In this document: piece by piece, positions 1 through 64,000 of the stretch | Layout of the letters: the number at the start of each line of letters is the position of its first letter | Position numbering within the stretch: position 1 is the stretch's first letter | Sequence record: OQ349392.1 | DNA length: 64,000 bases | Strand: one strand, 5' to 3' | Source of the DNA: Escherichia phage KIT06 | Program-made: the position numbers and the translations under genes | The notes under the pieces: generated by a model | Database searches by the model: none | Told to the model about the DNA's origin: nothing | Seen by the model: only the letters and a program-made list of their open reading frames with translations

Positions 1-8
1 TAAAAGTT

Positions 9-40
9 GTTTACAGCAAGGTTATCACATGTTACTATAG
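9..40 (+). promoter_or_regulatory. T4-type early promoter (GTTTAC -35 box, TACTAT-like -10 region)
   Basis: aagttGTTTACa at 5-15 and gtTACTATag at 30-40; same architecture as about 14 other copies in the window; about 30 nt upstream of ORF 69..335. Confidence 0.5.
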
Positions 41-68
41 ACCTATCAAAAACATGAGGAGATTAAAA

Positions 69-335
69 ATGAACAAGTTAAACTTTATTCGTACTACTCT
101 GTCCGCTCTTGATAAAGACATCAAAGCCCTGGTAGAAAAATATGGTTCCAATCCTAACGGTAATGCAGTGAATGCCCTAGTTAAGAAATATGAAACCATG
201 GCTTATGCTACTGACTTCTGGTGGAACGGTGAATATTCTACCCATACCAAAGACAAATCTGGTAACTGGCTGAAAATCCAAGAAAATCGTATTGACTTCC
301 GTGACATCATCAACCGTCGAGTTAAGATTGCGTAG
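69..335 (+). CDS. hypothetical small early protein, opposite strand to the late module
   Basis: Track ORF 54..335; likely ATG at 69 preceded by GAGGAG 57-62; protein MNKLNFIRTTLSALDKD...; no family recognised. Confidence 0.5.
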   Translation: MNKLNFIRTTLSALDKDIKALVEKYGSNPNGNAVNALVKKYETMAYATDFWWNGEYSTHTKDKSGNWLKIQENRIDFRDIINRRVKIA

Positions 336-348
336 TATAGAAACAAGA

Positions 349-370
349 ATGGGAGACCGAAGTCTCCCAT
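349..370 (-). terminator. rho-independent terminator hairpin downstream of gene 23
   Basis: Perfect 9-bp stem atgggagac/gtctcccat with cgaa tetraloop, 15 nt past the gene 23 stop at 385; T-rich on the minus strand after the stem. Confidence 0.7.
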
Positions 371-384
371 AATAAGGTTATATC

Positions 385-1950
385 TTAGATACCTTTAACA
401 TATACACGGCGGAAGTAAGCGTTTTTACCAAGGCTATTCAGAATAGAAGGCATACCGCTCTGGATGCGAGAAGCCGGAGCCTGAGCAGCGGATTCTGCAA
501 ATGGGTTGATACCGATACCGTAACGAGTTTTGAATCCCATTACTGGTTGGAAGTTCTTCGGATCGGAACCACGCAGCGGAGTCAGAGCTACATATGGAGA
601 ATAGTAAATACCTGCATCCATTTCGTTCGGACCTTTATAACCTACGGTGAAATAATCCTGTTTAGCATACTGGTCGATATATACACGGTATTTACCACCC
701 AGAACACCAGCAAATACTGACTTGGTAGTATCAGTGTTAAAGCCGGTAGCCAGACCCTGTGCAGCATAAGAAATGCCAGTATCAACTGAAGCCAGAACGT
801 TAACTACGTTACGGGAAGCGATAATGAAGTTACCTTCACCGCGACCGGTCTGACGAGCAATTTCAACTGCTTCTTTGTCAATCTGGAACAACAGAGCTTT
901 AAAGGATTCACCTGCCCAGCGAGCGCCACGAATATCGATTGGGTCCTGGAAGTCAAATACACCAGCTTTAGAACCCGGAGTCAGGGTCATACCAGATTTA
1001 CCAACCTGAGCTGAGTAGTTAATCCAATCAACAACTTCACGGTTGATTTCCAGCATAATTTCTGTAGCCAGAATACCAGACAGTTCAGCATCAGCATCCA
1101 TACCGTGAACAGCGCGGAGGTCTTGTGCTAATTCGATAGAGTAAGCAGCTTTCAGCTGGCGAGATTTAGCTTCGATAACTTGTTTATCGATACGGAAGCC
1201 CATTTCATTCCATGGGTTATCTGTAGAACCGTTGAAACCTTCCTGAAGTTCAGCAATAGAAGTAGCCATACCTTCAGCGATTTCTACCAGTGCACCAGCT
1301 TCCATTTGTTTCTTAATTTCAGCATCTAATTTAGCTGCATCAGTTGCGCTTGCACTAATTGTTACTTGAACAGAAGCTTGCAGATACACAGTACCAGTGT
1401 CCTGGAAGAAGTGAGTATAGATATCACCTACTGTGGTTTGTGTGCTAGCAGCCAGAGCTGGGAATTTCTTAGCAGCACCCTGACCAGAGAACATTGCATC
1501 TGGACCATACATTGGGTGGAATGCTTCTTTAGCACCGGCAGCGATCGGATCTTTACCATATACCGCGCGGAGTGCGAATACCTGACCGGTTGGGCTGCTC
1601 ATCGGTTGAACACCGCAAATATCGAAAGCAATCAGGTTAGGAATAGCACGACGTACCATACCCATAACAGCCGGGCCAATCTGAGTTACTGCGCCAGAAG
1701 TCTGACCTGCAGCGATGTTGGTAGCATTGTAACCATGGTCACCACCGATTTCAGCTTCTGTTAAGAAAGAACCGAACGCCTGAGCGATTTTTTCGTCTTT
1801 GTACTCTGGAGCTGTCTGGAAATCTTTTTCCTGGTTTTCAAAGATTTTAGCGATAATCGCTTGTTTGCTATTAGCAATTTCCGGTAAACCTTCACCTTCC
1901 AGTAATGGCTTCCATTTGTTCAAAAGTTCAGCTTTAGTTTTGATAGTCAT
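385..1950 (-). CDS. 23: major capsid protein gp23
   Basis: 521-aa ORF; N-terminus MTIKTKAELLNKWKPLLEGEG... recognised as T4 gp23; size and position match T4. Confidence 0.97.
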   Translation of the reverse strand: MTIKTKAELLNKWKPLLEGEGLPEIANSKQAIIAKIFENQEKDFQTAPEYKDEKIAQAFGSFLTEAEIGGDHGYNATNIAAGQTSGAVTQIGPAVMGMVRRAIPNLIAFDICGVQPMSSPTGQVFALRAVYGKDPIAAGAKEAFHPMYGPDAMFSGQGAAKKFPALAASTQTTVGDIYTHFFQDTGTVYLQASVQVTISASATDAAKLDAEIKKQMEAGALVEIAEGMATSIAELQEGFNGSTDNPWNEMGFRIDKQVIEAKSRQLKAAYSIELAQDLRAVHGMDADAELSGILATEIMLEINREVVDWINYSAQVGKSGMTLTPGSKAGVFDFQDPIDIRGARWAGESFKALLFQIDKEAVEIARQTGRGEGNFIIASRNVVNVLASVDTGISYAAQGLATGFNTDTTKSVFAGVLGGKYRVYIDQYAKQDYFTVGYKGPNEMDAGIYYSPYVALTPLRGSDPKNFQPVMGFKTRYGIGINPFAESAAQAPASRIQSGMPSILNSLGKNAYFRRVYVKGI

Positions 1951-1968
1951 TTGTGTTAACCTTTAAAA

Positions 1969-2778
1969 TTAGAAACGAGATGCGACTTTCGCATATACAC
2001 TTACAATATCTTCTGCACCAGGTGCAGTTTTATCTTCTACAGCTTCAGTGACGAAATTCAGTCCGGCTGCTTCAGTATCAGGAGTATTTATACCCTCAGT
2101 AATAGTGCTTTCATCTTTATTAGACTTCTTCACCATTTCTACGATGGCACTCAATTTATTTGAGAATTCATCTGAATAATCCATACCTTCGACCAGAGCA
2201 GAGACTTTTTCTTTTTGAGACTCAGTCAGATCTTTAGTACTTTCGCTCAATGCCACTTCACGCTGCACATAATTGATATATGCGTCGCGCATATTGAGTT
2301 CTTCGAACAGACGAGCTGATTCTTCTTTATGTTCTTGCAGCTCTTCTTCCATTTCAGCCACAACATCAACTGATTCTTCTGGAACAACAACGTTGTGTTC
2401 AACAAAGAGCTCTTTTAATCCACCAAGCATGGATTCAAACAGTTCGGCTTTGATGCCTTTATCAACTGCTAATTTATTTTCAGCGAGCCATTCTTTCGCA
2501 AGATGGTCAATGAATTTAGAAGCTTGCTCAGCGATTTTCTTCTCAGCTTTTTCTTCTGCTTCTTCTTTATTTTTTTCTACTTCTTCTTCTGCTTTTTCAG
2601 CAATTTTAGCGATATGAGATTCAGCTAATTTAACGGCGTGCTGCTTGACGGTAGCTTCGAATACAGTGCCGAAAGTTTCTTTTGCTTCCGGAGAAATATT
2701 AACTGATTCGAAAATACTATCAAGAGCAACGGAAGCATCAATTTTTTGCGCTTCAGCAATCAGTTGTTCTTTAAGCAT
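1969..2778 (-). CDS. 22: prohead core scaffold protein gp22
   Basis: 269-aa ORF, acidic coiled-coil-rich, immediately upstream of gene 23; size and synteny as in T4. Confidence 0.93.
   Translation of the reverse strand: MLKEQLIAEAQKIDASVALDSIFESVNISPEAKETFGTVFEATVKQHAVKLAESHIAKIAEKAEEEVEKNKEEAEEKAEKKIAEQASKFIDHLAKEWLAENKLAVDKGIKAELFESMLGGLKELFVEHNVVVPEESVDVVAEMEEELQEHKEESARLFEELNMRDAYINYVQREVALSESTKDLTESQKEKVSALVEGMDYSDEFSNKLSAIVEMVKKSNKDESTITEGINTPDTEAAGLNFVTEAVEDKTAPGAEDIVSVYAKVASRF
2085..2092 (-). promoter_or_regulatory. candidate late promoter (TATAAATA on minus strand) inside the 3' end of gene 22, possibly serving gene 23
   Basis: Plus strand reads tatttata at 2085-2092; T4 late promoter consensus is TATAAATA; about 135 nt upstream of the gene 23 start. 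Confidence 0.4.
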
Positions 2779-2805
2779 TTTGTAGTCCTGTTGTTTAGAT
2801 AATAA

Positions 2806-2813
2806 TATTTATA
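2806..2813 (-). promoter_or_regulatory. late promoter (TATAAATA) for gene 22
   Basis: Plus strand tatttata at 2806-2813, 28 nt upstream of the gene 22 start codon at 2778. Confidence 0.7.
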
Positions 2814-3447
2814 ACGCTTTTTTCATGGCCTCTGCGAGAGCCATATAGGCGTCATCGGCACTTGTATCGGCTTCCGCCGTCTGTGATTCGGTAATTTCCT
2901 TAGGAGTTACCCATGCATCTGGAGCACTTGGACCCCATACTGCATCAACACCTACAGTTAATTTGAATCCTTCGTTTACGATACGATAACCTTTATTTGT
3001 GTCAGTCAATGAACCTAATCCACGAGAAGAAACTCCTGGAATCCATCCGGCACGAATATTAGCTGCTAATTTATCTCCAGGACCGTGGTCACCTTCAATA
3101 ACACGAGCTCGTCCGTATACGTCATTTCCTTTCCACCACATATCTTCTATAATGATAGCGGCTTGCATCGGGTCAACATTAGCGCGTGGAGGATGATTTA
3201 ATTCTCCGAGAGCTTGTTTTGTTAAAACTTGCTCATTGATATAGTCTTTTACCGCTTTTTCTAATATGCGTTTTGGATAAAGACGTTTATTTCTATTGAC
3301 GACTTCTGCTTGCATGAATATTCCTTCGATGTATAAACCCGGTTTTAAACCTAGGTCTTTTCCATCGTGGGATTCAAGCATTGGCACACCATCAATAATT
3401 TCGCCAGGTTGACCCCAAGTTTCAATTAGTAATTGGGGTTCATTCAT
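2809..3447 (-). CDS. 21: prohead core protease gp21
   Basis: 212-aa ORF; [16 protein letters not shown]...; size and synteny match T4 gp21. Confidence 0.93.
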   Translation of the reverse strand: MNEPQLLIETWGQPGEIIDGVPMLESHDGKDLGLKPGLYIEGIFMQAEVVNRNKRLYPKRILEKAVKDYINEQVLTKQALGELNHPPRANVDPMQAAIIIEDMWWKGNDVYGRARVIEGDHGPGDKLAANIRAGWIPGVSSRGLGSLTDTNKGYRIVNEGFKLTVGVDAVWGPSAPDAWVTPKEITESQTAEADTSADDAYMALAEAMKKAL

Positions 3448-3872
3448 TAGCTTAATCCTAATGCTTTACGGCGTTTAAGAGCTTTTTTACGCTTACGCTG
3501 AGCACGAGATTGACCTGCTGGATTGGCAATCTTCGTTTTGGTAGCTTTGCGAGCAATTTGTCTACGTTTTGCTTTAGACAGCCCAGTGGTTTGAAATGCA
3601 TTACGTTCGCGTGTTTTGCGGTCTTTAGTGCGTGTAATTTCACCACGAGCTGAAACGTGCTTAACAATGAATTCATTTAACGGCATATTTTCATTAATAG
3701 AAGCTAATGCAACTGCTAAATCAGTTTCATCGTCAAGCATATTCTCGACAATTGTATTTATATCGTCTTTATTTAAAGCAGAAGACAATTCGTCAAAGCG
3801 ACCCTGTGCTTCAGGAATAAGTGCTTCGACATTCTCGAGAACTAATTCATGAGTTTCAGGGATCAGAAGCAT
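3447..3872 (-). CDS. 68: prohead core protein gp68
   Basis: 141-aa ORF with basic C-terminus, between 21 and 67 as in T4. Confidence 0.85.
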
Positions 3873-4104
3873 TATTCATCATCCTCGTCTTCGTCAGAGT
3901 CTTTGTCTTTTTTGTCGTCTTTATCATCACCATCTTCGTCATCATCCTCGTCTTCAGGTTCTTCACCTTCGATTAAGAAATTACGAGCGATAGCGATTTT
4001 TTCTTCTTTAATTAAATCAATCGTTCTTGCAGCCATGGCTTCAGCAAATAATTTACGAGCGGCTACGAGGTCGTTTGATTTAATAGCTTCAATTAAACCT
4101 TCCA

Positions 4105-4105
<1 letters not shown>
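3872..4105 (-). CDS. 67: prohead core protein gp67 (highly acidic)
   Basis: 77-aa ORF ending in an Asp/Glu-rich tail ([27 protein letters not shown]); position as in T4. Confidence 0.85.
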
Positions 4106-5730
<1,625 letters not shown>

Positions 5731-5741
5731 TTAAGCAGGAT

Positions 5742-5757
5742 GGGGATTTCTCCCCAT
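5742..5757 (-). terminator. hairpin downstream of gene 19
   Basis: tgggga-tttc-tcccca stem-loop between the gene 19 stop (5763) and the gene 20 promoter. Confidence 0.5.
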
Positions 5758-5762
5758 TCATT

Positions 5763-6254
5763 TTATTCCCAATAATCGAGAGCGAGAGTTACTTCAAAGG
5801 TTTGGATTTCATTGTTTGAATCCCAATCTAATTGAAGTTCACCCACGTTAGTAGGCCACAGGCCTTTAATTTCGACTTCTTTTGTTACAGTTTTAGCGTC
5901 ACGAGCATATTGGCGTACAATAGCGCTCTTTTTATACTCTGCTGGTTTTCCACCAGTAATTTCGTTCCCTTGCCCAGCCGCAATGCTTTGCCAGTCAACA
6001 AACTTCTGACGTGCATCATGAGCCTCATCATTCATTACTGTAATAGTCCAGTCATCGAATGTACGATCGCCTGCTACGTTAATTTTACGGTTCATAAACC
6101 CGACTGGAATTTTTTCTACAATACCAGCTGGTAAAGCAGTGGCTTTACACTGAAACGTAAAATTTTGTCCAAGATAAGAAATTTCTACTTGGAACAAGTT
6201 AGGTCGAGCAAAATCACCAGATTCAAACGCTCGTGTTACATCATCTACAAACAT
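5763..6254 (-). CDS. 19: tail tube protein gp19
   Basis: 163-aa ORF; MFVDDVTRAFESGDFARPNLFQVEISYLGQNF...; size and synteny match T4. Confidence 0.95.
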   Translation of the reverse strand: MFVDDVTRAFESGDFARPNLFQVEISYLGQNFTFQCKATALPAGIVEKIPVGFMNRKINVAGDRTFDDWTITVMNDEAHDARQKFVDWQSIAAGQGNEITGGKPAEYKKSAIVRQYARDAKTVTKEVEIKGLWPTNVGELQLDWDSNNEIQTFEVTLALDYWE

Positions 6255-6267
6255 ATTAGCCTCTGTA

Positions 6268-6275
6268 GTATTTAT
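6268..6275 (-). promoter_or_regulatory. late promoter (TATAAATA) for gene 19
   Basis: Plus strand tatttata at 6268-6275, about 14 nt upstream of the gene 19 start; a second copy lies at 6328-6335. Confidence 0.6.
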
Positions 6276-6336
6276 ATCCCTATGTTTAACCTAGGGCATA
6301 TAGAATTAAAGAATTAAGGATATAGTGTATTTATAT

Positions 6337-6354
6337 GGCCTGCCGAAACAGGCC
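6337..6354 (-). terminator. terminator hairpin downstream of gene 18
   Basis: ggcctg-ccgaaa-caggcc stem-loop just past the gene 18 stop (6371). Confidence 0.6.
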
Positions 6355-6370
6355 TTTAGAATGCACCGTA

Positions 6371-8350
6371 TTAACCTGCAAGACCAGTTAACTCATCGAA
6401 ATCTGCACCAGTAGCAGTTGCTACGAAGTTCAAGGTAATGTAGTTAATGCTTCTAGCCGGTTGGATGTAGAATGTTGCAACAAACTCATTTCTATCAATT
6501 ACTGACGGAGTGTTATTTGTTGTATCGCAAACTACACGATATTCATAAATTCCACCGAGAGCTTTAATTCCCTGCAAGTACTGGGAAGTTTCTGTGCGGA
6601 ACGATGAACGAGTAAACGCGTTGTTTAATTCGAACAAACGATATTTTGAACTACGTCCGATATTCGTTTTCAACATATTAAACAGACGACGAACGTTAAT
6701 ACGATCAAATGGAGAAGGAACAGAAGTAGCTGTTTTATCACCATACAATACGTAACCATCACCACCTGTACCAGTTACTGGGTTGATAGCTTCTTGGTAT
6801 AAACGGTCGCGCTGCGCCTGGCGAGTTTCAATAGCAAGTTTAATAACGTTAAGAATCTGGCCACGATTATAACCAGCTGGAGACATCCAAGTCTGAGAAA
6901 CGTTATCAGTTCTTGCGCATAAACCAGCAATATCAGCTGCTAATGGAACCCAACGATTCACATCATTATATTTGTCATACTGATACTTGTAGTTACCATC
7001 AATTGCTGCATAGGTTGAACTGATATTAAAGTTATTATCAGTGTATGAACCTGCTGCAGTTCTCCAATTGACTAAGTTATCAACAGCACGAGTTACAGGA
7101 ATTCCAACCACAGTTTCACGCGGTGGTGAGCACAATACCAAGCAATCTTGGCGAGCATCCCCGATTGAAACAACATGTTTTTGTACAGTAGATGCTGTTT
7201 CTAAAGATTCACCGGCACAAGAACCCGCAATAAACAACTGAACATCAACGGATTCACGGTCAGCAAAGAAGTCCCAAGCTTCCATCAAATCTCCTGCTGT
7301 TACTTCAGCATTTGATGATAATCCGCCAGACAGAGTTAAAATTCCAGAGAAGCCTTCTGGCCAGTTTTGTGCAGTTGCGAAAATATATTCTGAACCACCT
7401 TTTGCGAAAAAGTCATCAATATAGATGTTACTATCGTAAATATCTTTTTCACCACGCTTCGTTGAAAGAACAACGCTTTGAACAATAGCATCATTGCGAC
7501 GAACTATAATAGCGTATTGCGAATCAGTTTGTGGTCCATATCCAAACACAGCTTTAGCAGTAGATGCACGAGTACCACCGCCTGGATAAATTGGCAGTAA
7601 TGCAGAAGCCCCTTTTGCGTAGTCAGCTTTAGATACGATTTCAATTTCAATTTTATCGCCCAACTCACCTGGATAAAGAGCTACTACTCCTGGAATTCCG
7701 TATTTTTCGAGATTTGCTTGAAAGTCAACCGCTGTCATAGCAGCTTCAGCATTTTCAATTTCAGCTAATAAAATACCAGAATCAGTAATAATTTTTCCAA
7801 GAGTTATTACTGCAGCTAAACCAGAGGAAGATGAAGAAATTTCCGCAGTCCAGTTAGAACCTAGTGTTGGATATTCACCGACTTCTTTAGCTTTAGCGAT
7901 AATTTTTGCAGTAGGAATATTAATTTTCTTAATTTTTCCATCTGTGTCTACTTCAGTAATTTTACCTTCAGTTTCAATAGCATCTGAAACATATTTGACC
8001 GTGATTTTATCTCCAACCGCATAGTTACTACCTGGGGTAGAAATAGTGTATTCAATATTACCAGCAATCGGAGATGAGTTTTTAGCGGTATCTCTATCGA
8101 CAGCACGCACAACTCGCAAATCATTTCCATATTGTAAGAAATTCATTGCAGACATAAAATAGTCAGCAGTTTCAGCTGTAGGTTGACCAAAAGTATTAAC
8201 TAAATCTACTTCATTTGTAACCTGTTTGATCTGAAAAGCAGGACCCCACTGGAATTTACCGGCCAAAGCTGCTGTACCAGTAGAGTTATTAACCACGGTG
8301 CTTTGAACCGTAGTTTCTTTGAGCTCAATGCCCGGAGATAATAAAGTCAT
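6371..8350 (-). CDS. 18: contractile tail sheath protein gp18
   Basis: 659-aa ORF; size and synteny match T4 gp18. Confidence 0.96.
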   Translation of the reverse strand: MTLLSPGIELKETTVQSTVVNNSTGTAALAGKFQWGPAFQIKQVTNEVDLVNTFGQPTAETADYFMSAMNFLQYGNDLRVVRAVDRDTAKNSSPIAGNIEYTISTPGSNYAVGDKITVKYVSDAIETEGKITEVDTDGKIKKINIPTAKIIAKAKEVGEYPTLGSNWTAEISSSSSGLAAVITLGKIITDSGILLAEIENAEAAMTAVDFQANLEKYGIPGVVALYPGELGDKIEIEIVSKADYAKGASALLPIYPGGGTRASTAKAVFGYGPQTDSQYAIIVRRNDAIVQSVVLSTKRGEKDIYDSNIYIDDFFAKGGSEYIFATAQNWPEGFSGILTLSGGLSSNAEVTAGDLMEAWDFFADRESVDVQLFIAGSCAGESLETASTVQKHVVSIGDARQDCLVLCSPPRETVVGIPVTRAVDNLVNWRTAAGSYTDNNFNISSTYAAIDGNYKYQYDKYNDVNRWVPLAADIAGLCARTDNVSQTWMSPAGYNRGQILNVIKLAIETRQAQRDRLYQEAINPVTGTGGDGYVLYGDKTATSVPSPFDRINVRRLFNMLKTNIGRSSKYRLFELNNAFTRSSFRTETSQYLQGIKALGGIYEYRVVCDTTNNTPSVIDRNEFVATFYIQPARSINYITLNFVATATGADFDELTGLAG

Positions 8351-8378
8351 TTTTAATCCTCTTTAATATGCTTTAATA

Positions 8379-11519
<3,141 letters not shown>

Positions 11520-11560
11520 GATTTCTCCTAATCTGGGCTTTAATTAGTTTATAATATTTA

Positions 11561-13262
<1,702 letters not shown>

Positions 13263-13275
13263 TTAAAAATCCTTT

Positions 13276-13291
13276 GGGGCCTTACGGCCCC
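13276..13291 (-). terminator. terminator hairpin downstream of wac
   Basis: ggggcc-ttac-ggcccc stem-loop between the wac stop (13295) and gene 13; followed on the minus strand by a T-run. Confidence 0.6.
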
Positions 13292-13294
13292 ATG

Positions 13295-14758
13295 TTATGC
13301 TGGTGATAAAAAGGTAGAAAGTAATACCCATTCGCCGTCTTTACGAACGTAAGCTTGACCATCTTTTGGAGCTTCAGGAATATAACCTGCTTCTTGTAGA
13401 GCTTGAACATCACCTTGCAGAGAAGATATACTGCCTTTGGCTGTATTCACTTCTTGCGTAACTGATGCAATGTTGGTTTCGTTAGCTTTTATTGAATTGG
13501 TTAATCCGCGTTCTTCGACAGTTGAACCGTTTGGATTAGTTCCATTTACTAAAGTATTTAACGCTACAACTTGCCCTTTAATTCCTGTGCTGTTATTACC
13601 AATCTCTACTTGTAGGTTTTGAACATCGTTGTTCAAGCTTGAAACAGAAGTTTCAATTGTAGAAACTCGGTTTAAAAGAGACCCAGGAGGAGAAGGTTGT
13701 CCACCGCTAGAATCAGTTCCAACAATTTGGTTTAACCACGAAACATTCGCTCTTAAACCAGATGAAGTGTTTTCGCCGACGATTCCATTTAGAGCTTCGA
13801 TTGAAGTTGTATTATCTTTGATTTGACCTTTAATACTCGAAGGAATATCATCTGAACCAATAGAAGTTTCAATAACGGTTAAACGCTGTTTAATACCTCC
13901 ACTTTGATTTAGCTCTAAATTAATAGATGCAATATTATCAGTGTTTGTATTAACACTCGTGATAATCGAATTATTTCCTGGATATCCTATTGAGGTCTTA
14001 ATAGCACTAATGTCAGACTCAACTGTTGTCTGTTTAGTGTCAATTTCATTTAAGCGACTATAAACGGTTTGTGAAAACGATGGTGGTTTTGGTCCAAGCT
14101 CTTCACGAAGATTACCAACTTCAATAGTTAAAGAACCTACATCAGATTCAATAAATTTTGTTTCTAATTCGCTTAAACGTATTCCCTGTGAAGTGATGAC
14201 ATCAGTATTATTAATAATGCGATGCTTCATTCCTGTGCTAGGATTTCCTACAACAGGAAGACCATTAATATCTTGGCCTGTATATTGCCCAAGTTCACGC
14301 TTTATCCACAGTAAATCATTTCTGATCGTTCTGTATACAGAGTTGGCCTCGGAGTTAAATGGACCAATATCAGCAAGAATGCTGTCAACCGTACTATTAG
14401 TCCCATTTAATATTTCTGTATGTTCACTGGTTAGCGTTTTAAGGTCAGAAATATCCTTTTTATTGATACTTATTTGGGCCAAAGCTTCAATATCACCAGA
14501 TACATCTAAGATGCCCTGAATTGTTTTAATATCACTATTCGCGGATTCTAAAGATGTTTTGAGTATTCCAATGTTTTTATCAAGAACTTCAACATTTCTT
14601 AGTACAGAAACTGTAGGTCTATTCATTGAACCTTCACTTCCGTACTGTGTGTCAGCTCCTAATATTTCTTCGCCGTTTTTAATCCAGGAAATGCGGCTCT
14701 GGCCCTCTGCAGGAGGGCCGTCAACGAATGGTAAGTCATTCAGTACAATATCTGTCAT
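13295..14758 (-). CDS. wac: fibritin (whisker antigen control)
   Basis: 487-aa ORF, Ser/Thr/Asn-rich coiled-coil repeats, C-terminal foldon-like [27 protein letters not shown]. Confidence 0.95.
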
Positions 14759-16338
14759 TCTTTTACCTTAATTATGTAGTTTAAAGAAATGTTCCATGGA
14801 CGTGTTTCATTTCCAATTAATTCAGGACGATTTAATGTATATTTGGAATTTCGTTGTGATGCTGGGTCAATTTCATATCCATCATTGGTGAAGTATGAAC
14901 GGTTATCCCAGTCAAGTCCTTTACGTGTACCAACAAAATTTGATCTACGGGTATTACCGAATGCTCCAGAATCATCATGCTCACCAAATCCGCCAGCGTG
15001 TTTATGATAAGACATCTGTTGTTTTTGTACTTCACCAACATATCCACCGGTACAACCTACACCTAATCTAGGTTTACCGAATTGGTCATTACCATTAACA
15101 TTTGGATTTGTTAAGTGAGAGCCACGACCAGAACCACGAACAAAAAGACCACGCATATCAGGTAATCCAGGATTTGATGAGCTTCCGCCGTATCTTGTTC
15201 CAATTCTAGAAGCATATAATGGGCAATCCGACGCTGAAACAGTTCCACCATGACAGAAGCGCCAAGCATCACTAGGAAGACTATCTGCCGCCCACATCAT
15301 AATAGCTCCGACAGGAATAGTTCTATCTATTTCATTCTGTGTTACAACACGCTTACCCTGAATATAACCACCGGTCATGTTAACTGTTCCGGTAATATTT
15401 GCTCCGCCTGAAGCTATTGTGAGCGTATTATTAATGCGAAGTGTTCCATTAATCGTTTGACCACCTCTTTGGTGGATAACGTCAGCATTCCAAGCTAGTG
15501 CTGATGAAGCATCACCCCCACTCTGTGAGCCGGCGGTTGTAGTTAATTTAACTACGCCTCTCATTGACGTTGTAGAACCACGACCATTAAGAGTTGCGCC
15601 AGTAACCGCAACAGAAGCATTATTCGAGTTAACTTCTGATTGTGTTCCTAATTTAATTACGCCTTTATATTCTTCAGTAGCAGTAGAATTCATTAGCGTA
15701 TAAGGAGAAATTGCATAGCCTTCTCTTAATGTTCCTTGACGAACTTGAGCTACTGTCGCTAATTGAACAACACCTTGGGCCGATTCGGTAGCTGTGGATT
15801 CAGAAGGAGCGATTTGCGCAATTAGTTTAATAGCTAACTGCTGTGTTTTTAATGGAGTCATTGCAGTAGTATCATCAGCACCTGCCAATGCTTGTGGCAA
15901 TGACGAAATTTTAATAACTCCATTCTTTGATTCAGTTGAAACGCGTGTTTCAAAGGCGTTATTAAGGGCAACAGTAAATTTAGCAGGAGTTATAGAAGAT
16001 TCATTATTAACTCCGGCAATTGCTTCATCATTGGTTGAATATCTTGTTAATCCGTAAACGGTTTCAGTTGCGTTTGGATAAGATAATCTTGTTGCCAATG
16101 TTGCGGGTGTAACTGCTTTGGTATTATCAGTTCCGTCGATAACTTCCTGTTCAGTGGCAAGAAATAAAATTCCTTTTGTTGTTGATGATGCATCAGGAAC
16201 TCCATTTACACCAGCAGGAGAAATGGCTGCTATAGCAGCCTGAACATCAGTAATCTCTGCCGGAAAATTTGTACCAGTTGGATCAAATTTTACATAGCGA
16301 GATTCATTAGAAACGTGTTGATATGTATTATTACTCAT
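14755..16338 (-). CDS. 12: short tail fibre protein gp12
   Basis: 527-aa ORF; size and synteny match T4. Confidence 0.93.
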
Positions 16339-17012
16339 GCTGTTCTCTCAAAATGATAAAGTACTATTGGAGTTTGCTGATTATCTAAAGTTACAGTTTG
16401 TGCACCAAGCAAATTCCATGTGCCATATCCAGGCTTAGATTCTGAAATAATTTCTTGGGAAATAGTTATTCCATATGTGGAATATGTGCTTAATACATGT
16501 TTTTGATTATCTAAATAAGTAACTTCTAATTTACTACCGTCAGTTGGATGGTCTTTATATGAATTGATAGCAGTAAATGACGCAATAGCTTCTTGCAGTG
16601 CAACACGAACTTTGGCGACAAACTCAATAGCTGTCATTCCAGTTGTTGCTGAAACTGGAAGACCAAATACTAATACAGTAACAGGAGAACCAGGAGGAAG
16701 CGAATCATCTGTCACAGTTCCTGAAAATGCCCAATAATCAGTTTGAGAAACACCCTCAGGAGAAACACCAGTTTTATTAGTAATAATTGTACCAACGTCT
16801 TTTATAGAAAAATTATGAACGTCATTAATAGCTGATTCTACGTTTGGTTCATAAAATCCTTTAGCTAATTGAGAAATTGTCACTGACCCAACTGATTGAC
16901 GATTCATTACATCGATGTCGCCAGTTTTAGGTCTAAAACCAAGAAAATCGGCTAAGCGGGAAATAACTCCCGCTTTATTATTAAGTAAACTCATTATGCA
17001 ATCCTTATCCAA
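16335..17012 (-). CDS. 11: baseplate wedge / short tail fibre attachment protein gp11
   Basis: 225-aa track ORF; T4 gp11 is 219 aa, so the start is likely the Met at MSLLNNKAG (16994), overlapping the gene 10 stop. Confidence 0.9.
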
Positions 17013-18802
17013 CGATAAACTGTAATATATGGTTGAATGTTAGTTATTGATGTTGGCGGAGTGTGAGTAGAGTTAGTAGATGCTTTAGCTTCACGGTATT
17101 TCGTGTAAACTGGACCGGATTCATCTGGGTCGTATTGACATCCACCAACAATGACTGATCCATTTTCATCAACTATTAGAACTTCTTCATCCGTTTCAGT
17201 TGCAGGAAGATTAGCATTTTCCAATGTAACAGAAGTAGAACCGCCTGTTCCACCCGCAGTATGTGAAGGATTTCCACCCGAATCTAAATCGTTGTTATTT
17301 AGAGCAAAGTTAGGGTCCGAAATATCTTCATTCCATCCAACTAAAACTTTTCCTTGCCCAAATAATTTCCATGAGCCGAATCCCATATATGTAACAGGGT
17401 TATTTGGATTAACAGCGTTTTCATATATAGTTCCAATAGGATAAATCGTATCAAAGATATTTGAAACAGCATTAAATTCGCGTTGATAGGATTGAACTGC
17501 TTCTACATTTGGCCAACCAATTTTATCGAAGTCTGTTAAATTTACATCACCGGAAATATCTACTCCCGGTCCTTGTGATACATAAAGATTATCAGTTTCA
17601 TCAATAATCTCATCTTTTGTTAATAATGTACCTAAATCATTATTAAACCAGGTGATATTGATAATGTCACCATGCTCAAATACTCTATCGAAATGTAAAA
17701 TTTCCGGTATGCCGTTTTCATCAGTTTCAACTGAATAATCGGTATGAGACTGTTCCCAAGTTCCACCTAGAACAGCGCATTCTACTTCATCGTCTGAATC
17801 AGCACCAACACAATGAAATAATGGCATTCCAACTGTTCCAGCCAATTCTTGTAAAATTCCATTAAAACGAACCTCAAGAGAATTAGGATTAATAGGTTCA
17901 CCTGGAATTAATCCAAAAGCTGAAAATGGAATTGATTTCATTGTTGATAAATCAGTAACGTAAATGCTTCCTTCTAAAGAAGTTTTTGACGTTAATTTTG
18001 AATCTAACAGTCTAATTTGGCGTCTTGTATATGAACTTCTCCATTGTGATACACCATCCATAAATGTTTCAATTTGAACAGTGTCACCAATATTACAAGG
18101 CTGTCTTAATCGAATATTAAATCCATCAAGAGGAACCAGTTCTCCTTCATTTTCGCCCGGAGAGCCAAAATCGCTGTTTTCACTAAATACATCGCCGTAA
18201 TACAATTCGTTACCACGATGTTTTACTCTGATGTTATTTACATTATAACTAGTTCCACGGAAAACATCTAAAAAGTCTGTTTGTCCTTGGACTTCGACTA
18301 AAAATTCTTTACGAGCTACATTACTAATGTCTGAACTGGTAATTTTGTCAATTTGCTTATTTTTGACATATTCCCAACGTCCTGGGGCGCAATACACTAA
18401 TTCCAAATCGCTGAATTGAACATTAATTTCAACTGGTACTGCAGACCCTTTAATCGTATCGCCGGAAGCAGCTACTAATGTAACTGGGTTGACGTTCCAT
18501 GTAGCAAATACGTCTCTAGCTCTAATTACCTTGTTGTAATCATTGACAGTTCCTTTTGGAAGATTTATAGTTACTCTTCCAGAAGAGGTATTAATAGCGT
18601 ATGATTTTCCCCACTCAGCTTTTAGTGTTTGGCCAGATGAAGCATCATAAGTTTTCCAGGCACCGGCTGAATATGGAACATCTCCATCACCAAGCTCGTA
18701 ATAAAGCTCATCAAAGTTTTCATTTATTTTTATACCACCTTTACGCAGGTAGTCACCGGTACCATCATCAACAACATTACCGATATTAATATTTTGTTTC
18801 AT
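16994..18802 (-). CDS. 10: baseplate wedge protein gp10
   Basis: 602-aa ORF; size and synteny match T4. Confidence 0.93.
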
Positions 18803-19668
18803 TATTGAGCCACCCCGATTTTCTGCGTAGCGATAACTTTAACTGCTGCTCTCATACCGACAGTTGAAGAACTTATAGTCGCCGTTACATAATTTTCTTT
18901 AATACTAAATGCAATGTTAGCGATTTCGTCTTCTTCGGTTTCATTCCCAACTCGCATGACAGCATATTCAGAAGAAATGACCTCTGAATTAACAGTATCC
19001 ACAAGAATATTTATTTCTGCCGTTTTAATTTTTCTTCCATCTACTGATTGGCATGTAACTAACAATTTAGCCATGTTATATTCAGTACGATGAAATAGTG
19101 GAATATCAACTGATCCGGATGTAGAAATATTCCATGTACCTTCAGCTGGCGATTCCTTTTGACCAAACATACTTTCAATAGAATAATTCCAAACTGATGT
19201 AGAATTATCAGATGAAATACAACGTAAAGTTACTTTACTATATGGGCTAGTTACTACCAAATTACCTGAAACACCTTTAATTGAATCAATAGCTTGAATC
19301 GTTAAAGGATTAGTAACTGATATTGATCCATTTGAGTTAATAAATTCAACGCAGTCGCCAAGTTCGCCTCTTTCAATGATAACTTTAACACCTACAGTAG
19401 AGGTATCAATATCATGTCTAGTGCCAACTTTTACTGGAGTTGCGTACTCTGCGATAGAGTGTTTTTGATAATATCCAGTAGCATGGATAATTTGGCCATC
19501 TGCTCCAGTGCCATTTGCTACTGCCATTTTACGTTGATCGCCAAACGCATTATAAATTGCGTTAAAATCACTATTAATTTTATTACCACCGTCGAATAAG
19601 ATATCACCAGTAGAAGCGTTACCAATTTCGCCGGTATCAATCAATTTCTTTGGTTCTTGAATGAACAT
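18802..19668 (-). CDS. 9: baseplate wedge protein gp9 (long tail fibre socket)
   Basis: 288-aa ORF; size and synteny match T4. Confidence 0.93.
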   Translation of the reverse strand: MFIQEPKKLIDTGEIGNASTGDILFDGGNKINSDFNAIYNAFGDQRKMAVANGTGADGQIIHATGYYQKHSIAEYATPVKVGTRHDIDTSTVGVKVIIERGELGDCVEFINSNGSISVTNPLTIQAIDSIKGVSGNLVVTSPYSKVTLRCISSDNSTSVWNYSIESMFGQKESPAEGTWNISTSGSVDIPLFHRTEYNMAKLLVTCQSVDGRKIKTAEINILVDTVNSEVISSEYAVMRVGNETEEDEIANIAFSIKENYVTATISSSTVGMRAAVKVIATQKIGVAQ

Positions 19669-19692
19669 AGCGGTTTCCTTATGAGTTTATAG

Positions 19693-19700
19693 TATTTATA
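19693..19700 (-). promoter_or_regulatory. late promoter (TATAAATA) for gene 9
   Basis: Plus strand tatttata at 19693-19700, about 25 nt upstream of the gene 9 start. Confidence 0.65.
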
Positions 19701-19708
19701 AAGAAAAA

Positions 19709-19726
19709 GGGAGCCCATGGGCTCCC
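19709..19726 (-). terminator. rho-independent terminator downstream of gene 8
   Basis: Perfect palindrome gggagccc-at-gggctccc just past the gene 8 stop, followed on the minus strand by ctttttcttt. Confidence 0.7.
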
Positions 19727-19731
19727 TTAAT

Positions 19732-20736
19732 TTAAAATGTAAACAGAATATTGATTTCTTCTGTTTGATCCATTGCCATGATAATAGGTGGCCTATTTTC
19801 CATATAAATCATTTCGCCCGAATGCCTCATTAAATCTTCCGGATCATAATAATCCTTTTCAGCTTTAACGTTTGGGTCATTTGGATGAGCTTTAGCTTCA
19901 AGAGGATTCGTGATTATTGATATTTGTCTAAATCCTTTATTTCCTGGCAATGCAGCTTCAGGAAAATAAACTGAATCTAAATATGCTTTAAAACGGATAG
20001 TATTTGCCTTAACCCGATAAATTAATCCAAAATCGTCTTGTTGCCAAGTGAGATTATCTTCATATCCCCATCTAGTCGGGTCTTCTTTTAATTCCTCAGG
20101 CCAAGGAACCACGATATATTCATTCGTACATCTATTTATAGATACATCAGGCGGAATCTCAAATAGATATTCCCACACATACCCGTCTCCGGGTTCAATT
20201 GTTCCTTCAGCATCTCCTCGACCTTCAGGAGGAGTCATTGACCTAGCAGAAGGAGTCCATTTTCCACCTAACTTAAGGCATTCATCCTTATCAGTTAAAG
20301 ATGCTATTGAACACATTCCTGTGTCAGGAACATCTAAACAACGATATACTAACCAGCCTGCGCCTGATTCGGTAGCATTGTAAGGAGCTGAGTTACACAC
20401 TACAATATCATTAATTCTAAATGTGTATGGATCCGGATATCTAGTATCTCCCCAATCTCTGCGAGGAATAACTGCATCAAGCATTGATGGAAGAACTTTT
20501 ACTGTTCCCATCATATGAGTCCACATGTCAGTTACACCTAATACAGAATCGGTAGGATAAGGTGGGGCAAAGCCCACCTCATTTTCATTTGATGACCACG
20601 GTTCTGATCTTCCAAATGTGATAAAGATAGTGTTTTTATCCGGACCACTTCCAATTGAATTATAAAAATTCAACATTTTTTCTGTTCTAAATTTTGAAGT
20701 AACTATCGCACGATAGATAACACTTGAATCATTCAT
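19732..20736 (-). CDS. 8: baseplate wedge protein gp8
   Basis: 334-aa ORF; size and synteny match T4. Confidence 0.93.
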   Translation of the reverse strand: MNDSSVIYRAIVTSKFRTEKMLNFYNSIGSGPDKNTIFITFGRSEPWSSNENEVGFAPPYPTDSVLGVTDMWTHMMGTVKVLPSMLDAVIPRRDWGDTRYPDPYTFRINDIVVCNSAPYNATESGAGWLVYRCLDVPDTGMCSIASLTDKDECLKLGGKWTPSARSMTPPEGRGDAEGTIEPGDGYVWEYLFEIPPDVSINRCTNEYIVVPWPEELKEDPTRWGYEDNLTWQQDDFGLIYRVKANTIRFKAYLDSVYFPEAALPGNKGFRQISIITNPLEAKAHPNDPNVKAEKDYYDPEDLMRHSGEMIYMENRPPIIMAMDQTEEINILFTF

Positions 20737-23700
20737 CTATTTTAACCTGTGTTGGATTTTCAGGGTCTCTTGGATTTCCTATATCGTCTTTTAGACGTTT
20801 ATTAACTAAATCCCTAAATTGTGCAAATGTTGTTCCAGATGCATCAAATAAAGGACTCATTAATTTACGTCGTTCAGACGGCAATTGACCTTGAAATATT
20901 GAATTATTATTTTCAGCATTATAGTCATCAGGAAGAGGATATTTTACACCAGCCATTGGGCCAGGTTCATAAATTGCTTCGCCTGTTACCGAATCATGCT
21001 CAATTTCACCAGCTGGAGTCAATTTAGCTACTCTATCAGCATATTCAGTAGGCAATCCAGAATCCCATTTATAGTTTTTGTATTTATTAATTATAGTCTC
21101 TGTATGTTTAAGAGTTAAACCAACATTAATAAACATCGTTAAAAGAGTAATTGCTATAAATCCAAATCCTACTGGATGAACAAAACGAATAACGTCGGAT
21201 TTCCAGCGGGAAGAAGGCAAATTGGATTTAATTTTCATTACATAATATGATCGACTTCTATTAATATAGTCTATATTATTTTGAAGCAAATCCTTCCCTT
21301 TAACTCCACGAATAATTTCGCCTTCAAAACTAGGGAGTCTTTCTGCTTTAACTTCTTGACCGGCAATTAATCTTCCTAAAAGATTATGAATAGTTACAGT
21401 CCATTGCAATTTACCGTTAGAATAACTTCTTTCTATATAAGTAACATTACATCTTCCTGTGGCTGTATAAATCGTTTGTCCTACTAAGTCTTCAGTCAAA
21501 GAATCAGATTGAACGATTATATCATATTCAGTACCAGCCCCAGATTCAATTTCAATTTCAACCTCTTCATTATAAAGAACTTTAAAAAGAAATTTGTATG
21601 ATGCTTCAATTCCTTTAGTAGAATAAAAATCATAGCTACGTGATTCGAAAAATCTTGGTACCAGCCCCAGATTCAATTTCAATTTCAACCTCTTCATTAT
21701 AAAGAACTTTAAAAAGAAATTTGTATGATGCTTCAATTCCTTTAGTAGAATAAAAATCATAGCTACGTGATTCGAAAAATCTTGCAACAGCATCACGTTT
21801 GTCAGCATTTAAATAAATGTTTCTTTTATATATCTCTGACCACAAATATTCCCATGCATGCTCTTCTCGTGGATATTTGTTACGAATTAAATTTCGTAAA
21901 TTGTTATATTGGGTTCCATATCCATCAGAAAGATATTGAATATATGCTTCGCAAAATGCCTCAAAATTCGAATCCTGTAACAAATAAGAATCAGGCATCA
22001 TTGTGCCAATCAATGGTCTTAAATCAGGGTCAGCTAATCCACGCTCTTCTTCAGGCGACCAAGGAGTTTCATGCTCTTGGTTTTGTAAAAATGCTTTTAA
22101 AAATACTTCAGTTGGCTTCCAAATAATTTCTACAGTGTCTCTAACACGATAGTTAAAATCATAGTAAGAAATTATTTCACCAGAAGCTTTATAGAAAAGC
22201 ATCCCAGATGCATATTTTTTAAATCCAGTGAATTTAACATTTGGCATTACTATAGTGCAATCGCCATCGTCCCAATATTCATGAACTAATCTATCTGGTG
22301 ATGTTTCCGGAATATTTTCTATAACTTTAGTGTATTTTAAATCAGCATAAACTACTACAACCCTATCAGAGTTGTTTATCCAACAACGTGTGTTAGATTT
22401 TTTAGACCAGTTAAAGAATGGTTCAGCGTAGTATTTCATCGGCTGAGGAGTAAAAGTTTCCCAATCAGACTTTTCATCTGCTATAAATGCCATCATATGA
22501 TAATGCTTATCAGCTAGCCATTCACGAGGAAATTCATATTTAACGGCACCGATTAACTGATATTTTGCTGCAGTTTCAGGGTCATTAACAACATTATCAC
22601 TTAAAAATTTAAAATTACTCGATGATAGAGAAACTAATTTACCATCAGTTGACATATTCGCATACCCTGGTTGAATACGTCTTCTTTCTTCTTCAGTGTT
22701 GCCAAAAACTCTTTTCCATGTTTTTGTGTCATGATTTAAAACATATATTCCTTTATCAGCAGAATCAATTATTTTTGATGTTCTAGGATTAGCATTTAAT
22801 GTTTCAACTTCACCAATAATAAGAGCAAAAACTTTATCACCGACAGAATCCATTTTATAGCATACTGCTTTAGGATTTCCGGTTATAGTCATAGTATCAG
22901 GTTCAAAAAGTCTTTCCGAATATGTCGGAGATAATGGATCAGAATCTATAGGTGCATTACTCGTTTTTATGTATCTAACTTTGTCTCTGGCGACAACGTA
23001 AATGTAATCATCGGTGCAAGTAATAGCTTCTGCAATGCGATATACATTAGCTGGTAAAGTCGCGTAAGTGGCAAAAATTTCTACATCAAATCCTAGATGT
23101 AATTGGTCACCGAGTTTAGCGAATGTTATATCCTGCGAACTAAATCTGACATCATCAGCTGACCATCTAACATCAGTCGATTTGCGGCCATAGAAAATCT
23201 TGTCGTATCCTAGAACGTATGTTGTGTTCGCAGATTGGTAATATACTGTCTTAGATAAAGGATATCCTACGCGGTCATTGAAGAGCTTTACAGCTTTCCA
23301 GGTTTGTCCTTTATCATTAGATACTTTAACTACAGGTTGATAACGCTCAAAAAGATATAGAATCCCTTCTGATTCCATCAAATAAACTCGGTTAATATCC
23401 TTACATACTTGCTGAATAGAACCTTGTATTTCATGATACTCATTTTCACCAATAATAAAATTACTTATTGATGAAACATCAACATATGATGGGCTGAATT
23501 GAAACGATTCATTCATCAATGCAGCCATTATAGTGTCATTGTTAAAATTGACATAATCAGAATTATTAAGAGTAAATTTTTCCTGAATGAATTTATTAGC
23601 TAATTGCATTTCAATCATGTTTTGAAATGTATAAGCATTTGTAGCAAAAGTTTCAAACTCTTCGGTATAAATCCAATCAGACTGCTCAAAATCTTGTGCA

Positions 23701-23954
23701 GCTGTAGCTACTCTAATAACGTATGATGTCAATGGGTCAGCATCATCAAAAAAGAAGCTGTTATTTGCAGTATATCCTAAGTTAATCCATCTGTATTGAT
23801 TACTCGGGAGATTTTCCCCCGAGTTTGTTTTTGTCTCAGCGATTTCTACAAAATAGTAGAAATTAGCACCAACGTCATCCCAGCGTACTTGCACCTGATT
23901 TGCGGATAACTTGGAAATTCTGAGACTAGTGACTGAAGGTGCTTTTACTGTCAT
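20729..23954 (-). pseudogene. 7: baseplate wedge initiator gp7, reading frame interrupted by a 127-bp perfect tandem duplication
   Basis: Two overlapping track ORFs (21636..23954, 772 aa; 20729..21808, 359 aa) share the peptide RFFESRSYDFYSTKGIEASYKFLFKVLYNEEVEIEIESGAGT; the span is 3226 nt and deleting one 127-nt copy gives 3099 nt = 1033 codons, the T4 gp7 length. Confidence 0.9.
21531..21784. repeat. perfect direct tandem duplication, 2 x 127 bp (21531-21657 and 21658-21784)
   Basis: The two units read identically base for base; 127 is not a multiple of 3. Confidence 0.95.
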
Positions 23955-25933
23955 TGTGATATAGGCTCCAAATCGATAGTTAAGTATTGTGGACGTAAGT
24001 CATTTTCAAATACAATCAGTGAACCATCGCGAGTAAAGATAACATCATCGGTTGGGTCAGAATATAATTCAATAGTCTGAACTTCAAATTTTTCAGATGT
24101 TAAATTAATTTTAGCGATATTCCAATAAATCACATCAGCTGGATAATTTATTTCACCGATAACATAGTATTTGTCGCGTCCATCAGAATTTGCTAATTTG
24201 TTAAAATCGTTGCCTGTATACGGCTGAATGTTTTCATTTTCTGTAACATCGCCAGAAGCAAATGGACCAATAATAACTTTACCAATTCCTTTAGAATCTC
24301 GGTCTGTTGATACTATGCGAACGTCATATAATACATCTTCTTCTAAACCAGTATCAGGATTTACAACCTTTCGTCCAGAATTAAATGAAAACGTATTAGA
24401 TTCCATAGAACGATCTTTTATTTGATTATTGTATTTAATACCTGCTTCAGGCGTTTTATAGAAGTTTTGTACTTCACGAACAATTTGAATTGTCGCTGAT
24501 GAACCAATGATAGAATGATCTGCATCATCTACATATGTCAACATCTTAGATTTAGCGAAAGATGAGTTAAAAATTTCTACGTCTTCGGTATAATAACGAT
24601 CAATTTTATCAATTATTTGACCTTCAAGCCACTGTTCGGATTCTTGCAGCTTATTTAAAGCATATGTGACTTTTAAATTAGTCTTAATAAAAAGATAATT
24701 AGGAGAAATAATTGATGGCGTAATAGGAGCTAAATTATAGTCTTTGAGATAATTTTTAATATCTTCGCGTTGTACAGTAGTTAAATACAACCCTGATTTA
24801 GGTTTAGCAGCAATAAATGCATAACCAGGTTTAGTAGAATCAGTGAAAGTCTGAACTGCTTGAATAATAGAACCAAATCTCTCTGAAACGAATGTATCAT
24901 AGTCAGTCGCAGTTACGCAGCGTTGCTGGGTTTCACGTTTAATAGTACCCAATTCGCGAATACGTTCAATATCTTCTGGGTCACCGCCGCCATCTGCCCC
25001 AACAAAATCTGGGTCATCGTTTGGATTTTCATTAATGTTGATGACAGTTATATTTGTTAATGTATCTGCGTATGAAAATCCGACTGCGCCATTCGCATCG
25101 GCACCGTTAGTACTGATGTACTCAATAACAATCGTAGAGTTCTGGGTAGGTTTAAGACCTCCAATGTAATTAGCGGTCAATGCTCCTTCTGCCGCATTAA
25201 CAGAAATCTCACCTTCACCAAAATAAAATTCAGTATTTCCATCAATAGTTTCACGCATGTAGTAAATTGTTGATGTAGAACCAGCATGAACCATTGACTT
25301 TCTTGTCCAGTTAATCCATTCTGCTCCATCAACATACAGCTTAACTTGGTTTCTATCTATATTTTTGTCATAAATGATAATAGGTGTTAATTTATCATAA
25401 ATGATTTCAGTTCTTACTATACGTCCCTGGGCTAATTTTAAACGCGGAAAATATTGGTTATTTTTATCGCGAATAGCAATAACATCTTCGGTAGAGACAA
25501 AGTTATAAGGATTAACAGAAGTATCCTTTGCATATGCTAAAAAGCGAGTACCACGAGGAATAGTAATGTAATTTCTATTCAATGCGTCTGTACAAGTTAG
25601 CATAATTTCAGTTTGAGCAGCTGATTTTGAAGTAGGTAAATATCCATTATCTTGTGCAGCTTGAACTACTGAACTACGTAAGTTAGCAGTACGCATAAAG
25701 CTTTCATACACGGCAGCATTACCAAACTGCTGAATGTATAATGTGTTATAAGCCAAAAGGTCGCACAGAACGTTTAATCTTGAGCCTTCAAAATCATAAT
25801 CCAAAAATTCATTTTGACCATTAAGCCATTCAATGAGGTTTTGTTTTATTTCAGCAAATGTACCCCCGACGAATATCTCGGGAATAGCATTTGCTGTTCT
25901 TGTTAATTGATAATTTACAGGGGTATTTGCCAT
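23951..25933 (-). CDS. 6: baseplate wedge protein gp6
   Basis: 660-aa ORF; size and synteny match T4. Confidence 0.93.
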   Translation of the reverse strand: MANTPVNYQLTRTANAIPEIFVGGTFAEIKQNLIEWLNGQNEFLDYDFEGSRLNVLCDLLAYNTLYIQQFGNAAVYESFMRTANLRSSVVQAAQDNGYLPTSKSAAQTEIMLTCTDALNRNYITIPRGTRFLAYAKDTSVNPYNFVSTEDVIAIRDKNNQYFPRLKLAQGRIVRTEIIYDKLTPIIIYDKNIDRNQVKLYVDGAEWINWTRKSMVHAGSTSTIYYMRETIDGNTEFYFGEGEISVNAAEGALTANYIGGLKPTQNSTIVIEYISTNGADANGAVGFSYADTLTNITVININENPNDDPDFVGADGGGDPEDIERIRELGTIKRETQQRCVTATDYDTFVSERFGSIIQAVQTFTDSTKPGYAFIAAKPKSGLYLTTVQREDIKNYLKDYNLAPITPSIISPNYLFIKTNLKVTYALNKLQESEQWLEGQIIDKIDRYYTEDVEIFNSSFAKSKMLTYVDDADHSIIGSSATIQIVREVQNFYKTPEAGIKYNNQIKDRSMESNTFSFNSGRKVVNPDTGLEEDVLYDVRIVSTDRDSKGIGKVIIGPFASGDVTENENIQPYTGNDFNKLANSDGRDKYYVIGEINYPADVIYWNIAKINLTSEKFEVQTIELYSDPTDDVIFTRDGSLIVFENDLRPQYLTIDLEPISQ

Positions 25934-25941
25934 TTTAAATC

Positions 25942-26235
25942 CTATTTAATGAATACTTTAGATGATGCCTGAGCCACAGTATCACCGCATGATATTGGAT
26001 CAGCCATTTGAACAGCTTTCTTTCCAGTGACATATACCTTAGAAGTTCTAGGTTGTGTCACTCCGCCATGTGTTTCATATGGCTTTTTAATTTCTGTATG
26101 TTCTGTAATTGGATCACCTGCTACGAGAACAGCAATTCCTCCAGTGAATACTTTACTTTGTGTAGCATTTACAACCGTTGGAGGCCATGCTTCATGGCCG
26201 GCAGTAACACACTTATCATAACTTAATCCTGACAT
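25942..26235 (-). CDS. 5.4: baseplate spike tip protein gp5.4 (PAAR-like)
   Basis: 97-aa ORF directly downstream of 5.1/5; size matches T4 gp5.4. Confidence 0.85.
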
Positions 26236-26793
26236 TTATGGCCTCTCATACACATAGCTTCTCAATTTATTAGCCCAACGACTCCAATTTCCAACTATAG
26301 TTTTTGTGTAATTTTTAACAAGAGTTTTTCTTATTGGAGCTGGAGGATTCGTTGGTTCAGTAGTATCAGAAGATGACCTAGAATTACTGCCAGAACCTCC
26401 AGATTCACCTTGTTCTTGGTAGTCATATATTAATGTTACTTCGTAAGTGAATGTCTTCTGGAGGTTTTGAGGAGCTTTCCACAAATATAACTGAGTATTA
26501 GAATCAGTTGGAAGGTCTTCCCATGAAGCAGCAGTTTTAAATTCATTATCTAAACGATATTTCAGCGCATCATTTCCAAATCCAAATACAGATTCATACG
26601 TTCCATATAAACGATTTTCTTCTACTAAAACCCCAGGAGTTTCTTCGTAACTAGTTATATTTATAGATACTAACGTTTCACCCGTTTCTAATTGAGCGGT
26701 AAAGGTGACGTCGATAGAAGAACCTTCCATGGATTCTCCTAAATCAGCGCTCATTGGAAGTATATTAGCCAATGTCAATCCTCGATCCATCAA
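26236..26793 (-). CDS. 5.1: gp5.1-like protein
   Basis: 185-aa ORF between gene 5 and 5.4, overlapping the gene 5 3' end. Confidence 0.75.
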
Positions 26794-28492
26794 TTGTGTA
26801 TTGACCAGATGAAATAGAACTCATAGATGCCATTTTTTCTGTCCAATCACCACCAACGTCCCAGTCAACCGTCCCAGCAACTTTCCAAGAAAGATTTCCA
26901 TTTACTGTATTAGTCTGATTTCCTTCAACTAAAGTGGTAGCATCCCCTTTAACTGTAATGTCAGCATTACCTTCAACTACAATAGTAACATTACCTTTGA
27001 CTAGGATAGTTCCATTACCTTCAACCGTCTTAGTTTCATCGCCACGCACAAATATTGTGTTGCTTCCATCTATTTGGTGAAGACGATTATCCATGTTGTA
27101 ATAAATTTCTGATCCACCGACGTTAGTCTTTTTATCGCCGGCTACTAAAAAATTACCATCAGCATTTGTTATATCATACAAATTATCAACAGTTTTTCTT
27201 GTTCTTCTTCCTGACGGTGATACTTCCTCATATGTTCCAGTCGGATGAACTAATCTGTATCGTTCTTGTCCCGGGGTATCGTCAAATTCCTGAATATGAC
27301 CGCTTTCAGTTTCCATTGTATGAACATACGGATATTCACCTTTATATGAAGAAACAGGTTCTTTGAATAAAATTCTCGAATCATTCGGAATAGGAGGATC
27401 AGCTGGATCAGAAGACTTTGCTACAGTAGCAGCCATTGCAGACAAAGACCTAGCTGGCGTTTTCACTTCAATACCGTATGATTCCAAATTCCCGGTAAGA
27501 ATAATCATGGTAACACGGGATGCACGGCCTTTTGTTTGTTGATACCACAATGAATCACGACCGGCTTTATATGCTTTTTCCCAATCTCCGGCTAACATAG
27601 CAGTTAACATTGTGTTAAATTTAGCTACACCGCCAACACCCATCTGAAATGCCATATTTTCTAATGCCATTTGACGAGAACGATTAACTGCCTGCCAAAC
27701 TGGGCCAACTTTAGAATGTGATTTAATGTCACGTTGCATATCAGCCAAATCACGTTCAAATAAAGTTACCGCTTCTTCCATTGTAATAGAACCTGGATTT
27801 CCGGTAATTTCACGACCAACTTGTTTTGATAAAACTTTATTAATTTGGGCCATATCACGAACTGGCTGCTTCATGATAAGATGACCAATACCAATTGTCG
27901 GATATCCTTCGGTATCCCAATAAACTTTTAGTCTTAATCCTTCATCACGGCGAAGCATTTCAGCCATTGACATATTTGGATTATCATCAGTTGGAATCTC
28001 TGATAGTGGTCTATCATCGGGATTTATCGCAGTATCTAAATTACTATCTTGGATAATATTAGAAGACGAATCATATCCTACTTCTCCGCCTTGGTTTAAT
28101 ACGTTAGTATCATTTCCTAGACGTCTAGGATACTGTCCAGTCGGGTCAGAAAATCCTTCAAGTCTATTAGGCTTTTCGCGAACTATTCCGCCATATGTGC
28201 CAAGAACAATTCCGTTAGTTTTCCATTTGTCTAAAAAATGACCATAAACTCTAGTTCCTTCTACTGGCCCTGTAACAGAACCTCCAATTCCAGACATTGC
28301 TGCAGAAGTTATAGGTTGAATAACTGACATCCAAGGCAATTTATCAGTTGGAATACCCATTACATCGCCTTGCGCTCTTTGAGGTGGATGCAGACCAACT
28401 ACACGAACACGAACACGACCTAATTTTAATGGGTCCATTCTATCTTCAACAACACCAACAAACCAATTAAGATTATTACTTATCATTTCCAT
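26765..28492 (-). CDS. 5: baseplate hub and tail lysozyme gp5
   Basis: 575-aa ORF; lysozyme-like core (RRDEGLRLKVYWDTEGYPTIGIGHL) resembling the e lysozyme; C-terminal VxGxxxxx beta-helix repeats. Confidence 0.96.
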   Translation of the reverse strand: MEMISNNLNWFVGVVEDRMDPLKLGRVRVRVVGLHPPQRAQGDVMGIPTDKLPWMSVIQPITSAAMSGIGGSVTGPVEGTRVYGHFLDKWKTNGIVLGTYGGIVREKPNRLEGFSDPTGQYPRRLGNDTNVLNQGGEVGYDSSSNIIQDSNLDTAINPDDRPLSEIPTDDNPNMSMAEMLRRDEGLRLKVYWDTEGYPTIGIGHLIMKQPVRDMAQINKVLSKQVGREITGNPGSITMEEAVTLFERDLADMQRDIKSHSKVGPVWQAVNRSRQMALENMAFQMGVGGVAKFNTMLTAMLAGDWEKAYKAGRDSLWYQQTKGRASRVTMIILTGNLESYGIEVKTPARSLSAMAATVAKSSDPADPPIPNDSRILFKEPVSSYKGEYPYVHTMETESGHIQEFDDTPGQERYRLVHPTGTYEEVSPSGRRTRKTVDNLYDITNADGNFLVAGDKKTNVGGSEIYYNMDNRLHQIDGSNTIFVRGDETKTVEGNGTILVKGNVTIVVEGNADITVKGDATTLVEGNQTNTVNGNLSWKVAGTVDWDVGGDWTEKMASMSSISSGQYTIDGSRIDIG

Positions 28493-29066
28493 AAGATTTC
28501 TCCATTATACGTATAAGGTCGTTCATAAATGAATTGATGTCTGATTTTGCTATTATTTTTATTTGACGAAGTTTTTCATTTTCAAGAACAGCAGCTTCAT
28601 ACGTATCGACCGCAGCAAGTGCTCCTTCGTATTGAGGATATTTTCTAGCTTTATCGCCTTTGTCATACCAAACATACGGATTATCATCGTATGATATTAA
28701 ATTATAAAATTTTTCACCATTCTCATTCACGTGATATACTATTTGGTCTCCACCTACATTTTTGTATTTTTGTATAGATGCTTGATAAGCAGCTTCTTGC
28801 GAAGTAATCCATCCATAATACGGATCGTAATTATCATTACACATCAATAAAACCCAATACAACTGCGGATTTCCATATATAGCATTTGCTAATTCTTCCG
28901 GGCGTGGTGAACCTTTAATATAATAAGTACGTAAGCGATATCCCGCAAGAGCGCGTTTGAAATAGTCTTTATAGTTTCTAAAAATATCTGTCATAGGAAT
29001 AGTCGGCGCGTTTTTATTCACCGTTTTGGCCGCATATTCAATCGGATCAAAAAATGTAAAGAGCAT
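28476..29066 (-). CDS. 53: baseplate wedge protein gp53
   Basis: 196-aa ORF; size and synteny match T4 gp53. Confidence 0.88.
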   Translation of the reverse strand: MLFTFFDPIEYAAKTVNKNAPTIPMTDIFRNYKDYFKRALAGYRLRTYYIKGSPRPEELANAIYGNPQLYWVLLMCNDNYDPYYGWITSQEAAYQASIQKYKNVGGDQIVYHVNENGEKFYNLISYDDNPYVWYDKGDKARKYPQYEGALAAVDTYEAAVLENEKLRQIKIIAKSDINSFMNDLIRIMEKSYGNDK

Positions 29067-29079
29067 GGGCCCTCCTGTT

Positions 29080-29087
29080 TATAAATA
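29080..29087 (+). promoter_or_regulatory. late promoter (TATAAATA) for gene 4
   Basis: tataaata at 29080-29087, 27 nt upstream of the gene 4 ATG (29114). Confidence 0.7.
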
Positions 29088-29094
29088 TATTATC

Positions 29095-29102
29095 TATTTA
29101 TA
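29095..29102 (-). promoter_or_regulatory. late promoter (TATAAATA on minus strand) for gene 53
   Basis: Plus strand tatttata at 29095-29102, about 29 nt upstream of the gene 53 start (29066); divergent with the gene 4 promoter. Confidence 0.7.
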
Positions 29103-29113
29103 AGGAGAATCCA

Positions 29114-29566
29114 ATGGCATATTCTGGAAAATGGGTTCCTAAAAATATATCAAAATATAGAGGTGACCCTAAAAAAATTACGTATAGATCAAATTGGGAA
29201 AAATTCTTTTTTGAATGGTTAGATAAAAATCCAGAAATTATTGCATGGGGTAGTGAAACAGCAGTAATTCCTTATTTTTGTAATGCAGAAGGGAAAAAAC
29301 GTAGATACTTCATGGATATTTGGATGAAAGATTCTTCTGGACAAGAATTTTTTATTGAAATAAAACCTAAAAAAGAAACACAACCACCAGTTAAACCGGC
29401 ACATCTAACAACTGCAGCGAAGAAAAGATTTATGAATGAAATTTATACATATTCCGTTAATACCGACAAATGGAAAGCAGCACAATCTTTAGCTGAAAAG
29501 CGCGGAATAAAATTTAGAATTCTAACAGAAGATGGATTACGAGCTCTTGGCTTTAAGGGGGCATAA
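29114..29566 (+). CDS. 4: head completion protein gp4
   Basis: 150-aa ORF; SD ggagaa upstream; size and synteny match T4 gp4. Confidence 0.9.
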
Positions 29567-30390
29567 TGGCTATTTTTCAAATAATTAATGAAAGCACTCC
29601 CCAAGTTCCAAAGGTTAAGCAATCATTAAACGAAAAGAAATGGATTCAGATAGGTCTTGAATACAGAAAGGCCAAAGCAAAAGGAATGACAGGAAAGCAA
29701 TTTGCTGAAGAAAGAGGAATTAAATATTCTACGTTTACTTCGGCAATGTCAAAATATGCTTCAGGAATTAAAACGGCTGAAAAGATTCAAAAGCTTGAAT
29801 CAAAACCAATGAATAAACTCAATAAGCAAGAAAGACAACTGCTTATGATAAATTCATTCAGACAAACGTTGCGTGATAAAATTCGTAATGAAGGTGCAGC
29901 AATTAATAATAAAACCAGAAAGTGGTTTGCTGAAACTATTAAGCAAGTAAAAGGACATAAAGTTGTTCGCCCGCAGCCGGGACGAATATATGCTTTTGCT
30001 TACGATGCTAAACACAAAGAAACTCTTCCTTATTGGGATAAATTTCCTTTGATAATTTACCTCGGTTTAGGTAAACATAATTTAATGTACGGATTGAACT
30101 TGCACTATATTCCACCTAAAGCTCGTCAGCAATTTCTAGAAGAGCTTTTAAAGCAATATTCAAATACACCTACTATTACTAATAAAACGAAATTAAAAAT
30201 TGATTGGAGCCAAGTGAAAGGATTTAGGGGTGCAGACCAAATGATTAAGGCATATATACCTGGTAATATTATGGGTAGCCTTGTTGAAATCGCCCCGAAA
30301 GACTGGGCGAACGTTGTGTTGATGCCACTTCAGCAGTTCGTTTCAAAAGGAAAACGTTTCTCTGCAAACAAAGTCTGGTCAAATATCTAA
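29566..30390 (+). CDS. 2: DNA end protector protein gp2
   Basis: 274-aa ORF; ATGA overlap with gene 4; size and synteny match T4 gp2. Confidence 0.9.
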
Positions 30391-30496
30391 TTCTATTATC
30401 TTCCATTCTTTTCTATTGTTTGTTCTAATTGGAATTGAATGGAAGGGACTTAGACCCATTATACCACCAACACTTATAAAGCATTATGAGGAATAT

Positions 30497-31027
30497 ATGT
30501 CGCAAGCACTACAACAAATTTTTAACCAAGCAAATACAACTAACTTTGTAGTATCAATACCACATAGTAATACTACATCTGCTTTTACTTTAAATGCTCA
30601 GTCAGTTCCTATTCCGGGAATTAGGATACCTGTTACTGATACCGTGACTGGGCCGTTTGGACTAGGCCGTGCACAGCGTCCAGGAGTTACATTTGAGTAC
30701 GACCCACTCATTGTGAGATTTATAGTTGATGAAGAGCTTAAGTCATGGATAGGAATGTATGAATGGATGCTAGGAACTAGTAACTATCTTACAGGCGAAA
30801 ATACTGCCCAAAAAACAGGTCCTGAATACATTACGCTTTACATTTTAGATAACAGTAAAACTGAAATCGTGATGTCAATAAATTTTTATAAGCCTTGGGT
30901 TTCTGACCTGTCTGAAGTAGAATTTAGCTACACGGAAGATTCAGACCCAGCTTTAGTATGTACAGCAACGATTCCTTATACGTATTTTCAAGTAGAAAAA
31001 GATGGTAAAATTATAGCAGAAGTTTAA
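30497..31027 (+). CDS. 3: tail completion / sheath stabiliser gp3
   Basis: Track ORF 30416..31027 begins at TTG; first ATG at 30497 (MSQALQQIFNQANTTNFVV...) gives 176 aa, the T4 gp3 length. Confidence 0.88.
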   Translation: MSQALQQIFNQANTTNFVVSIPHSNTTSAFTLNAQSVPIPGIRIPVTDTVTGPFGLGRAQRPGVTFEYDPLIVRFIVDEELKSWIGMYEWMLGTSNYLTGENTAQKTGPEYITLYILDNSKTEIVMSINFYKPWVSDLSEVEFSYTEDSDPALVCTATIPYTYFQVEKDGKIIAEV

Positions 31028-31051
31028 TGCTTCAGTTTTGTGTGTTATAAT
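31028..31051 (+). promoter_or_regulatory. candidate MotA-dependent middle promoter for gene 1
   Basis: MotA-box-like aTGCTTCA at 31028-31034 followed 11 nt later by TATAAT at 31046-31051, upstream of the gene 1 ATG (31077). Confidence 0.5.
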
Positions 31052-31076
31052 CTTAACTAAATTTGAGGAGAAACAT

Positions 31077-31789
31077 ATGAAACTAATCTTTTTAAGTGGT
31101 GTAAAGCGTAGTGGAAAAGATACTACTGCAGATTTTATCATGAATAATTATTCTGCAGTTAAATATCAACTTGCTGGTCCTATTAAGGATGCATTGGCTT
31201 ATGCATGGGGCGTATTTGCAGCAAACACTGACTATCCTTGTTTAACTCGTAAAGAGTTTGAAGGAATTGACTATGATCGCGAGACTAATTTAAATCTGAC
31301 TAAATTAGAAGTAATTACGATTATGGAACAAGCATTTTGCTATCTTAATAGTAAAAGCCCAATTAAAGGTGTGTTTGTTTTTGATGACGCAGTTAATTTC
31401 GTAGCATTTAACAAGATTGCTGACGTTATAAATAATATTGAAGATCAATGGTCAGTCCGTCGTCTGATGCAAGCCCTAGGTACGGATTTGATTGTTAATA
31501 ACTTCGACCGCATGTATTGGGTAAAATTATTTGCTTTAGATTATCTTGATAAATTTAACTCAGGTTATGATTATTATATCGTTCCTGATACTCGTCAAGA
31601 TCATGAAATGGATGCGGCTAGGGCGATGGGTGCTACAGTAATTCATGTAGTTCGTCCTGGTCAAAAATCCAATGATACTCATATTACAGAAGCTGGATTG
31701 CCAATTCGTGATGGTGATTTAGTAATTACAAACGATGGTTCTCTTGAAGAACTTTTTTCTAAAATTAAAAATACACTAAAGGTACTATA

Positions 31790-31790
<1 letters not shown>
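31077..31790 (+). CDS. 1: deoxynucleoside monophosphate kinase
   Basis: Track ORF 31038..31790; ATG at 31077 preceded by GAGGAG; P-loop at the N-terminus (MKLIFLSGVKRSGKDT). Confidence 0.9.
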
Positions 31791-32487
<697 letters not shown>

Positions 32488-32498
32488 TTTCACAAAGT

Positions 32499-32530
32499 TG
32501 TTTACACGCTGATGAGGTAGTGATACTATT
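32499..32530 (+). promoter_or_regulatory. early promoter plus stem-loop module (PeSL-like) upstream of ipI
   Basis: GTTTAC -35 at 32499-32504, gtGATACTAT -10 region, inverted repeat gatgag/ctcatc around the -10. Confidence 0.6.
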
Positions 32531-32559
32531 ATCTCATCAAAATTAATTAGGAAAATAAA

Positions 32560-32847
32560 ATGAAAACTTTCAAAGAATTTACTTCTACAACTATCCCGGT
32601 TTCTACTATTACTGAAGCTACTCTTACTTCTGAAGTTATTAAAGCAAATAAAGGACGAGAAGGTAAACCAATGATTAGTTTGGTTGATGGCGAAGAAATC
32701 AAAGGTACTGTTTACCTAGGTGATGGGTGGTCTGCTAAAAAGGATGGTGCTACAATCATTATCTCTCCTGCTGAAGAAACTGCGTTGTTTAAAGCTAAAC
32801 ACATTTCTGCGGCACATCTCAAGATTATTGCTAAAAATCTTTTGTAA
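32560..32847 (+). CDS. ipI: internal protein I precursor (capsid-targeted; mature IPI* would be 76 aa)
   Basis: 95-aa ORF with capsid targeting sequence MKTFKEFTSTTIPVSTITE followed by ATLTSEVIKANKGREGKPMISLVDGEEIKG... Confidence 0.9.
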   Translation: MKTFKEFTSTTIPVSTITEATLTSEVIKANKGREGKPMISLVDGEEIKGTVYLGDGWSAKKDGATIIISPAEETALFKAKHISAAHLKIIAKNLL

Positions 32848-32865
32848 TAAATATTTCACAAAGTT

Positions 32866-32897
32866 GTTTACATAGGGTTTTAGTTGTGATACTATTA
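32866..32897 (+). promoter_or_regulatory. early promoter plus stem-loop module (PeSL-like)
   Basis: GTTTAC at 32866-32871; gtGATACTAT -10 region; inverted repeat tagggt/accctat. Confidence 0.6.
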
Positions 32898-32923
32898 CCC
32901 TATCAACTACTGAGGAGAATAAA

Positions 32924-33196
32924 ATGAAAACATTTAAAGAATTTATCAATGAAGCTACTTTTAACGAAAAAGTAAAAATTAGCAAAGCTGTCAAGACTAT
33001 GATTGATAACATCAATTACCTATATGGTATTGATTTAACTGACTATGTAACAGTTGGTAACAAACGTAACTATTTCGTGTTTGACATCTCTGAACTTGAC
33101 CAGAATCAAATTAACAACATTGAGCGTTTTGCTAATGATAAGGGTCTTCGTCATGAGTCAGCGGGTTATAAAAAATACGCAATTTATTTAAAATGA
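32924..33196 (+). CDS. internal-protein-like capsid-targeted protein (ip cassette 2)
   Basis: 90-aa ORF starting MKTFKEFINEA (CTS-like), own promoter module, unrelated body sequence. Confidence 0.7.
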   Translation: MKTFKEFINEATFNEKVKISKAVKTMIDNINYLYGIDLTDYVTVGNKRNYFVFDISELDQNQINNIERFANDKGLRHESAGYKKYAIYLK

Positions 33197-33228
33197 GTTT
33201 ACTTTTAAATAGGGTTGTGGTACTATTA
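33197..33228 (+). promoter_or_regulatory. early promoter plus stem-loop module (PeSL-like)
   Basis: GTTTAC at 33197-33202; gtGGTACTAT -10 region; imperfect inverted repeat. Confidence 0.55.
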
Positions 33229-33256
33229 CCTTATCAAAATTAATTAGGAAAATAAA

Positions 33257-33565
33257 ATGAAAACTTACCAAGAATTTATCAATGAAGCGGCTGCACCAAA
33301 GACATTCATTATTTATACTCAAGCGGGTCTTGATGATGAGTATGCGGAAGCAATTCTGAGGTCACTTGCTAAGAACGGCGTTGAAGTAATCGCCTCGGAC
33401 TTTAAGAAAGGGGCTTCCGAGCTGTTTATTTCTATAACTAAAGGATCTAAAGCTAAAATCAAATCATCATTCGGAGTTGCTCGTACCGATCAAATCGACA
33501 ATCATGACTTTAAACAAACTGGTGCTAAACGGCAGAACACAATTGCATCACGCGGAATAAAATAG
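33257..33565 (+). CDS. internal-protein-like capsid-targeted protein (ip cassette 3)
   Basis: 102-aa ORF starting MKTYQEFINEAAAPK (CTS-like). Confidence 0.7.
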   Translation: MKTYQEFINEAAAPKTFIIYTQAGLDDEYAEAILRSLAKNGVEVIASDFKKGASELFISITKGSKAKIKSSFGVARTDQIDNHDFKQTGAKRQNTIASRGIK

Positions 33566-33575
33566 TTTATAAACC

Positions 33576-33607
33576 GTTTACTTTTAGATAGGGTAGTGAT
33601 ATTATTA
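33576..33607 (+). promoter_or_regulatory. early promoter plus stem-loop module (PeSL-like)
   Basis: GTTTAC at 33576-33581; gtGATATTAT -10 region; inverted repeat tagggta/taccctat. Confidence 0.55.
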
Positions 33608-33633
33608 CCCTATCAACTACTGAGGAGAATAAA

Positions 33634-33857
33634 ATGAAAACTTATCAAAAATTTATCGCTGAAGCTAAAAGACATGAAGATGAACTACCAATTGTTACGA
33701 AAACTTTTGATGGTACATTAAGTGATTTTAAAAAATTCCTAGCGATAAACTTTCTAAGTTAACTGGCTCTATTAGTGAAAAGGATGGTAAAGTCACGTTT
33801 TCTGCTCGTGGCACTGCTAATCTTAAAAAGCTTTTGAAAGCTGCTGGAGCGGAATAA
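33634..33857 (+). pseudogene. internal-protein-like cassette 4, frame broken in an A6 run
   Basis: ATG 33634 gives MKTYQKFIAEAKRHEDELPIVTKTFDGTLSDFKKFLAINFLS then stop at 33760; the -1 frame continues from the A-run (33730-33735) as IPSDKLSKLTGSISEKDGKVTFSARGTANLKKLLKAAGAE to 33857. Confidence 0.55.
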
Positions 33858-33860
33858 GTT

Positions 33861-33892
33861 GTTTACTTCTGGGTAGTAGTGTGATACTATTA
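33861..33892 (+). promoter_or_regulatory. early promoter plus stem-loop module (PeSL-like)
   Basis: GTTTAC at 33861-33866; gtGATACTAT; inverted repeat gggtag/taccc. Confidence 0.55.
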
Positions 33893-33918
33893 CCCTATCA
33901 ACTACTGAGGAGAATAAA

Positions 33919-34104
33919 ATGAAACGTTGTGAATTAATTCGAAATGTTGCTATTGCAATTTCTGCTTCCGCTTTTAGTTTTTCAATGTTTGTTGGATTTA
34001 TATGCGGATTATTGACTACAGCAGAAAATGTTTTTTCACTTGTAGTAGCATTTTTAATTGGTTTAATCGCTATTGTTATGGATAAAATTTCTAAAGGTGA
34101 ATAA
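33919..34104 (+). CDS. small two-helix membrane protein
   Basis: 61-aa ORF, two hydrophobic segments, SD gaggagaa upstream. Confidence 0.55.
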   Translation: MKRCELIRNVAIAISASAFSFSMFVGFICGLLTTAENVFSLVVAFLIGLIAIVMDKISKGE

Positions 34105-34509
34105 ATGAATATTAACGAATATTATGTTTATGCTGGGGATTATGCAAATCCTTCTCATTTTGAAGGTAATTTAATACCTGATAGAGTTTTTAATACTCCT
34201 TTTGAAGCGTGGAGTTGGGTTGAAAGTAAAAATGGATTTTCTTATCGTTATGTTGAAGTAACTGATTGGAAAGGAACTAAATATCCTAAAGAGCATTATT
34301 ATGTAGACCCATCTAAAGTAAATTTTCTTTTGTTCGCAGGCGATAATTACTATCCTTGCGGTGGATATGATGATTTGATTGCGTATGCTGAAACAGAAGA
34401 TGAATTACGCCAAATTATTGAAGACAATAAATCAAAACGATTTGGTGATAGTTTTGACTGGTGGCAAATCGTAAATGCCCATACACATACTATTGTTGAT
34501 AAAGGTTAA
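34105..34509 (+). CDS. hypothetical protein
   Basis: 134-aa ORF tightly packed after the previous stop; Tyr/Trp-rich; no family recognised. Confidence 0.6.
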   Translation: MNINEYYVYAGDYANPSHFEGNLIPDRVFNTPFEAWSWVESKNGFSYRYVEVTDWKGTKYPKEHYYVDPSKVNFLLFAGDNYYPCGGYDDLIAYAETEDELRQIIEDNKSKRFGDSFDWWQIVNAHTHTIVDKG

Positions 34510-34511
34510 TA

Positions 34512-34802
34512 ATGATTCTTTATGCGAAAGTATCATCCATTGAAAATGGATATAAATATGATCAAGATGCGGCTAAAGCCTTGATTGATGATTATGGCAT
34601 TTTAACATGTTTTGAAGTTGAAAAGGTTTACATTGACCGTTCATCTTCTCAAGTTAAATTAGTGAAGGAAGACCGTAAATTTAATACAGTAAATTTTGAT
34701 TTCTTTATTGAAACAGAAAAAGGTCCTCTTGAATATGATATTTTCAAGAATCCTTTGGGTCTTGAATGTATTAAATATACTTACATTAATGCAGCGTGGT
34801 GA
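34512..34802 (+). CDS. hypothetical protein
   Basis: 96-aa ORF, tight packing. Confidence 0.55.
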   Translation: MILYAKVSSIENGYKYDQDAAKALIDDYGILTCFEVEKVYIDRSSSQVKLVKEDRKFNTVNFDFFIETEKGPLEYDIFKNPLGLECIKYTYINAAW

Positions 34803-34804
34803 AA

Positions 34805-35320
34805 ATGAATATTTGTTTGGGTACTACAATTCCGCAGGGTTACGTAATTGATGTCACTACCTGGGAAAATGATGGTGACAACTATAAAACCAAAACACTG
34901 TTTGGCGTAGAAGAGCATGAAATCTTACAATTCCAATATCTTTTAAAGAAGTTTAAAAGCCGACATTCTAGTACTAAAATTGAGCACTATTGTGGTAATG
35001 CTTCGTTCAGTGAGCAATCGCTTTTTATCTATGAATACTTGGTTGAAGGACTGTTCTCAGACCAACTTTATCCAGAATTCATTAAAAAGGTCTTTGATAT
35101 AGAAGTTGACCTTGGTAATAAATCTGAAGAAGATGAAGAACGTGTATTTGACTTATTCTTTGTGAATGGTAATAAAGTGCTTGAAGGACTTATTAATATT
35201 TTAGGTAATGCTTCTGAGTATTATGATTATGATTTTTTGCGTGTAGTTGAGAGTGTTAAATACTCTTATATAGAAGAAGAAATTGTTTTGCCGACCGTTA
35301 AAATGTTTAATTTGCTTTAA
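34805..35320 (+). CDS. hypothetical protein
   Basis: Track ORF 34796..35320 (GTG); first ATG at 34805; about 171 aa. Confidence 0.55.
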   Translation: MNICLGTTIPQGYVIDVTTWENDGDNYKTKTLFGVEEHEILQFQYLLKKFKSRHSSTKIEHYCGNASFSEQSLFIYEYLVEGLFSDQLYPEFIKKVFDIEVDLGNKSEEDEERVFDLFFVNGNKVLEGLINILGNASEYYDYDFLRVVESVKYSYIEEEIVLPTVKMFNLL

Positions 35321-35406
35321 GAATTATTTGTTATTATTAACTCATATCGCATTGATTAATACCCTCTATCATCAAGGGTTCTTTCCTGAGAGCCTTTGTT
35401 AATAAT

Positions 35407-35479
35407 TGGGAATTAGCCAAGTTGGTAAGGCATAGCACTTTGACTGCTAGATGCAAAGGTTCGAGTCCTTTATTCCCAG
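35407..35479 (+). tRNA. tRNA-Gln (anticodon UUG)
   Basis: Cloverleaf folded by hand: acceptor tgggaat/attccca, anticodon loop ctTTGac, T-arm aaagg-ttcgagt-ccttt. Confidence 0.85.
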
Positions 35480-35480
35480 C

Positions 35481-35567
35481 GCGAGAATGGTCAAATTGGT
35501 AAAGGCACAGCACTTAAAATGCTGCGGAATGATTTCCTTGTGGGTTCGAGTCCCACTTCTCGCACCA
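35481..35567 (+). tRNA. tRNA-Leu (anticodon UAA), type II, CCA encoded
   Basis: Acceptor gcgagaa/ttctcgc, anticodon loop ctTAAaa, long variable arm. Confidence 0.85.
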
Positions 35568-35572
35568 AATTT

Positions 35573-35647
<75 letters not shown>

Positions 35648-35657
35648 ATTTAATTTA

Positions 35658-35731
35658 CTCCGTGTAGCTCAGTTTGGTAGAGCGTCTGCTTTGGGAGCAG
35701 AATGTCGCAGGTTCAAATCCTGCCGCGGAGA
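35658..35731 (+). tRNA. tRNA-Pro (anticodon UGG)
   Basis: Acceptor ctccgtg/cgcggag, anticodon loop ttTGGga, T-loop ttcaaat. Confidence 0.8.
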
Positions 35732-35733
35732 CT

Positions 35734-35823
35734 GGAGGCGTGGCAGAGTGGTTTAATGCACCGGTCTTGAAAACCGGCAGTCGCTCCGGCGACTCATAGG
35801 TTCAAATCCTATCGCCTCCGCCA
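35734..35823 (+). tRNA. tRNA-Ser (anticodon UGA), type II
   Basis: Acceptor ggaggcg/cgcctcc, anticodon loop ctTGAaa, long variable arm. Confidence 0.85.
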
Positions 35824-35828
35824 GTTTT

Positions 35829-35904
35829 GCTGATTTAGCTCAGTAGGTAGAGCAACTCACTTGTAATGAGAAGGTCGGCGGTTCGATTCCGTCAATCAGC
35901 ACCA
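35829..35904 (+). tRNA. tRNA-Thr (anticodon UGU)
   Basis: Acceptor gctgatt/aatcagc, anticodon loop ctTGTaa. Confidence 0.85.
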
Positions 35905-35905
35905 A

Positions 35906-35980
35906 GGCCCTGTAGCTGGAAGGTTCAAGCAAGCGACTCATAATCGCCAGATGGTGGTTCAATTCCACCCAGGGCCACCA
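35906..35980 (+). tRNA. tRNA with anticodon CAU (Ile by lysidine modification as in T4, or Met)
   Basis: Acceptor ggccctg/cagggcc, anticodon loop ctCATaa. Confidence 0.8.
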
Positions 35981-35989
35981 AATTAATTT

Positions 35990-36076
35990 GGGGAGTTATC
36001 CCGTAGAGGTAGCGGTGTGGACTGTAAATCCATTGTCATTGCGACTCGGGTGGTTCGACTCCATCACTCCCCACCA
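35990..36076 (+). tRNA. tRNA-Tyr (anticodon GUA), type II
   Basis: Acceptor ggggagt/actcccc, anticodon stem gtgga/tccat, loop ctGTAaa, long variable arm, T-loop ttcgact. Confidence 0.7.
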
Positions 36077-36080
36077 ATTT

Positions 36081-36155
36081 GGATGTGTAGCTCAATGGCA
36101 GAGCGATCGCCTGTTAAGCGATTGGTTATAGGTTCGAATCCTATCACGTCCGCCA
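36081..36155 (+). tRNA. tRNA-Asn (anticodon GUU)
   Basis: Acceptor ggatgtg/cacgtcc, anticodon stem atcgc/gcgat, loop ctGTTaa, T-loop ttcgaat. Confidence 0.75.
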
Positions 36156-36159
36156 AATC

Positions 36160-36235
36160 CGAGGCATAGCTCAGAAGGAAGAGCAAGGACCTTCTAAGTC
36201 CTAGGTCGTAGGTTCGATCCCTATTGCCTCGACCA
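36160..36235 (+). tRNA. tRNA-Arg (anticodon UCU)
   Basis: Acceptor cgaggca/tgcctcg, anticodon stem aggac/gtcct, loop ctTCTaa. Confidence 0.85.
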
Positions 36236-36251
36236 ATTAAGTGAGGAAAAT

Positions 36252-36602
36252 ATGAAAGGTAATGTTTATTTAGTAGTTCATGGTTTAACATTCTATTTTA
36301 ATCACAATGACACTGTTATTTCTGAACGTGTAATTAATTTACTTTATCAGCATGCAGATTATGTTTATGTCGAAAACGAATACGGTCATTGGCAATTTCT
36401 CAAAAATCGTTCATTTGGTTTAGATGGTTACGAATACTTTGAACGTAAAGACCTTTTAGATAAAATTCCATTATCTACACAATATCAAAATCACAAGTCT
36501 TTATATAAATGCCGTCCAATTCGAAATGCTGAATCTGCGTATGAAGTAATTGATTTATGGCGTAAACGTCGTGGACAGGTTGATGCTTTAAAAGAATATT
36601 AA
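36252..36602 (+). CDS. hypothetical protein between tRNA-Arg and the structured RNA region
   Basis: 116-aa ORF with SD gtgaggaaaat upstream of the ATG. Confidence 0.6.
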   Translation: MKGNVYLVVHGLTFYFNHNDTVISERVINLLYQHADYVYVENEYGHWQFLKNRSFGLDGYEYFERKDLLDKIPLSTQYQNHKSLYKCRPIRNAESAYEVIDLWRKRRGQVDALKEY

Positions 36603-36913
36603 GAAACCGGGTCGCTACCGGTAAGTCGTCGGACTGATGTTCCCTGGGTAAGGACTGGCATTAACAAATCTTTACGATCTGTTAATGTCCCCTTACATCA
36701 CAGCAGAAACGGCGCACCGAATTATCGATTCGAGGAAATATCTTTGCCGTAAGCCGAGTAGCGTTTTTGACGGAACGTTCGGATATGGTCGAGATATGGC
36801 CTTTTAAAAATATTGAGTAGCGTCAACTACTCAATAACCGGGTTCGAATCCCGGCGTTTCGTACAAACACTTGCCTTAGCAGGTGGAACCCCGACAAGGT
36901 TGCCGCAAGGCTT
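36603..36913 (+). ncRNA. structured non-coding RNA region, candidate T4 species 1/2-like stable RNAs, with a tRNA-like T-arm
   Basis: About 310 nt without an ORF, GC-richer than surroundings, multiple hairpins, tRNA-like element ttgagtag-cgtcaa-ctactcaa followed by ccggg-ttcgaat-cccgg; ends at a strong terminator. Confidence 0.4.
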
Positions 36914-36941
36914 AGCCCCGACCGAAAGGTCGGGGCTTTTT
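36914..36941 (+). terminator. rho-independent terminator closing the tRNA/stable-RNA transcription unit
   Basis: agccccgacc-gaaa-ggtcggggct stem-loop followed by ttttt. Confidence 0.85.
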
Positions 36942-37074
36942 GGCATCTAGGCCTTTCTGGACCTCTCTAGGCATCATTTAGTTTCTACCCTTTATAATAT
37001 ATTATCCTACATTTTAATTGCCCCTCCCTGCCCTAGAATTCCCTAAAACTTTTTAAAAAATTTTTCACAAAACT

Positions 37075-37106
37075 GTTTACATCCCCGTTCTTCCATGGTA
37101 CTATAC
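37075..37106 (+). promoter_or_regulatory. early promoter (GTTTAC ... tGGTACTATac)
   Basis: GTTTAC at 37075-37080 and gGTACTATAC at 37097-37106, upstream of ORF 37149. Confidence 0.55.
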
Positions 37107-37148
37107 AACTATCAACTACTGATACAGAAAAACAACTTGGAGAATGAA

Positions 37149-37412
37149 ATGGATAATTACGGCGAACTGTTCAACTTCTTTATGAAATGCGTTTCAGAAG
37201 ATTTCGGTCGTACAGTGAATGATATTAAAGTCATCGGTCCTGACCATCCGATGTTTGAAACTTACGCAGTAATGGGTAATGAAGACGGTCAGTGGTATAC
37301 TGTAAAAGTTGTGATTAATATGTTCACTGCTGAAGGTTATGTTAAACTGTCTTCTAAAGTTTACCACGATAACGATGAAATCGCAGAAGAATATTTCAAT
37401 AATATGAAATAA
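37149..37412 (+). CDS. hypothetical protein (e.8-position)
   Basis: Track ORF 37095..37412; ATG at 37149 preceded by ggagaa; 87 aa. Confidence 0.55.
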   Translation: MDNYGELFNFFMKCVSEDFGRTVNDIKVIGPDHPMFETYAVMGNEDGQWYTVKVVINMFTAEGYVKLSSKVYHDNDEIAEEYFNNMK

Positions 37413-37480
37413 GTGTGTACAAACACCAAGGACGGTGTTATTATAGATTTATCAAAACAATCACAGAAGCGGAGAAATAA

Positions 37481-37657
37481 ATGACTATTTTAACTATTTG
37501 GTTTGACGAAAATGAAGAAACATACTGTGTGAACATTGATGAAAGTCCAATGCCTGACTTTGAATCTTCAGATAAAAACTCGGTTGTATCTTGGGCTGAA
37601 GGTTATAAAGCAGCAAAAGGCGATGTTGAAATAGTTTACAAACTATCCGGAGTATAA
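37481..37657 (+). CDS. hypothetical small protein (58 aa), not in the ORF track
   Basis: Translated by hand: ATG 37481 with SD agcggagaaataa; MTILTIWFDENEETYCVNIDESPMPDF...; stop TAA. Confidence 0.45.
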   Translation: MTILTIWFDENEETYCVNIDESPMPDFESSDKNSVVSWAEGYKAAKGDVEIVYKLSGV

Positions 37658-37700
37658 TACTCTCATGGATTTTAAATCTTAATTAACCTAAGGAAATACT

Positions 37701-38294
37701 ATGAACACACTGAAGAAAATTGTTGATTTTATTCGCACTAAACTTGGTTCTGCAATGGCTAAAAATCTATCTGTTGAAGAACAGTATACTGCTGCAGCAG
37801 CAAAACTGCTTGATAAAATTAAAGACCTAAAAACTGCTTCTGTTAAATCTATTAATGAAGAAAAACGTATTCGTGAACTTATTGTTGAAAAGAATAAACA
37901 GGCTGAATCAAAAGAGCGTGAAATTCGCAAGCTTCTTTCCGAAGGTCAAGATGTAACAATGCATGCTAAACTCGGTTTACTATATCGCCGAACAGCTGAG
38001 CAGTTGACTACTAAAGCTGACGGTTATGCTGAAATGCGAATTGAAATCGCCAAGAAAGTAGTTGAGTTAGATGATGCTCGCCAAGAACTTGCGGTTAAAT
38101 TGGAATATATCCGTGAAACTCGTGCGGCAAATGCCCTTGGAATTAGTACTGCCGATGATGTAGTTGAAATTGCAGCACTGACTAAGGTTGATATTGAAGA
38201 TACCCTTGCTCGAGTTGAAACCTTTAATGGTAATATTTCCGGGGTTGAAACTACCTCTGCCGATGTTCAGGAATACATTAATTCTCTGAAATAA
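37701..38294 (+). CDS. coiled-coil protein, possibly PspA/IM30-like
   Basis: 197-aa ORF, SD aaggaaa upstream; long heptad-rich helical sequence with loose resemblance to PspA. Confidence 0.5.
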
Positions 38295-38299
38295 TGATA

Positions 38300-38315
38300 A
38301 GGGGCTTCGGCCCCT
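38300..38315 (+). terminator. hairpin after ORF 37701..38294
   Basis: aggggc-ttcg-gcccct stem-loop immediately after the stop codon. Confidence 0.5.
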
Positions 38316-38335
38316 ATTACTTGGAGTAAATAGGA

Positions 38336-38944
38336 ATGAAAATGCAAAGTGATTTCAATTCAATGTTTGAAGAGTTCCAAAGACAGGTTGATGTTCCAGA
38401 TCAATTACTAAATGCTCTTAAACGTATGGCAGAAGGACGTAATTACTATTGGGGGTCTTCATATGAAACTGATGAAAGCCTTTCTGGAAGATTTTATAAA
38501 GGTAAAAAGTCTTTAATACGTCCTGGAATACTCATTAAAAGTATTGAATCAATTCATTCATTGACGTGTGATTTTGATGTTGAATTTACTGATTTCATTT
38601 CTCCTGAATGGACAGTTTGTTATTTAAATGACGATTATGATTATCTTGGCGTTTACAGTTTAAGTGACGCATGGTTTAAACGTAATTTACAAAAGTCAAA
38701 TTTATTTTATATTGATACTACGGTAAAATTTCAGGGAAAGAAATATTTCTTTACTCTTATAGTTGATTCTGAAACAAAACATGAAAATAAACGTATTCTT
38801 AGTAAAAAGAATATCTTGACTATTGTTGATGATCTTTTTGATAAATTCGTAGAAAATCCTAATTTTGAAAGCGATTTATTATTAGAAAAATTTGTTAAGG
38901 AATGTAGAGAATATGTCAAAGCCATCACTATACCTTCCAAGTAA
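38336..38944 (+). CDS. hypothetical protein, first of four tandem paralogs sharing a C-terminal FVxECR motif
   Basis: 202-aa ORF; C-terminal ...EKFVKECREYVKAITIPSK. Confidence 0.6.
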   Translation: MKMQSDFNSMFEEFQRQVDVPDQLLNALKRMAEGRNYYWGSSYETDESLSGRFYKGKKSLIRPGILIKSIESIHSLTCDFDVEFTDFISPEWTVCYLNDDYDYLGVYSLSDAWFKRNLQKSNLFYIDTTVKFQGKKYFFTLIVDSETKHENKRILSKKNILTIVDDLFDKFVENPNFESDLLLEKFVKECREYVKAITIPSK

Positions 38945-39305
38945 ACCTGTGAAGTATGAACTAAAGCGTCAGCTAATTCCTACTGACGTATTAATAGGTC
39001 CTGTGACAGCTATATCATTTGTAATTCTATTGATTGTTGGAATGGTTATAGACTTTATGACTGATATTGAATCTGGCGTAATATTTTTGTTAGTATTAAT
39101 TCTTCCATTAGTAGTTCCATTTTTATTGGTACCTGTAAATTGGGTAGGATATTGGTATCAAGGAAGGCATTATCGTAAACGTGTACGTGAATGGAAAGCT
39201 CAGTGTAAAAAGATTAAAAAGGAACACCAGCTTAAACTAAATATGTATGAATTTAATGAAATTATGAAATTTGTTAAGGAATCACGATGCAAAAGCCAAA
39301 ACTAA
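38913..39305 (+). CDS. membrane protein, tandem paralog family
   Basis: Track ORF 38892..39305 (TTG); ATG at 38913; hydrophobic helices; C-terminal ...EIMKFVKESRCKSQN. Confidence 0.55.
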   Translation: MSKPSLYLPSKPVKYELKRQLIPTDVLIGPVTAISFVILLIVGMVIDFMTDIESGVIFLLVLILPLVVPFLLVPVNWVGYWYQGRHYRKRVREWKAQCKKIKKEHQLKLNMYEFNEIMKFVKESRCKSQN

Positions 39306-39661
39306 ATAAAGTCAAATATTCTTTTTCTGAGTCATTTTTAATTTTTGCTGTGGCGTTGGCTGCAGCTCTTGCTGGTAGTCTTATTGGATTAATGATTGAC
39401 TGTATTATTTTAAACATCCGCAGTAACGTCAGCGGTATAGTAGATATAATAGAAGTTTGGAGTGAACTTCATTATACTATAGCGATTTCATTATTTTCAT
39501 TCTTTGGTATTATTTTATATTTTCATTATGATAATTTTAAAATAAATTGGCAAAGAAAAAAGGATTACAAAATACAATTAAAAGAATATAATAACTACAT
39601 GTCTTATATTGAAAATGAATCAATGAAAGAATTCGTGAATGATTGTAGGAAAATCAAATGA
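39287..39661 (+). CDS. membrane protein, tandem paralog family
   Basis: 124-aa ORF with hydrophobic segments; C-terminal ...MKEFVNDCRKIK; ATGA overlap with next gene. Confidence 0.6.
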   Translation: MQKPKLNKVKYSFSESFLIFAVALAAALAGSLIGLMIDCIILNIRSNVSGIVDIIEVWSELHYTIAISLFSFFGIILYFHYDNFKINWQRKKDYKIQLKEYNNYMSYIENESMKEFVNDCRKIK

Positions 39662-40146
39662 TTTTAAAAACTCGCTGGTATGATTTAGATGATGGGGACG
39701 ATGGCATTCCAGTTGATAGAGTTGACTGGAATGGCTGTTCCGAAGATATGAAAAATTTGTTAATTAGGGAGTTTAGAATGGGATATCAGCCAGTTAAGCC
39801 ATCTACTGCAACAGATGATAAGTTTGTATGTATTCAAAATGGCCGCGCTAAGTTAACGAACGCTGATTGGTTCACAGATAAAATTATGATTCTGTGGTAT
39901 ATTATTAGTCTTCCTGTGACATCATTCGTATTTTACTTTTTTATAAAAAATCCAATGGACAGAATAGGAGATTGGATTCTTTTAACCATACTTGTTAATA
40001 TTTTTACAGCAGCAATATTATCTGGGATATGGTACACGTTCATTGAAATGCCATGGCGGCTACGCAGACAACAAAAGATTTTTGATGAAAAGAAATATAC
40101 TCAAAATTTAAATAACTTTATCACTGAATGCAGGAAATTAAAATGA
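39658..40146 (+). CDS. membrane protein, tandem paralog family
   Basis: 162-aa ORF with hydrophobic segments; C-terminal ...LNNFITECRKLK. Confidence 0.6.
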   Translation: MILKTRWYDLDDGDDGIPVDRVDWNGCSEDMKNLLIREFRMGYQPVKPSTATDDKFVCIQNGRAKLTNADWFTDKIMILWYIISLPVTSFVFYFFIKNPMDRIGDWILLTILVNIFTAAILSGIWYTFIEMPWRLRRQQKIFDEKKYTQNLNNFITECRKLK

Positions 40147-40583
40147 AAACATTATCAGCTGGTATTATCTTTATGACAGAAGATAAAGATTTATTCATGG
40201 GACGGGTTACTGGTTCTCGTAAGCCTGGAATGATGGCACATCGCTGGGATATCCCAAAGGGCCGCGTAGAAAATTCTGATTTAAGCGCACTAGATGCAGC
40301 ACGAAGAGAATGTTTAGAAGAGACTGGTTTTAACAATTATAATCCAGACCTTCTAGAAGACCTAGGTGTATTTAAATATTCTAGTAATAAAGACTTACAT
40401 CTGTTTTATTATACGATTCCAGTAGAGCATGAGATGTTTAGAAATTGCCATTGCGAGTCTTATTTTGAAAATAAAGATGGCGTTATGATTCCAGAGATGG
40501 ATGCTTTTGCTCTTATTCCTCGTACTCAGTGGCAATATGTGATGGGTCCTTCACTTTACCGAATAATGAACAACCTCTTTTAA
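40143..40583 (+). CDS. nudE: Nudix hydrolase NudE (e.1)
   Basis: Nudix box GRVENSDLSALDAARRECLEETGF; track ORF starts at 40128, but the ATG at 40143 has the SD aggaaa. Confidence 0.8.
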   Translation: MKTLSAGIIFMTEDKDLFMGRVTGSRKPGMMAHRWDIPKGRVENSDLSALDAARRECLEETGFNNYNPDLLEDLGVFKYSSNKDLHLFYYTIPVEHEMFRNCHCESYFENKDGVMIPEMDAFALIPRTQWQYVMGPSLYRIMNNLF

Positions 40584-41114
<531 letters not shown>

Positions 41115-41117
41115 AGT

Positions 41118-41150
41118 TGTTTACTTTCTCCTAGAACTGTGATAGTATAT
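41118..41150 (+). promoter_or_regulatory. early promoter (GTTTAC ... gtGATAGTATAT)
   Basis: GTTTAC at 41118-41123 and -10 region at 41139-41150, upstream of ORF 41186. Confidence 0.55.
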
Positions 41151-41185
41151 TCATAGTTACTAATTAAAATATTTAAAGGAACCAT

Positions 41186-41503
41186 ATGAAAACGTTTAAA
41201 GAATTTATTGCAGAATCTGCCCAAGGACAACGTGTAGAAGGCGGTTATATCTGGATTGAACAAGTTGAGCCGCCAAGTCGCACTTCTACAGGTAAATGGA
41301 AAATTACTGTTGATGGTCCTGGTGGTAAACGTAGGACTCTTAAAGAAATTAATGGGTACTATGAAGAAGCTCTTTCGGATGCAGGAACTTACATGATGCA
41401 AATCATGATTAAAAACCCTGAAAACCGTTTTGCAGCTAGAGTTTTCCGACGCATCGGTAATAAACTTTATGACGCATACTCTAAAAACTTCCCTAAAGAA
41501 TAA
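41186..41503 (+). CDS. ipII: internal protein precursor, IPII-like
   Basis: 105-aa ORF with CTS MKTFKEFIAESAQ; assignment to ipII is by size and position. Confidence 0.65.
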   Translation: MKTFKEFIAESAQGQRVEGGYIWIEQVEPPSRTSTGKWKITVDGPGGKRRTLKEINGYYEEALSDAGTYMMQIMIKNPENRFAARVFRRIGNKLYDAYSKNFPKE

Positions 41504-41529
41504 CATGAATTAAAACAATAGGAACAAAA

Positions 41530-42108
41530 ATGAAAACGTATCAAGAATTTATTGCTGAAGCTTCTGTAGTAAAGGCCAAAGGCATTAATAAGGACGAGTG
41601 GAACTATCGTGGTGGAAACGGCTTTGACCCTAAAACAGCCCCTATTGAACGATACTTAGCTACAAAAGCTTCCGATTTTAAAGCTTTCGCTTGGGAAGGA
41701 CTTCGCTGGCGTACCGATTTAAATATTGAAGTTGACGGACTTAAATTTGGTCATATTCAAGATGTTGTTGCTAGTAACTTGGACGCAGCTTTTGTTAAAG
41801 CTGACGGTGACCTTCGTCGCTGGAATTTAAAACTATTCTCTAAACAGAAAGGCCCGGTGTTTGTGCCTAAAGCTGGTAAATGGGTTATTGATAATAAATT
41901 AGCTAAGGCTGTCAACTACGCTGGCCTTGAATTCGCCAAGCATAAATCATCATGGAAAGGTCTTGATGCAATGGCCTTCCGTAAAGAATTTGCTGATGTT
42001 ATGGCTAAAGGCGGCTTTAAGGCAGAAATAGATACCTCTAAAGGTACGTTTAAGGACGCTAATGTTCAGTACGCTTATGCCGTTGCTAATGCAGCCCGTG
42101 GTAATTAA
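41530..42108 (+). CDS. ipIII: internal protein precursor, IPIII-like
   Basis: 192-aa ORF with CTS MKTYQEFIAEAS; assignment to ipIII is by size and position. Confidence 0.65.
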   Translation: MKTYQEFIAEASVVKAKGINKDEWNYRGGNGFDPKTAPIERYLATKASDFKAFAWEGLRWRTDLNIEVDGLKFGHIQDVVASNLDAAFVKADGDLRRWNLKLFSKQKGPVFVPKAGKWVIDNKLAKAVNYAGLEFAKHKSSWKGLDAMAFRKEFADVMAKGGFKAEIDTSKGTFKDANVQYAYAVANAARGN

Positions 42109-42110
42109 TA

Positions 42111-42128
42111 AGGCCGATACTTAGGCCT
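42111..42128 (+). terminator. hairpin after the ipIII-like gene
   Basis: aggcc-gatactta-ggcct stem-loop immediately after the stop; weak T-tract. Confidence 0.4.
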
Positions 42129-42285
42129 ATTTACATTCAAATAACATGGGAACAACCTGGACCTCATGATTCTATGAGGGATTCCCGCCAACCTGTAATA
42201 AGGTCGAGCCCAAGTGCGGTAATGGGTAAATACAGAAATGGACAATTCATGCGCCATGGAATGGCCCAAATTTAGAGAGAATAAA

Positions 42286-42825
42286 ATGAGAACATTTTTA
42301 ACTGGTCCTTATCTATCCCTGATGAATGCTTTTACACACCATTCTGATGCTAGAGTAGAAGAAATTTGTAAAAACGATTATATCCCACCATTTGAAGACT
42401 TACTCAAACAGTATTGTACACTTCGTTTAGATGGTGGCAGACAATCTGGTAAATCAACTGCAGTAACTAATTTTGCCGCTAATTGGTTATATGATGGTGG
42501 AACAGTTATTGTTCTTTCTAATACTTCAGCTTATGCTAAAATTTCTGCGGGCCACATTAAAAAAGAATTTTCTCGTTATTCTAGCGATGATATTCGATTC
42601 CGCTTATTTACCGATTCTGTCCGTAGTTTTATCGGTAATAAAGGAAGCAAGTTCAGAGGTTTATTGCTTTCGCGAATTTTGTATATAATTGATGATCCTG
42701 TTAAAGCTCCTGATATGGATAAAATTTACGATATTCATATTGAAACTGTGCACCACTGTTGCAATAGTAAATGCTGCATTGGTGGTATTACTCGTCCACA
42801 GTTTTTCATAATCGGAATGCAATGA
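42286..42825 (+). CDS. P-loop NTPase-like protein of unknown function
   Basis: Track ORF 42238..42825; ATG at 42286 with SD gagagaataaa; Walker A-like GGRQSGKST. Confidence 0.6.
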   Translation: MRTFLTGPYLSLMNAFTHHSDARVEEICKNDYIPPFEDLLKQYCTLRLDGGRQSGKSTAVTNFAANWLYDGGTVIVLSNTSAYAKISAGHIKKEFSRYSSDDIRFRLFTDSVRSFIGNKGSKFRGLLLSRILYIIDDPVKAPDMDKIYDIHIETVHHCCNSKCCIGGITRPQFFIIGMQ

Positions 42826-43151
42826 TGACAGACACGCAACTTTTCGAATATCTTTATTTTTCGCCAAAAACTGTTAAAAATAAATTGGTGAATCATTTTG
42901 AAATTTTGGCAAATAACAACGTCTTGAGCGAATTTTATCCTAAGCAATACAAACTACAAAAAGGTGTATTCAAAGGATGCAGAGTTTTGTGCACTGCTCC
43001 TAATGTAAGATTAATGAATAAAATTCCATATTTTACCATGGAATTTATTGATGGGCCTTTTAAAGGACTAATCACGCAGAGTTTAATGGCATATGATTCT
43101 GAGCCATTTTTAATTAAAGAGCAATCTTGGATAAATTTATTTTCTAATTGA
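42822..43151 (+). CDS. hypothetical protein
   Basis: Track ORF 42771..43151; ATG at 42822 overlapping the previous stop (ATGATGA); [13 protein letters not shown]... Confidence 0.55.
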
Positions 43152-43159
43152 GAGGTTAT

Positions 43160-43522
43160 ATGAAAGCATATCAAATTCTTGAAGGCACGCATAAAGGTAC
43201 TATTTATTTTGAAGACGGTATTCAAGCACGAATTATTGTCTCTAAAACTTTTAAAGAGGACTCTTTTGTAGACCCAGAAATTTTCTATGGTTTGCATGCC
43301 CGTGAAATTGAAATTGAAACACAACCTACAGTTAAAATTGAAGGTGGTCAACACCTGAACGTTAACGTTCTGCGTCGTGAAACTCTGGAAGATGCAGTTA
43401 AGCATCCGGAAAAATATCCGCAGCTGACCATCCGTGTATCCGGTTATGCAGTTCGCTTTAACTCTCTGACTCCGGAACAGCAGCGCGACGTTATCGCTCG
43501 TACCTTTACTGAGAGTCTGTAA
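43160..43522 (+). CDS. autonomous glycyl-radical cofactor (GrcA/YfiD-like; T4 Y06I-type)
   Basis: ATG 43160 with SD gagagg; C-terminal about 60 aa ([60 protein letters not shown]) matches the glycyl-radical domain of E. coli GrcA/PflB as I recall it. Confidence 0.85.
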
Positions 43523-43743
43523 TGGCAAAGATAATTATTGAAGGTTCTGAAGATGTGTTAAATGCTTTCGCCGAATGGTTTAGTAATTCAGGCGAACAGC
43601 AATTTAATGAAGCGTGGAACATGGGTGATATTAGTGGAATTTATCCTACGACAGAAATTTCTGTTCAGGGATATGGCATTCATGAGCCTATTCGTTTAAT
43701 TGAATATGATTTGGGTACTGGTGAGGAAGTAAAATATGATTGA
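43522..43743 (+). CDS. hypothetical protein
   Basis: 73-aa ORF, ATGG overlap with the preceding stop. Confidence 0.5.
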   Translation: MAKIIIEGSEDVLNAFAEWFSNSGEQQFNEAWNMGDISGIYPTTEISVQGYGIHEPIRLIEYDLGTGEEVKYD

Positions 43744-44002
43744 AGATATTAAGGGTTATAAGCCACATACTGAAGAGAAAATCGGTAAAGTGAATGCTAT
43801 CAAAGATGCTGAAGTTCGTTTAGGACTTATCTTTGATGCTTTATATGATGAATTCTGGGAAGCACTAGATAATTGTGAAGACTGTGAATTCGCGAAGAAT
43901 TATGCTGAAAGCCTTGATCAGTTAACTATTGCTAAAACTAAACTCAAAGAAGCCAGTATGTGGGCTTGTCGTGCTGTGTTCCAACCAGAGGAAAAATATT
44001 AA
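43736..44002 (+). CDS. hypothetical small protein (candidate vs.4/Acb2-position gene)
   Basis: 88-aa ORF upstream of regB; assignment by position only. Confidence 0.5.
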
Positions 44003-44280
44003 TGGCTCAATTAAGCGCAGGGTTTGGTTATGAGTATTATACTGCCCCTCGTCGTGTATCTGTTGCTCCTAAGAAAATTCAAAGTCTTGATGATTTCCAG
44101 GAAGTAATTCGTAACGCTTTCCAGGACTATGCGCGTTATCTTAAAGAAGATTCACAGGACTGTCTCGAAGAAGATGAAATTGCTTACTATGAGCAGCGTC
44201 TTGAACAGCTTAAAAACTTACATGAGGTTCGTGCAGAAGTTTCAAAGTCTATGAATAAATTGATTAGATTTAAAGAATAA
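44002..44280 (+). CDS. hypothetical protein
   Basis: Track ORF 43960..44280; ATG at 44002 overlapping the previous TAA (TAATG); 92 aa. Confidence 0.5.
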
Positions 44281-44282
44281 CT

Positions 44283-44311
44283 GTTTACTTTTCCTCTTGA
44301 CTGTGGTATAA
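44283..44311 (+). promoter_or_regulatory. early promoter (GTTTAC ... tgtGGTATAAT)
   Basis: GTTTAC at 44283-44288, extended -10 tgtggtataat at 44301-44311, upstream of regB. Confidence 0.65.
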
Positions 44312-44339
44312 TTTTTCTATCAGTTAAGAGGAGAATAAC

Positions 44340-44801
44340 ATGACTATCAACACAGAAGTTTTTATCCGTCGAAATAAGCTCCGTCGTCACTTTGAGTCGG
44401 AGTTTCGTCAAATTAACAATGAGATTCGTGAGGCATCAAAAGCAGCAGGGGTCTCATCGTTTCATCTAAAATATTCTCAGCATCTTCTTGATCGTGCAAT
44501 TCAACGGGAGATTGATGAGACATATGTTTTTGAATTATTCCATAAAATAAAAGACCATGTTTTAGAAGTTAATGAATTCCTGAATATGCCTCCACGCCCT
44601 GACATTGACGAGGATTTTATTGATGGGATTGAATATCGTCCTGGGCGTTTAGAAATCACAGATGGAAATCTTTGGCTTGGATTTACAGTTTGTAAACCTA
44701 ATGCGAAGTTCAAAGACCCGTCGCTTCAATGCAGGATGGCAATTATCAACAGTCGTCGTTTACCGGGAAAGGCTTCTAAGGCAGTAATTAAAACTCAATG
44801 A
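44340..44801 (+). CDS. regB: site-specific endoribonuclease RegB
   Basis: 153-aa ORF (T4 RegB is 153 aa); SD gaggag; early promoter immediately upstream. Confidence 0.8.
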   Translation: MTINTEVFIRRNKLRRHFESEFRQINNEIREASKAAGVSSFHLKYSQHLLDRAIQREIDETYVFELFHKIKDHVLEVNEFLNMPPRPDIDEDFIDGIEYRPGRLEITDGNLWLGFTVCKPNAKFKDPSLQCRMAIINSRRLPGKASKAVIKTQ

Positions 44802-44808
44802 GGTAAGC

Positions 44809-45354
44809 ATGAGAAAAGCACTACTCGCTGGTCTATTGGCCATTTCTATGATGGCACATAGCTCCGAGCATACTTTCAGTAATGTCCAACTCGATAACAT
44901 GCGTTACGCGTATCAATTCGGGGAACAATTTTCTAAGGATGGAAAATATAAAACACACAAAAATATCCACAAGAGCGGATTAGGTCATATAATGGCTGCT
45001 ATTTTATGGCAAGAAAGCTCTGCCGGAGTTAATTTAAAATCTAAACCAAAGCATCATGCCTACGGAATGTTCCAAAATTATTTGCCGACCATGCGCGCAA
45101 GAGTTAAGGAACTTGGTTATAATATGACCGATGCCGAAATAAAAAGAATGTTGAATAAACGGTCCAATTCAGCTTCCTGGGCGTACATTGAACTTTCTTA
45201 TTGGTTAAATATACATAAGGGCGATATAAGAAAAGCAATATCCTCTTATAATTCGGGATGGAATGTTAAAGCAGGTTCTAAATATGCTTCTGAAGTCCTA
45301 GAAAAGGCTAACTACCTTAAAAATAATAAACTGTTGGAAATAGTAAATGACTAA
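44809..45354 (+). CDS. secreted/periplasmic protein, possible transglycosylase-like
   Basis: 181-aa ORF with N-terminal signal-peptide-like MRKALLAGLLAISMMAHS. Confidence 0.55.
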   Translation: MRKALLAGLLAISMMAHSSEHTFSNVQLDNMRYAYQFGEQFSKDGKYKTHKNIHKSGLGHIMAAILWQESSAGVNLKSKPKHHAYGMFQNYLPTMRARVKELGYNMTDAEIKRMLNKRSNSASWAYIELSYWLNIHKGDIRKAISSYNSGWNVKAGSKYASEVLEKANYLKNNKLLEIVND

Positions 45355-45688
45355 AATTTTGGTTTTATGTGTAGGATTAATTTCATTTTCTGCGTTAGCA
45401 GATATATCATATTCTGAAGTTAGAGAGTATGTAAACCGTACTGCCGCGGATTATTGTGGGAAAAATAAAGCATGCCAAGCTGAATTTGCGCAGAAATTAA
45501 TATATGCATATAAAGACGGAGAAAGAGATAAATCAAGTAGATACAAGAACGATACTTTATTAAAACGATATGCTAAAAAGTGGAATACCTTAGAATGTTC
45601 AGTTGCGGAGGAGAAAGATAAAGCCGCTTGTCATTCAATGGTTGACCGTTTAGTAGATTCTTATAATCGAGGATTGAGTACTAGATGA
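45347..45688 (+). CDS. small secreted protein (possibly vs-like)
   Basis: 113-aa ORF with signal-peptide-like MTKILVLCVGLISFSALA; several Cys. Confidence 0.5.
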   Translation: MTKILVLCVGLISFSALADISYSEVREYVNRTAADYCGKNKACQAEFAQKLIYAYKDGERDKSSRYKNDTLLKRYAKKWNTLECSVAEEKDKAACHSMVDRLVDSYNRGLSTR

Positions 45689-46164
45689 TTGTAAAATATA
45701 TCAAGGGCGATATTGTCGCCCTATTTCTTCAAGGTAATATTATTGCGCACGGGTGCAATTGTTTTCATACTATGGGTTCAGGTGTAGCAGGTCAATTAGC
45801 AAGGGCCTATCCTAAAATTTTAGAAATAGATAAAACTACTACCGAGTACGGTTCTCGCGATAAATTAGGCGATATGTCTATTGTTTTTAAACATAGTCCT
45901 ACGGGATTTGGTATATGCTATAACCTGTATACGCAATACGAACCGGGTCCTAATCTTGATTATGGTGCTTTAGTAAACTGCATGATAGAATTAAATCTAC
46001 AGGCAGAGACCCTTTTGTTTAAACCAGTAATTTACATTCCACGCATAGGTTGCGGTATTGCTGGCGGTGATTGGGATAAGGTTTCTAAATTAATCGATAT
46101 GTTTACTCCTGATATTGATTTAATAGTGGTGGATTATGAAAGTACATTACCCGCATCCGTTTGA
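45685..46164 (+). CDS. macro-domain-like protein (predicted ADP-ribose binding or hydrolysing)
   Basis: 159-aa ORF; motif GNIIAHGCNCFHTMGSGVAGQL resembles the macro-domain nucleotide-binding loop; later GIAGGDWD. Confidence 0.55.
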   Translation: MIVKYIKGDIVALFLQGNIIAHGCNCFHTMGSGVAGQLARAYPKILEIDKTTTEYGSRDKLGDMSIVFKHSPTGFGICYNLYTQYEPGPNLDYGALVNCMIELNLQAETLLFKPVIYIPRIGCGIAGGDWDKVSKLIDMFTPDIDLIVVDYESTLPASV

Positions 46165-46348
46165 TCCTAAAAACAAAGCGGAAATTATTCGTCAATGGGA
46201 ACGCATTTGCCGTACTAAATGCCCAATTAATAGTTCTCATGATGTAGATAAAGATTATATTGGAACATTCGTTGAATATACCTTTATTGATAGGAAAGGT
46301 CGTAAACAACATGTAGAAGAATATTGCTTAAAGGTTACATGGTTATGA
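46136..46348 (+). CDS. hypothetical small protein
   Basis: 70-aa ORF overlapping the end of the macro-domain gene. Confidence 0.45.
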   Translation: MKVHYPHPFDPKNKAEIIRQWERICRTKCPINSSHDVDKDYIGTFVEYTFIDRKGRKQHVEEYCLKVTWL

Positions 46349-46530
46349 GTCTGAGTAAAGAACAAAAAGATAAATTGTTTGAGCTTATCCATGAACTTCT
46401 AGATGAGCATACAGAAGCAAACACCTTTTATGATGAATACGGCCCGCTATCTCCCGAACAGCAAGAAGAATTTGCTGACCGGTTTGATAAGAAAGAAAAC
46501 GAATTAATAGCTTATGTGAATACGCTTTAA
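46324..46530 (+). CDS. hypothetical small acidic protein
   Basis: 68-aa ORF. Confidence 0.45.
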   Translation: MLKGYMVMSLSKEQKDKLFELIHELLDEHTEANTFYDEYGPLSPEQQEEFADRFDKKENELIAYVNTL

Positions 46531-46539
46531 GAAGGTGAT

Positions 46540-47121
46540 ATGGCGAGTTTAATTTTTACTTATGCAGCAATGAATGCTGGAAAATCTGCTTCTCTTTTGA
46601 CTGCTGCGCATAATTATAAAGAACGCGGAATGGGTGTATTAGTTCTTAAACCTGCTATTGATACTCGCGATTCTGTCTGTGAAGTCGTTTCTCGCATTGG
46701 AATTAAGCAGGAAGCGAATATTATTACGGATGATATGGATATTTTTGAGTTCTATAAATGGGCTGAAGCACAAAAAGATATTCATTGCGTATTTGTAGAT
46801 GAAGCTCAGTTTTTAAAAACTGAACAGGTGCATCAATTAAGCCGAATTGTCGATACATACAATGTTCCTGTTATGGCTTATGGTCTAAGGACTGATTTCG
46901 CTGGAAAATTATTTGAAGGTTCTAAAGAACTTTTGGCGATTGCAGATAAACTTATTGAACTAAAGGCAGTTTGTCATTGCGGTAAAAAAGCGATTATGAC
47001 GGCTCGATTAATGGAAGATGGAACACCAGTTAAAGAAGGTAATCAAATCTGTATTGGTGATGAAATTTATGTTTCTTTGTGCAGAAAACATTGGAATGAA
47101 TTAACTAAAAAGCTCGGTTAG
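46540..47121 (+). CDS. tk: thymidine kinase
   Basis: 193-aa ORF; P-loop MNAGKSAS; C-terminal Zn-ribbon Cys pairs (CHCGKKA ... CIGDEIYVSLC). Confidence 0.95.
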   Translation: MASLIFTYAAMNAGKSASLLTAAHNYKERGMGVLVLKPAIDTRDSVCEVVSRIGIKQEANIITDDMDIFEFYKWAEAQKDIHCVFVDEAQFLKTEQVHQLSRIVDTYNVPVMAYGLRTDFAGKLFEGSKELLAIADKLIELKAVCHCGKKAIMTARLMEDGTPVKEGNQICIGDEIYVSLCRKHWNELTKKLG

Positions 47122-47163
47122 TGCAAAAGTTATAAATAGGTTTATCTAACTAAAGGGGTATAT

Positions 47164-47376
47164 ATGCTACAATTAACTGAAAAGCAACTTCGCAATCTTA
47201 CTGTTCTTCAATTAGATGAAATTCGTAGGGAAGTTGGAAATATCATTTCAGCTTTGCGTCGAGAAGTATCACTCAACCAATCTCCGGCAGACTATACTAG
47301 ATTGCGAAATTTTGAAAAATACCTTGATAAAGTTAAGGCCGTGCATCGGCACAAAGTAAATACAGGACAAAAATGA
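47164..47376 (+). CDS. hypothetical small protein (rI.-1 position)
   Basis: 70-aa ORF with SD aaagggg upstream. Confidence 0.55.
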
Positions 47377-47388
47377 TAGGAGGCCTTT

Positions 47389-47682
47389 ATGGCCTTAAAA
47401 GCAACGGCACTATTTGCCATGCTAGGATTAGCGTTTGCTTTATCTCCACCGATTGAAGCGAATGTCGATCCTCATTTTGATAAATTTATGGAATCTGGCA
47501 TTAGACATGTTTATATGCTTTTTGAAAATAAAAGCGTAGAATCATCTGAACAGTTCTATAGTTTTATGCGAACGACCTATAAAAATGACCCGTGCTCTTC
47601 CGATTTTGAATGTATAGAGCGAGGCGCGGAGATGGCACAATCATACGCTAGAATTATGAACATTAAATTGGAGACTGAATGA
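47389..47682 (+). CDS. rI: lysis inhibition regulator RI (antiholin)
   Basis: 97-aa ORF with signal-anchor N-terminus MALKATALFAMLGLAFALSPPIEA; size and position match T4 RI. Confidence 0.88.
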   Translation: MALKATALFAMLGLAFALSPPIEANVDPHFDKFMESGIRHVYMLFENKSVESSEQFYSFMRTTYKNDPCSSDFECIERGAEMAQSYARIMNIKLETE

Positions 47683-48065
47683 AATTCAGCGACTTTTCAC
47701 AAAGTGGAAAACCTTCAAAGGCAGATGAATACTTAGGTTTATTAATGGCTGCACAAGCTTATTTTCATTCTGCACATTTTGAAACTAAAAGTTATGCTAG
47801 ACACAAAGCATACGATTTTATTTTCTCTGAGTTGCCAGATTTGATTGATAAATTTGGTGAGCAATATTTGGGGTATTCTGGTAGAAAATACACACCTTCT
47901 ATTCCAGATGCCAGTAAACTTCCTACCGACACAATTAAAATGATTGATCGCATATTAGACCAATCTAACAGCATTTACAAAGAAATGCCTCCAGCCATTC
48001 AAAGCACGATAGATGATATTACTGGAATGTTTTATCAAAGTAAATATCTTCTTTCCCTCGAATAA
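47679..48065 (+). CDS. hypothetical protein (rI.1 position)
   Basis: 128-aa ORF, ATGA overlap with rI. Confidence 0.6.
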
Positions 48066-48070
48066 CATTA

Positions 48071-48092
48071 GTCTCCTTCGGGAGACTTTTTT
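48071..48092 (+). terminator. rho-independent terminator
   Basis: gtctcc-ttcg-ggagac followed by tttttt, 6 nt after the stop at 48065. Confidence 0.85.
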
Positions 48093-48102
48093 CATTTTAC
48101 CG

Positions 48103-48134
48103 GTTTACTTTCCATTTGAGCTGTGATACTATAC
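48103..48134 (+). promoter_or_regulatory. early promoter (GTTTAC ... gtGATACTATAC)
   Basis: GTTTAC at 48103-48108 and -10 region 48123-48134. Confidence 0.6.
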
Positions 48135-48160
48135 AACTATCGGATAAAGAGGAGAACATC

Positions 48161-48349
48161 ATGAAAATTGAAGCACTTAATCAAGAAGGAAATATCTACG
48201 TCATCATTAATGGTGATTTTTTCGTCGACATGGATGAAGTTACCAGTGAAGAACTTGAAAAACTTCTTAAGAAACGTTATGATATGTGTGATGAAGCTGC
48301 AACTCATATGGCGTGTGCAATATTCTCTCTTTCATATGTGGTGGAATAA
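48161..48349 (+). CDS. hypothetical small protein
   Basis: Track ORF 48116..48349; ATG at 48161 with SD gaggagaa; 62 aa. Confidence 0.5.
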
Positions 48350-48552
48350 TGATTAGTATCGAACAAGCAGATAAAATTAAAGAATTGGTAGCTTTAATTC
48401 GCAAAGCAGACGAGGAACTTAGTGACTTTGCTTGGTTTTCGGCAGGCATTGCAAATAAAGGCGCTGAAGAACTTGAAGCTAAAGTTGATAATGCTGTAGA
48501 AGCTTTAGATATGTTTCTTGATGAAATTATCGATCATAATACGAGAGTTTAA
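48349..48552 (+). CDS. hypothetical small protein
   Basis: Track ORF 48313..48552; ATG at 48349 overlapping the previous TAA (TAATGA); [16 protein letters not shown]... Confidence 0.5.
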   Translation: MISIEQADKIKELVALIRKADEELSDFAWFSAGIANKGAEELEAKVDNAVEALDMFLDEIIDHNTRV

Positions 48553-48554
48553 GT

Positions 48555-48749
48555 ATGCTAACACGTGAACAGTTTGAAAAAATCATTAAATTAGCACGTG
48601 ATATTGAAATAGATTCATACCAATTGGCAGTTGAGCATTGTGAAGGATATTCATACGATGGTATAGAAGCAGCTAAAAAGGATTTGGATAAATCCAAAGC
48701 TAAGTTAGTTCAATATCTTGAAATGATTAGGTGGAATAATGAAAACTGA
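48555..48749 (+). CDS. hypothetical small protein
   Basis: 64-aa ORF. Confidence 0.5.
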   Translation: MLTREQFEKIIKLARDIEIDSYQLAVEHCEGYSYDGIEAAKKDLDKSKAKLVQYLEMIRWNNEN

Positions 48750-48912
48750 AAAGCAGATGTTTTTAATGAAGCTAATTGAAGAATATGCTAATGCAGTTTC
48801 TGACTATGAGTATTCTTCTCGTGAAAGAGGTACAGCTTTCGCAAAGGAAGAAATGAAAATCATGGTTGATGCTCACACAAAGCTTCAGAATTTTATTGAA
48901 AACGTCATTTAA
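48739..48912 (+). CDS. hypothetical small protein (57 aa), not in the ORF track
   Basis: Translated by hand: MKTEKQMFLMKLIEEYANAVSDYEYSSRERGTAFAKEEMKIMVDAHTKLQNFIENVI. Confidence 0.45.
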   Translation: MKTEKQMFLMKLIEEYANAVSDYEYSSRERGTAFAKEEMKIMVDAHTKLQNFIENVI

Positions 48913-48914
48913 TG

Positions 48915-48947
48915 GTTTACAAGTTGGCAAGGTTATGGTATAGTAAT
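48915..48947 (+). promoter_or_regulatory. early promoter plus stem-loop module
   Basis: GTTTAC at 48915-48920; tGGTATAGTAAT -10 region; inverted repeat ttggcaag/cttgtcaa. Confidence 0.5.
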
Positions 48948-49125
48948 CTTGTCAACTGCCAAGGAGAAGAGAATGAAAATTTTGTTTGTTGTGTATGTGA
49001 TGATTCAATATAATTACCCAATGTTTACTTATAATCTAGTGAACAACATTATTGATATTATTCAAAGGAGTATGTAATGACAAATGAACAAGCTTTTAAG
49101 TTAAGAGAATTAATTGAAACTTTAA

Positions 49126-49404
49126 TTGGTGAATAATGTGAGCTTTCCGAAATTAGAAGTAGGTGATTTAGTCTTAACAAAATTGTGGAATGATGCTCAA
49201 TCAGTAGAAATCTGCCAATATCGTGGAGCAACAGGTAATTTGATGTACACGATTTATAATCCAGAAATTTTATTAGAGTGTCATTTGGAACGCTTTATAA
49301 AAGACACTGATAGTATGCCTTATAGTGTATCGATTGTGCGTAAATCTGATACAAAGGAATACTCTAAAATTTTAGAAAAAATTCATGCCAATAAAAAGGA
49401 TTAA
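49126..49404 (+). CDS. hypothetical protein with no ATG start (TTG/GTG only)
   Basis: 92-aa track ORF; first in-frame ATG is deep inside; preceded by two tiny hand-translated ORFs (48973..49077 and 49077..49136). Confidence 0.35.
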   Translation: MVNNVSFPKLEVGDLVLTKLWNDAQSVEICQYRGATGNLMYTIYNPEILLECHLERFIKDTDSMPYSVSIVRKSDTKEYSKILEKIHANKKD

Positions 49405-49405
49405 T

Positions 49406-49936
49406 ATGAAACGATTAGTACTAGAAGTTAGTTCACTTTTTGGTGAATTGGCTATAGAAAAAGTAAATAATATGTATCGTTTGACGCAAGAAGACGATAT
49501 GCTGTATTTTACACCTAGTGAAATTATTCATTTAACCCAAATTGAAAAACCTTATACTGATAAAATTGTAAGCATTAATGATGAGCATAAAATTCATTTC
49601 TATTCTTTATGCCCAGGATTTAACATTGAAAGCGAGTCAATATGCTTATCAATTAATAATTGGGATAATTTTATAACTAAAATTAAATATTTTTATTATT
49701 CTAACGAAAGAAAACATGGTTTAAAATGGTTTAAAAATTGCAATGCTATTATTACTAACGCTTGTAATCAAAATTATGAAACTGTTTTAAATGTATCAAA
49801 GTGTTACGAAGAAGGAGATGTCTTAACTATTCGTCAATCGGTAAATGATGTTAATGTTGTTGTATTAAACAAAGAAGAAGCTGTTTTATTAAAGACTTAT
49901 CTTGATTCTGTCATTCCAACTATGATTTCAAAGTGA
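49406..49936 (+). CDS. hypothetical protein, paralog pair member A
   Basis: Track ORF 49385..49936; ATG at 49406; C-terminus ...EEAVLLKTYLDSVIPTMISK resembles the next gene. Confidence 0.55.
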   Translation: MKRLVLEVSSLFGELAIEKVNNMYRLTQEDDMLYFTPSEIIHLTQIEKPYTDKIVSINDEHKIHFYSLCPGFNIESESICLSINNWDNFITKIKYFYYSNERKHGLKWFKNCNAIITNACNQNYETVLNVSKCYEEGDVLTIRQSVNDVNVVVLNKEEAVLLKTYLDSVIPTMISK

Positions 49937-49942
49937 GGAAAT

Positions 49943-50464
49943 ATGTTTATTTCAAGTGAAAGCGGTTTAATTCGTGTTGAATTTAAAAATGACATCTTCC
50001 TTATTCAAGGAGATGATATTATTAAAATGAGTTATGATGAAATTAAGAAAATTTGTAATGCTCTTGAAAATCATGGAAAGGTGAATGCTGTCATTGATAT
50101 TGGCGATTTATGGGTGACACTTTATGAAGTATCCGAAGGATTTAACATTGAAGATGAAAACAACATCTTAGCTATTGATAAAAGAAGTGATTTGTTTGAT
50201 GTGTTAAAAGTTTATGAACAGTCAAACGGTGGAAGAAAAGCTGCATTGATTTATCAAAAACCACATTCATGCGGAACTGCTTCAATCATTTCAGATATTG
50301 AAGATGAAACTGATACTTATATGTGTATTTTAAAAGCTGGTGGTGACCGTCATCCGGATTTTATTTCTATTCGTCAAAACAATGGAGAAATTTCATTATC
50401 AAAATCAGAAGCTGAAGCTATGATTAAGTATTTAACAACTGTTACACCTTCAATGAAAGGATAA
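49943..50464 (+). CDS. hypothetical protein, paralog pair member B
   Basis: 173-aa ORF; C-terminus ...KSEAEAMIKYLTTVTPSMKG. Confidence 0.55.
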   Translation: MFISSESGLIRVEFKNDIFLIQGDDIIKMSYDEIKKICNALENHGKVNAVIDIGDLWVTLYEVSEGFNIEDENNILAIDKRSDLFDVLKVYEQSNGGRKAALIYQKPHSCGTASIISDIEDETDTYMCILKAGGDRHPDFISIRQNNGEISLSKSEAEAMIKYLTTVTPSMKG

Positions 50465-50466
50465 TT

Positions 50467-50928
50467 ATGATTATTAATGAAAGCTCTTGGCACTATAAAT
50501 TATTCAAAATGTTTAACGACGAATGGAAACGACCTAAGACACTGTGTGCATATTTTTGGTCTATTGTTATCCCTACATTTTTCGTTTCTTTTTTCGGATG
50601 TACTATACTCGCAGGTCTAACTATCATCTGCGCAGAAATCATGCAGAAATGGCTTATTTTTGGTAGTTTATGGACTCTTATTCCATCAGCATTTATACTT
50701 GCTATTTTGCTTGTTTTACTTATTATTGGTTCATTTGTTATTCCTGCACAATTGCATGAAAAATATAAAGATTATAAATGGAAAAAGGATTATGCTTTAC
50801 ATGTAGAAAATATTGATAGAGCGTATAAAGGTTTACCTCCTATTCAACCAAAGAAATCTATTATCGTCGAATTTTTAAAAGCGCGTAAAGCTAAAGTATG
50901 TCCTGTTATTGAATATAAGGCTGAATGA
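50467..50928 (+). CDS. integral membrane protein
   Basis: 153-aa ORF with three hydrophobic segments. Confidence 0.55.
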   Translation: MIINESSWHYKLFKMFNDEWKRPKTLCAYFWSIVIPTFFVSFFGCTILAGLTIICAEIMQKWLIFGSLWTLIPSAFILAILLVLLIIGSFVIPAQLHEKYKDYKWKKDYALHVENIDRAYKGLPPIQPKKSIIVEFLKARKAKVCPVIEYKAE

Positions 50929-51938
50929 TGAAAACAGTAATGAAAAGCTATTTTGGTAGTCATCTTTATGGAACTTCTACTCCAGAATCTGATGTAGATT
51001 TTAAAGAAATCTTTGTTCCTCCTGCTCGTGATATTCTTATCGGAAATGTTAAAGAGCATATGAGTAAAAACACTAACAACACATCATCTAAAAACACTAA
51101 AGATGATATTGACCATGAACTATACAGTCTTAAGTATTTCTTTAAATTAGCAGCAGATGGTGAAACTGTAGCATTGGATATGCTCCACACTCCACCTGAA
51201 CTGGTAGTTAAATCTGATTTGCCTGATGTATGGAAGTTTATTCAAGACAATCGTTCTCGTTTTTATACAACTAACATGAAATCTTATTTAGGATATGTCC
51301 GCAAGCAAGCTTCTAAATATGGTGTCAAGGGTTCTCGTTTGGCCGCATTGCGTGATGTATTGAAAGTAGTTAATCAAATCCCTGAGCAATGGGTTGATTA
51401 CCAAGAAGACGGTTCCATTAAGCAGCGTCGAACTAAAGTTGAAGATATTAAGCATCGTCTTCCAGAGAACGAATTCTGTGAATGGGTATTCCATAATCAT
51501 GAGAAAACAGGCCCACAAACGTTCTACACTGTGTTGGGCCGTAAATATCAGACAACGCTTTCTCTTATCGAGCTTAAGCAGTCACTGAACAAATTAGATG
51601 CTGAATATGGCGAGCGCGCTCGTAAGGCTGAAGCTAATGAAGGTATTGACTGGAAAGCTCTGAGTCATGCTTGTCGTGGTGGACTCCAACTATTGGAAAT
51701 TTACAAAACTGGTGACTTAGTCTATCCACTTCAAGACGCTCCTTTTATTCTCGACGTGAAGTTGGGTAAACATCCATTTAAAACTGTTCAAGAGTTTTTG
51801 GAAGATGTGGTCGATCAAGTAGAAGCAGCATCCATTGAAGCTTCTAAGAACGGTATGCAGCAAAAAGTAGATATGAGTTTCTGGGATGACTTCCTTGAGA
51901 GGGTTTATCTTGAAAACCACCGAAGTTATTATAAATGA
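50925..51938 (+). CDS. predicted Pol-beta-superfamily nucleotidyltransferase-like protein
   Basis: 337-aa ORF with N-terminal motif YFGSHLYGTSTPESDVDF (G-S-x9-13-D-x-D pattern). Confidence 0.45.
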   Translation: MMKTVMKSYFGSHLYGTSTPESDVDFKEIFVPPARDILIGNVKEHMSKNTNNTSSKNTKDDIDHELYSLKYFFKLAADGETVALDMLHTPPELVVKSDLPDVWKFIQDNRSRFYTTNMKSYLGYVRKQASKYGVKGSRLAALRDVLKVVNQIPEQWVDYQEDGSIKQRRTKVEDIKHRLPENEFCEWVFHNHEKTGPQTFYTVLGRKYQTTLSLIELKQSLNKLDAEYGERARKAEANEGIDWKALSHACRGGLQLLEIYKTGDLVYPLQDAPFILDVKLGKHPFKTVQEFLEDVVDQVEAASIEASKNGMQQKVDMSFWDDFLERVYLENHRSYYK

Positions 51939-51940
51939 TA

Positions 51941-51964
51941 GGGAGCCTTCGGGCTCCCTTTTTT
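51941..51964 (+). terminator. rho-independent terminator
   Basis: gggagcc-ttcg-ggctccc followed by ttttttg, directly after the stop at 51938. Confidence 0.85.
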
Positions 51965-51986
51965 GTTTAAATGACGTCACAAAGTT

Positions 51987-52018
51987 GTTTACAAGCATAA
52001 AGCTTTGTGGTACTATAC
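51987..52018 (+). promoter_or_regulatory. early promoter plus stem-loop module
   Basis: GTTTAC at 51987-51992; tGGTACTATAC; inverted repeat acaaag/ctttgt. Confidence 0.6.
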
Positions 52019-52050
52019 AACTATCAACTGATGTGGATTTGGGGAATAAA

Positions 52051-52200
52051 ATGAAAACTACGTTAATTGAAGTAAAAAAGTTGATTGACACAGAAGAGAT
52101 TTCAGCTTATTTTGAAAATTTCTTAGAAGATGCAACTGAAGATAACGCGGTTTATCTCGCTCAGAAAATTATAGAAACATATTTGGAGCAGAATCAATGA
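52051..52200 (+). CDS. hypothetical small acidic protein (49 aa)
   Basis: ATG 52051 (MKTTLIEVKKLIDTEEISAYFENF...) inside track ORF 51886..52200; promoter upstream. Confidence 0.45.
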   Translation: MKTTLIEVKKLIDTEEISAYFENFLEDATEDNAVYLAQKIIETYLEQNQ

Positions 52201-52460
52201 CAGTTTACGTAGATGTTTTAATGAATCATGGATGGAAACTTCGCGGTCATCCAACTAAAAATTGTCATATGTTCACTGATGGAGATATTGAAGAGCTTCA
52301 TGAAATGGCAGAAGCAATAGGAATGAAACGTTCTTGGTTTCAAGATAAACGCATTAAACATTATGACTTACACGCGCGGCGACGCCAAAAAGCCGTAGAA
52401 CTTGGAGCTGTAGAAGTATCTCGTCGCGAAGCAGTAAAAATTTGGCGAACATTAAAATAA
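52197..52460 (+). CDS. hypothetical protein
   Basis: 87-aa ORF, ATGA overlap. Confidence 0.5.
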   Translation: MTVYVDVLMNHGWKLRGHPTKNCHMFTDGDIEELHEMAEAIGMKRSWFQDKRIKHYDLHARRRQKAVELGAVEVSRREAVKIWRTLK

Positions 52461-52463
52461 ATT

Positions 52464-52495
52464 GTTTACAGTAGGGTAGTAGTGTGATACTATTA
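52464..52495 (+). promoter_or_regulatory. early promoter plus stem-loop module (PeSL-like)
   Basis: GTTTAC at 52464-52469; gtGATACTAT; inverted repeat gtagggtag/taccctat. Confidence 0.6.
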
Positions 52496-52529
52496 CCCTA
52501 TCAAAACAAATGTGAAATTGGAGAATAAA

Positions 52530-53498
52530 ATGAAAACTGTAACTATCAATAAGGGTATCTACTTCGGTAAAGAAATCTCTGGAACTTTTGAGCTTTTAGG
52601 CGAATGGTTCCCAGATAATGCTCCGGTAGATGCACAAGGAGATGGTAAAGTTTTTGTTGAAATTGACGGTAAACGTCGCGGTGTTTGGGTTTACAAATCA
52701 GATATTTCATATGATGGTGTAAAAGTTGAAGAAGTTAAAGAATCATATGAAGATATGAAAACCCGCATTAATAAAAGATTTAATGTTATGGGAATGATGA
52801 CGAATGGTATTATTAACGGAAATATTCGTTCATTGATTATCTCTGGCGCAGCAGGTATTGGTAAAACGTATTCTTTAGATAAAGCTTTAAATAAAGCAAA
52901 TGATATTGGATACATTGAATATAAAAGCATTAATGGTAAAATCTCTGGTATTGGTCTTTATGAACAGCTTTGGAATAATCGTGAAGAGAATTCTGTCCTT
53001 TTGATTGATGATGTGGATGTTTTCTCTGATATGGACATTCTTAATCTTCTAAAAGCTGCTCTGGACACTGGAGAGACCCGTAAAGTCTGCTGGAGCACTG
53101 CATCTTCTTACTTAGAAGAAAAAGGCATTGACCGTGAGTTTGAATTTAAAGGAACGATTGTTTTTATCACAAACGTTGACATTGACCGCGAATTAGACCG
53201 TGGTACTAAACTTGCCCCACACTTACAAGCATTAGTGTCCCGCTCAGTTTATTTGGATTTGGGTGTTCACACTAATGAAGAAATTATGGTCAGGGTTGAA
53301 GATGTTATTCTTTCAACTGACATGATGCAAAAGCGCGGTCTTTCTGATGAAGAAACTTATAAAGCATTATCATGGATGAAAGTTAATGTTAATCGTTTAC
53401 GCAATGTTTCACTGCGTACTGCTCTTTATCTTGCTGACTTTATTATGACCGACAAAAACGGTTGGGAAGAAATTGCTGAGGTTACTCTTCTGAAATAA
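52530..53498 (+). CDS. AAA-family ATPase
   Basis: Track ORF 52512..53498; ATG at 52530; Walker A ISGAAGIGKTYSL and Walker B VLLIDDVD. Confidence 0.7.
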   Translation: MKTVTINKGIYFGKEISGTFELLGEWFPDNAPVDAQGDGKVFVEIDGKRRGVWVYKSDISYDGVKVEEVKESYEDMKTRINKRFNVMGMMTNGIINGNIRSLIISGAAGIGKTYSLDKALNKANDIGYIEYKSINGKISGIGLYEQLWNNREENSVLLIDDVDVFSDMDILNLLKAALDTGETRKVCWSTASSYLEEKGIDREFEFKGTIVFITNVDIDRELDRGTKLAPHLQALVSRSVYLDLGVHTNEEIMVRVEDVILSTDMMQKRGLSDEETYKALSWMKVNVNRLRNVSLRTALYLADFIMTDKNGWEEIAEVTLLK

Positions 53499-53587
53499 TT
53501 CATAAGAGGACTTCTATGACAAAAAGGCAGTTCAGAAATAGATTATATGGACTGCCATCAAAAAGATGACTAGAATTAAACTGGTGA

Positions 53588-53902
53588 ATGGAGGTAGTGA
53601 TGTTATACTCAAAGGCTCGTGAAATTTACGAAACTAAGATTAAAGAAGCTGTATTTCAATTCGCAACGACAATGCGATGGACAAATGATTGGGAATATTC
53701 AAAAAATCATAAGAAGCCCTTGGTGACAAGAAAGGCTCATATGTTAGTGTTAATAGACCGTGAGCAGATTAAAGCCCGAGAAGCCCTCCAGAATCATAAA
53801 AAGGCTGCCTTTGAATGGTTTATGGATAACACTGCTCCTGAGACTAAGAAAGCAGTGAGCGCTTGGTTCAGTGGAAAAAATTGTGAAAGAAGTTTCTTTT
53901 AG
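53588..53902 (+). CDS. hypothetical protein
   Basis: 104-aa ORF. Confidence 0.5.
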   Translation: MEVVMLYSKAREIYETKIKEAVFQFATTMRWTNDWEYSKNHKKPLVTRKAHMLVLIDREQIKAREALQNHKKAAFEWFMDNTAPETKKAVSAWFSGKNCERSFF

Positions 53903-53904
53903 TG

Positions 53905-53937
53905 GTTTACAAGACTGTTCCTCTGTGGTACTATACA
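53905..53937 (+). promoter_or_regulatory. early promoter (GTTTAC ... tGGTACTATAC)
   Basis: GTTTAC at 53905-53910 and -10 region 53927-53937. Confidence 0.6.
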
Positions 53938-53962
53938 ACTATCAACTACGGAGGAACAGAAA

Positions 53963-54490
53963 ATGAACGCTAAAGATATTTTCAACTTGGTAAATTACAA
54001 TGATGGTAAATTTAAATCTGAAGCACAGAGTAAGTTCTTTAATGACATCTCAATCGGAGGTGAAATCACTGTTGATGGAGGACAAATTTACAAATCCCGT
54101 TGGAATTGGATCGTTATTATTGATGAGATTGGTATTGTAGAAATTTACAAGAATACGAATAAAAATCGTACATTACACTGGTCTCGTGATACTAACGAAC
54201 AGTACAAAAAGGATAAAGCATCTAAATTATCTCGTGTAACTCAAGAAGATATTGAGTTCATCAAGAAAGATATTTTAATGTATGATAACTTAATTGCTGA
54301 AGAGCAAGCTGTTATTGATAAATTTGATGAGATTAAAGCTTCTCGTGAAATTCCTGATTTTATGAAAGAATCAGTAAATGAACGATACACTCTCATTTCA
54401 GAGCGTATTGAAACTTACAAAAAGCAAAGAGCTGAACGCCAAAATACTCTTCGGAAGTTTGAAGAACGGTTAAAGACGGTACTCGCATAA
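53963..54490 (+). CDS. hypothetical protein
   Basis: 175-aa ORF with SD ggaggaa upstream. Confidence 0.55.
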   Translation: MNAKDIFNLVNYNDGKFKSEAQSKFFNDISIGGEITVDGGQIYKSRWNWIVIIDEIGIVEIYKNTNKNRTLHWSRDTNEQYKKDKASKLSRVTQEDIEFIKKDILMYDNLIAEEQAVIDKFDEIKASREIPDFMKESVNERYTLISERIETYKKQRAERQNTLRKFEERLKTVLA

Positions 54491-54545
54491 CCGCTTTATA
54501 CCAAGGATGGTATAATGGTTCTAAGCCCTTTTAATTGAGATTATT

Positions 54546-54953
54546 ATGAAACAGTTGATAATTAAAAGATTGAATTTATTGATATGTTGTTTATGTGTAG
54601 TAGTTGCATACGGTTATTATGCTATTAATGATTATATGCATTATAAAGATTATGATGTTACTGTAGTTAATACCATTACAGGAACACAAGGAAAAGGGTC
54701 TAGTTTATCGTTTATTGCCGTATATGAACTTAAAGACGGTTATAGATTTAGTGAATATATTTCCCCAGAGATGTATTCTTCAATAGAAAAAGGTGATAAT
54801 ATTACTGTAAGTTTACGTCCTTTCGACGTAAAACAGACACTGTTTGATAATATTGTTTGGTTCTTTGGGATGGTATTAGTTCAATCTGTGTGCGGTGCTT
54901 ATGTAGTCTGTTCCATCTTATTCTGTATATTTAGTAAAATTGAAATTGAGTGA
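54546..54953 (+). CDS. membrane protein
   Basis: 135-aa ORF with N- and C-terminal hydrophobic helices. Confidence 0.5.
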   Translation: MKQLIIKRLNLLICCLCVVVAYGYYAINDYMHYKDYDVTVVNTITGTQGKGSSLSFIAVYELKDGYRFSEYISPEMYSSIEKGDNITVSLRPFDVKQTLFDNIVWFFGMVLVQSVCGAYVVCSILFCIFSKIEIE

Positions 54954-54960
54954 GGAAAAT

Positions 54961-55851
54961 ATGTCAGTAGTAATTAATAATGTCAATGCAGTAATTAAAT
55001 CTTTAGTTAATAAAAAAATGATGAATGAATGGACTGTATTTCGTCGTGGAGAGCCAGATAAATTTTTTCATAGATTTAACCCAACTTTGGATTTGAATGT
55101 TATCGACAAAGATGTTCATGCAGAAATTTTAGATAAGTTTAAAGTTGATATTGGATTTGGATTAGAAAAACATTTACAGCGAACAACCGGGTCTGGAATG
55201 AGTTTATCTAATCGCATTATGAAAGCCCTTAATAAAATTGGAGCGTTGTCTCGTATTAATGCGAGTGAAATTCTTCGTAATTATAATAAAGGATATGACC
55301 TTTATGGTCGACTAATGCCGAAATTATCATTCGATCAAATGATTGCGGATTTGTGGGAAAATCAACGACGATTATTAGCATTAGGCGCTCGATTAGCTAA
55401 AGGTCTAGATAAACAAATGATTTTTAAGACCAATAATACAGAAGACCTTAAATGCTTTAAATTTAGTATTCGTGGAGATGATTATTACATCAGAGCTCGC
55501 TCTACCGATTATATTAATATGGGACATCATCTCTGTTTAGCTTTTGAAGTTTTAAAAGAAGCTGGAACACTAGAATATTCATCTGGTGCAAAATGCCCTA
55601 TTGGTTCAAGTTGTATTTTAATTTATCGCCCGGATGAATCTAGTTCAACTAAATTGCCTACAAAACCTGTACCGGTTCGTAGTAACGAAAAACATTCTGA
55701 ACAAATTGATTATTTTAATAAGCAGATTGAAGAGCTGAATATTTCTATTCAACAATATGATGATGAAATTTTCAGACTATCTGGATTGAGTAGTAAAGCT
55801 AAATCTGAGCGTGAAAAGTTAATTAAAATTGTTGATTTACTTAAATCTTAA
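54961..55851 (+). CDS. hypothetical protein, member 1 of a four-gene tandem family with a C-terminal coiled coil
   Basis: Track ORF 54940..55851; ATG at 54961 with SD gaggaaaat; C-terminal heptad-like ...SKAKSEREKLIKIVDLLKS. Confidence 0.6.
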   Translation: MSVVINNVNAVIKSLVNKKMMNEWTVFRRGEPDKFFHRFNPTLDLNVIDKDVHAEILDKFKVDIGFGLEKHLQRTTGSGMSLSNRIMKALNKIGALSRINASEILRNYNKGYDLYGRLMPKLSFDQMIADLWENQRRLLALGARLAKGLDKQMIFKTNNTEDLKCFKFSIRGDDYYIRARSTDYINMGHHLCLAFEVLKEAGTLEYSSGAKCPIGSSCILIYRPDESSSTKLPTKPVPVRSNEKHSEQIDYFNKQIEELNISIQQYDDEIFRLSGLSSKAKSEREKLIKIVDLLKS

Positions 55852-55859
55852 GGAACACC

Positions 55860-56888
55860 ATGAAAACTCGTTCTCAAATTGAAGATATGGTTCGTACTGC
55901 CAGTGATACTCGTAATGTTATGACATTTTTGTGTGAAAATAATTTAGACCCTGATAAAGTTAATCGTGTTATTCATCACTTTAAGTATACGAATAGCAGT
56001 GAATGGGTGCGTAATTTTAGTAAAGCGGGTTATATTACACAAATGACTGCTCGTGAGCAACTCACCGATTTCTGTAAAACTATTGATTATAAAAATCCTC
56101 TATTTGTTCAAGGCGTTGGTCAAAGTAAGGTCGATTTATCATCTGGATTTTTCAATCCAAATCATTATCGTATTGAATGGAGATTTATTGCTCTGTTCCG
56201 TAGACAATTAAAGCAAATTTTATCAACTGCGAGTCGATTAAAAGGTTCTGATATTAATTTAAAGAATCTGAAATTTGATGGTTATACTCTTCAGATGGAA
56301 GTAAGACCATTAAAAGAAAATAATAGAACTGCACGAATTAGCTTTAAACCTAATACAAAAAATTCTCTTTCAATTTGCGAATGCCTTAAATCGCAGTTGA
56401 CAGAAGCATTTAAGTATATGGATGTTGTTGCCGCTGTTCAGTCTAAGATTTTACCTCGTTTTGAGCGATTTAAATTAGACACAACAACATATGAACTTGA
56501 TATGATCGTTTCATTTAAATACGATTTTTTGAGAAAGGATGAAGTCACGCAAGAGAAAAAGCAAGAAGTGCAAGATAACTTAAATTTAAATTTATCCAAT
56601 TACTCATCAAACGACCCTAAATTTTGGATGTATAGCTCAAGCAATATAGATGCATGTAAACTTAATAAAGTGAGTTTTCTTCCTACTGAAAATTCAAATT
56701 TTAAACCTGTAGAAAAATGGCACGCTGACGCGATTGAGAAGTCTCTTGAGGCAGTAGATGATGAACTCGTTAAAGCGACCAATGAAGTGCTAGAAGCTGA
56801 AAAGGTGTTAGAACAAGCTCAGTCAAGGGTTCAAAATCTGACAAAGCAACGTTCTAAACTGAACAATGCACTAAATGCACTGAACTAG
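55860..56888 (+). CDS. hypothetical protein, member 2 of the tandem family
   Basis: 342-aa ORF; C-terminal ...EAEKVLEQAQSRVQNLTKQRSKLNNALNALN. Confidence 0.6.
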   Translation: MKTRSQIEDMVRTASDTRNVMTFLCENNLDPDKVNRVIHHFKYTNSSEWVRNFSKAGYITQMTAREQLTDFCKTIDYKNPLFVQGVGQSKVDLSSGFFNPNHYRIEWRFIALFRRQLKQILSTASRLKGSDINLKNLKFDGYTLQMEVRPLKENNRTARISFKPNTKNSLSICECLKSQLTEAFKYMDVVAAVQSKILPRFERFKLDTTTYELDMIVSFKYDFLRKDEVTQEKKQEVQDNLNLNLSNYSSNDPKFWMYSSSNIDACKLNKVSFLPTENSNFKPVEKWHADAIEKSLEAVDDELVKATNEVLEAEKVLEQAQSRVQNLTKQRSKLNNALNALN

Positions 56889-56917
56889 TTTACTTTGCCA
56901 CAAGGATGTGGTATAAT
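56889..56917 (+). promoter_or_regulatory. early promoter (GTTTAC ... tgtGGTATAAT)
   Basis: GTTTAC at 56889-56894 and extended -10 at 56907-56917. Confidence 0.65.
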
Positions 56918-56945
56918 GTTCTTACTTTCTACTGAGGAGATTAAT

Positions 56946-57947
56946 ATGACTCGTAACGAATATATCAAATCATTCAATAGTGTTATTGATGATAAAGCTA
57001 TACCGATGTTTGGCCAAAATAGCGTTCTTTCTATTATCAATCAATGGCTCAATAGTGTTGATGCAGGTATTGTTTCTTCTACTAAATTTATTCATGAAAT
57101 TCGTAAAATTTCTAGTCGTGTAGATAAAGATGTTATCAAGAAAACCTTTAAAGAGTCTCGTCTTCTTTCATATTTGGTTAATCGGGATATTCTTGGTAAT
57201 TTTGGGAAAGAAATTAAACGAACCAAAGATGTAGTAGGATATAATTGGTTCGGTGATGTTAATTCTTATCATCTTAATAATAAAGAAGACCCTGAGAATA
57301 TTTTTACTCGTCGTTGGATTAGTAATTTCAGACTTTTCAAAGGACAGATTCTAAAATCAGCTTCTAAATTATGTTATGGCGATTATCGTCAAATTCATCC
57401 TTTGGCTTCTGATATGATTATCATAAAAGAATATGAACTTGATAAAAATAAAGTATCTATTTTTGTGAATTATGGATTTTTTACACCAGAAACTAACCAA
57501 AAGAATATTAATAAATTTTTCTCAATTGCTAGCACTATAACTCGTCAATTAGAAACCGCATTACTTTGTATGGAAACGGTAGAAAATATTCATACTTATC
57601 CTTTTAAGAATATGTGTGGTTGGGAAGGATATAAAATTATAATTAGCCTTCGTGAAGTGAAATGCGCTTATTCACCGACTGATAAAGAAATTTACCAACA
57701 AAAATGTGATGAAATTGTGAATACTCCTAAAGAAGAAACTACCCTTGAAGAACTAATGGATAATCTTGACGATTCGCCTGAACCGATAGAAATTCGTCCA
57801 GAAGTTATTGCACTAGAAAAAGCTTATAAAGAAGTTCTAGAAATTTCTAATAAAGCGCAGAAAGAATATGAGAAGGCTAAAAGGATTTGGGAAGAATCTG
57901 TTAATCGTCTGGATCGTCTTGAACAAGCTTTACAGCTAATTAAGTAA
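56946..57947 (+). CDS. hypothetical protein, member 3 of the tandem family
   Basis: Track ORF 56895..57947; ATG at 56946 with SD gaggag; C-terminal ...KAKRIWEESVNRLDRLEQALQLIK. Confidence 0.6.
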   Translation: MTRNEYIKSFNSVIDDKAIPMFGQNSVLSIINQWLNSVDAGIVSSTKFIHEIRKISSRVDKDVIKKTFKESRLLSYLVNRDILGNFGKEIKRTKDVVGYNWFGDVNSYHLNNKEDPENIFTRRWISNFRLFKGQILKSASKLCYGDYRQIHPLASDMIIIKEYELDKNKVSIFVNYGFFTPETNQKNINKFFSIASTITRQLETALLCMETVENIHTYPFKNMCGWEGYKIIISLREVKCAYSPTDKEIYQQKCDEIVNTPKEETTLEELMDNLDDSPEPIEIRPEVIALEKAYKEVLEISNKAQKEYEKAKRIWEESVNRLDRLEQALQLIK

Positions 57948-57999
57948 TTTAAAGCCAAGGATGGCTCGGAGTATAAATCATTAACCAAATGAGAAGAAC

Positions 58000-58929
58000 A
58001 TGAAAACTCGTAAACATTATATTGATTATTTTGATAGTCTTATTACTAAACACCGTAATTATCAGATCGGACACAGAGCAGTAATCAATAATATTCTTCG
58101 TGATTTCCTTCAATATGTTGGCCAGGAAAATCATATCTGTAAAGATACACAGAACGCTTATTCTCATTCGTTGGGCAATTTGCTTCAATGGTTTAAACGT
58201 TCTCGTATGTTATCTTCTACTGTAGCTCGCGATAACATTAAAAACTTTATGAAGCCGAGTTTTATTAAATCTGCGACATCTATAACTGATTTGGTTGAAT
58301 TTACTATTGTTAACGATGTTAAAAAGACCCATTTGGCTGATTGGCTATCTACCATTCCTGAAACTAAATTTGCTGATAAATTTGCCTGTCAATTTAATGA
58401 CCAAGTGAATATGCTTTTTAAGCATGCTCGTAAACTATTTACCGCAGGCGATGACCGTACAAATACAGTTCATGTTAAGGACTGGGTTATTGCTGATGAA
58501 GTAACACACAAGCCAGGTGGTTCATCAGTATTAATTAATATCCAGGTTCCTTATTATTACTCACGTAATCTCGGCACCATGACAGCTAGAGAAATTAATA
58601 AGCACAACAAAACTATTCGTTCGTTGTCTTATAAACTCCGCATGATGCTAAAAATTATGGACGTAGTGGAAATGTATGACGAAACCGAAGATAACGGTTC
58701 AATGTTATACAGTTCACGCATTCTAATTAAACTGAAGAACCCTAATACATATAAGACAGTTGTAAAAGAGCCTAAAGTAGAAAAGATTGATAACTTGAGC
58801 GAAGAACGTGAATATCTCAATGCTCGCTTAATTGAAGTTGAATCCCAGATTGCCGAACACACCAAATTGTTAAAAGCTCTTAATGCAAAAGCAAATGGTT
58901 TACGCAATGCTATTGAGGTATTGAAATGA
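58000..58929 (+). CDS. hypothetical protein, member 4 of the tandem family
   Basis: 309-aa ORF; C-terminal ...[24 protein letters not shown]. Confidence 0.6.
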   Translation: MKTRKHYIDYFDSLITKHRNYQIGHRAVINNILRDFLQYVGQENHICKDTQNAYSHSLGNLLQWFKRSRMLSSTVARDNIKNFMKPSFIKSATSITDLVEFTIVNDVKKTHLADWLSTIPETKFADKFACQFNDQVNMLFKHARKLFTAGDDRTNTVHVKDWVIADEVTHKPGGSSVLINIQVPYYYSRNLGTMTAREINKHNKTIRSLSYKLRMMLKIMDVVEMYDETEDNGSMLYSSRILIKLKNPNTYKTVVKEPKVEKIDNLSEEREYLNARLIEVESQIAEHTKLLKALNAKANGLRNAIEVLK

Positions 58930-59243
58930 AAAAGCGTCTATTAGAAGATATTGCAGCTTCAAGTAATTCCAGTCTAATTAAAATTATTATGGCTGGTGAA
59001 GAAGACGATCTGGAAATGCGTGGAAAGATTCATGGTTGCGATGATTTAGACTTTAAACCTCCAGCCTGGGATGCCATTATGGTTATGGTTGAACGCCGCG
59101 AAAGGGCTTCTAAGAATGTTCCGAACTGCCCAAAATGTGGTACTGAACAGGTTCAATTAATTCATTGGCAGACTAGTAATCTTCGTTATAAATGTCGTCA
59201 TTGCAAACACCGATTTAACCGAGAAGAAAATGACCAAGCGTAA
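58926..59243 (+). CDS. zinc-ribbon protein
   Basis: 105-aa ORF with CPKCG...CRHCKH C4 motif. Confidence 0.55.
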
Positions 59244-59472
59244 AGAATATATGGAGATTGCTGAAAAGGCAGTCCGCGAATTAGCAATAGCTTATTATTA
59301 TGAACATGGTAAATTTCCTGATAGATACAGCGTGCTTAAATCTGCTTTAACTCGTTCATATAAAAATATGCTATCAGAAGTAAGTGATATTATATACAAA
59401 CATAAAGAACAAACAGGTCAAAGTCTTGATTACGACGAGACTTTTAAACAAGTACTAGGAATTAAGGAATAA
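59230..59472 (+). CDS. hypothetical protein
   Basis: 80-aa ORF overlapping the previous gene. Confidence 0.5.
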
Positions 59473-59473
59473 T

Positions 59474-59737
59474 ATGTTTAAAGTATATGGTTATGATAGC
59501 AGCATCCATAAATGTGTGTATTGCGATAATGCAAAACGTCTTTTGACTGTGAAGAAACAGCCGTTTGAATTTATCAACATTATGCCGGAAAAAGGTGTTT
59601 TTGATGATGAGAAAATCGCTGAGCTTCTAACTAAACTGGGTCGTGATACTCAAATTGGTTTGACAATGCCACAAGTATTTGCTCCTGATGGAAGTCATAT
59701 TGGTGGATTTGACCAATTGCGGGAATACTTTAAATGA
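59474..59737 (+). CDS. nrdC: phage glutaredoxin/thioredoxin NrdC
   Basis: 87-aa ORF MFKVYGYDSSIHKCVYCDNAKRLL... with CVYC redox motif. Confidence 0.92.
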   Translation: MFKVYGYDSSIHKCVYCDNAKRLLTVKKQPFEFINIMPEKGVFDDEKIAELLTKLGRDTQIGLTMPQVFAPDGSHIGGFDQLREYFK

Positions 59738-59949
59738 TGCTCGAAGGAACTGATTATATCCATGACTACCGCGGAAGCTCGGTATATGTAGGTGATGAGG
59801 TTGCAGTTTATTACGGGTATGGAACTTTGATGACAGCAAAGGTTATTCAAATTAAAAATAATCGTGCTAAACTCGAAGTTTATTATTCTAACGGTGAAAA
59901 GTCTATTTCTAAATGGAAATACGGCGATTGCATGGTCAAACTGGGGTAA
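59734..59949 (+). CDS. hypothetical protein
   Basis: 71-aa ORF, ATGA overlap with nrdC. Confidence 0.5.
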   Translation: MMLEGTDYIHDYRGSSVYVGDEVAVYYGYGTLMTAKVIQIKNNRAKLEVYYSNGEKSISKWKYGDCMVKLG

Positions 59950-59951
59950 AT

Positions 59952-60122
59952 ATGATTTACGATATTAGTGTATCAAGAACTCCGTCAATGGTTACTATTC
60001 CAGCCGAAGAATTAGATCGTCTTCAGAAAATTGAAGAGCTTCTTTGGGAAATTGAATCTGATTTGCCATCAGGATTAGAATCCTGGATTGATTATGAAGA
60101 ACTTAATAAATTGCGAAATTAA
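59952..60122 (+). CDS. hypothetical small protein
   Basis: Track ORF 59913..60122; ATG at 59952; 56 aa. Confidence 0.45.
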   Translation: MIYDISVSRTPSMVTIPAEELDRLQKIEELLWEIESDLPSGLESWIDYEELNKLRN

Positions 60123-60133
60123 AGTGGTGAAAA

Positions 60134-60454
60134 ATGAATATTGAAAATAAATTAGATGTTGATGCAGTTCTGAGTGAAATCATCGAAGACCATGATGCAT
60201 TTTCAGAAAATTATGATTTCGATTTTTCGGATTATCTTAAACCTGTCGAAATAGAAGATTGGGTACAAGATGGCAAATGCCAATATCGGAAGTGCGTTTA
60301 TTTTAGTCCGAAACATAATGTACATGTTTCCGTAAATGAATCTCGCTCAGGTTCTTACCATTCTGACTGGTATTATGCAGTTCCAACTGTTGAACTAGTC
60401 GAGCCTCGTGAACGCGTAGTAACTCAGACAATACGAGAATGGATTACGCTATAA
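60134..60454 (+). CDS. hypothetical acidic protein
   Basis: 106-aa ORF. Confidence 0.5.
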   Translation: MNIENKLDVDAVLSEIIEDHDAFSENYDFDFSDYLKPVEIEDWVQDGKCQYRKCVYFSPKHNVHVSVNESRSGSYHSDWYYAVPTVELVEPRERVVTQTIREWITL

Positions 60455-60577
60455 AACCTTGGTGGGCGGCTAGATGGGAAACTGTAGAGCCAGAGCCGGA
60501 AGAACCGGTTTACACTGATGAAGAAACAGTATATAATGAACCTACGATAAATGACTTAATTGATATGGAGATGGGAC

Positions 60578-61024
60578 ATGATTACAGTAGATAAGTGGTT
60601 TAGAATTAATCGTGCTGATACAGGGCTGTGTAATTATTGGCCGGAACTTAGTGCAGGTACTGTCTTTAAAGTTCGTGAACTTACAAAAGAATGCGAAGAT
60701 GATATAGAACCTGATACTGGAATTATTGAAATTGAACTTTCTGATGGAAAGATTATTAACATCTACGATAAGCCAATTACGTATTGGTGCTTATGGAATA
60801 CTGAATCAGTAGAAAATGGCGAAATTGAAGAGGTCGTAGAACGAGTTGATCAAGCTATTCATAAACCTAAAGCCGCTTTTCAAGGTGAACGTATTTCATA
60901 TGCATTAGCTAAATTAGCTGCGCAAGAAAACAACGATGGCTATGAAGGAAATTTGATGCAAGCTGCGGCAGAATATATTGAATGGCTTGAAACTCAAATT
61001 TCTTTTTCTGACCGAGCATTTTAA
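60578..61024 (+). CDS. hypothetical protein
   Basis: Track ORF 60560..61024 (TTG); first in-frame ATG at 60578; about 148 aa; a possible 52-aa overlapping ORF at 60439..60597 is unresolved. Confidence 0.5.
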   Translation: MITVDKWFRINRADTGLCNYWPELSAGTVFKVRELTKECEDDIEPDTGIIEIELSDGKIINIYDKPITYWCLWNTESVENGEIEEVVERVDQAIHKPKAAFQGERISYALAKLAAQENNDGYEGNLMQAAAEYIEWLETQISFSDRAF

Positions 61025-61073
61025 TACTTGAAAATAATAAATACCCTTATCTATTCAAGGTAAGGGTTTTATT

Positions 61074-61547
61074 ATGTTATTGACTGGCAAATTATACAAA
61101 GAAGAAAAACAAAAATTTTATGATGCACAAAACGGTAAATGCTTAATTTGCCAACGAGAACTAAATCCTGATGTTCAAGCTAATCACCTTGACCATGACC
61201 ATGAATTAAATGGACCAAAAGCAGGAAAGGTACGTGGGTTGCTATGTAATCTCTGTAATGCTGCAGAAGGTCAAATGAAGCATAAATTCAATCGTTCTGG
61301 CTTAAAGGGACAAGGTGTTGATTATCTTGAATGGCTAGAAAATTTACTTACTTATTTAAAATCCGATTACACCCAAAATAATATTCACCCTAACTTCGTT
61401 GGAGATAAATCAAAGGAATTTTCTCGTTTAGGAAAAGAGGAAATGATGGCTGAGATGCTTCAAAGAGGATTTGAATATAATGAATCTGACACTAAAACAC
61501 AATTAATAGCTTCATTTAAGAAGCAGCTTAGAAAGAGTTTAAAATGA
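61074..61547 (+). CDS. 49: endonuclease VII (Holliday junction resolvase)
   Basis: 157-aa ORF; CxxC...HLDHDH...CNLCN zinc and active-site motifs; size matches T4 gp49. Confidence 0.88.
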   Translation: MLLTGKLYKEEKQKFYDAQNGKCLICQRELNPDVQANHLDHDHELNGPKAGKVRGLLCNLCNAAEGQMKHKFNRSGLKGQGVDYLEWLENLLTYLKSDYTQNNIHPNFVGDKSKEFSRLGKEEMMAEMLQRGFEYNESDTKTQLIASFKKQLRKSLK

Positions 61548-63361
61548 CAATTGAAAAAGAAATTGAAGGATTGATTCATAAAACTAATAAAGACCTTTTA
61601 AACGAGAATGCTAATAAAGATTCTCGTGTTTTTCCAACTCAACGGGACCTTATGGCTGGTATTGTGTCTAAACACATTGCCAAAAATATGGTCCCGTCTT
61701 TTATTATGAAAGCGCATGAAAGCGGAATTATTCATTTCCATGATATTGATTATTCCCCTGCTCTTCCATTTACTAATTGCTGTTTAGTAGATTTAAAAGG
61801 AATGCTTGAGAACGGATTTAAGCTCGGTAATGCACAGATTGAAACTCCTAAATCAATCGGTGTTGCTACTGCAATTATGGCACAAATTACTGCACAGGTT
61901 GCTTCCCATCAATATGGTGGAACGACTTTTGCGAATGTAGATAAAGTACTTTCTCCTTATGTTAAACGCACCTATGCAAAACATATTGAGGACGCAGAAA
62001 AATGGCAAATCGCTGATGCGTTGAATTATGCCCAATCTAAAACAGAAAAAGATGTATACGATGCATTCCAAGCTTATGAATACGAAGTAAATACTCTCTT
62101 TAGTTCAAACGGACAAACGCCTTTTGTAACAATTACATTTGGTACGGGAACTGACTGGACTGAACGAATGATTCAGAAAGCAATTCTGAAAAATCGTATT
62201 AAAGGCCTTGGTCGCGACGGGATAACTCCTATTTTCCCTAAACTTGTTATGTTCGTTGAAGAAGGTGTTAATCTTTATAAAGACGATCCGAACTATGATA
62301 TTAAGCAGCTTGCTCTAGAATGTGCAAGTAAAAGAATGTATCCTGACATCATTTCGGCTAAGAACAATAAAGCTATCACCGGTTCATCTATTCCTGTTTC
62401 TCCAATGGGTTGTCGTAGTTTCTTGGGTGTATGGAAAGATTCGACTGGTAATGAAATTCTTGATGGACGTAATAATCTTGGTGTTGTAACACTGAATCTT
62501 CCTCGCATTGCACTAGATTCTTATATTGGAACACAGTTCAATGAACAGAAATTTGCCGAATTGTTCAATGAGAGAATGGATTTATGTTTTGAAGCATTGA
62601 TGTGTAGAATTAGTTCATTAAAAGGAGTTAAAGCTACTGTTGCTCCTATTCTTTACCAAGAAGGTGCATTCGGGGTTCGTCTTAAACCTGATGACGATAT
62701 AATTGAGTTATTTAAAAACGGTAGAAGTTCAGTGTCTTTGGGATACATTGGTATTCACGAATTGAATATTCTTGTCGGTCGTGATATTGGACAAGAAATT
62801 TTAACTAAAATGAATGCTCATCTTAAGCAGTGGACTGAAAGAACTGGTTTTGCTTTTAGTTTGTATTCGACACCTGCTGAAAACCTGTGCTATCGCTTCT
62901 GTAAACTTGATACCGAAAAATATGGAAGTGTAAAAGATGTTACCGATAAAGGCTGGTACACTAACAGTTTCCACGTTTCAGTAGAAGAAAATATCACTCC
63001 GTTTGAAAAGATTTCTCGTGAAGCACCATATCATTTCATTGCGACAGGTGGTCACATTTCTTATGTTGAACTTCCTGATATGAAAAATAACCTAAAAGGT
63101 CTTGAGGCTGTATGGGATTATGCTGCGCAACATTTAGATTATTTTGGCGTTAACATGCCAGTAGATAAATGTTTTACGTGTGGAAGTACCCATGAAATGA
63201 CTCCTACTGAAAACGGATTTGTTTGTTCTATTTGTGGAGAAACTGATCCTAAAAAGATGAACACAATAAGAAGAACATGCGGATATCTTGGAACTCCTAG
63301 CGTTGTTCCATGGAATTTAGGTAAAATGAAAGAAATGGTAAAACGAGTAAAACATGCATAG
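61544..63361 (+). CDS. nrdD: anaerobic ribonucleoside-triphosphate reductase NrdD, uninterrupted
   Basis: 605-aa continuous ORF; C-terminal Zn-ribbon (CFTCGSTHE...CSICGETD) and glycyl-radical motif RRTCGYLG; ATGA overlap with gene 49. Confidence 0.95.
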   Translation: MTIEKEIEGLIHKTNKDLLNENANKDSRVFPTQRDLMAGIVSKHIAKNMVPSFIMKAHESGIIHFHDIDYSPALPFTNCCLVDLKGMLENGFKLGNAQIETPKSIGVATAIMAQITAQVASHQYGGTTFANVDKVLSPYVKRTYAKHIEDAEKWQIADALNYAQSKTEKDVYDAFQAYEYEVNTLFSSNGQTPFVTITFGTGTDWTERMIQKAILKNRIKGLGRDGITPIFPKLVMFVEEGVNLYKDDPNYDIKQLALECASKRMYPDIISAKNNKAITGSSIPVSPMGCRSFLGVWKDSTGNEILDGRNNLGVVTLNLPRIALDSYIGTQFNEQKFAELFNERMDLCFEALMCRISSLKGVKATVAPILYQEGAFGVRLKPDDDIIELFKNGRSSVSLGYIGIHELNILVGRDIGQEILTKMNAHLKQWTERTGFAFSLYSTPAENLCYRFCKLDTEKYGSVKDVTDKGWYTNSFHVSVEENITPFEKISREAPYHFIATGGHISYVELPDMKNNLKGLEAVWDYAAQHLDYFGVNMPVDKCFTCGSTHEMTPTENGFVCSICGETDPKKMNTIRRTCGYLGTPSVVPWNLGKMKEMVKRVKHA

Positions 63362-64000
63362 GTATTATATAATTTATAAAATAACAAATATAATTAATTC
63401 AAAGGAATATATCGGTGCGCATAGCACCGATAACATAAATGACGGTTATATGGGGTCAGGAACATTGATTCGTGCCGCTTTATTAAAATATGGTAGAAAA
63501 AATTTTAATAAAGAAATTTTACATGTTTTTGATAATGAAAAACAAATGTATGATAAAGAAGCTGAACTCGTAACCGAAGAGTATTGTCTAAAAGAAAATA
63601 CATATAATATTAAACCTGGTGGAAAAGGTGGAACTGCCTATGAACAGACACTTGAACATCGCCGCAAAAATAGTTTAGCAAATAAAGGTAAAAAGAGAAC
63701 AGAAGAAACTAAAATAGCTATTTCACGTGCTTTAAAGAAATATAAACGTACGCCAGAGCATCAAGCAAATTTAAATAAAGCCGTAAGCATAGCTATGAAG
63801 CGAAAAGATGTTAGAAGTAAATTAGCTGGAGAGCGGTCTGAGAAAGATAAATTATCTATATCAAACGGTGTTAAAAAATATTACAATTCTTTGAGTGAAG
63901 AAGAACGCGAACTTCATCGCAAGCGAATTATTGAAGGTAAAAAGAATTCTCCCATGTCATTGGAATCTAGACAAAAGCTTTCAAAAGCTTTAAAAGGACT
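63354..64000 (+). mobile_element. GIY-YIG homing endonuclease gene (free-standing, Seg/I-Tev-like), 3' end beyond the window
   Basis: Translated by hand from ATG 63354, overlapping the nrdD stop: MHRYYIIYKITNIINSKEYIGAHS... (GIY-x10-YIG), conserved R and E, then repeated basic NUMOD3-like segments; at least 215 aa with no stop before the window end. Confidence 0.8.

What the first reader, a model, noticed from the sequence alone, without database searches (positions are those of the whole stretch)
54961..58929. Four tandem, highly diverged paralogs (about 300-350 aa) sharing only a C-terminal coiled-coil
Consecutive genes at 54961, 55860, 56946 and 58000 have unrelated-looking N-terminal regions, but each ends in a 30-40-residue heptad-like segment (...KLIKIVDLLKS, ...KQRSKLNNALNALN, ...VNRLDRLEQALQLIK, ...[12 protein letters not shown]). 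Tandem diversification with a conserved oligomerisation module is a pattern seen in phage families under arms-race selection. I do not recognise them as characterised T4 proteins.
Basis: seen in the sequence. Interest (0 to 1): 0.6.

Follow-up and report, generated by a model that had tools for sequence, protein, structure and literature searches.

The report
Fast-evolving T4 anti-defence paralog cluster
The four neighbouring genes are the T4 genes nrdC.6, nrdC.5, nrdC.4 and nrdC.3, true but very diverged copies of one gene that evolve far faster than their neighbours; nrdC.5 is already known to switch off the bacterial immune protein Dsr1, so the other three are good candidates for further immune blockers.

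Summary
The four genes are the orthologs of T4 nrdC.6, nrdC.5, nrdC.4 and nrdC.3, in a T4-like (Tequatrovirus) phage. They are paralogs, and what they share is mainly the globular core, not only the C-terminal helix. This rests on profile-profile comparison with the tails removed, bridging homologs from other phage genera, two AlphaFold models with the same order of elements, and reciprocal Foldseek hits. Tail sequences are significantly alike only between nrdC.5 and nrdC.3, although all four end in L-x-x-(A/I)-(L/I/V)-x-x-L-K.

The family has one syntenic copy in several other Straboviridae genera examined. It has three copies in Mosig-, Dhaka- and Gaprivervirus and four in Tequatrovirus. It diverges far faster than its neighbours: nrdC.5 is 21-28% identical between genera against 83-92% for gene 49 and nrdC, and dN/dS is 0.15-0.27 against 0.01-0.07. 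nrdC.3 occurs as two deep alleles.

Published work shows that T4 nrdC.5 overcomes Dsr1. Other papers report neighbouring genes as inhibitors of Septu, Druantia III and OLD.

Best reading: an expanding family of early, dispensable counter-defence proteins. The mechanism (sensor blocking, oligomerisation) is inferred, not shown.

The parts
54961..55851 (+). nrdC.6 ortholog (296 aa); Pfam PF26899 Phage_T4_Y05B, phrog_2257
   Evidence: 97% identical to T4 nrdC.6. phrog_2257 E 3e-152. Homologs carry PF26899. AlphaFold model pLDDT 77.8, pTM 0.65.
55860..56888 (+). nrdC.5 ortholog (342 aa); Pfam DUF7235 (PF23882). The T4 protein counteracts Dsr1.
   Evidence: DUF7235 at 396.8 bits against a cut-off of 30. 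94% identical to T4 nrdC.5. Anti-Dsr1 function of T4 nrdC.5: PMC9391042.
56889..56917 (+). T4 early-type promoter-like site (GTTTACT, 17 nt, TG-n-TATAAT) 29 nt upstream of the nrdC.4 start
   Evidence: Consensus scan 10/12 with an extended -10; sequence read. The region as a whole holds no more promoter-like sites than its shuffles, so this is a match, not proof.
56946..57947 (+). nrdC.4 ortholog (333 aa); Pfam PF26897 Phage_T4_Y04OP, phrog_1435
   Evidence: 97% identical to T4 nrdC.4. phrog_1435 E 3e-168. AlphaFold model pLDDT 81.4, pTM 0.67.
58000..58929 (+). nrdC.3 ortholog (309 aa); same Pfam and PHROG family as nrdC.4. Carries the allele that is 60% identical to the T4/T6 protein.
   Evidence: phrog_1435 E 1e-116. 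hhalign against nrdC.4: probability 98%, E 1e-13. 60% identical to the T4/T6 protein and 79% to the Mosigvirus AV117 protein.
58100..58900 (+). Divergent allele cassette inside nrdC.3
   Evidence: DNA identity to T4 and T6 falls to 57-68% here. It is 94-98% in most neighbouring 200-nt windows, and 94-98% to locus L005 across this stretch.
57126..57389 (+). Shared core motif region in nrdC.4 (aa 61-148): helix 'FK.SRLLS.LV..D....F', then helices 'F......ILK.A.K...GD.R'
   Evidence: Nearly invariant columns of alignments A1 and A3. Aligned collinearly with nrdC.5 aa 48-135 and nrdC.6 aa 82-151 by hhalign. These are helices H61-84 and H119-148 of the model.
55204..55413 (+). Same core motif region in nrdC.6 (aa 82-151): 'LSR.NA..IL.NY', 'GYDLYGR', 'NQRRLLALGARLA.G.DKQM'
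   Evidence: Invariant columns of alignment A2; hhalign alignment; helices H82-107 and H124-151 of the model.
56001..56264 (+). Same core motif region in nrdC.5 (aa 48-135): 'FSKAGYITQMTAREQLTDF' ... 'FRRQLKQILSTASRLKGSDINLKN'
   Evidence: hhalign alignment to nrdC.3+nrdC.4. Residues 121-180 show no variable site among 51 Tequatrovirus sequences.
55687..55848 (+). C-terminal helical hairpin of nrdC.6 (aa 243-295), ending KLIKIVDLLKS
   Evidence: Model helices H243-272 and H278-295. Invariant D267-F271, K281, E283, R284 and L293-K295 within the family.
56709..56885 (+). C-terminal heptad-like helix of nrdC.5 (aa 284-342), ending KLNNALNALN
   Evidence: Heptad score 0.9; 0 of 200 shuffles reach it. 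The tail profile matches the nrdC.3 tail at E 2e-11.
57798..57944 (+). C-terminal long helix of nrdC.4 (aa 285-333), ending RLEQALQLIK
   Evidence: Model helix H285-332. The last 19 residues are nearly invariant among orthologs that are only 39-53% identical overall.
58783..58926 (+). C-terminal heptad-like helix of nrdC.3 (aa 262-309), ending [10 protein letters not shown]
   Evidence: Heptad score 0.72; 0 of 200 shuffles reach it. Matches the nrdC.5 tail.

Best explanation
The four genes are the orthologs of T4 nrdC.6, nrdC.5, nrdC.4 and nrdC.3. They are tandem paralogs of one fast-evolving protein superfamily of T4-like phages. The family has one syntenic copy in several other Straboviridae genera examined and is expanded to three or four copies in the T-even coliphages.

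Each protein has four parts: an N-terminal helical region; a conserved helix-helix-loop core; a small beta-beta-alpha-beta-beta domain; and, after a disordered linker, a C-terminal amphipathic helix ending in L-x-x-A/I-L/I/V-x-x-L-K.

They are early, dispensable accessory proteins sitting in a stretch of the genome that holds several reported counter-defence genes. nrdC.5 neutralises the host NAD-depleting immune protein Dsr1; this was shown genetically for T4. The other three most likely neutralise other host immune sensors, or other variants of the same kind of sensor (inferred).

The proposed mechanism is inferred, not shown. The protein is made early and binds the sensor part of the immune protein, blocking it before the late phage protein that triggers it appears. 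For Dsr1 that trigger is reported to be the major capsid protein. The variable N-terminal and post-core surfaces would give target specificity. The conserved C-terminal helix would make the inhibitor oligomeric or dock it to a common partner.
For: Identity:
- 94-97% protein identity and full synteny with T4 nrdC.6, nrdC.5 and nrdC.4. nrdC.3 is 60% identical to the T4 allele.

Paralogy:
- BLASTP nrdC.3~nrdC.4, E 5e-7.
- Both fall in phrog_1435 and PF26897.
- hhalign on cores only: nrdC.5~(nrdC.3+nrdC.4) 92%, E 7e-7; nrdC.6~(nrdC.3+nrdC.4) 77%, E 2e-5; nrdC.6~nrdC.5 39%, E 3e-4. Controls stayed below 1%.
- The 324-aa protein of Jiaodavirus FRZ284 is hit over the same residues by both the nrdC.3+nrdC.4 core model and the nrdC.6 core model.
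- The AlphaFold models of nrdC.6 and nrdC.4 have the same order of secondary-structure elements.
- The nrdC.4 model hits the JS10 NrdC.6 model (Foldseek E 2.5e-5, probability 1.0). Both models hit the same 300-370-aa uncharacterised proteins of Pectobacterium, Enterobacter, Acinetobacter, Klebsiella, Erwinia, Serratia and Yersinia T4-like phages.

Fast evolution:
- Between genera nrdC.5 is 21-28% identical, nrdC.6 33-51% and nrdC.4 39-51%. Gene 49, nrdC and nrdC.10 are 77-92%.
- dN/dS is 0.15-0.27 against 0.01-0.07 for most neighbours.
- nrdC.3 has two deep alleles with sharp boundaries. The Lazarusvirus orthologs are either 95-100% or about 36% identical.
- Copy number differs between genera.

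Function:
- Expressing T4 nrdC.5 restores infection by a T4 deletion mutant on MG1655 carrying Dsr1 of ECOR17 (PMC9391042).
- Dsr1 is reported to be triggered by a phage major capsid protein through a TPR sensor (preprint PMC12803255).
- Neighbours are reported inhibitors: nrdC.1 against Septu, the nrdC.8 ortholog bas37_0203 against Druantia III, and T6 gp49.2 against OLD.
- All four genes are non-essential in T4 on E. coli K-12.
- An early-type promoter lies upstream of nrdC.4.
Against: - Only nrdC.5 has a demonstrated function. nrdC.3, nrdC.4 and nrdC.6 gave no phenotype in the two conditional HIDEN-SEQ sheets I read.
- No binding data or complex model exist, so direct sensor blocking is an analogy with DSAD1/DSR2.
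- Gene-wide dN/dS is below 1, so relaxed constraint alone could explain part of the divergence.
- The sequence link of nrdC.6 to the others is moderate (E 2e-5 at best) and leans on predicted structures with TM-scores of only 0.36-0.5.
- nrdC.5 itself was not modelled.
- nrdC.4 is split in some phages (locus L006). The 155-158-aa fragments in T2 and vB_EcoM_G8 suggest the same. The gene can therefore be lost without harm, at least on some hosts.
Confidence: 0.55

Rival explanations
1. The four are paralogs, but only nrdC.5 is a counter-defence factor. The others are drifting, largely redundant or decaying duplicates, or serve another host-takeover role unrelated to immunity.
For: - No phenotype for nrdC.3, nrdC.4 or nrdC.6 in the HIDEN-SEQ sheets read, and all are non-essential.
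- nrdC.4 is split in locus L006. Fragments in T2 and G8 suggest the same.
- dN/dS is below 1 but raised, which fits relaxed constraint.
Against: - The three genes are kept as full-length ORFs in most of 650 or more phage records.
- Each family has strongly invariant motifs and an almost invariant C-terminal tail across genera. Decaying genes would not show this.
- The genes sit among reported anti-defence genes.
Confidence: 0.25
2. The proteins are decoys. Their central alpha/beta domain mimics a conserved virion protein fold (tail-terminator-like), and they are made early to occupy host pattern-recognition sensors without activating them.
For: - Host sensors that recognise tail terminator, tail tube and capsid folds have been reported (PMC12803255).
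Against: - No tail-terminator family appears in Pfam or in the PDB sequence searches.
- The only known target, Dsr1, is reported to sense the capsid protein, not a tail terminator.
- nrdC.5 itself was not modelled.
Confidence: 0.1
3. The four are not homologous. The resemblance is composition plus convergent C-terminal amphipathic helices.
For: - Plain BLASTP finds nothing between nrdC.6 or nrdC.5 and the others.
- Pfam keeps three separate families.
- The tails are significantly alike only for nrdC.5/nrdC.3.
Against: - Core-only profile comparisons are significant while the controls are not.
- Motifs are collinear and bridging homologs exist.
- The two models have matching element order and give reciprocal Foldseek hits.
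- The genes are adjacent and syntenic across genera.
Confidence: 0.07

Closest known systems
T4 NrdC.5 (DUF7235, PF23882), counter-defence against Dsr1 (Srikant, Guegler & Laub, eLife 2022)
   Same: The gene at 55860-56888 is its ortholog: 94% identity, same position, Pfam hit of 397 bits. The other three genes are its distant paralogs.
   Different: The activity was shown only for the T4 protein, by complementation, and its mechanism is unknown. nrdC.3, nrdC.4 and nrdC.6 belong to other Pfam families (PF26897, PF26899) and have no assigned function.
DSAD1 of phage SPbeta, inhibitor of the sirtuin defence DSR2
   Same: A phage protein that neutralises a SIR2-type NADase immune protein which senses a late structural protein. 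It is the model for the blocking mechanism proposed here.
T4 internal proteins IPI, IPII and IPIII, and the variable ip locus
   Same: A locus of diverged, dispensable anti-defence proteins that differ between T-even phages and share a short conserved terminal module on otherwise different bodies.
   Different: The internal proteins are packaged and injected, share an N-terminal capsid-targeting sequence, and are small. The nrdC.3-nrdC.6 proteins are 300-340 aa, appear to be expressed early, share a globular core and carry their conserved tail at the C-terminus.
Phage tail terminator proteins (lambda gpU fold)
   Different: No sequence relationship was found. The nrdC proteins have extra N-terminal helical and C-terminal coiled-coil parts, appear to be early rather than late genes, and are dispensable. 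The similarity is weak and rests on a predicted model.

Membership tests
DUF7235 / T4 NrdC.5 (PF23882) | Match to the Pfam model above its gathering score | tested here: met
   Window 55860-56888 scores 396.8 bits against a cut-off of 30, covering the full model length. The other three genes have no hit to this model.
DUF7235 / T4 NrdC.5 (PF23882) | Orthology to T4 nrdC.5 (position and identity) | tested here: met
   94% identity, and the same position between nrdC.6 and nrdC.4.
DUF7235 / T4 NrdC.5 (PF23882) | Neutralises Dsr1 | not testable with these tools
   Shown for the T4 protein only (PMC9391042).
Phage_T4_Y04OP (PF26897; phrog_1435) | Match to the family profile | tested here: met
   The local Pfam copy lacks PF26897. 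Both nrdC.4 (E 3e-168) and nrdC.3 (E 1e-116) match phrog_1435. The near-identical genes in locus L023 and all nrdC.4 homologs carry PF26897.
Phage_T4_Y05B (PF26899; phrog_2257) | Match to the family profile | tested here: met
   nrdC.6 matches phrog_2257 at E 3e-152. All 105 homologs carry PF26899.
One superfamily uniting nrdC.3, nrdC.4, nrdC.5 and nrdC.6 | Significant profile-profile similarity in the globular core, beyond the coiled coil | tested here: met
   With tails removed: nrdC.5~(nrdC.3+nrdC.4) E 7e-7, nrdC.6~(nrdC.3+nrdC.4) E 2e-5, nrdC.6~nrdC.5 E 3e-4. Controls stayed below 1% probability.
One superfamily uniting nrdC.3, nrdC.4, nrdC.5 and nrdC.6 | Same fold | tested here: inconclusive
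   The nrdC.6 and nrdC.4 models have the same element order and give reciprocal Foldseek hits (E 2.5e-5; shared targets at E 1e-7 to 1e-3). TM-scores are only 0.36-0.5 with large rmsd, probably because of flexible helices. nrdC.5 and nrdC.3 were not modelled here.
Coiled-coil oligomerisation module | Heptad periodicity in a long C-terminal helix | tested here: inconclusive
   Clear for nrdC.5 and nrdC.3, weaker for nrdC.4, not significant for nrdC.6 with a crude score. Helices are predicted in both models. In nrdC.6 the tail folds as a hairpin of two helices.
Coiled-coil oligomerisation module | Forms homo- or hetero-oligomers | not testable with these tools
   No multimer prediction or experiment was available.
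Tail terminator (gpU-like) proteins | Fold match with a strong score | tested here: inconclusive
Tail terminator (gpU-like) proteins | Sequence-family membership | tested here: not met
   No tail-terminator family among Pfam hits up to E 10. None in the profile search of PDB sequences.
DSAD1-like inhibitors of defence sirtuins | Structural or sequence similarity to DSAD1 | tested here: not met
Phage anti-defence island | Neighbouring genes with demonstrated counter-defence activity | tested here: met
   From the literature: nrdC.5 against Dsr1; nrdC.1 against Septu and the nrdC.8 ortholog against Druantia III; T6 gp49.2 against OLD. The orthologs are present in the window.

The most novel reading that the evidence does not exclude
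The nrdC.3-nrdC.6 superfamily is a set of early-made mimics of a conserved virion protein fold (tail-terminator-like). They would jam the bacterial pattern-recognition sensors that detect late structural proteins (Dsr1, Avs-type and similar). Each paralog and each deep allele would be tuned to a different sensor, and the conserved C-terminal helix would assemble them into oligomers matching the oligomeric state of the sensors.
Probability: 0.1. Interest if true: 0.8.

Novelty: new member of a known kind. Interest (0 to 1): 0.5.

Why it matters
Bacterial immune sensors that recognise conserved phage proteins are being found quickly, but few phage inhibitors of them are known. If the three uncharacterised paralogs of the anti-Dsr1 protein NrdC.5 also block immune sensors, this cluster gives a ready set of related inhibitors with different specificities. 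The single-copy relatives in Acinetobacter, Klebsiella, Yersinia, Enterobacter and other T4-like phages would extend that set.

Such a set is useful for three things: mapping which residues decide specificity, predicting the host range of therapeutic T4-like phages, and explaining why this part of the T-even genome is so variable. The family is invisible to ordinary sequence searches. A profile search of 1.84 billion proteins found only 9 hits, which shows how quickly such genes leave the range of recognisable sequence similarity.

Tried and rejected
- **Pfam and PDB sequence searches.** Pfam up to E 10 on 22 family members and a profile search of PDB sequences gave only noise: designed helical repeats and scattered DUFs. 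The weak 'Phage integrase SAM-like' (E 0.065) and 'PHL' (E 0.0012, below cut-off) hits of nrdC.3 were not reproduced across the family, so I dropped them.
- **Exhaustive HMMER search.** A search with the nrdC.3+nrdC.4 profile found only 9 proteins. It therefore could not supply bridging sequences. Those came instead from reading syntenic loci of other genera.
- **The tail as the common module.** Tail-only profiles match only for nrdC.5/nrdC.3.
- **Database annotations.** 'Thioredoxin' (many records), 'Mur ligase domain' and the T6 record's 'tail sheath stabilizer and completion protein' for these genes are propagated or shifted labels. The same T6 record calls nrdD 'RNA ligase 1'. I did not use them as evidence.
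- **bas37_0203.** I checked whether this published anti-Druantia gene is one of the four. By size and position it is the nrdC.8 ortholog, not a member.
- **HIDEN-SEQ supplementary tables.** No conditional phenotype for nrdC.3-nrdC.6 in the two sheets I read. The remaining sheets were not read.
- **Minus-strand ORFs.** Those under the cluster are short (92 aa or less) and have no support.

Full report
**What is there.** The window is a T4-like phage. The 4.1-kb region is up to 97% identical to Tequatrovirus genomes and matches 656 phage records. The + strand is the early-gene coding strand.
- 54961-55851 (296 aa from the ATG behind a GAGG ribosome-binding site)
- 55860-56888 (342 aa)
- 56946-57947 (333 aa)
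- 58000-58929 (309 aa)

By synteny and identity they are the orthologs of T4 nrdC.6, nrdC.5, nrdC.4 and nrdC.3. Upstream lie nrdC.10, nrdC.9, nrdC.8 and nrdC.7. Downstream lie nrdC.2, nrdC.1, nrdC, gene 49 and nrdD. The quoted C-terminal sequences are exact.

**Are they paralogs, and what do they share?**

*Plain searches and curated families.* BLASTP links only nrdC.3 and nrdC.4. It links them through about 230 N-terminal residues (25% identity, E 5e-7), not through the tail. PHROGs puts these two in one family (phrog_1435). Current Pfam does the same (PF26897 'Phage_T4_Y04OP'). nrdC.5 is DUF7235 (PF23882) and nrdC.6 is PF26899.

*Profile-profile comparison.* I built family alignments from database homologs and from syntenic loci of other genera, then compared them with hhalign. 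Full length: nrdC.4~nrdC.3 98% (E 1e-13); nrdC.5~(nrdC.3+nrdC.4) 93% (E 4e-7); nrdC.6~(nrdC.3+nrdC.4) 16% (E 1.5e-3). Unrelated neighbours (nrdC.8, nrdC.10) scored below 4%. The alignments are collinear and line up the same motifs in all families. These are a helix '(F/L)SR(L/I)........(I/L).N(F/Y)' and a helix-loop 'F/W......L...A.(K/R)L..G.D'.

*Is the coiled coil driving the matches?* I cut the tails off. Core only: nrdC.4~nrdC.3 E 3e-14; nrdC.5~(nrdC.3+nrdC.4) E 5e-5; nrdC.6~(nrdC.3+nrdC.4) E 4e-4; controls 5% or less. After adding distant-genus members to each profile: nrdC.5~(nrdC.3+nrdC.4) 92% (E 7e-7, 135 columns); nrdC.6~(nrdC.3+nrdC.4) 77% (E 2e-5, 187 columns); nrdC.6~nrdC.5 39% (E 3e-4); controls below 1%.

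*Tails alone.* These are significantly alike only for nrdC.5~nrdC.3 (97%, E 2e-11). nrdC.3 therefore looks like a nrdC.4-type core with a nrdC.5-type tail.

*Bridging homolog.* The 324-aa protein of Klebsiella phage FRZ284 is hit over the same residues by both the nrdC.3+nrdC.4 core model (E 8e-7) and the nrdC.6 core model (E 3e-3). These E-values refer to a 12-sequence set.

**Structure.** AlphaFold2 with family alignments gave usable models: nrdC.6 with pLDDT 77.8 and pTM 0.65, and nrdC.4 with pLDDT 81.4 and pTM 0.67. Both have the same order of elements:
- N-terminal helices
- two helices carrying the SR...NF motif
- three helices carrying the A.(K/R)L..G.D motif
- a beta hairpin, a long helix and a second beta hairpin
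- a low-confidence linker
- C-terminal helices: one 48-residue helix in nrdC.4, a two-helix hairpin in nrdC.6

Foldseek against predicted viral structures gave these results. The nrdC.4 model hits NrdC.6 of phage JS10 (E 2.5e-5, probability 1.0) and NrdC.3 of fPS-65 (E 6e-8). Both models hit the same 300-370-aa uncharacterised proteins of Pectobacterium PM2, Enterobacter IME523, Acinetobacter Acj61 and Acj9, Klebsiella Mineola, Erwinia Cronus, Serratia CBH8 and Yersinia fHe-Yen9-01. TM-scores are modest (0.36-0.5) and rmsd values are large, which I attribute to the long flexible helices. I could not superpose my two models directly, and nrdC.5 was not modelled.

Taken together, common ancestry of all four is well supported. 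It is very strong for nrdC.3/nrdC.4, strong for nrdC.5 and good for nrdC.6.

**The C-terminal tail.** Within each orthologous family the tail is among the most conserved parts. The last 19 residues of nrdC.4 are nearly invariant among orthologs that are 39-53% identical overall. The same holds for D267-F271, K281-R284 and L293-K295 of nrdC.6. All four proteins end in L-x-x-(A/I)-(L/I/V)-x-x-L-K. A post-hoc pattern for this matches only these 4 of the 218 six-frame ORFs in the window. My crude heptad score is significant for nrdC.5 and nrdC.3, and for nrdC.4 (though its best window is internal), but not for nrdC.6. Oligomerisation could not be tested.

**Distribution and evolution.**

*Narrow in sequence space.* An exhaustive HMMER search of 1.84 billion representatives with the nrdC.3+nrdC.4 profile found 9 proteins.

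*Copy number.* Tequatrovirus has nrdC.6, nrdC.5, nrdC.4 and nrdC.3. Mosigvirus AV117 has a nrdC.6-like, a nrdC.5-like and a nrdC.3-like gene. The Dhaka- and Gaprivervirus-type loci have nrdC.6, a nrdC.5-like gene and one nrdC.4-like gene. Karam-, Jiaoda-, Teguna-, Lazarus- and Acajnonavirus have one (Tegunavirus two) 290-335-aa members, most of them between nrdC.10 and nrdC or gene 49.

*Divergence.* Between genera nrdC.5 is 21-28% identical, nrdC.6 33-51% and nrdC.4 39-51%. The neighbours 49, nrdC and nrdC.10 are 77-92%. Within Tequatrovirus, pairwise dN/dS (Nei-Gojobori) is 0.15-0.27 for the four genes against 0.01-0.07 for most neighbours, and dN is 4-40 times higher. This is a raised rate, not proof of positive selection.

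*Deep alleles.* nrdC.3 has deep alleles. The window's version is 96-98% identical to some Tequatroviruses, 79% to Mosigvirus and only 60% to T4 and T6. The DNA break is sharp at about 58100-58900. Lazarusvirus orthologs show the same split: 95-100% or about 36%.

*Where the variation falls.* In nrdC.5, variation within Tequatrovirus is concentrated at residues 21-55 and 198-280. Residues 121-180 are invariant.

*Gene loss.* nrdC.4 is split in locus L006. Fragments of 155-158 aa in T2 and G8 suggest the same there.

**Function, from the literature.**
- Srikant, Guegler and Laub (eLife 2022, PMC9391042) found that a T4 deletion mutant cannot grow on ECOR17 because of Dsr1. [quoted passage not shown]
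- A 2026 preprint (PMC12803255) reports that the TPR sensor of E. coli Dsr1, which is related to that of Avs7, is triggered by a phage major capsid protein.
- The HIDEN-SEQ preprint (10.1101/2025.11.20.689424) reports nrdC.1 as a Septu inhibitor and bas37_0203 as a Druantia III inhibitor. By size (528 nt) and position, bas37_0203 is the nrdC.8 ortholog.
- PMC13096335 reports T6 gp49.2 as an OLD inhibitor.
- In HIDEN-SEQ all four genes are non-essential on K-12 and show no effect in the two conditional sheets I read.
- I found no paper stating that nrdC.3 to nrdC.6 are one family.

**How it most likely works.**

*Shown:* nrdC.5 overcomes Dsr1; the genes are dispensable on K-12.

*Supported but indirect:* early expression. 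Srikant et al. call T4 nrdC.5 an early gene, and an early-type promoter-like site lies upstream of nrdC.4.

**Verdict.** The genes and tails are real, but the cores are related too. This is a known T4 gene cluster with one genetically characterised member. The new points are the superfamily link, its spread across Straboviridae, and the expansion and allele turnover in the T-even phages. I rate it a new member of a known kind, of moderate interest.

Noticed in passing
window 53963-54490 (nrdC.8 ortholog): This 175-aa gene is 99-100% identical to T4/T6 nrdC.8. By size (528 nt) and position it corresponds to bas37_0203, which the HIDEN-SEQ preprint reports as an inhibitor of Druantia type III.
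   Followed up: partly
window 59230-59472 (nrdC.1 ortholog): 97.5% identical to T4 nrdC.1, which the HIDEN-SEQ preprint reports as an inhibitor of the Septu defence system.
   Followed up: partly
window 59734-60454: The window carries two small T6-type ORFs (59734-59949, 71 aa; 59913-60122, 69 aa; 96-99% identical to T6) and also the T4-type 49.2 (60134-60454, 106 aa; 95% to T4, absent from T6). By gene order, the T6 'gp49.2' reported as an OLD inhibitor is probably the 69-aa type. This segment is a mosaic of T4 and T6 content: DNA identity to T4 drops to 36-52% at 59700-60100.
   Followed up: partly
window 58926-59243 (nrdC.2): nrdC.2 also has deep alleles within Tequatrovirus (66-90% protein identity, mean dS about 0.8). 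They assort independently of the nrdC.3 alleles.
   Followed up: partly
window 61544-63361 (nrdD): nrdD is one uninterrupted 605-aa ORF here. In T4 it is split by a group I intron that carries I-TevII. This phage therefore lacks that intron.
   Followed up: no
L006 7971-9003; BFVD entries A0A2Z5WKJ2 (T2) and A0A482N302 (vB_EcoM_G8): nrdC.4 is broken into two ORFs (193 + 158 aa) in locus L006. Entries of 155-158 aa in T2 and G8 suggest a similar split there. This points to occasional loss of the gene.
   Followed up: partly
L023 (GCA_025336695.1, contig JAODFN010000001.1, 489 kb, labelled E. coli): A complete T4-like nrdC region, running from tk to nrdG, lies 14-31 kb into a 489-kb contig of an E. 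coli assembly. T4-like phages are not known to integrate, so this is probably a chimeric assembly or phage contamination.
   Followed up: no
L019 13788-14795 and related Acinetobacter phages: Within the genus Lazarusvirus, the single family member next to nrdC is either 95-100% or only about 36% identical between otherwise close phages. This is the same two-allele pattern as nrdC.3.
   Followed up: partly
window 52512-53498 (nrdC.10): The AAA-type ATPase nrdC.10 is conserved far more widely than its neighbours. It matches 1311 phage records, including Vibrio, Aeromonas, Xanthomonas and jumbo phages. That made it a convenient anchor for finding this variable region in distant phages.
   Followed up: partly
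many GenBank records under the match: nrdC.3 to nrdC.10 are widely mislabelled 'thioredoxin', apparently carried over from the gene name nrdC.x. One record family labels one of them 'Mur ligase domain-containing protein'.
   Followed up: no

What the first reader, a model, noticed from the sequence alone, without database searches (positions are those of the whole stretch)
61544..64000. Intron-less nrdD with a free-standing GIY-YIG homing endonuclease gene overlapping its stop codon
nrdD is one continuous 605-codon ORF, whereas T4 nrdD is, as I recall, interrupted by a group I intron carrying I-TevII. Here a GIY-YIG endonuclease ORF starts at 63354, 8 nt before the nrdD stop, and runs to the window end. 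This is an alternative mobile-element configuration at the same locus, possibly an intronless homing system targeting a neighbouring gene.
Basis: partly seen in the sequence, partly recalled or inferred. Interest (0 to 1): 0.55.

Follow-up and report, generated by a model that had tools for sequence, protein, structure and literature searches.

The report
Known SegH homing endonuclease after nrdD

Summary
nrdD (61544-63361) is one uninterrupted 605-codon gene. An ORF from ATG 63354 overlaps its stop codon by 8 nt and stays open to the window end.

The ORF is not new. Its 639 nt after the nrdD stop are 100% identical to segH of phage RB3 (GenBank AY262138.2, deposited as "SegH, homing endonuclease"), and all 215 residues match. 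A public contig identical to the last 5.5 kb of the window completes the gene to 276 aa, followed by nrdG, so it is neither truncated nor decayed.

SegH has an I-TevI-like build: a GIY-YIG nuclease domain, NUMOD3 repeats and a C-terminal DNA-binding domain. It occupies the nrdD/nrdG slot where T4 carries the HNH gene mobC. It is therefore the alternative to mobC, not to the I-TevII intron; one phage carries both intron and segH.

About 72 of roughly 930 related phage records carry segH, and most have an empty junction. The cassette brings its own recoded last 22 codons of nrdD. It is near-identical between phages whose flanks differ by about 4%, and decayed copies exist. All of this fits a homing element.

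Verdict: already known, low interest.

The parts
61544..63361 (+). nrdD, the large subunit of anaerobic (class III) ribonucleotide reductase. It is 605 codons and uninterrupted. Its start overlaps the gene 49 stop as ATGA.
   Evidence: ORF. Pfam NRDD E 4.8e-171 and Gly_radical 6.9e-25. 602 of the 606 translated positions compared (605 residues plus the stop codon) match T6 and RB3 NrdD. No Rfam intron hit.
62060..62110 (+). Empty insertion site of the T4 nrdD group I intron. The intron would sit between 62081 and 62082. The window carries the intron-less allele, GCTTATGAAT|ACGAAGTAAATACTCTCTTTAGT.
   Evidence: Comparison with T4 and RPN226, whose introns are both 1033 nt. The intron-bearing alleles carry 7 synonymous changes within about 25 nt (one 2 nt upstream of the insertion site, six in exon 2). 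The window matches the RB3, T6 and GiZh intron-less allele except for C at 62083.
63269..63292 (+). Codons 576-583 of nrdD, RRTCGYLG, the glycyl-radical loop. The Gly580 numbering is from my knowledge of T4 NrdD. This is the last conserved segment before the recoded tail.
   Evidence: Alignment of NrdD C-termini. The Gly_radical Pfam hit covers residues 481-585.
63280..63361 (+). Recoded 3' end of nrdD that travels with segH. Residues 584-605 read TPSVVPWNLGKMKEMVKRVKHA. Phages with an empty site, with mobC, or with the Jbel-type gene have NPNERGFNLGKNKEIMHRVKHQ instead. This stretch is the left end of the mobile cassette.
   Evidence: identity to the empty-site phage GiZh falls from 28-30 of 30 to 16-19 of 30 from about 63284. 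In one search the closest-backbone phages that lack segH stop aligning at window 63297. The variant tail is found in 79-80 records, close to the segH count, and nothing between 95% and 72% identity exists in the collection.
63354..64000 (+). segH, the first 215 of 276 codons; it runs off the window end. It is a free-standing GIY-YIG homing endonuclease gene. The ATG overlaps the nrdD stop by 8 nt in a different reading frame.
   Evidence: Translation. 639/639 nt and 215/215 aa identical to RB3 segH (AY262138.2, protein ABI48949.1). Completed to 276 aa in the identical contig L012. PHROG 314 'homing endonuclease' at 2.4e-60. TIGR01453 'group I intron endonuclease' at 3.3e-13.
63354..63638 (+). 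GIY-YIG catalytic domain of SegH, about residues 1-95. Motif tyrosines are Y8 (IIY) and Y19 (YIG). E69 and N85 are invariant across homologues. R40 is the probable counterpart of I-TevI R27.
   Evidence: Invariant columns of the 65-sequence alignment A1. AlphaFold model with pLDDT 94-98 over residues 1-90. The top PDB fold match is the I-TevI catalytic domain 1MK0 (prob 1.00, target TM 0.67, 100 columns). The residue equivalences to I-TevI are my inference.
63639..64000 (+). Helical linker with NUMOD3-type repeats, about residues 96-215. The C-terminal I-TevI-like DNA-binding domain (residues 226-273) lies beyond the window end.
   Evidence: Pfam NUMOD3 2.6e-5 on the window fragment. Full-length T6 SegH adds I-TevI_DNA-bd at 2.5e-4, which is below the Pfam cutoff. 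Fold match to the I-TevI DNA-binding domain 1I3J_A at prob 1.00.
63410..63432 (+). Stem-loop with a 9-bp stem, TATCGGTGC-GCATA-GCACCGATA, inside segH codons 19-27. Its function is unknown and it may be incidental.
   Evidence: Found by the terminator-like scan on the minus strand. It is the dominant element of the centroid fold of 63340-63450, z = -2.6.

Best explanation
The ORF is segH, a known free-standing GIY-YIG homing endonuclease gene of T-even-type phages (Tequatrovirus). It sits in the nrdD/nrdG junction of a phage whose nrdD lacks the T4-type intron.

Most likely mechanism. The first step is inferred from the gene layout here; the later steps rest on the established model for seg genes and are not tested here:
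1. segH has no promoter of its own in this stretch. It is probably transcribed with nrdD and translated by coupling, because its ATG overlaps the nrdD stop.
2. In a mixed infection, SegH cuts the DNA of a co-infecting relative near the nrdD/nrdG junction. SegH is an I-TevI-like monomer: an N-terminal GIY-YIG nuclease, a NUMOD3 linker and a C-terminal helix-turn-helix.
3. The break is repaired by recombination with the segH+ genome as template. This copies segH and its flanks into the recipient (intronless homing, also called marker exclusion).

The mobile unit is larger than the ORF. It includes a recoded last 22 codons of nrdD, starting directly after the glycyl-radical loop, and often a recoded first ~13 codons of nrdG.
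For: Identity with SegH:
- 639/639 nt and 215/215 aa match RB3 segH, deposited as 'SegH, homing endonuclease'.
- T6 and LZ2 have the same gene in the same place.
- The gene is completed to 276 aa, followed by nrdG, in a contig identical to the window.

Family and fold:
- PHROG 314 at 2.4e-60 and TIGR01453 at 3.3e-13.
- Similarity to T4 SegD (29.5% identity, E 5e-20), SegE and SegC, and to I-TevII (30% over 128 aa, E 4e-6).
- The AlphaFold model (pLDDT 88) matches both the catalytic and the DNA-binding domains of I-TevI at prob 1.00.
- Y8, Y19, E69 and N85 are invariant in 65 homologues.

Free-standing: no intron model hit in the window, with positive controls in T4 and RPN226.

Mobile-element signatures:
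- Sporadic distribution. 72 records carry segH, 32 carry mobC, and most of the 837 records matching the junction query have an empty junction.
- Window versus RB3 shows 74 mismatches up to 63250 and then 1 mismatch in the last 750 nt.
- The closest backbones (EP01, CT01) lack segH and stop aligning at 63297.
- Decayed copies exist: a 4-nt duplication frameshift in phage sutha and an in-frame internal deletion to 80 aa in PD112.
- A 47%-identical homologue also sits right after nrdD in a Slopekvirus.

Literature:
- T4 mobC occupies nrdG/nrdD.
Against: - No cleavage or homing was tested here, and the primary SegH paper could not be read. The cleavage site is therefore not known to me from a checked source.
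- Pfam's generic GIY-YIG model (PF01541) does not hit this protein. The SegE_GIY-YIG and TIGR01453 hits are below their curated cutoffs.
- A sequence-only search of the PDB found nothing.
- The last 61 codons are outside the window. They are inferred from an identical contig, not read from the window itself.
- As I recall the 2005 abstract (unverified), SegH also cuts segH+ DNA. If so, that would weaken the idea that the recoded flanks confer immunity.
Confidence: 0.93

Rival explanations
1. The gene is an inactive remnant: a homing endonuclease gene on its way to decay that no longer cuts DNA.
For: Decay does occur at this locus in close relatives. Phage sutha, the best overall match to the window, has a frameshift, and PD112 has an internal deletion.
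Against: - The window copy is open for all 215 codons. It is intact at the position where sutha has its 4-nt duplication.
- The identical contig L012 gives a full 276-aa ORF.
- The protein is identical to RB3 SegH, which the depositors annotate as a homing endonuclease.
- The motif and catalytic residues Y8, Y19, E69 and N85 are present.
Confidence: 0.05
2. The nuclease is kept mainly for a benefit to the phage rather than for its own spread. Possible benefits are exclusion of competing phages' markers, gene regulation as with I-TevI autorepression, or break-driven amplification of neighbouring genes.
For: - Reviews describe autorepression by I-TevI and marker exclusion by seg genes (PMC2988022).
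- A 2026 paper reports that SegB drives amplification of anti-defence loci in T6 (PMC13096335 abstract).
- Because the segH start codon lies inside the recoded nrdD tail, clean loss of segH is difficult. Even the PD112 deletion keeps both ends.
Against: - Only about 8% of related records carry segH, and most do well with an empty junction.
- Decayed copies exist, which argues against strong selection for the protein.
- Nothing in the sequence points to a specific host-benefit function.
- This reading is compatible with homing rather than an alternative to it.
Confidence: 0.1
3. The ORF belongs to an intron or intein that interrupts or extends nrdD. On this view it is not free-standing.
For: It is a distant relative of the intron-encoded I-TevII and I-TevI. 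TIGR01453 is named 'group I intron endonuclease'.
Against: - No Rfam family is found in 60500-64000 at E<=1, while the same search detects the T4 and RPN226 introns.
- nrdD is complete, with its own stop, and aligns end to end with the Pfam NRDD profile.
- segH is in a different reading frame, starts one codon after an in-frame TAA, and is followed directly by nrdG in identical or near-identical sequences.
Confidence: 0.01

Closest known systems
SegH of phages RB3, T6 and LZ2 (Sandegren, Nord and Sjoberg, Nucleic Acids Res 2005, 33:6203; GenBank AY262138.2, AY262137.2, AY262139.2)
   Same: It is the same gene. The match to RB3 is 100% at nucleotide level (639/639) and protein level (215/215). 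The match to T6 SegH is 210/215 aa. The position is the same, with an 8-nt overlap of the nrdD stop. The recoded nrdD tail is the same, and nrdG follows.
   Different: Only the genome background differs. The window's nrdD differs from RB3 by about 4% up to roughly 63250. The overall backbone is closest to phages sutha and EP01, at 96-97% identity.
MobC of phage T4 (HNH family, free-standing)
   Same: It occupies the same nrdD/nrdG slot in the same orientation and is sporadically distributed, with 32 records.
   Different: - It belongs to an unrelated nuclease family, HNH (phrog_655), not GIY-YIG.
- It is inserted on the nrdG side: its ORF begins with a duplicated copy of the first 7 nrdG codons and leaves the ancestral nrdD tail intact.
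- The review lists its activity as not determined.
I-TevII, the endonuclease encoded in the group I intron of T4 nrdD
   Same: It is a GIY-YIG-type enzyme associated with the same host gene, nrdD. The two proteins are distantly related (30% identity over 128 aa, E 4e-6).
   Different: - It is intron-encoded and sits about 1.3 kb upstream, at window-equivalent position 62081|62082.
- It is independent of segH: RPN226 has both.
- The window has the empty intron site.
I-TevI (T4 td intron; solved structures 1MK0, 1LN0 and 1I3J)
   Same: It has the same modular build: a GIY-YIG catalytic domain, a flexible linker and a C-terminal DNA-binding domain. Both I-TevI domains are the top fold matches of the SegH model.
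   Different: - Only about 24-26% identity over the aligned domains.
- SegH has a much longer helical linker with NUMOD3 repeats. No zinc finger was checked for.
- SegH is free-standing.
T4 SegD, SegE, SegC, SegF and SegG (free-standing GIY-YIG 'seg' genes; intronless homing)
   Same: They are the same protein family and have the same lifestyle. SegD is the closest T4 paralogue (29.5% identity over 91% of the length, E 5e-20). This explains why RB3 genome records label segH as 'segD'.
   Different: They sit at different loci and have different targets. SegH is not an orthologue of any T4 seg gene.

Membership tests
SegH (the specific gene) | Sequence identity with the type SegH protein and gene of RB3, T6 and LZ2 | tested here: met
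   639/639 nt and 215/215 aa match RB3 (AY262138.2, protein ABI48949.1). The match to T6 is 210/215 aa.
SegH (the specific gene) | Location between nrdD and nrdG, in the slot where T4 has mobC | tested here: met
   The left junction is in the window. The right junction, where the segH stop overlaps the nrdG ATG, is seen in contig L012, which is 100% identical to window 58544-64000.
SegH (the specific gene) | Intact full-length ORF of 276 aa | tested here: inconclusive
   215 codons are open in the window. The remaining 61 codons are seen only in the identical contig L012 and in RB3, not in the window itself.
GIY-YIG nuclease superfamily | GIY and YIG motifs plus conserved catalytic Arg, Glu and Asn | tested here: met
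   The motifs are IIY (Y8) and YIG (Y19-G21). E69 and N85 are invariant in 65 homologues, and R40 matches the alignment's majority (>=50%) residue at that column. The equivalence to I-TevI Y6, Y17, R27, E75 and N90 is my inference.
GIY-YIG nuclease superfamily | A curated profile hit above threshold (Pfam PF01541 or PF19835, or TIGR01453) | tested here: not met
   PF19835 SegE_GIY-YIG scores 22.0 bits against a cutoff of 25. There is no PF01541 hit. TIGR01453 scores 50.2 bits against a cutoff of 56.05. Many homologues at 40-65% identity do carry PF01541 or PF19835.
GIY-YIG nuclease superfamily | GIY-YIG fold | tested here: met
   In the AlphaFold model, residues 1-90 have pLDDT 94-98. The best PDB match is the I-TevI catalytic domain 1MK0 (prob 1.00, target TM 0.67), followed by 1LN0.
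Free-standing homing endonuclease gene (intronless homing) | Not embedded in an intron or intein | tested here: met
   No Rfam hit in 60500-64000 at E<=1. Positive controls are found in T4 and RPN226. The ORF is separate, in another frame, and lies after a complete nrdD.
Free-standing homing endonuclease gene (intronless homing) | Sporadic presence among close relatives with an otherwise collinear, conserved site | tested here: met
   72 records carry segH, 32 carry mobC, and most of 837 have an empty nrdD|nrdG junction with an ATGA overlap.
Free-standing homing endonuclease gene (intronless homing) | The cassette is more conserved than its flanks, as expected for recent horizontal spread with co-conversion | tested here: met
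   Window versus RB3 shows about 4 mismatches per 100 nt in nrdD up to roughly 63250, then 1 in 750 nt. 48 of 72 segH copies are at least 99% identical. Backbone relatives without segH break off at 63297.
Free-standing homing endonuclease gene (intronless homing) | Site-specific cleavage of the allele lacking the gene, and biased inheritance in mixed infection | not testable with these tools
   This needs experiments. I recall the SegH paper reporting both for SegH (unverified), but that paper is not held in the library. [quoted passage not shown]
Intron-encoded endonuclease (I-TevII type) | The ORF lies inside a group I intron that interrupts the host gene | tested here: not met
   There is no intron in the window. 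The intron site at 62081|62082 is empty. SegH shares only 30% identity with I-TevII over 128 aa.

The most novel reading that the evidence does not exclude
The recoded last 22 codons of nrdD may be a functional part of the segH element. These codons start directly after the glycyl-radical loop, and their donor lineage is absent from the phage collection. They could alter or destroy the SegH homing site, giving partial immunity. They also place the segH start codon inside an essential-gene terminus, which would make clean loss of segH difficult. The nrdD/nrdG junction would then be a contested hotspot where at least three unrelated endonuclease genes (segH, mobC and a Jbel-type HNH gene) each rewrite a different flank. 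I could not check whether the 2005 paper already describes this.
Probability: 0.3. Interest if true: 0.3.

Novelty: already known. Interest (0 to 1): 0.1.

Why it matters
The finding matters little in itself. It re-identifies a characterised selfish gene, and the sequence is identical to a GenBank entry submitted under the name SegH.

The survey does add some context:
- Frequencies in current phage genomes: about 8% carry segH, about 3% carry mobC, and the rest are mostly empty.
- Clear examples of each stage in the life of a homing endonuclease gene: an intact copy, a frameshifted copy and an internally deleted copy.
- The cassette carries a recoded C-terminus of an essential enzyme.

It also flags annotation errors in public records: segH labelled 'segD' and started at Met33 in the RB3, RB5, RB6, RB7, RB9 and RB10 genomes.

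Tried and rejected
- **Primary paper.** I tried to read the SegH paper by PMC id, DOI and PubMed id. It is not held. Other held papers mention SegH only in their reference lists. The mapped cleavage site therefore could not be checked.
- **PDB by sequence.** The search gave only chance hits with E above 0.1. The fold search was needed instead.
- **RNA structure hiding the segH start.** I looked for one, as described for I-TevI, I-TevII, I-TevIII and segB. The fold of 63290-63400 is no better than shuffled sequence (z = +0.55), so I rejected it.
- **A promoter for segH.** No T4 late-promoter core (TATAAATA) occurs on either strand in 61001-64000. There is no properly spaced MotA-box promoter just upstream of segH. 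The sigma-70-like scan finds fewer sites than in shuffles.
- **Donor of the variant NrdD tail.** A tblastn search of the phage collection shows nothing between 95% and 72% identity. The donor remains unknown.
- **Variant nrdG 5' end as an obligatory part of the cassette.** I rejected this because contig L011 has an identical segH with the ancestral nrdG start.
- **Exact source genome.** No record in the phage collection exceeds about 96-97% identity over the last 25 kb. An exact match was found only in a Logan assembly contig.
Full report

Yes. The ORF listing gives one ORF at 61544..63361 (+) of 605 aa. It matches Pfam NRDD end to end (E 4.8e-171) and Gly_radical. Its ATG overlaps the stop of gene 49 (endonuclease VII).

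The sequence ...AAACATGCATAG at 63350-63361 holds an ATG at 63354, 8 nt before the end of the nrdD stop codon and in another frame. The in-frame codon at 63348-63350 is TAA, so this ATG is the earliest possible start. The frame stays open for all 215 codons to the window end. The product begins MHRYYIIYKITNIINSKEYIGAH, a GIY...YIG motif pair.

No RNA family, including group I introns, is detected in 60500-64000 even at E<=1. The same search finds RF00028 in T4 and in phage RPN226, so the negative result is meaningful.

NC_000866 annotates nrdD as a two-exon join around I-TevII, 'encoded by group 1A intron in nrdD; GIY-YIG family'.

**2. What is it?**

A megablast of 61000-64000 hits 929 phage records, which are T4-like phages (the listed hits are Tequatrovirus). 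Several of them name the gene after nrdD 'segH' (T6, PP01, F2, SYGD1). The 639 nt after the nrdD stop are 100% identical to RB3 segH. That includes GenBank AY262138.2, 'Bacteriophage RB3 NrdD, SegH, NrdG', where the CDS is annotated 'SegH, homing endonuclease', 276 aa. All 215 residues in the window match RB3 SegH, and 210 of 215 match T6 SegH.

[quoted passage not shown] That title is cited in PMC2988022 and PMC2790892. I could not read the paper itself.

**3. Is the ORF complete?**

The window ends inside the gene. A look-up of the exact NrdD protein found four public contigs. One of them, L012 (Logan SRR17680687, 53.9 kb), is identical to the window over all 5457 nt compared (58544-64000). 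In L012 the ORF runs to 276 aa, is identical to RB3 SegH, and ends with a stop that overlaps the nrdG ATG.

**4. Family and architecture.**

Profile hits:
- PHROG 314 'homing endonuclease', 2.4e-60.
- TIGR01453 'group I intron endonuclease', 3.3e-13 over the full length, but at 50.2 bits it is below the 56.05 cutoff.
- Pfam NUMOD3 above its cutoff. SegE_GIY-YIG and I-TevI_DNA-bd are below theirs.

The closest T4 paralogue is SegD (29.5% identity, E 5e-20). This explains the 'segD' label in the RB3-RB10 genome records. I-TevII is a distant relative (30% identity over 128 aa, E 4e-6).

An alignment of 65 homologues shows Y8, Y19, G21, E69 and N85 as invariant. An AlphaFold model built on it (pLDDT 88; 94-98 over residues 1-90) has the I-TevI catalytic domain (1MK0, 1LN0) and the I-TevI DNA-binding domain (1I3J) as its only confident PDB matches, each at prob 1.00.

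SegH is therefore an I-TevI-like modular enzyme: a GIY-YIG nuclease, a long helical NUMOD3 linker and a C-terminal DNA-binding domain.

**5. Context and comparison with T4.**

In T4 the slot between nrdD and nrdG holds mobC, an HNH-family gene. The I-TevII intron lies about 1.3 kb upstream. Aligning T4 and RPN226 with the window puts the intron insertion point between 62081 and 62082. The window carries the common intron-less allele there.

segH is thus the alternative to mobC, not to the intron. The two elements are independent, because RPN226 carries both the 1033-nt intron and segH.

Frequencies in the phage collection:
- segH: 72 records.
- T4-type mobC: 32 records.
- Full T4-type intron: 25 records cover 80% or more of the T4 intron query.
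- Most of the 837 records that match the junction query have nrdD and nrdG abutting with an ATGA overlap, as in GiZh.

**6. Anatomy of the mobile unit.**

In every segH phage examined, the last 22 codons of nrdD are recoded to TPSVVPWNLGKMKEMVKRVKHA. Empty-site phages, T4 (mobC) and Jbel have NPNERGFNLGKNKEIMHRVKHQ. The switch begins directly after the glycyl-radical loop RRTCGYLG. Against the empty-site phage GiZh, identity drops from 28-30 of 30 to 16-19 of 30 at about 63284. The window's closest backbone relatives that lack segH (EP01, CT01 and others) stop aligning at 63297.

The variant tail is present in 79-80 records, essentially the segH set. Nothing in the collection is between 95% and 72% identical to it, so its donor lineage is unknown.

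On the other side, most segH phages have a variant first ~40 nt of nrdG, including a D10C change. This is separable from segH, because contig L011 has an identical segH with the ancestral nrdG start.

**7. Signatures of mobility.**

- Window versus RB3: 74 mismatches across nrdD up to 63250 (about 4%), then one mismatch in the last 750 nt.
- 48 of 72 segH copies are at least 99% identical to the window.
- Decayed copies exist. Phage sutha, the best overall match to the window, has an ATAA duplication that frameshifts segH after codon 29. PD112 keeps only residues 1-46 fused in frame to 236-276.
- A 47%-identical homologue sits immediately after nrdD in a Klebsiella Slopekvirus. This suggests a lineage-wide association with the nrdD 3' end.

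**8. How it most likely works.**

No late-promoter core or well-spaced MotA promoter precedes segH. No significant RNA structure masks its start. Expression therefore most likely relies on read-through from nrdD and on translational coupling through the 8-nt overlap. The review describes this arrangement for several T4 free-standing endonucleases (PMC2988022).

The rest follows the established intronless-homing model for seg genes and is not shown here:
1. SegH cuts a co-infecting genome near the nrdD/nrdG junction.
2. The break is resected and repaired from the segH+ genome.
3. segH and its flanks are co-converted into the recipient.

The cleavage site is unknown to me. The region replaced in segH+ genomes (63280-63361 plus the start of nrdG) is a candidate homing site. 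However, my unverified recollection of the 2005 abstract is that SegH also cleaves segH+ DNA. If that is right, it argues against simple sequence immunity.

**9. Verdict.**

Novelty: already known. Interest: low. The most novel reading still open is that the recoded NrdD C-terminus is a functional part of the cassette, acting in immunity or in retention of segH. I rate this modest in both probability and importance.

Noticed in passing
L008 (Salmonella phage Jbel, PP942088.1) 1995-2834: A third, different occupant of the nrdD/nrdG slot. It is a 279-aa HNH-type endonuclease gene (phrog_655; 38% identity to T4 MobC over 60 aa). Its ORF begins with a duplicated copy of the first 13 nrdG codons. 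T4 mobC likewise begins with the first 7 nrdG codons.
   Followed up: partly
L007 (phage vB_vPM_PD112, NC_054928.1) 1991-2233 and 1-450: segH is reduced to an 80-aa in-frame deletion (residues 1-46 joined to 236-276). Separately, another annotated homing endonuclease gene lies directly upstream of nrdD, and the first ~250 nt of nrdD differ from the window by about 35%. This looks like a parallel case of an endonuclease gene travelling with a recoded nrdD end.
   Followed up: partly
L002 (phage sutha, PV245934.1) 6354-7188; window-equivalent position after 63434: A 4-nt ATAA duplication frameshifts segH in the phage that is otherwise the best overall match to the window. The window copy is intact at that point.
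   Followed up: yes
window 63410-63432: A perfect 9-bp stem with a 5-nt loop (TATCGGTGC GCATA GCACCGATA) lies inside segH codons 19-27. It is the dominant feature of the local RNA fold (z = -2.6). The review notes that terminators sit in the 5' coding regions of mobE and segF, but this hairpin has no U-tract on the + strand.
   Followed up: partly
L005 (RB3 genome, KM606994.1) 3589-4790; also RB5, RB6, RB7, RB9, RB10 and T6 AP018814.1: Annotation errors in public records. segH is labelled 'segD' and started at Met33, which drops the GIY motif, and the nrdG start is truncated. In the T6 record AP018814 the nrdD region is labelled 'RNA ligase 1 and tail fiber attachment catalyst'.
   Followed up: no
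L010 (Klebsiella phage vB_KM5a1-KLB27, Slopekvirus) 2959-3810: A 283-aa SegH homologue (47% identity) lies 53 nt after nrdD in a different genus, where nrdG is 3 kb away. It does not overlap the nrdD stop.
   Followed up: partly
L011 (Logan DRR827190 contig) 4811-5680: segH is identical to RB3 SegH but is followed by the ancestral-type nrdG 5' end. The variant nrdG start seen in most segH phages is therefore not an obligatory part of the cassette.
   Followed up: yes
window 62083: The window has C (TAC) where every other intron-less allele compared, and the T4 exon junction, has T. The position is 2 nt 3' of the I-TevII intron insertion point. Whether it affects I-TevII recognition is unknown.
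   Followed up: no
window 61456-61490: A MotA-box-like TGCTTCA is followed 12 nt later by TATAAT, in the 3' end of gene 49. It could be a middle promoter serving nrdD and segH. This is a consensus match only.
   Followed up: no
L009 (phage vB_EcoM-RPN226, OL770073.2) 2045-5718: This phage carries both the 1033-nt T4-type nrdD intron with its endonuclease ORF and segH. Its exon 2 shows the same synonymous changes next to the intron as T4.
   Followed up: yes
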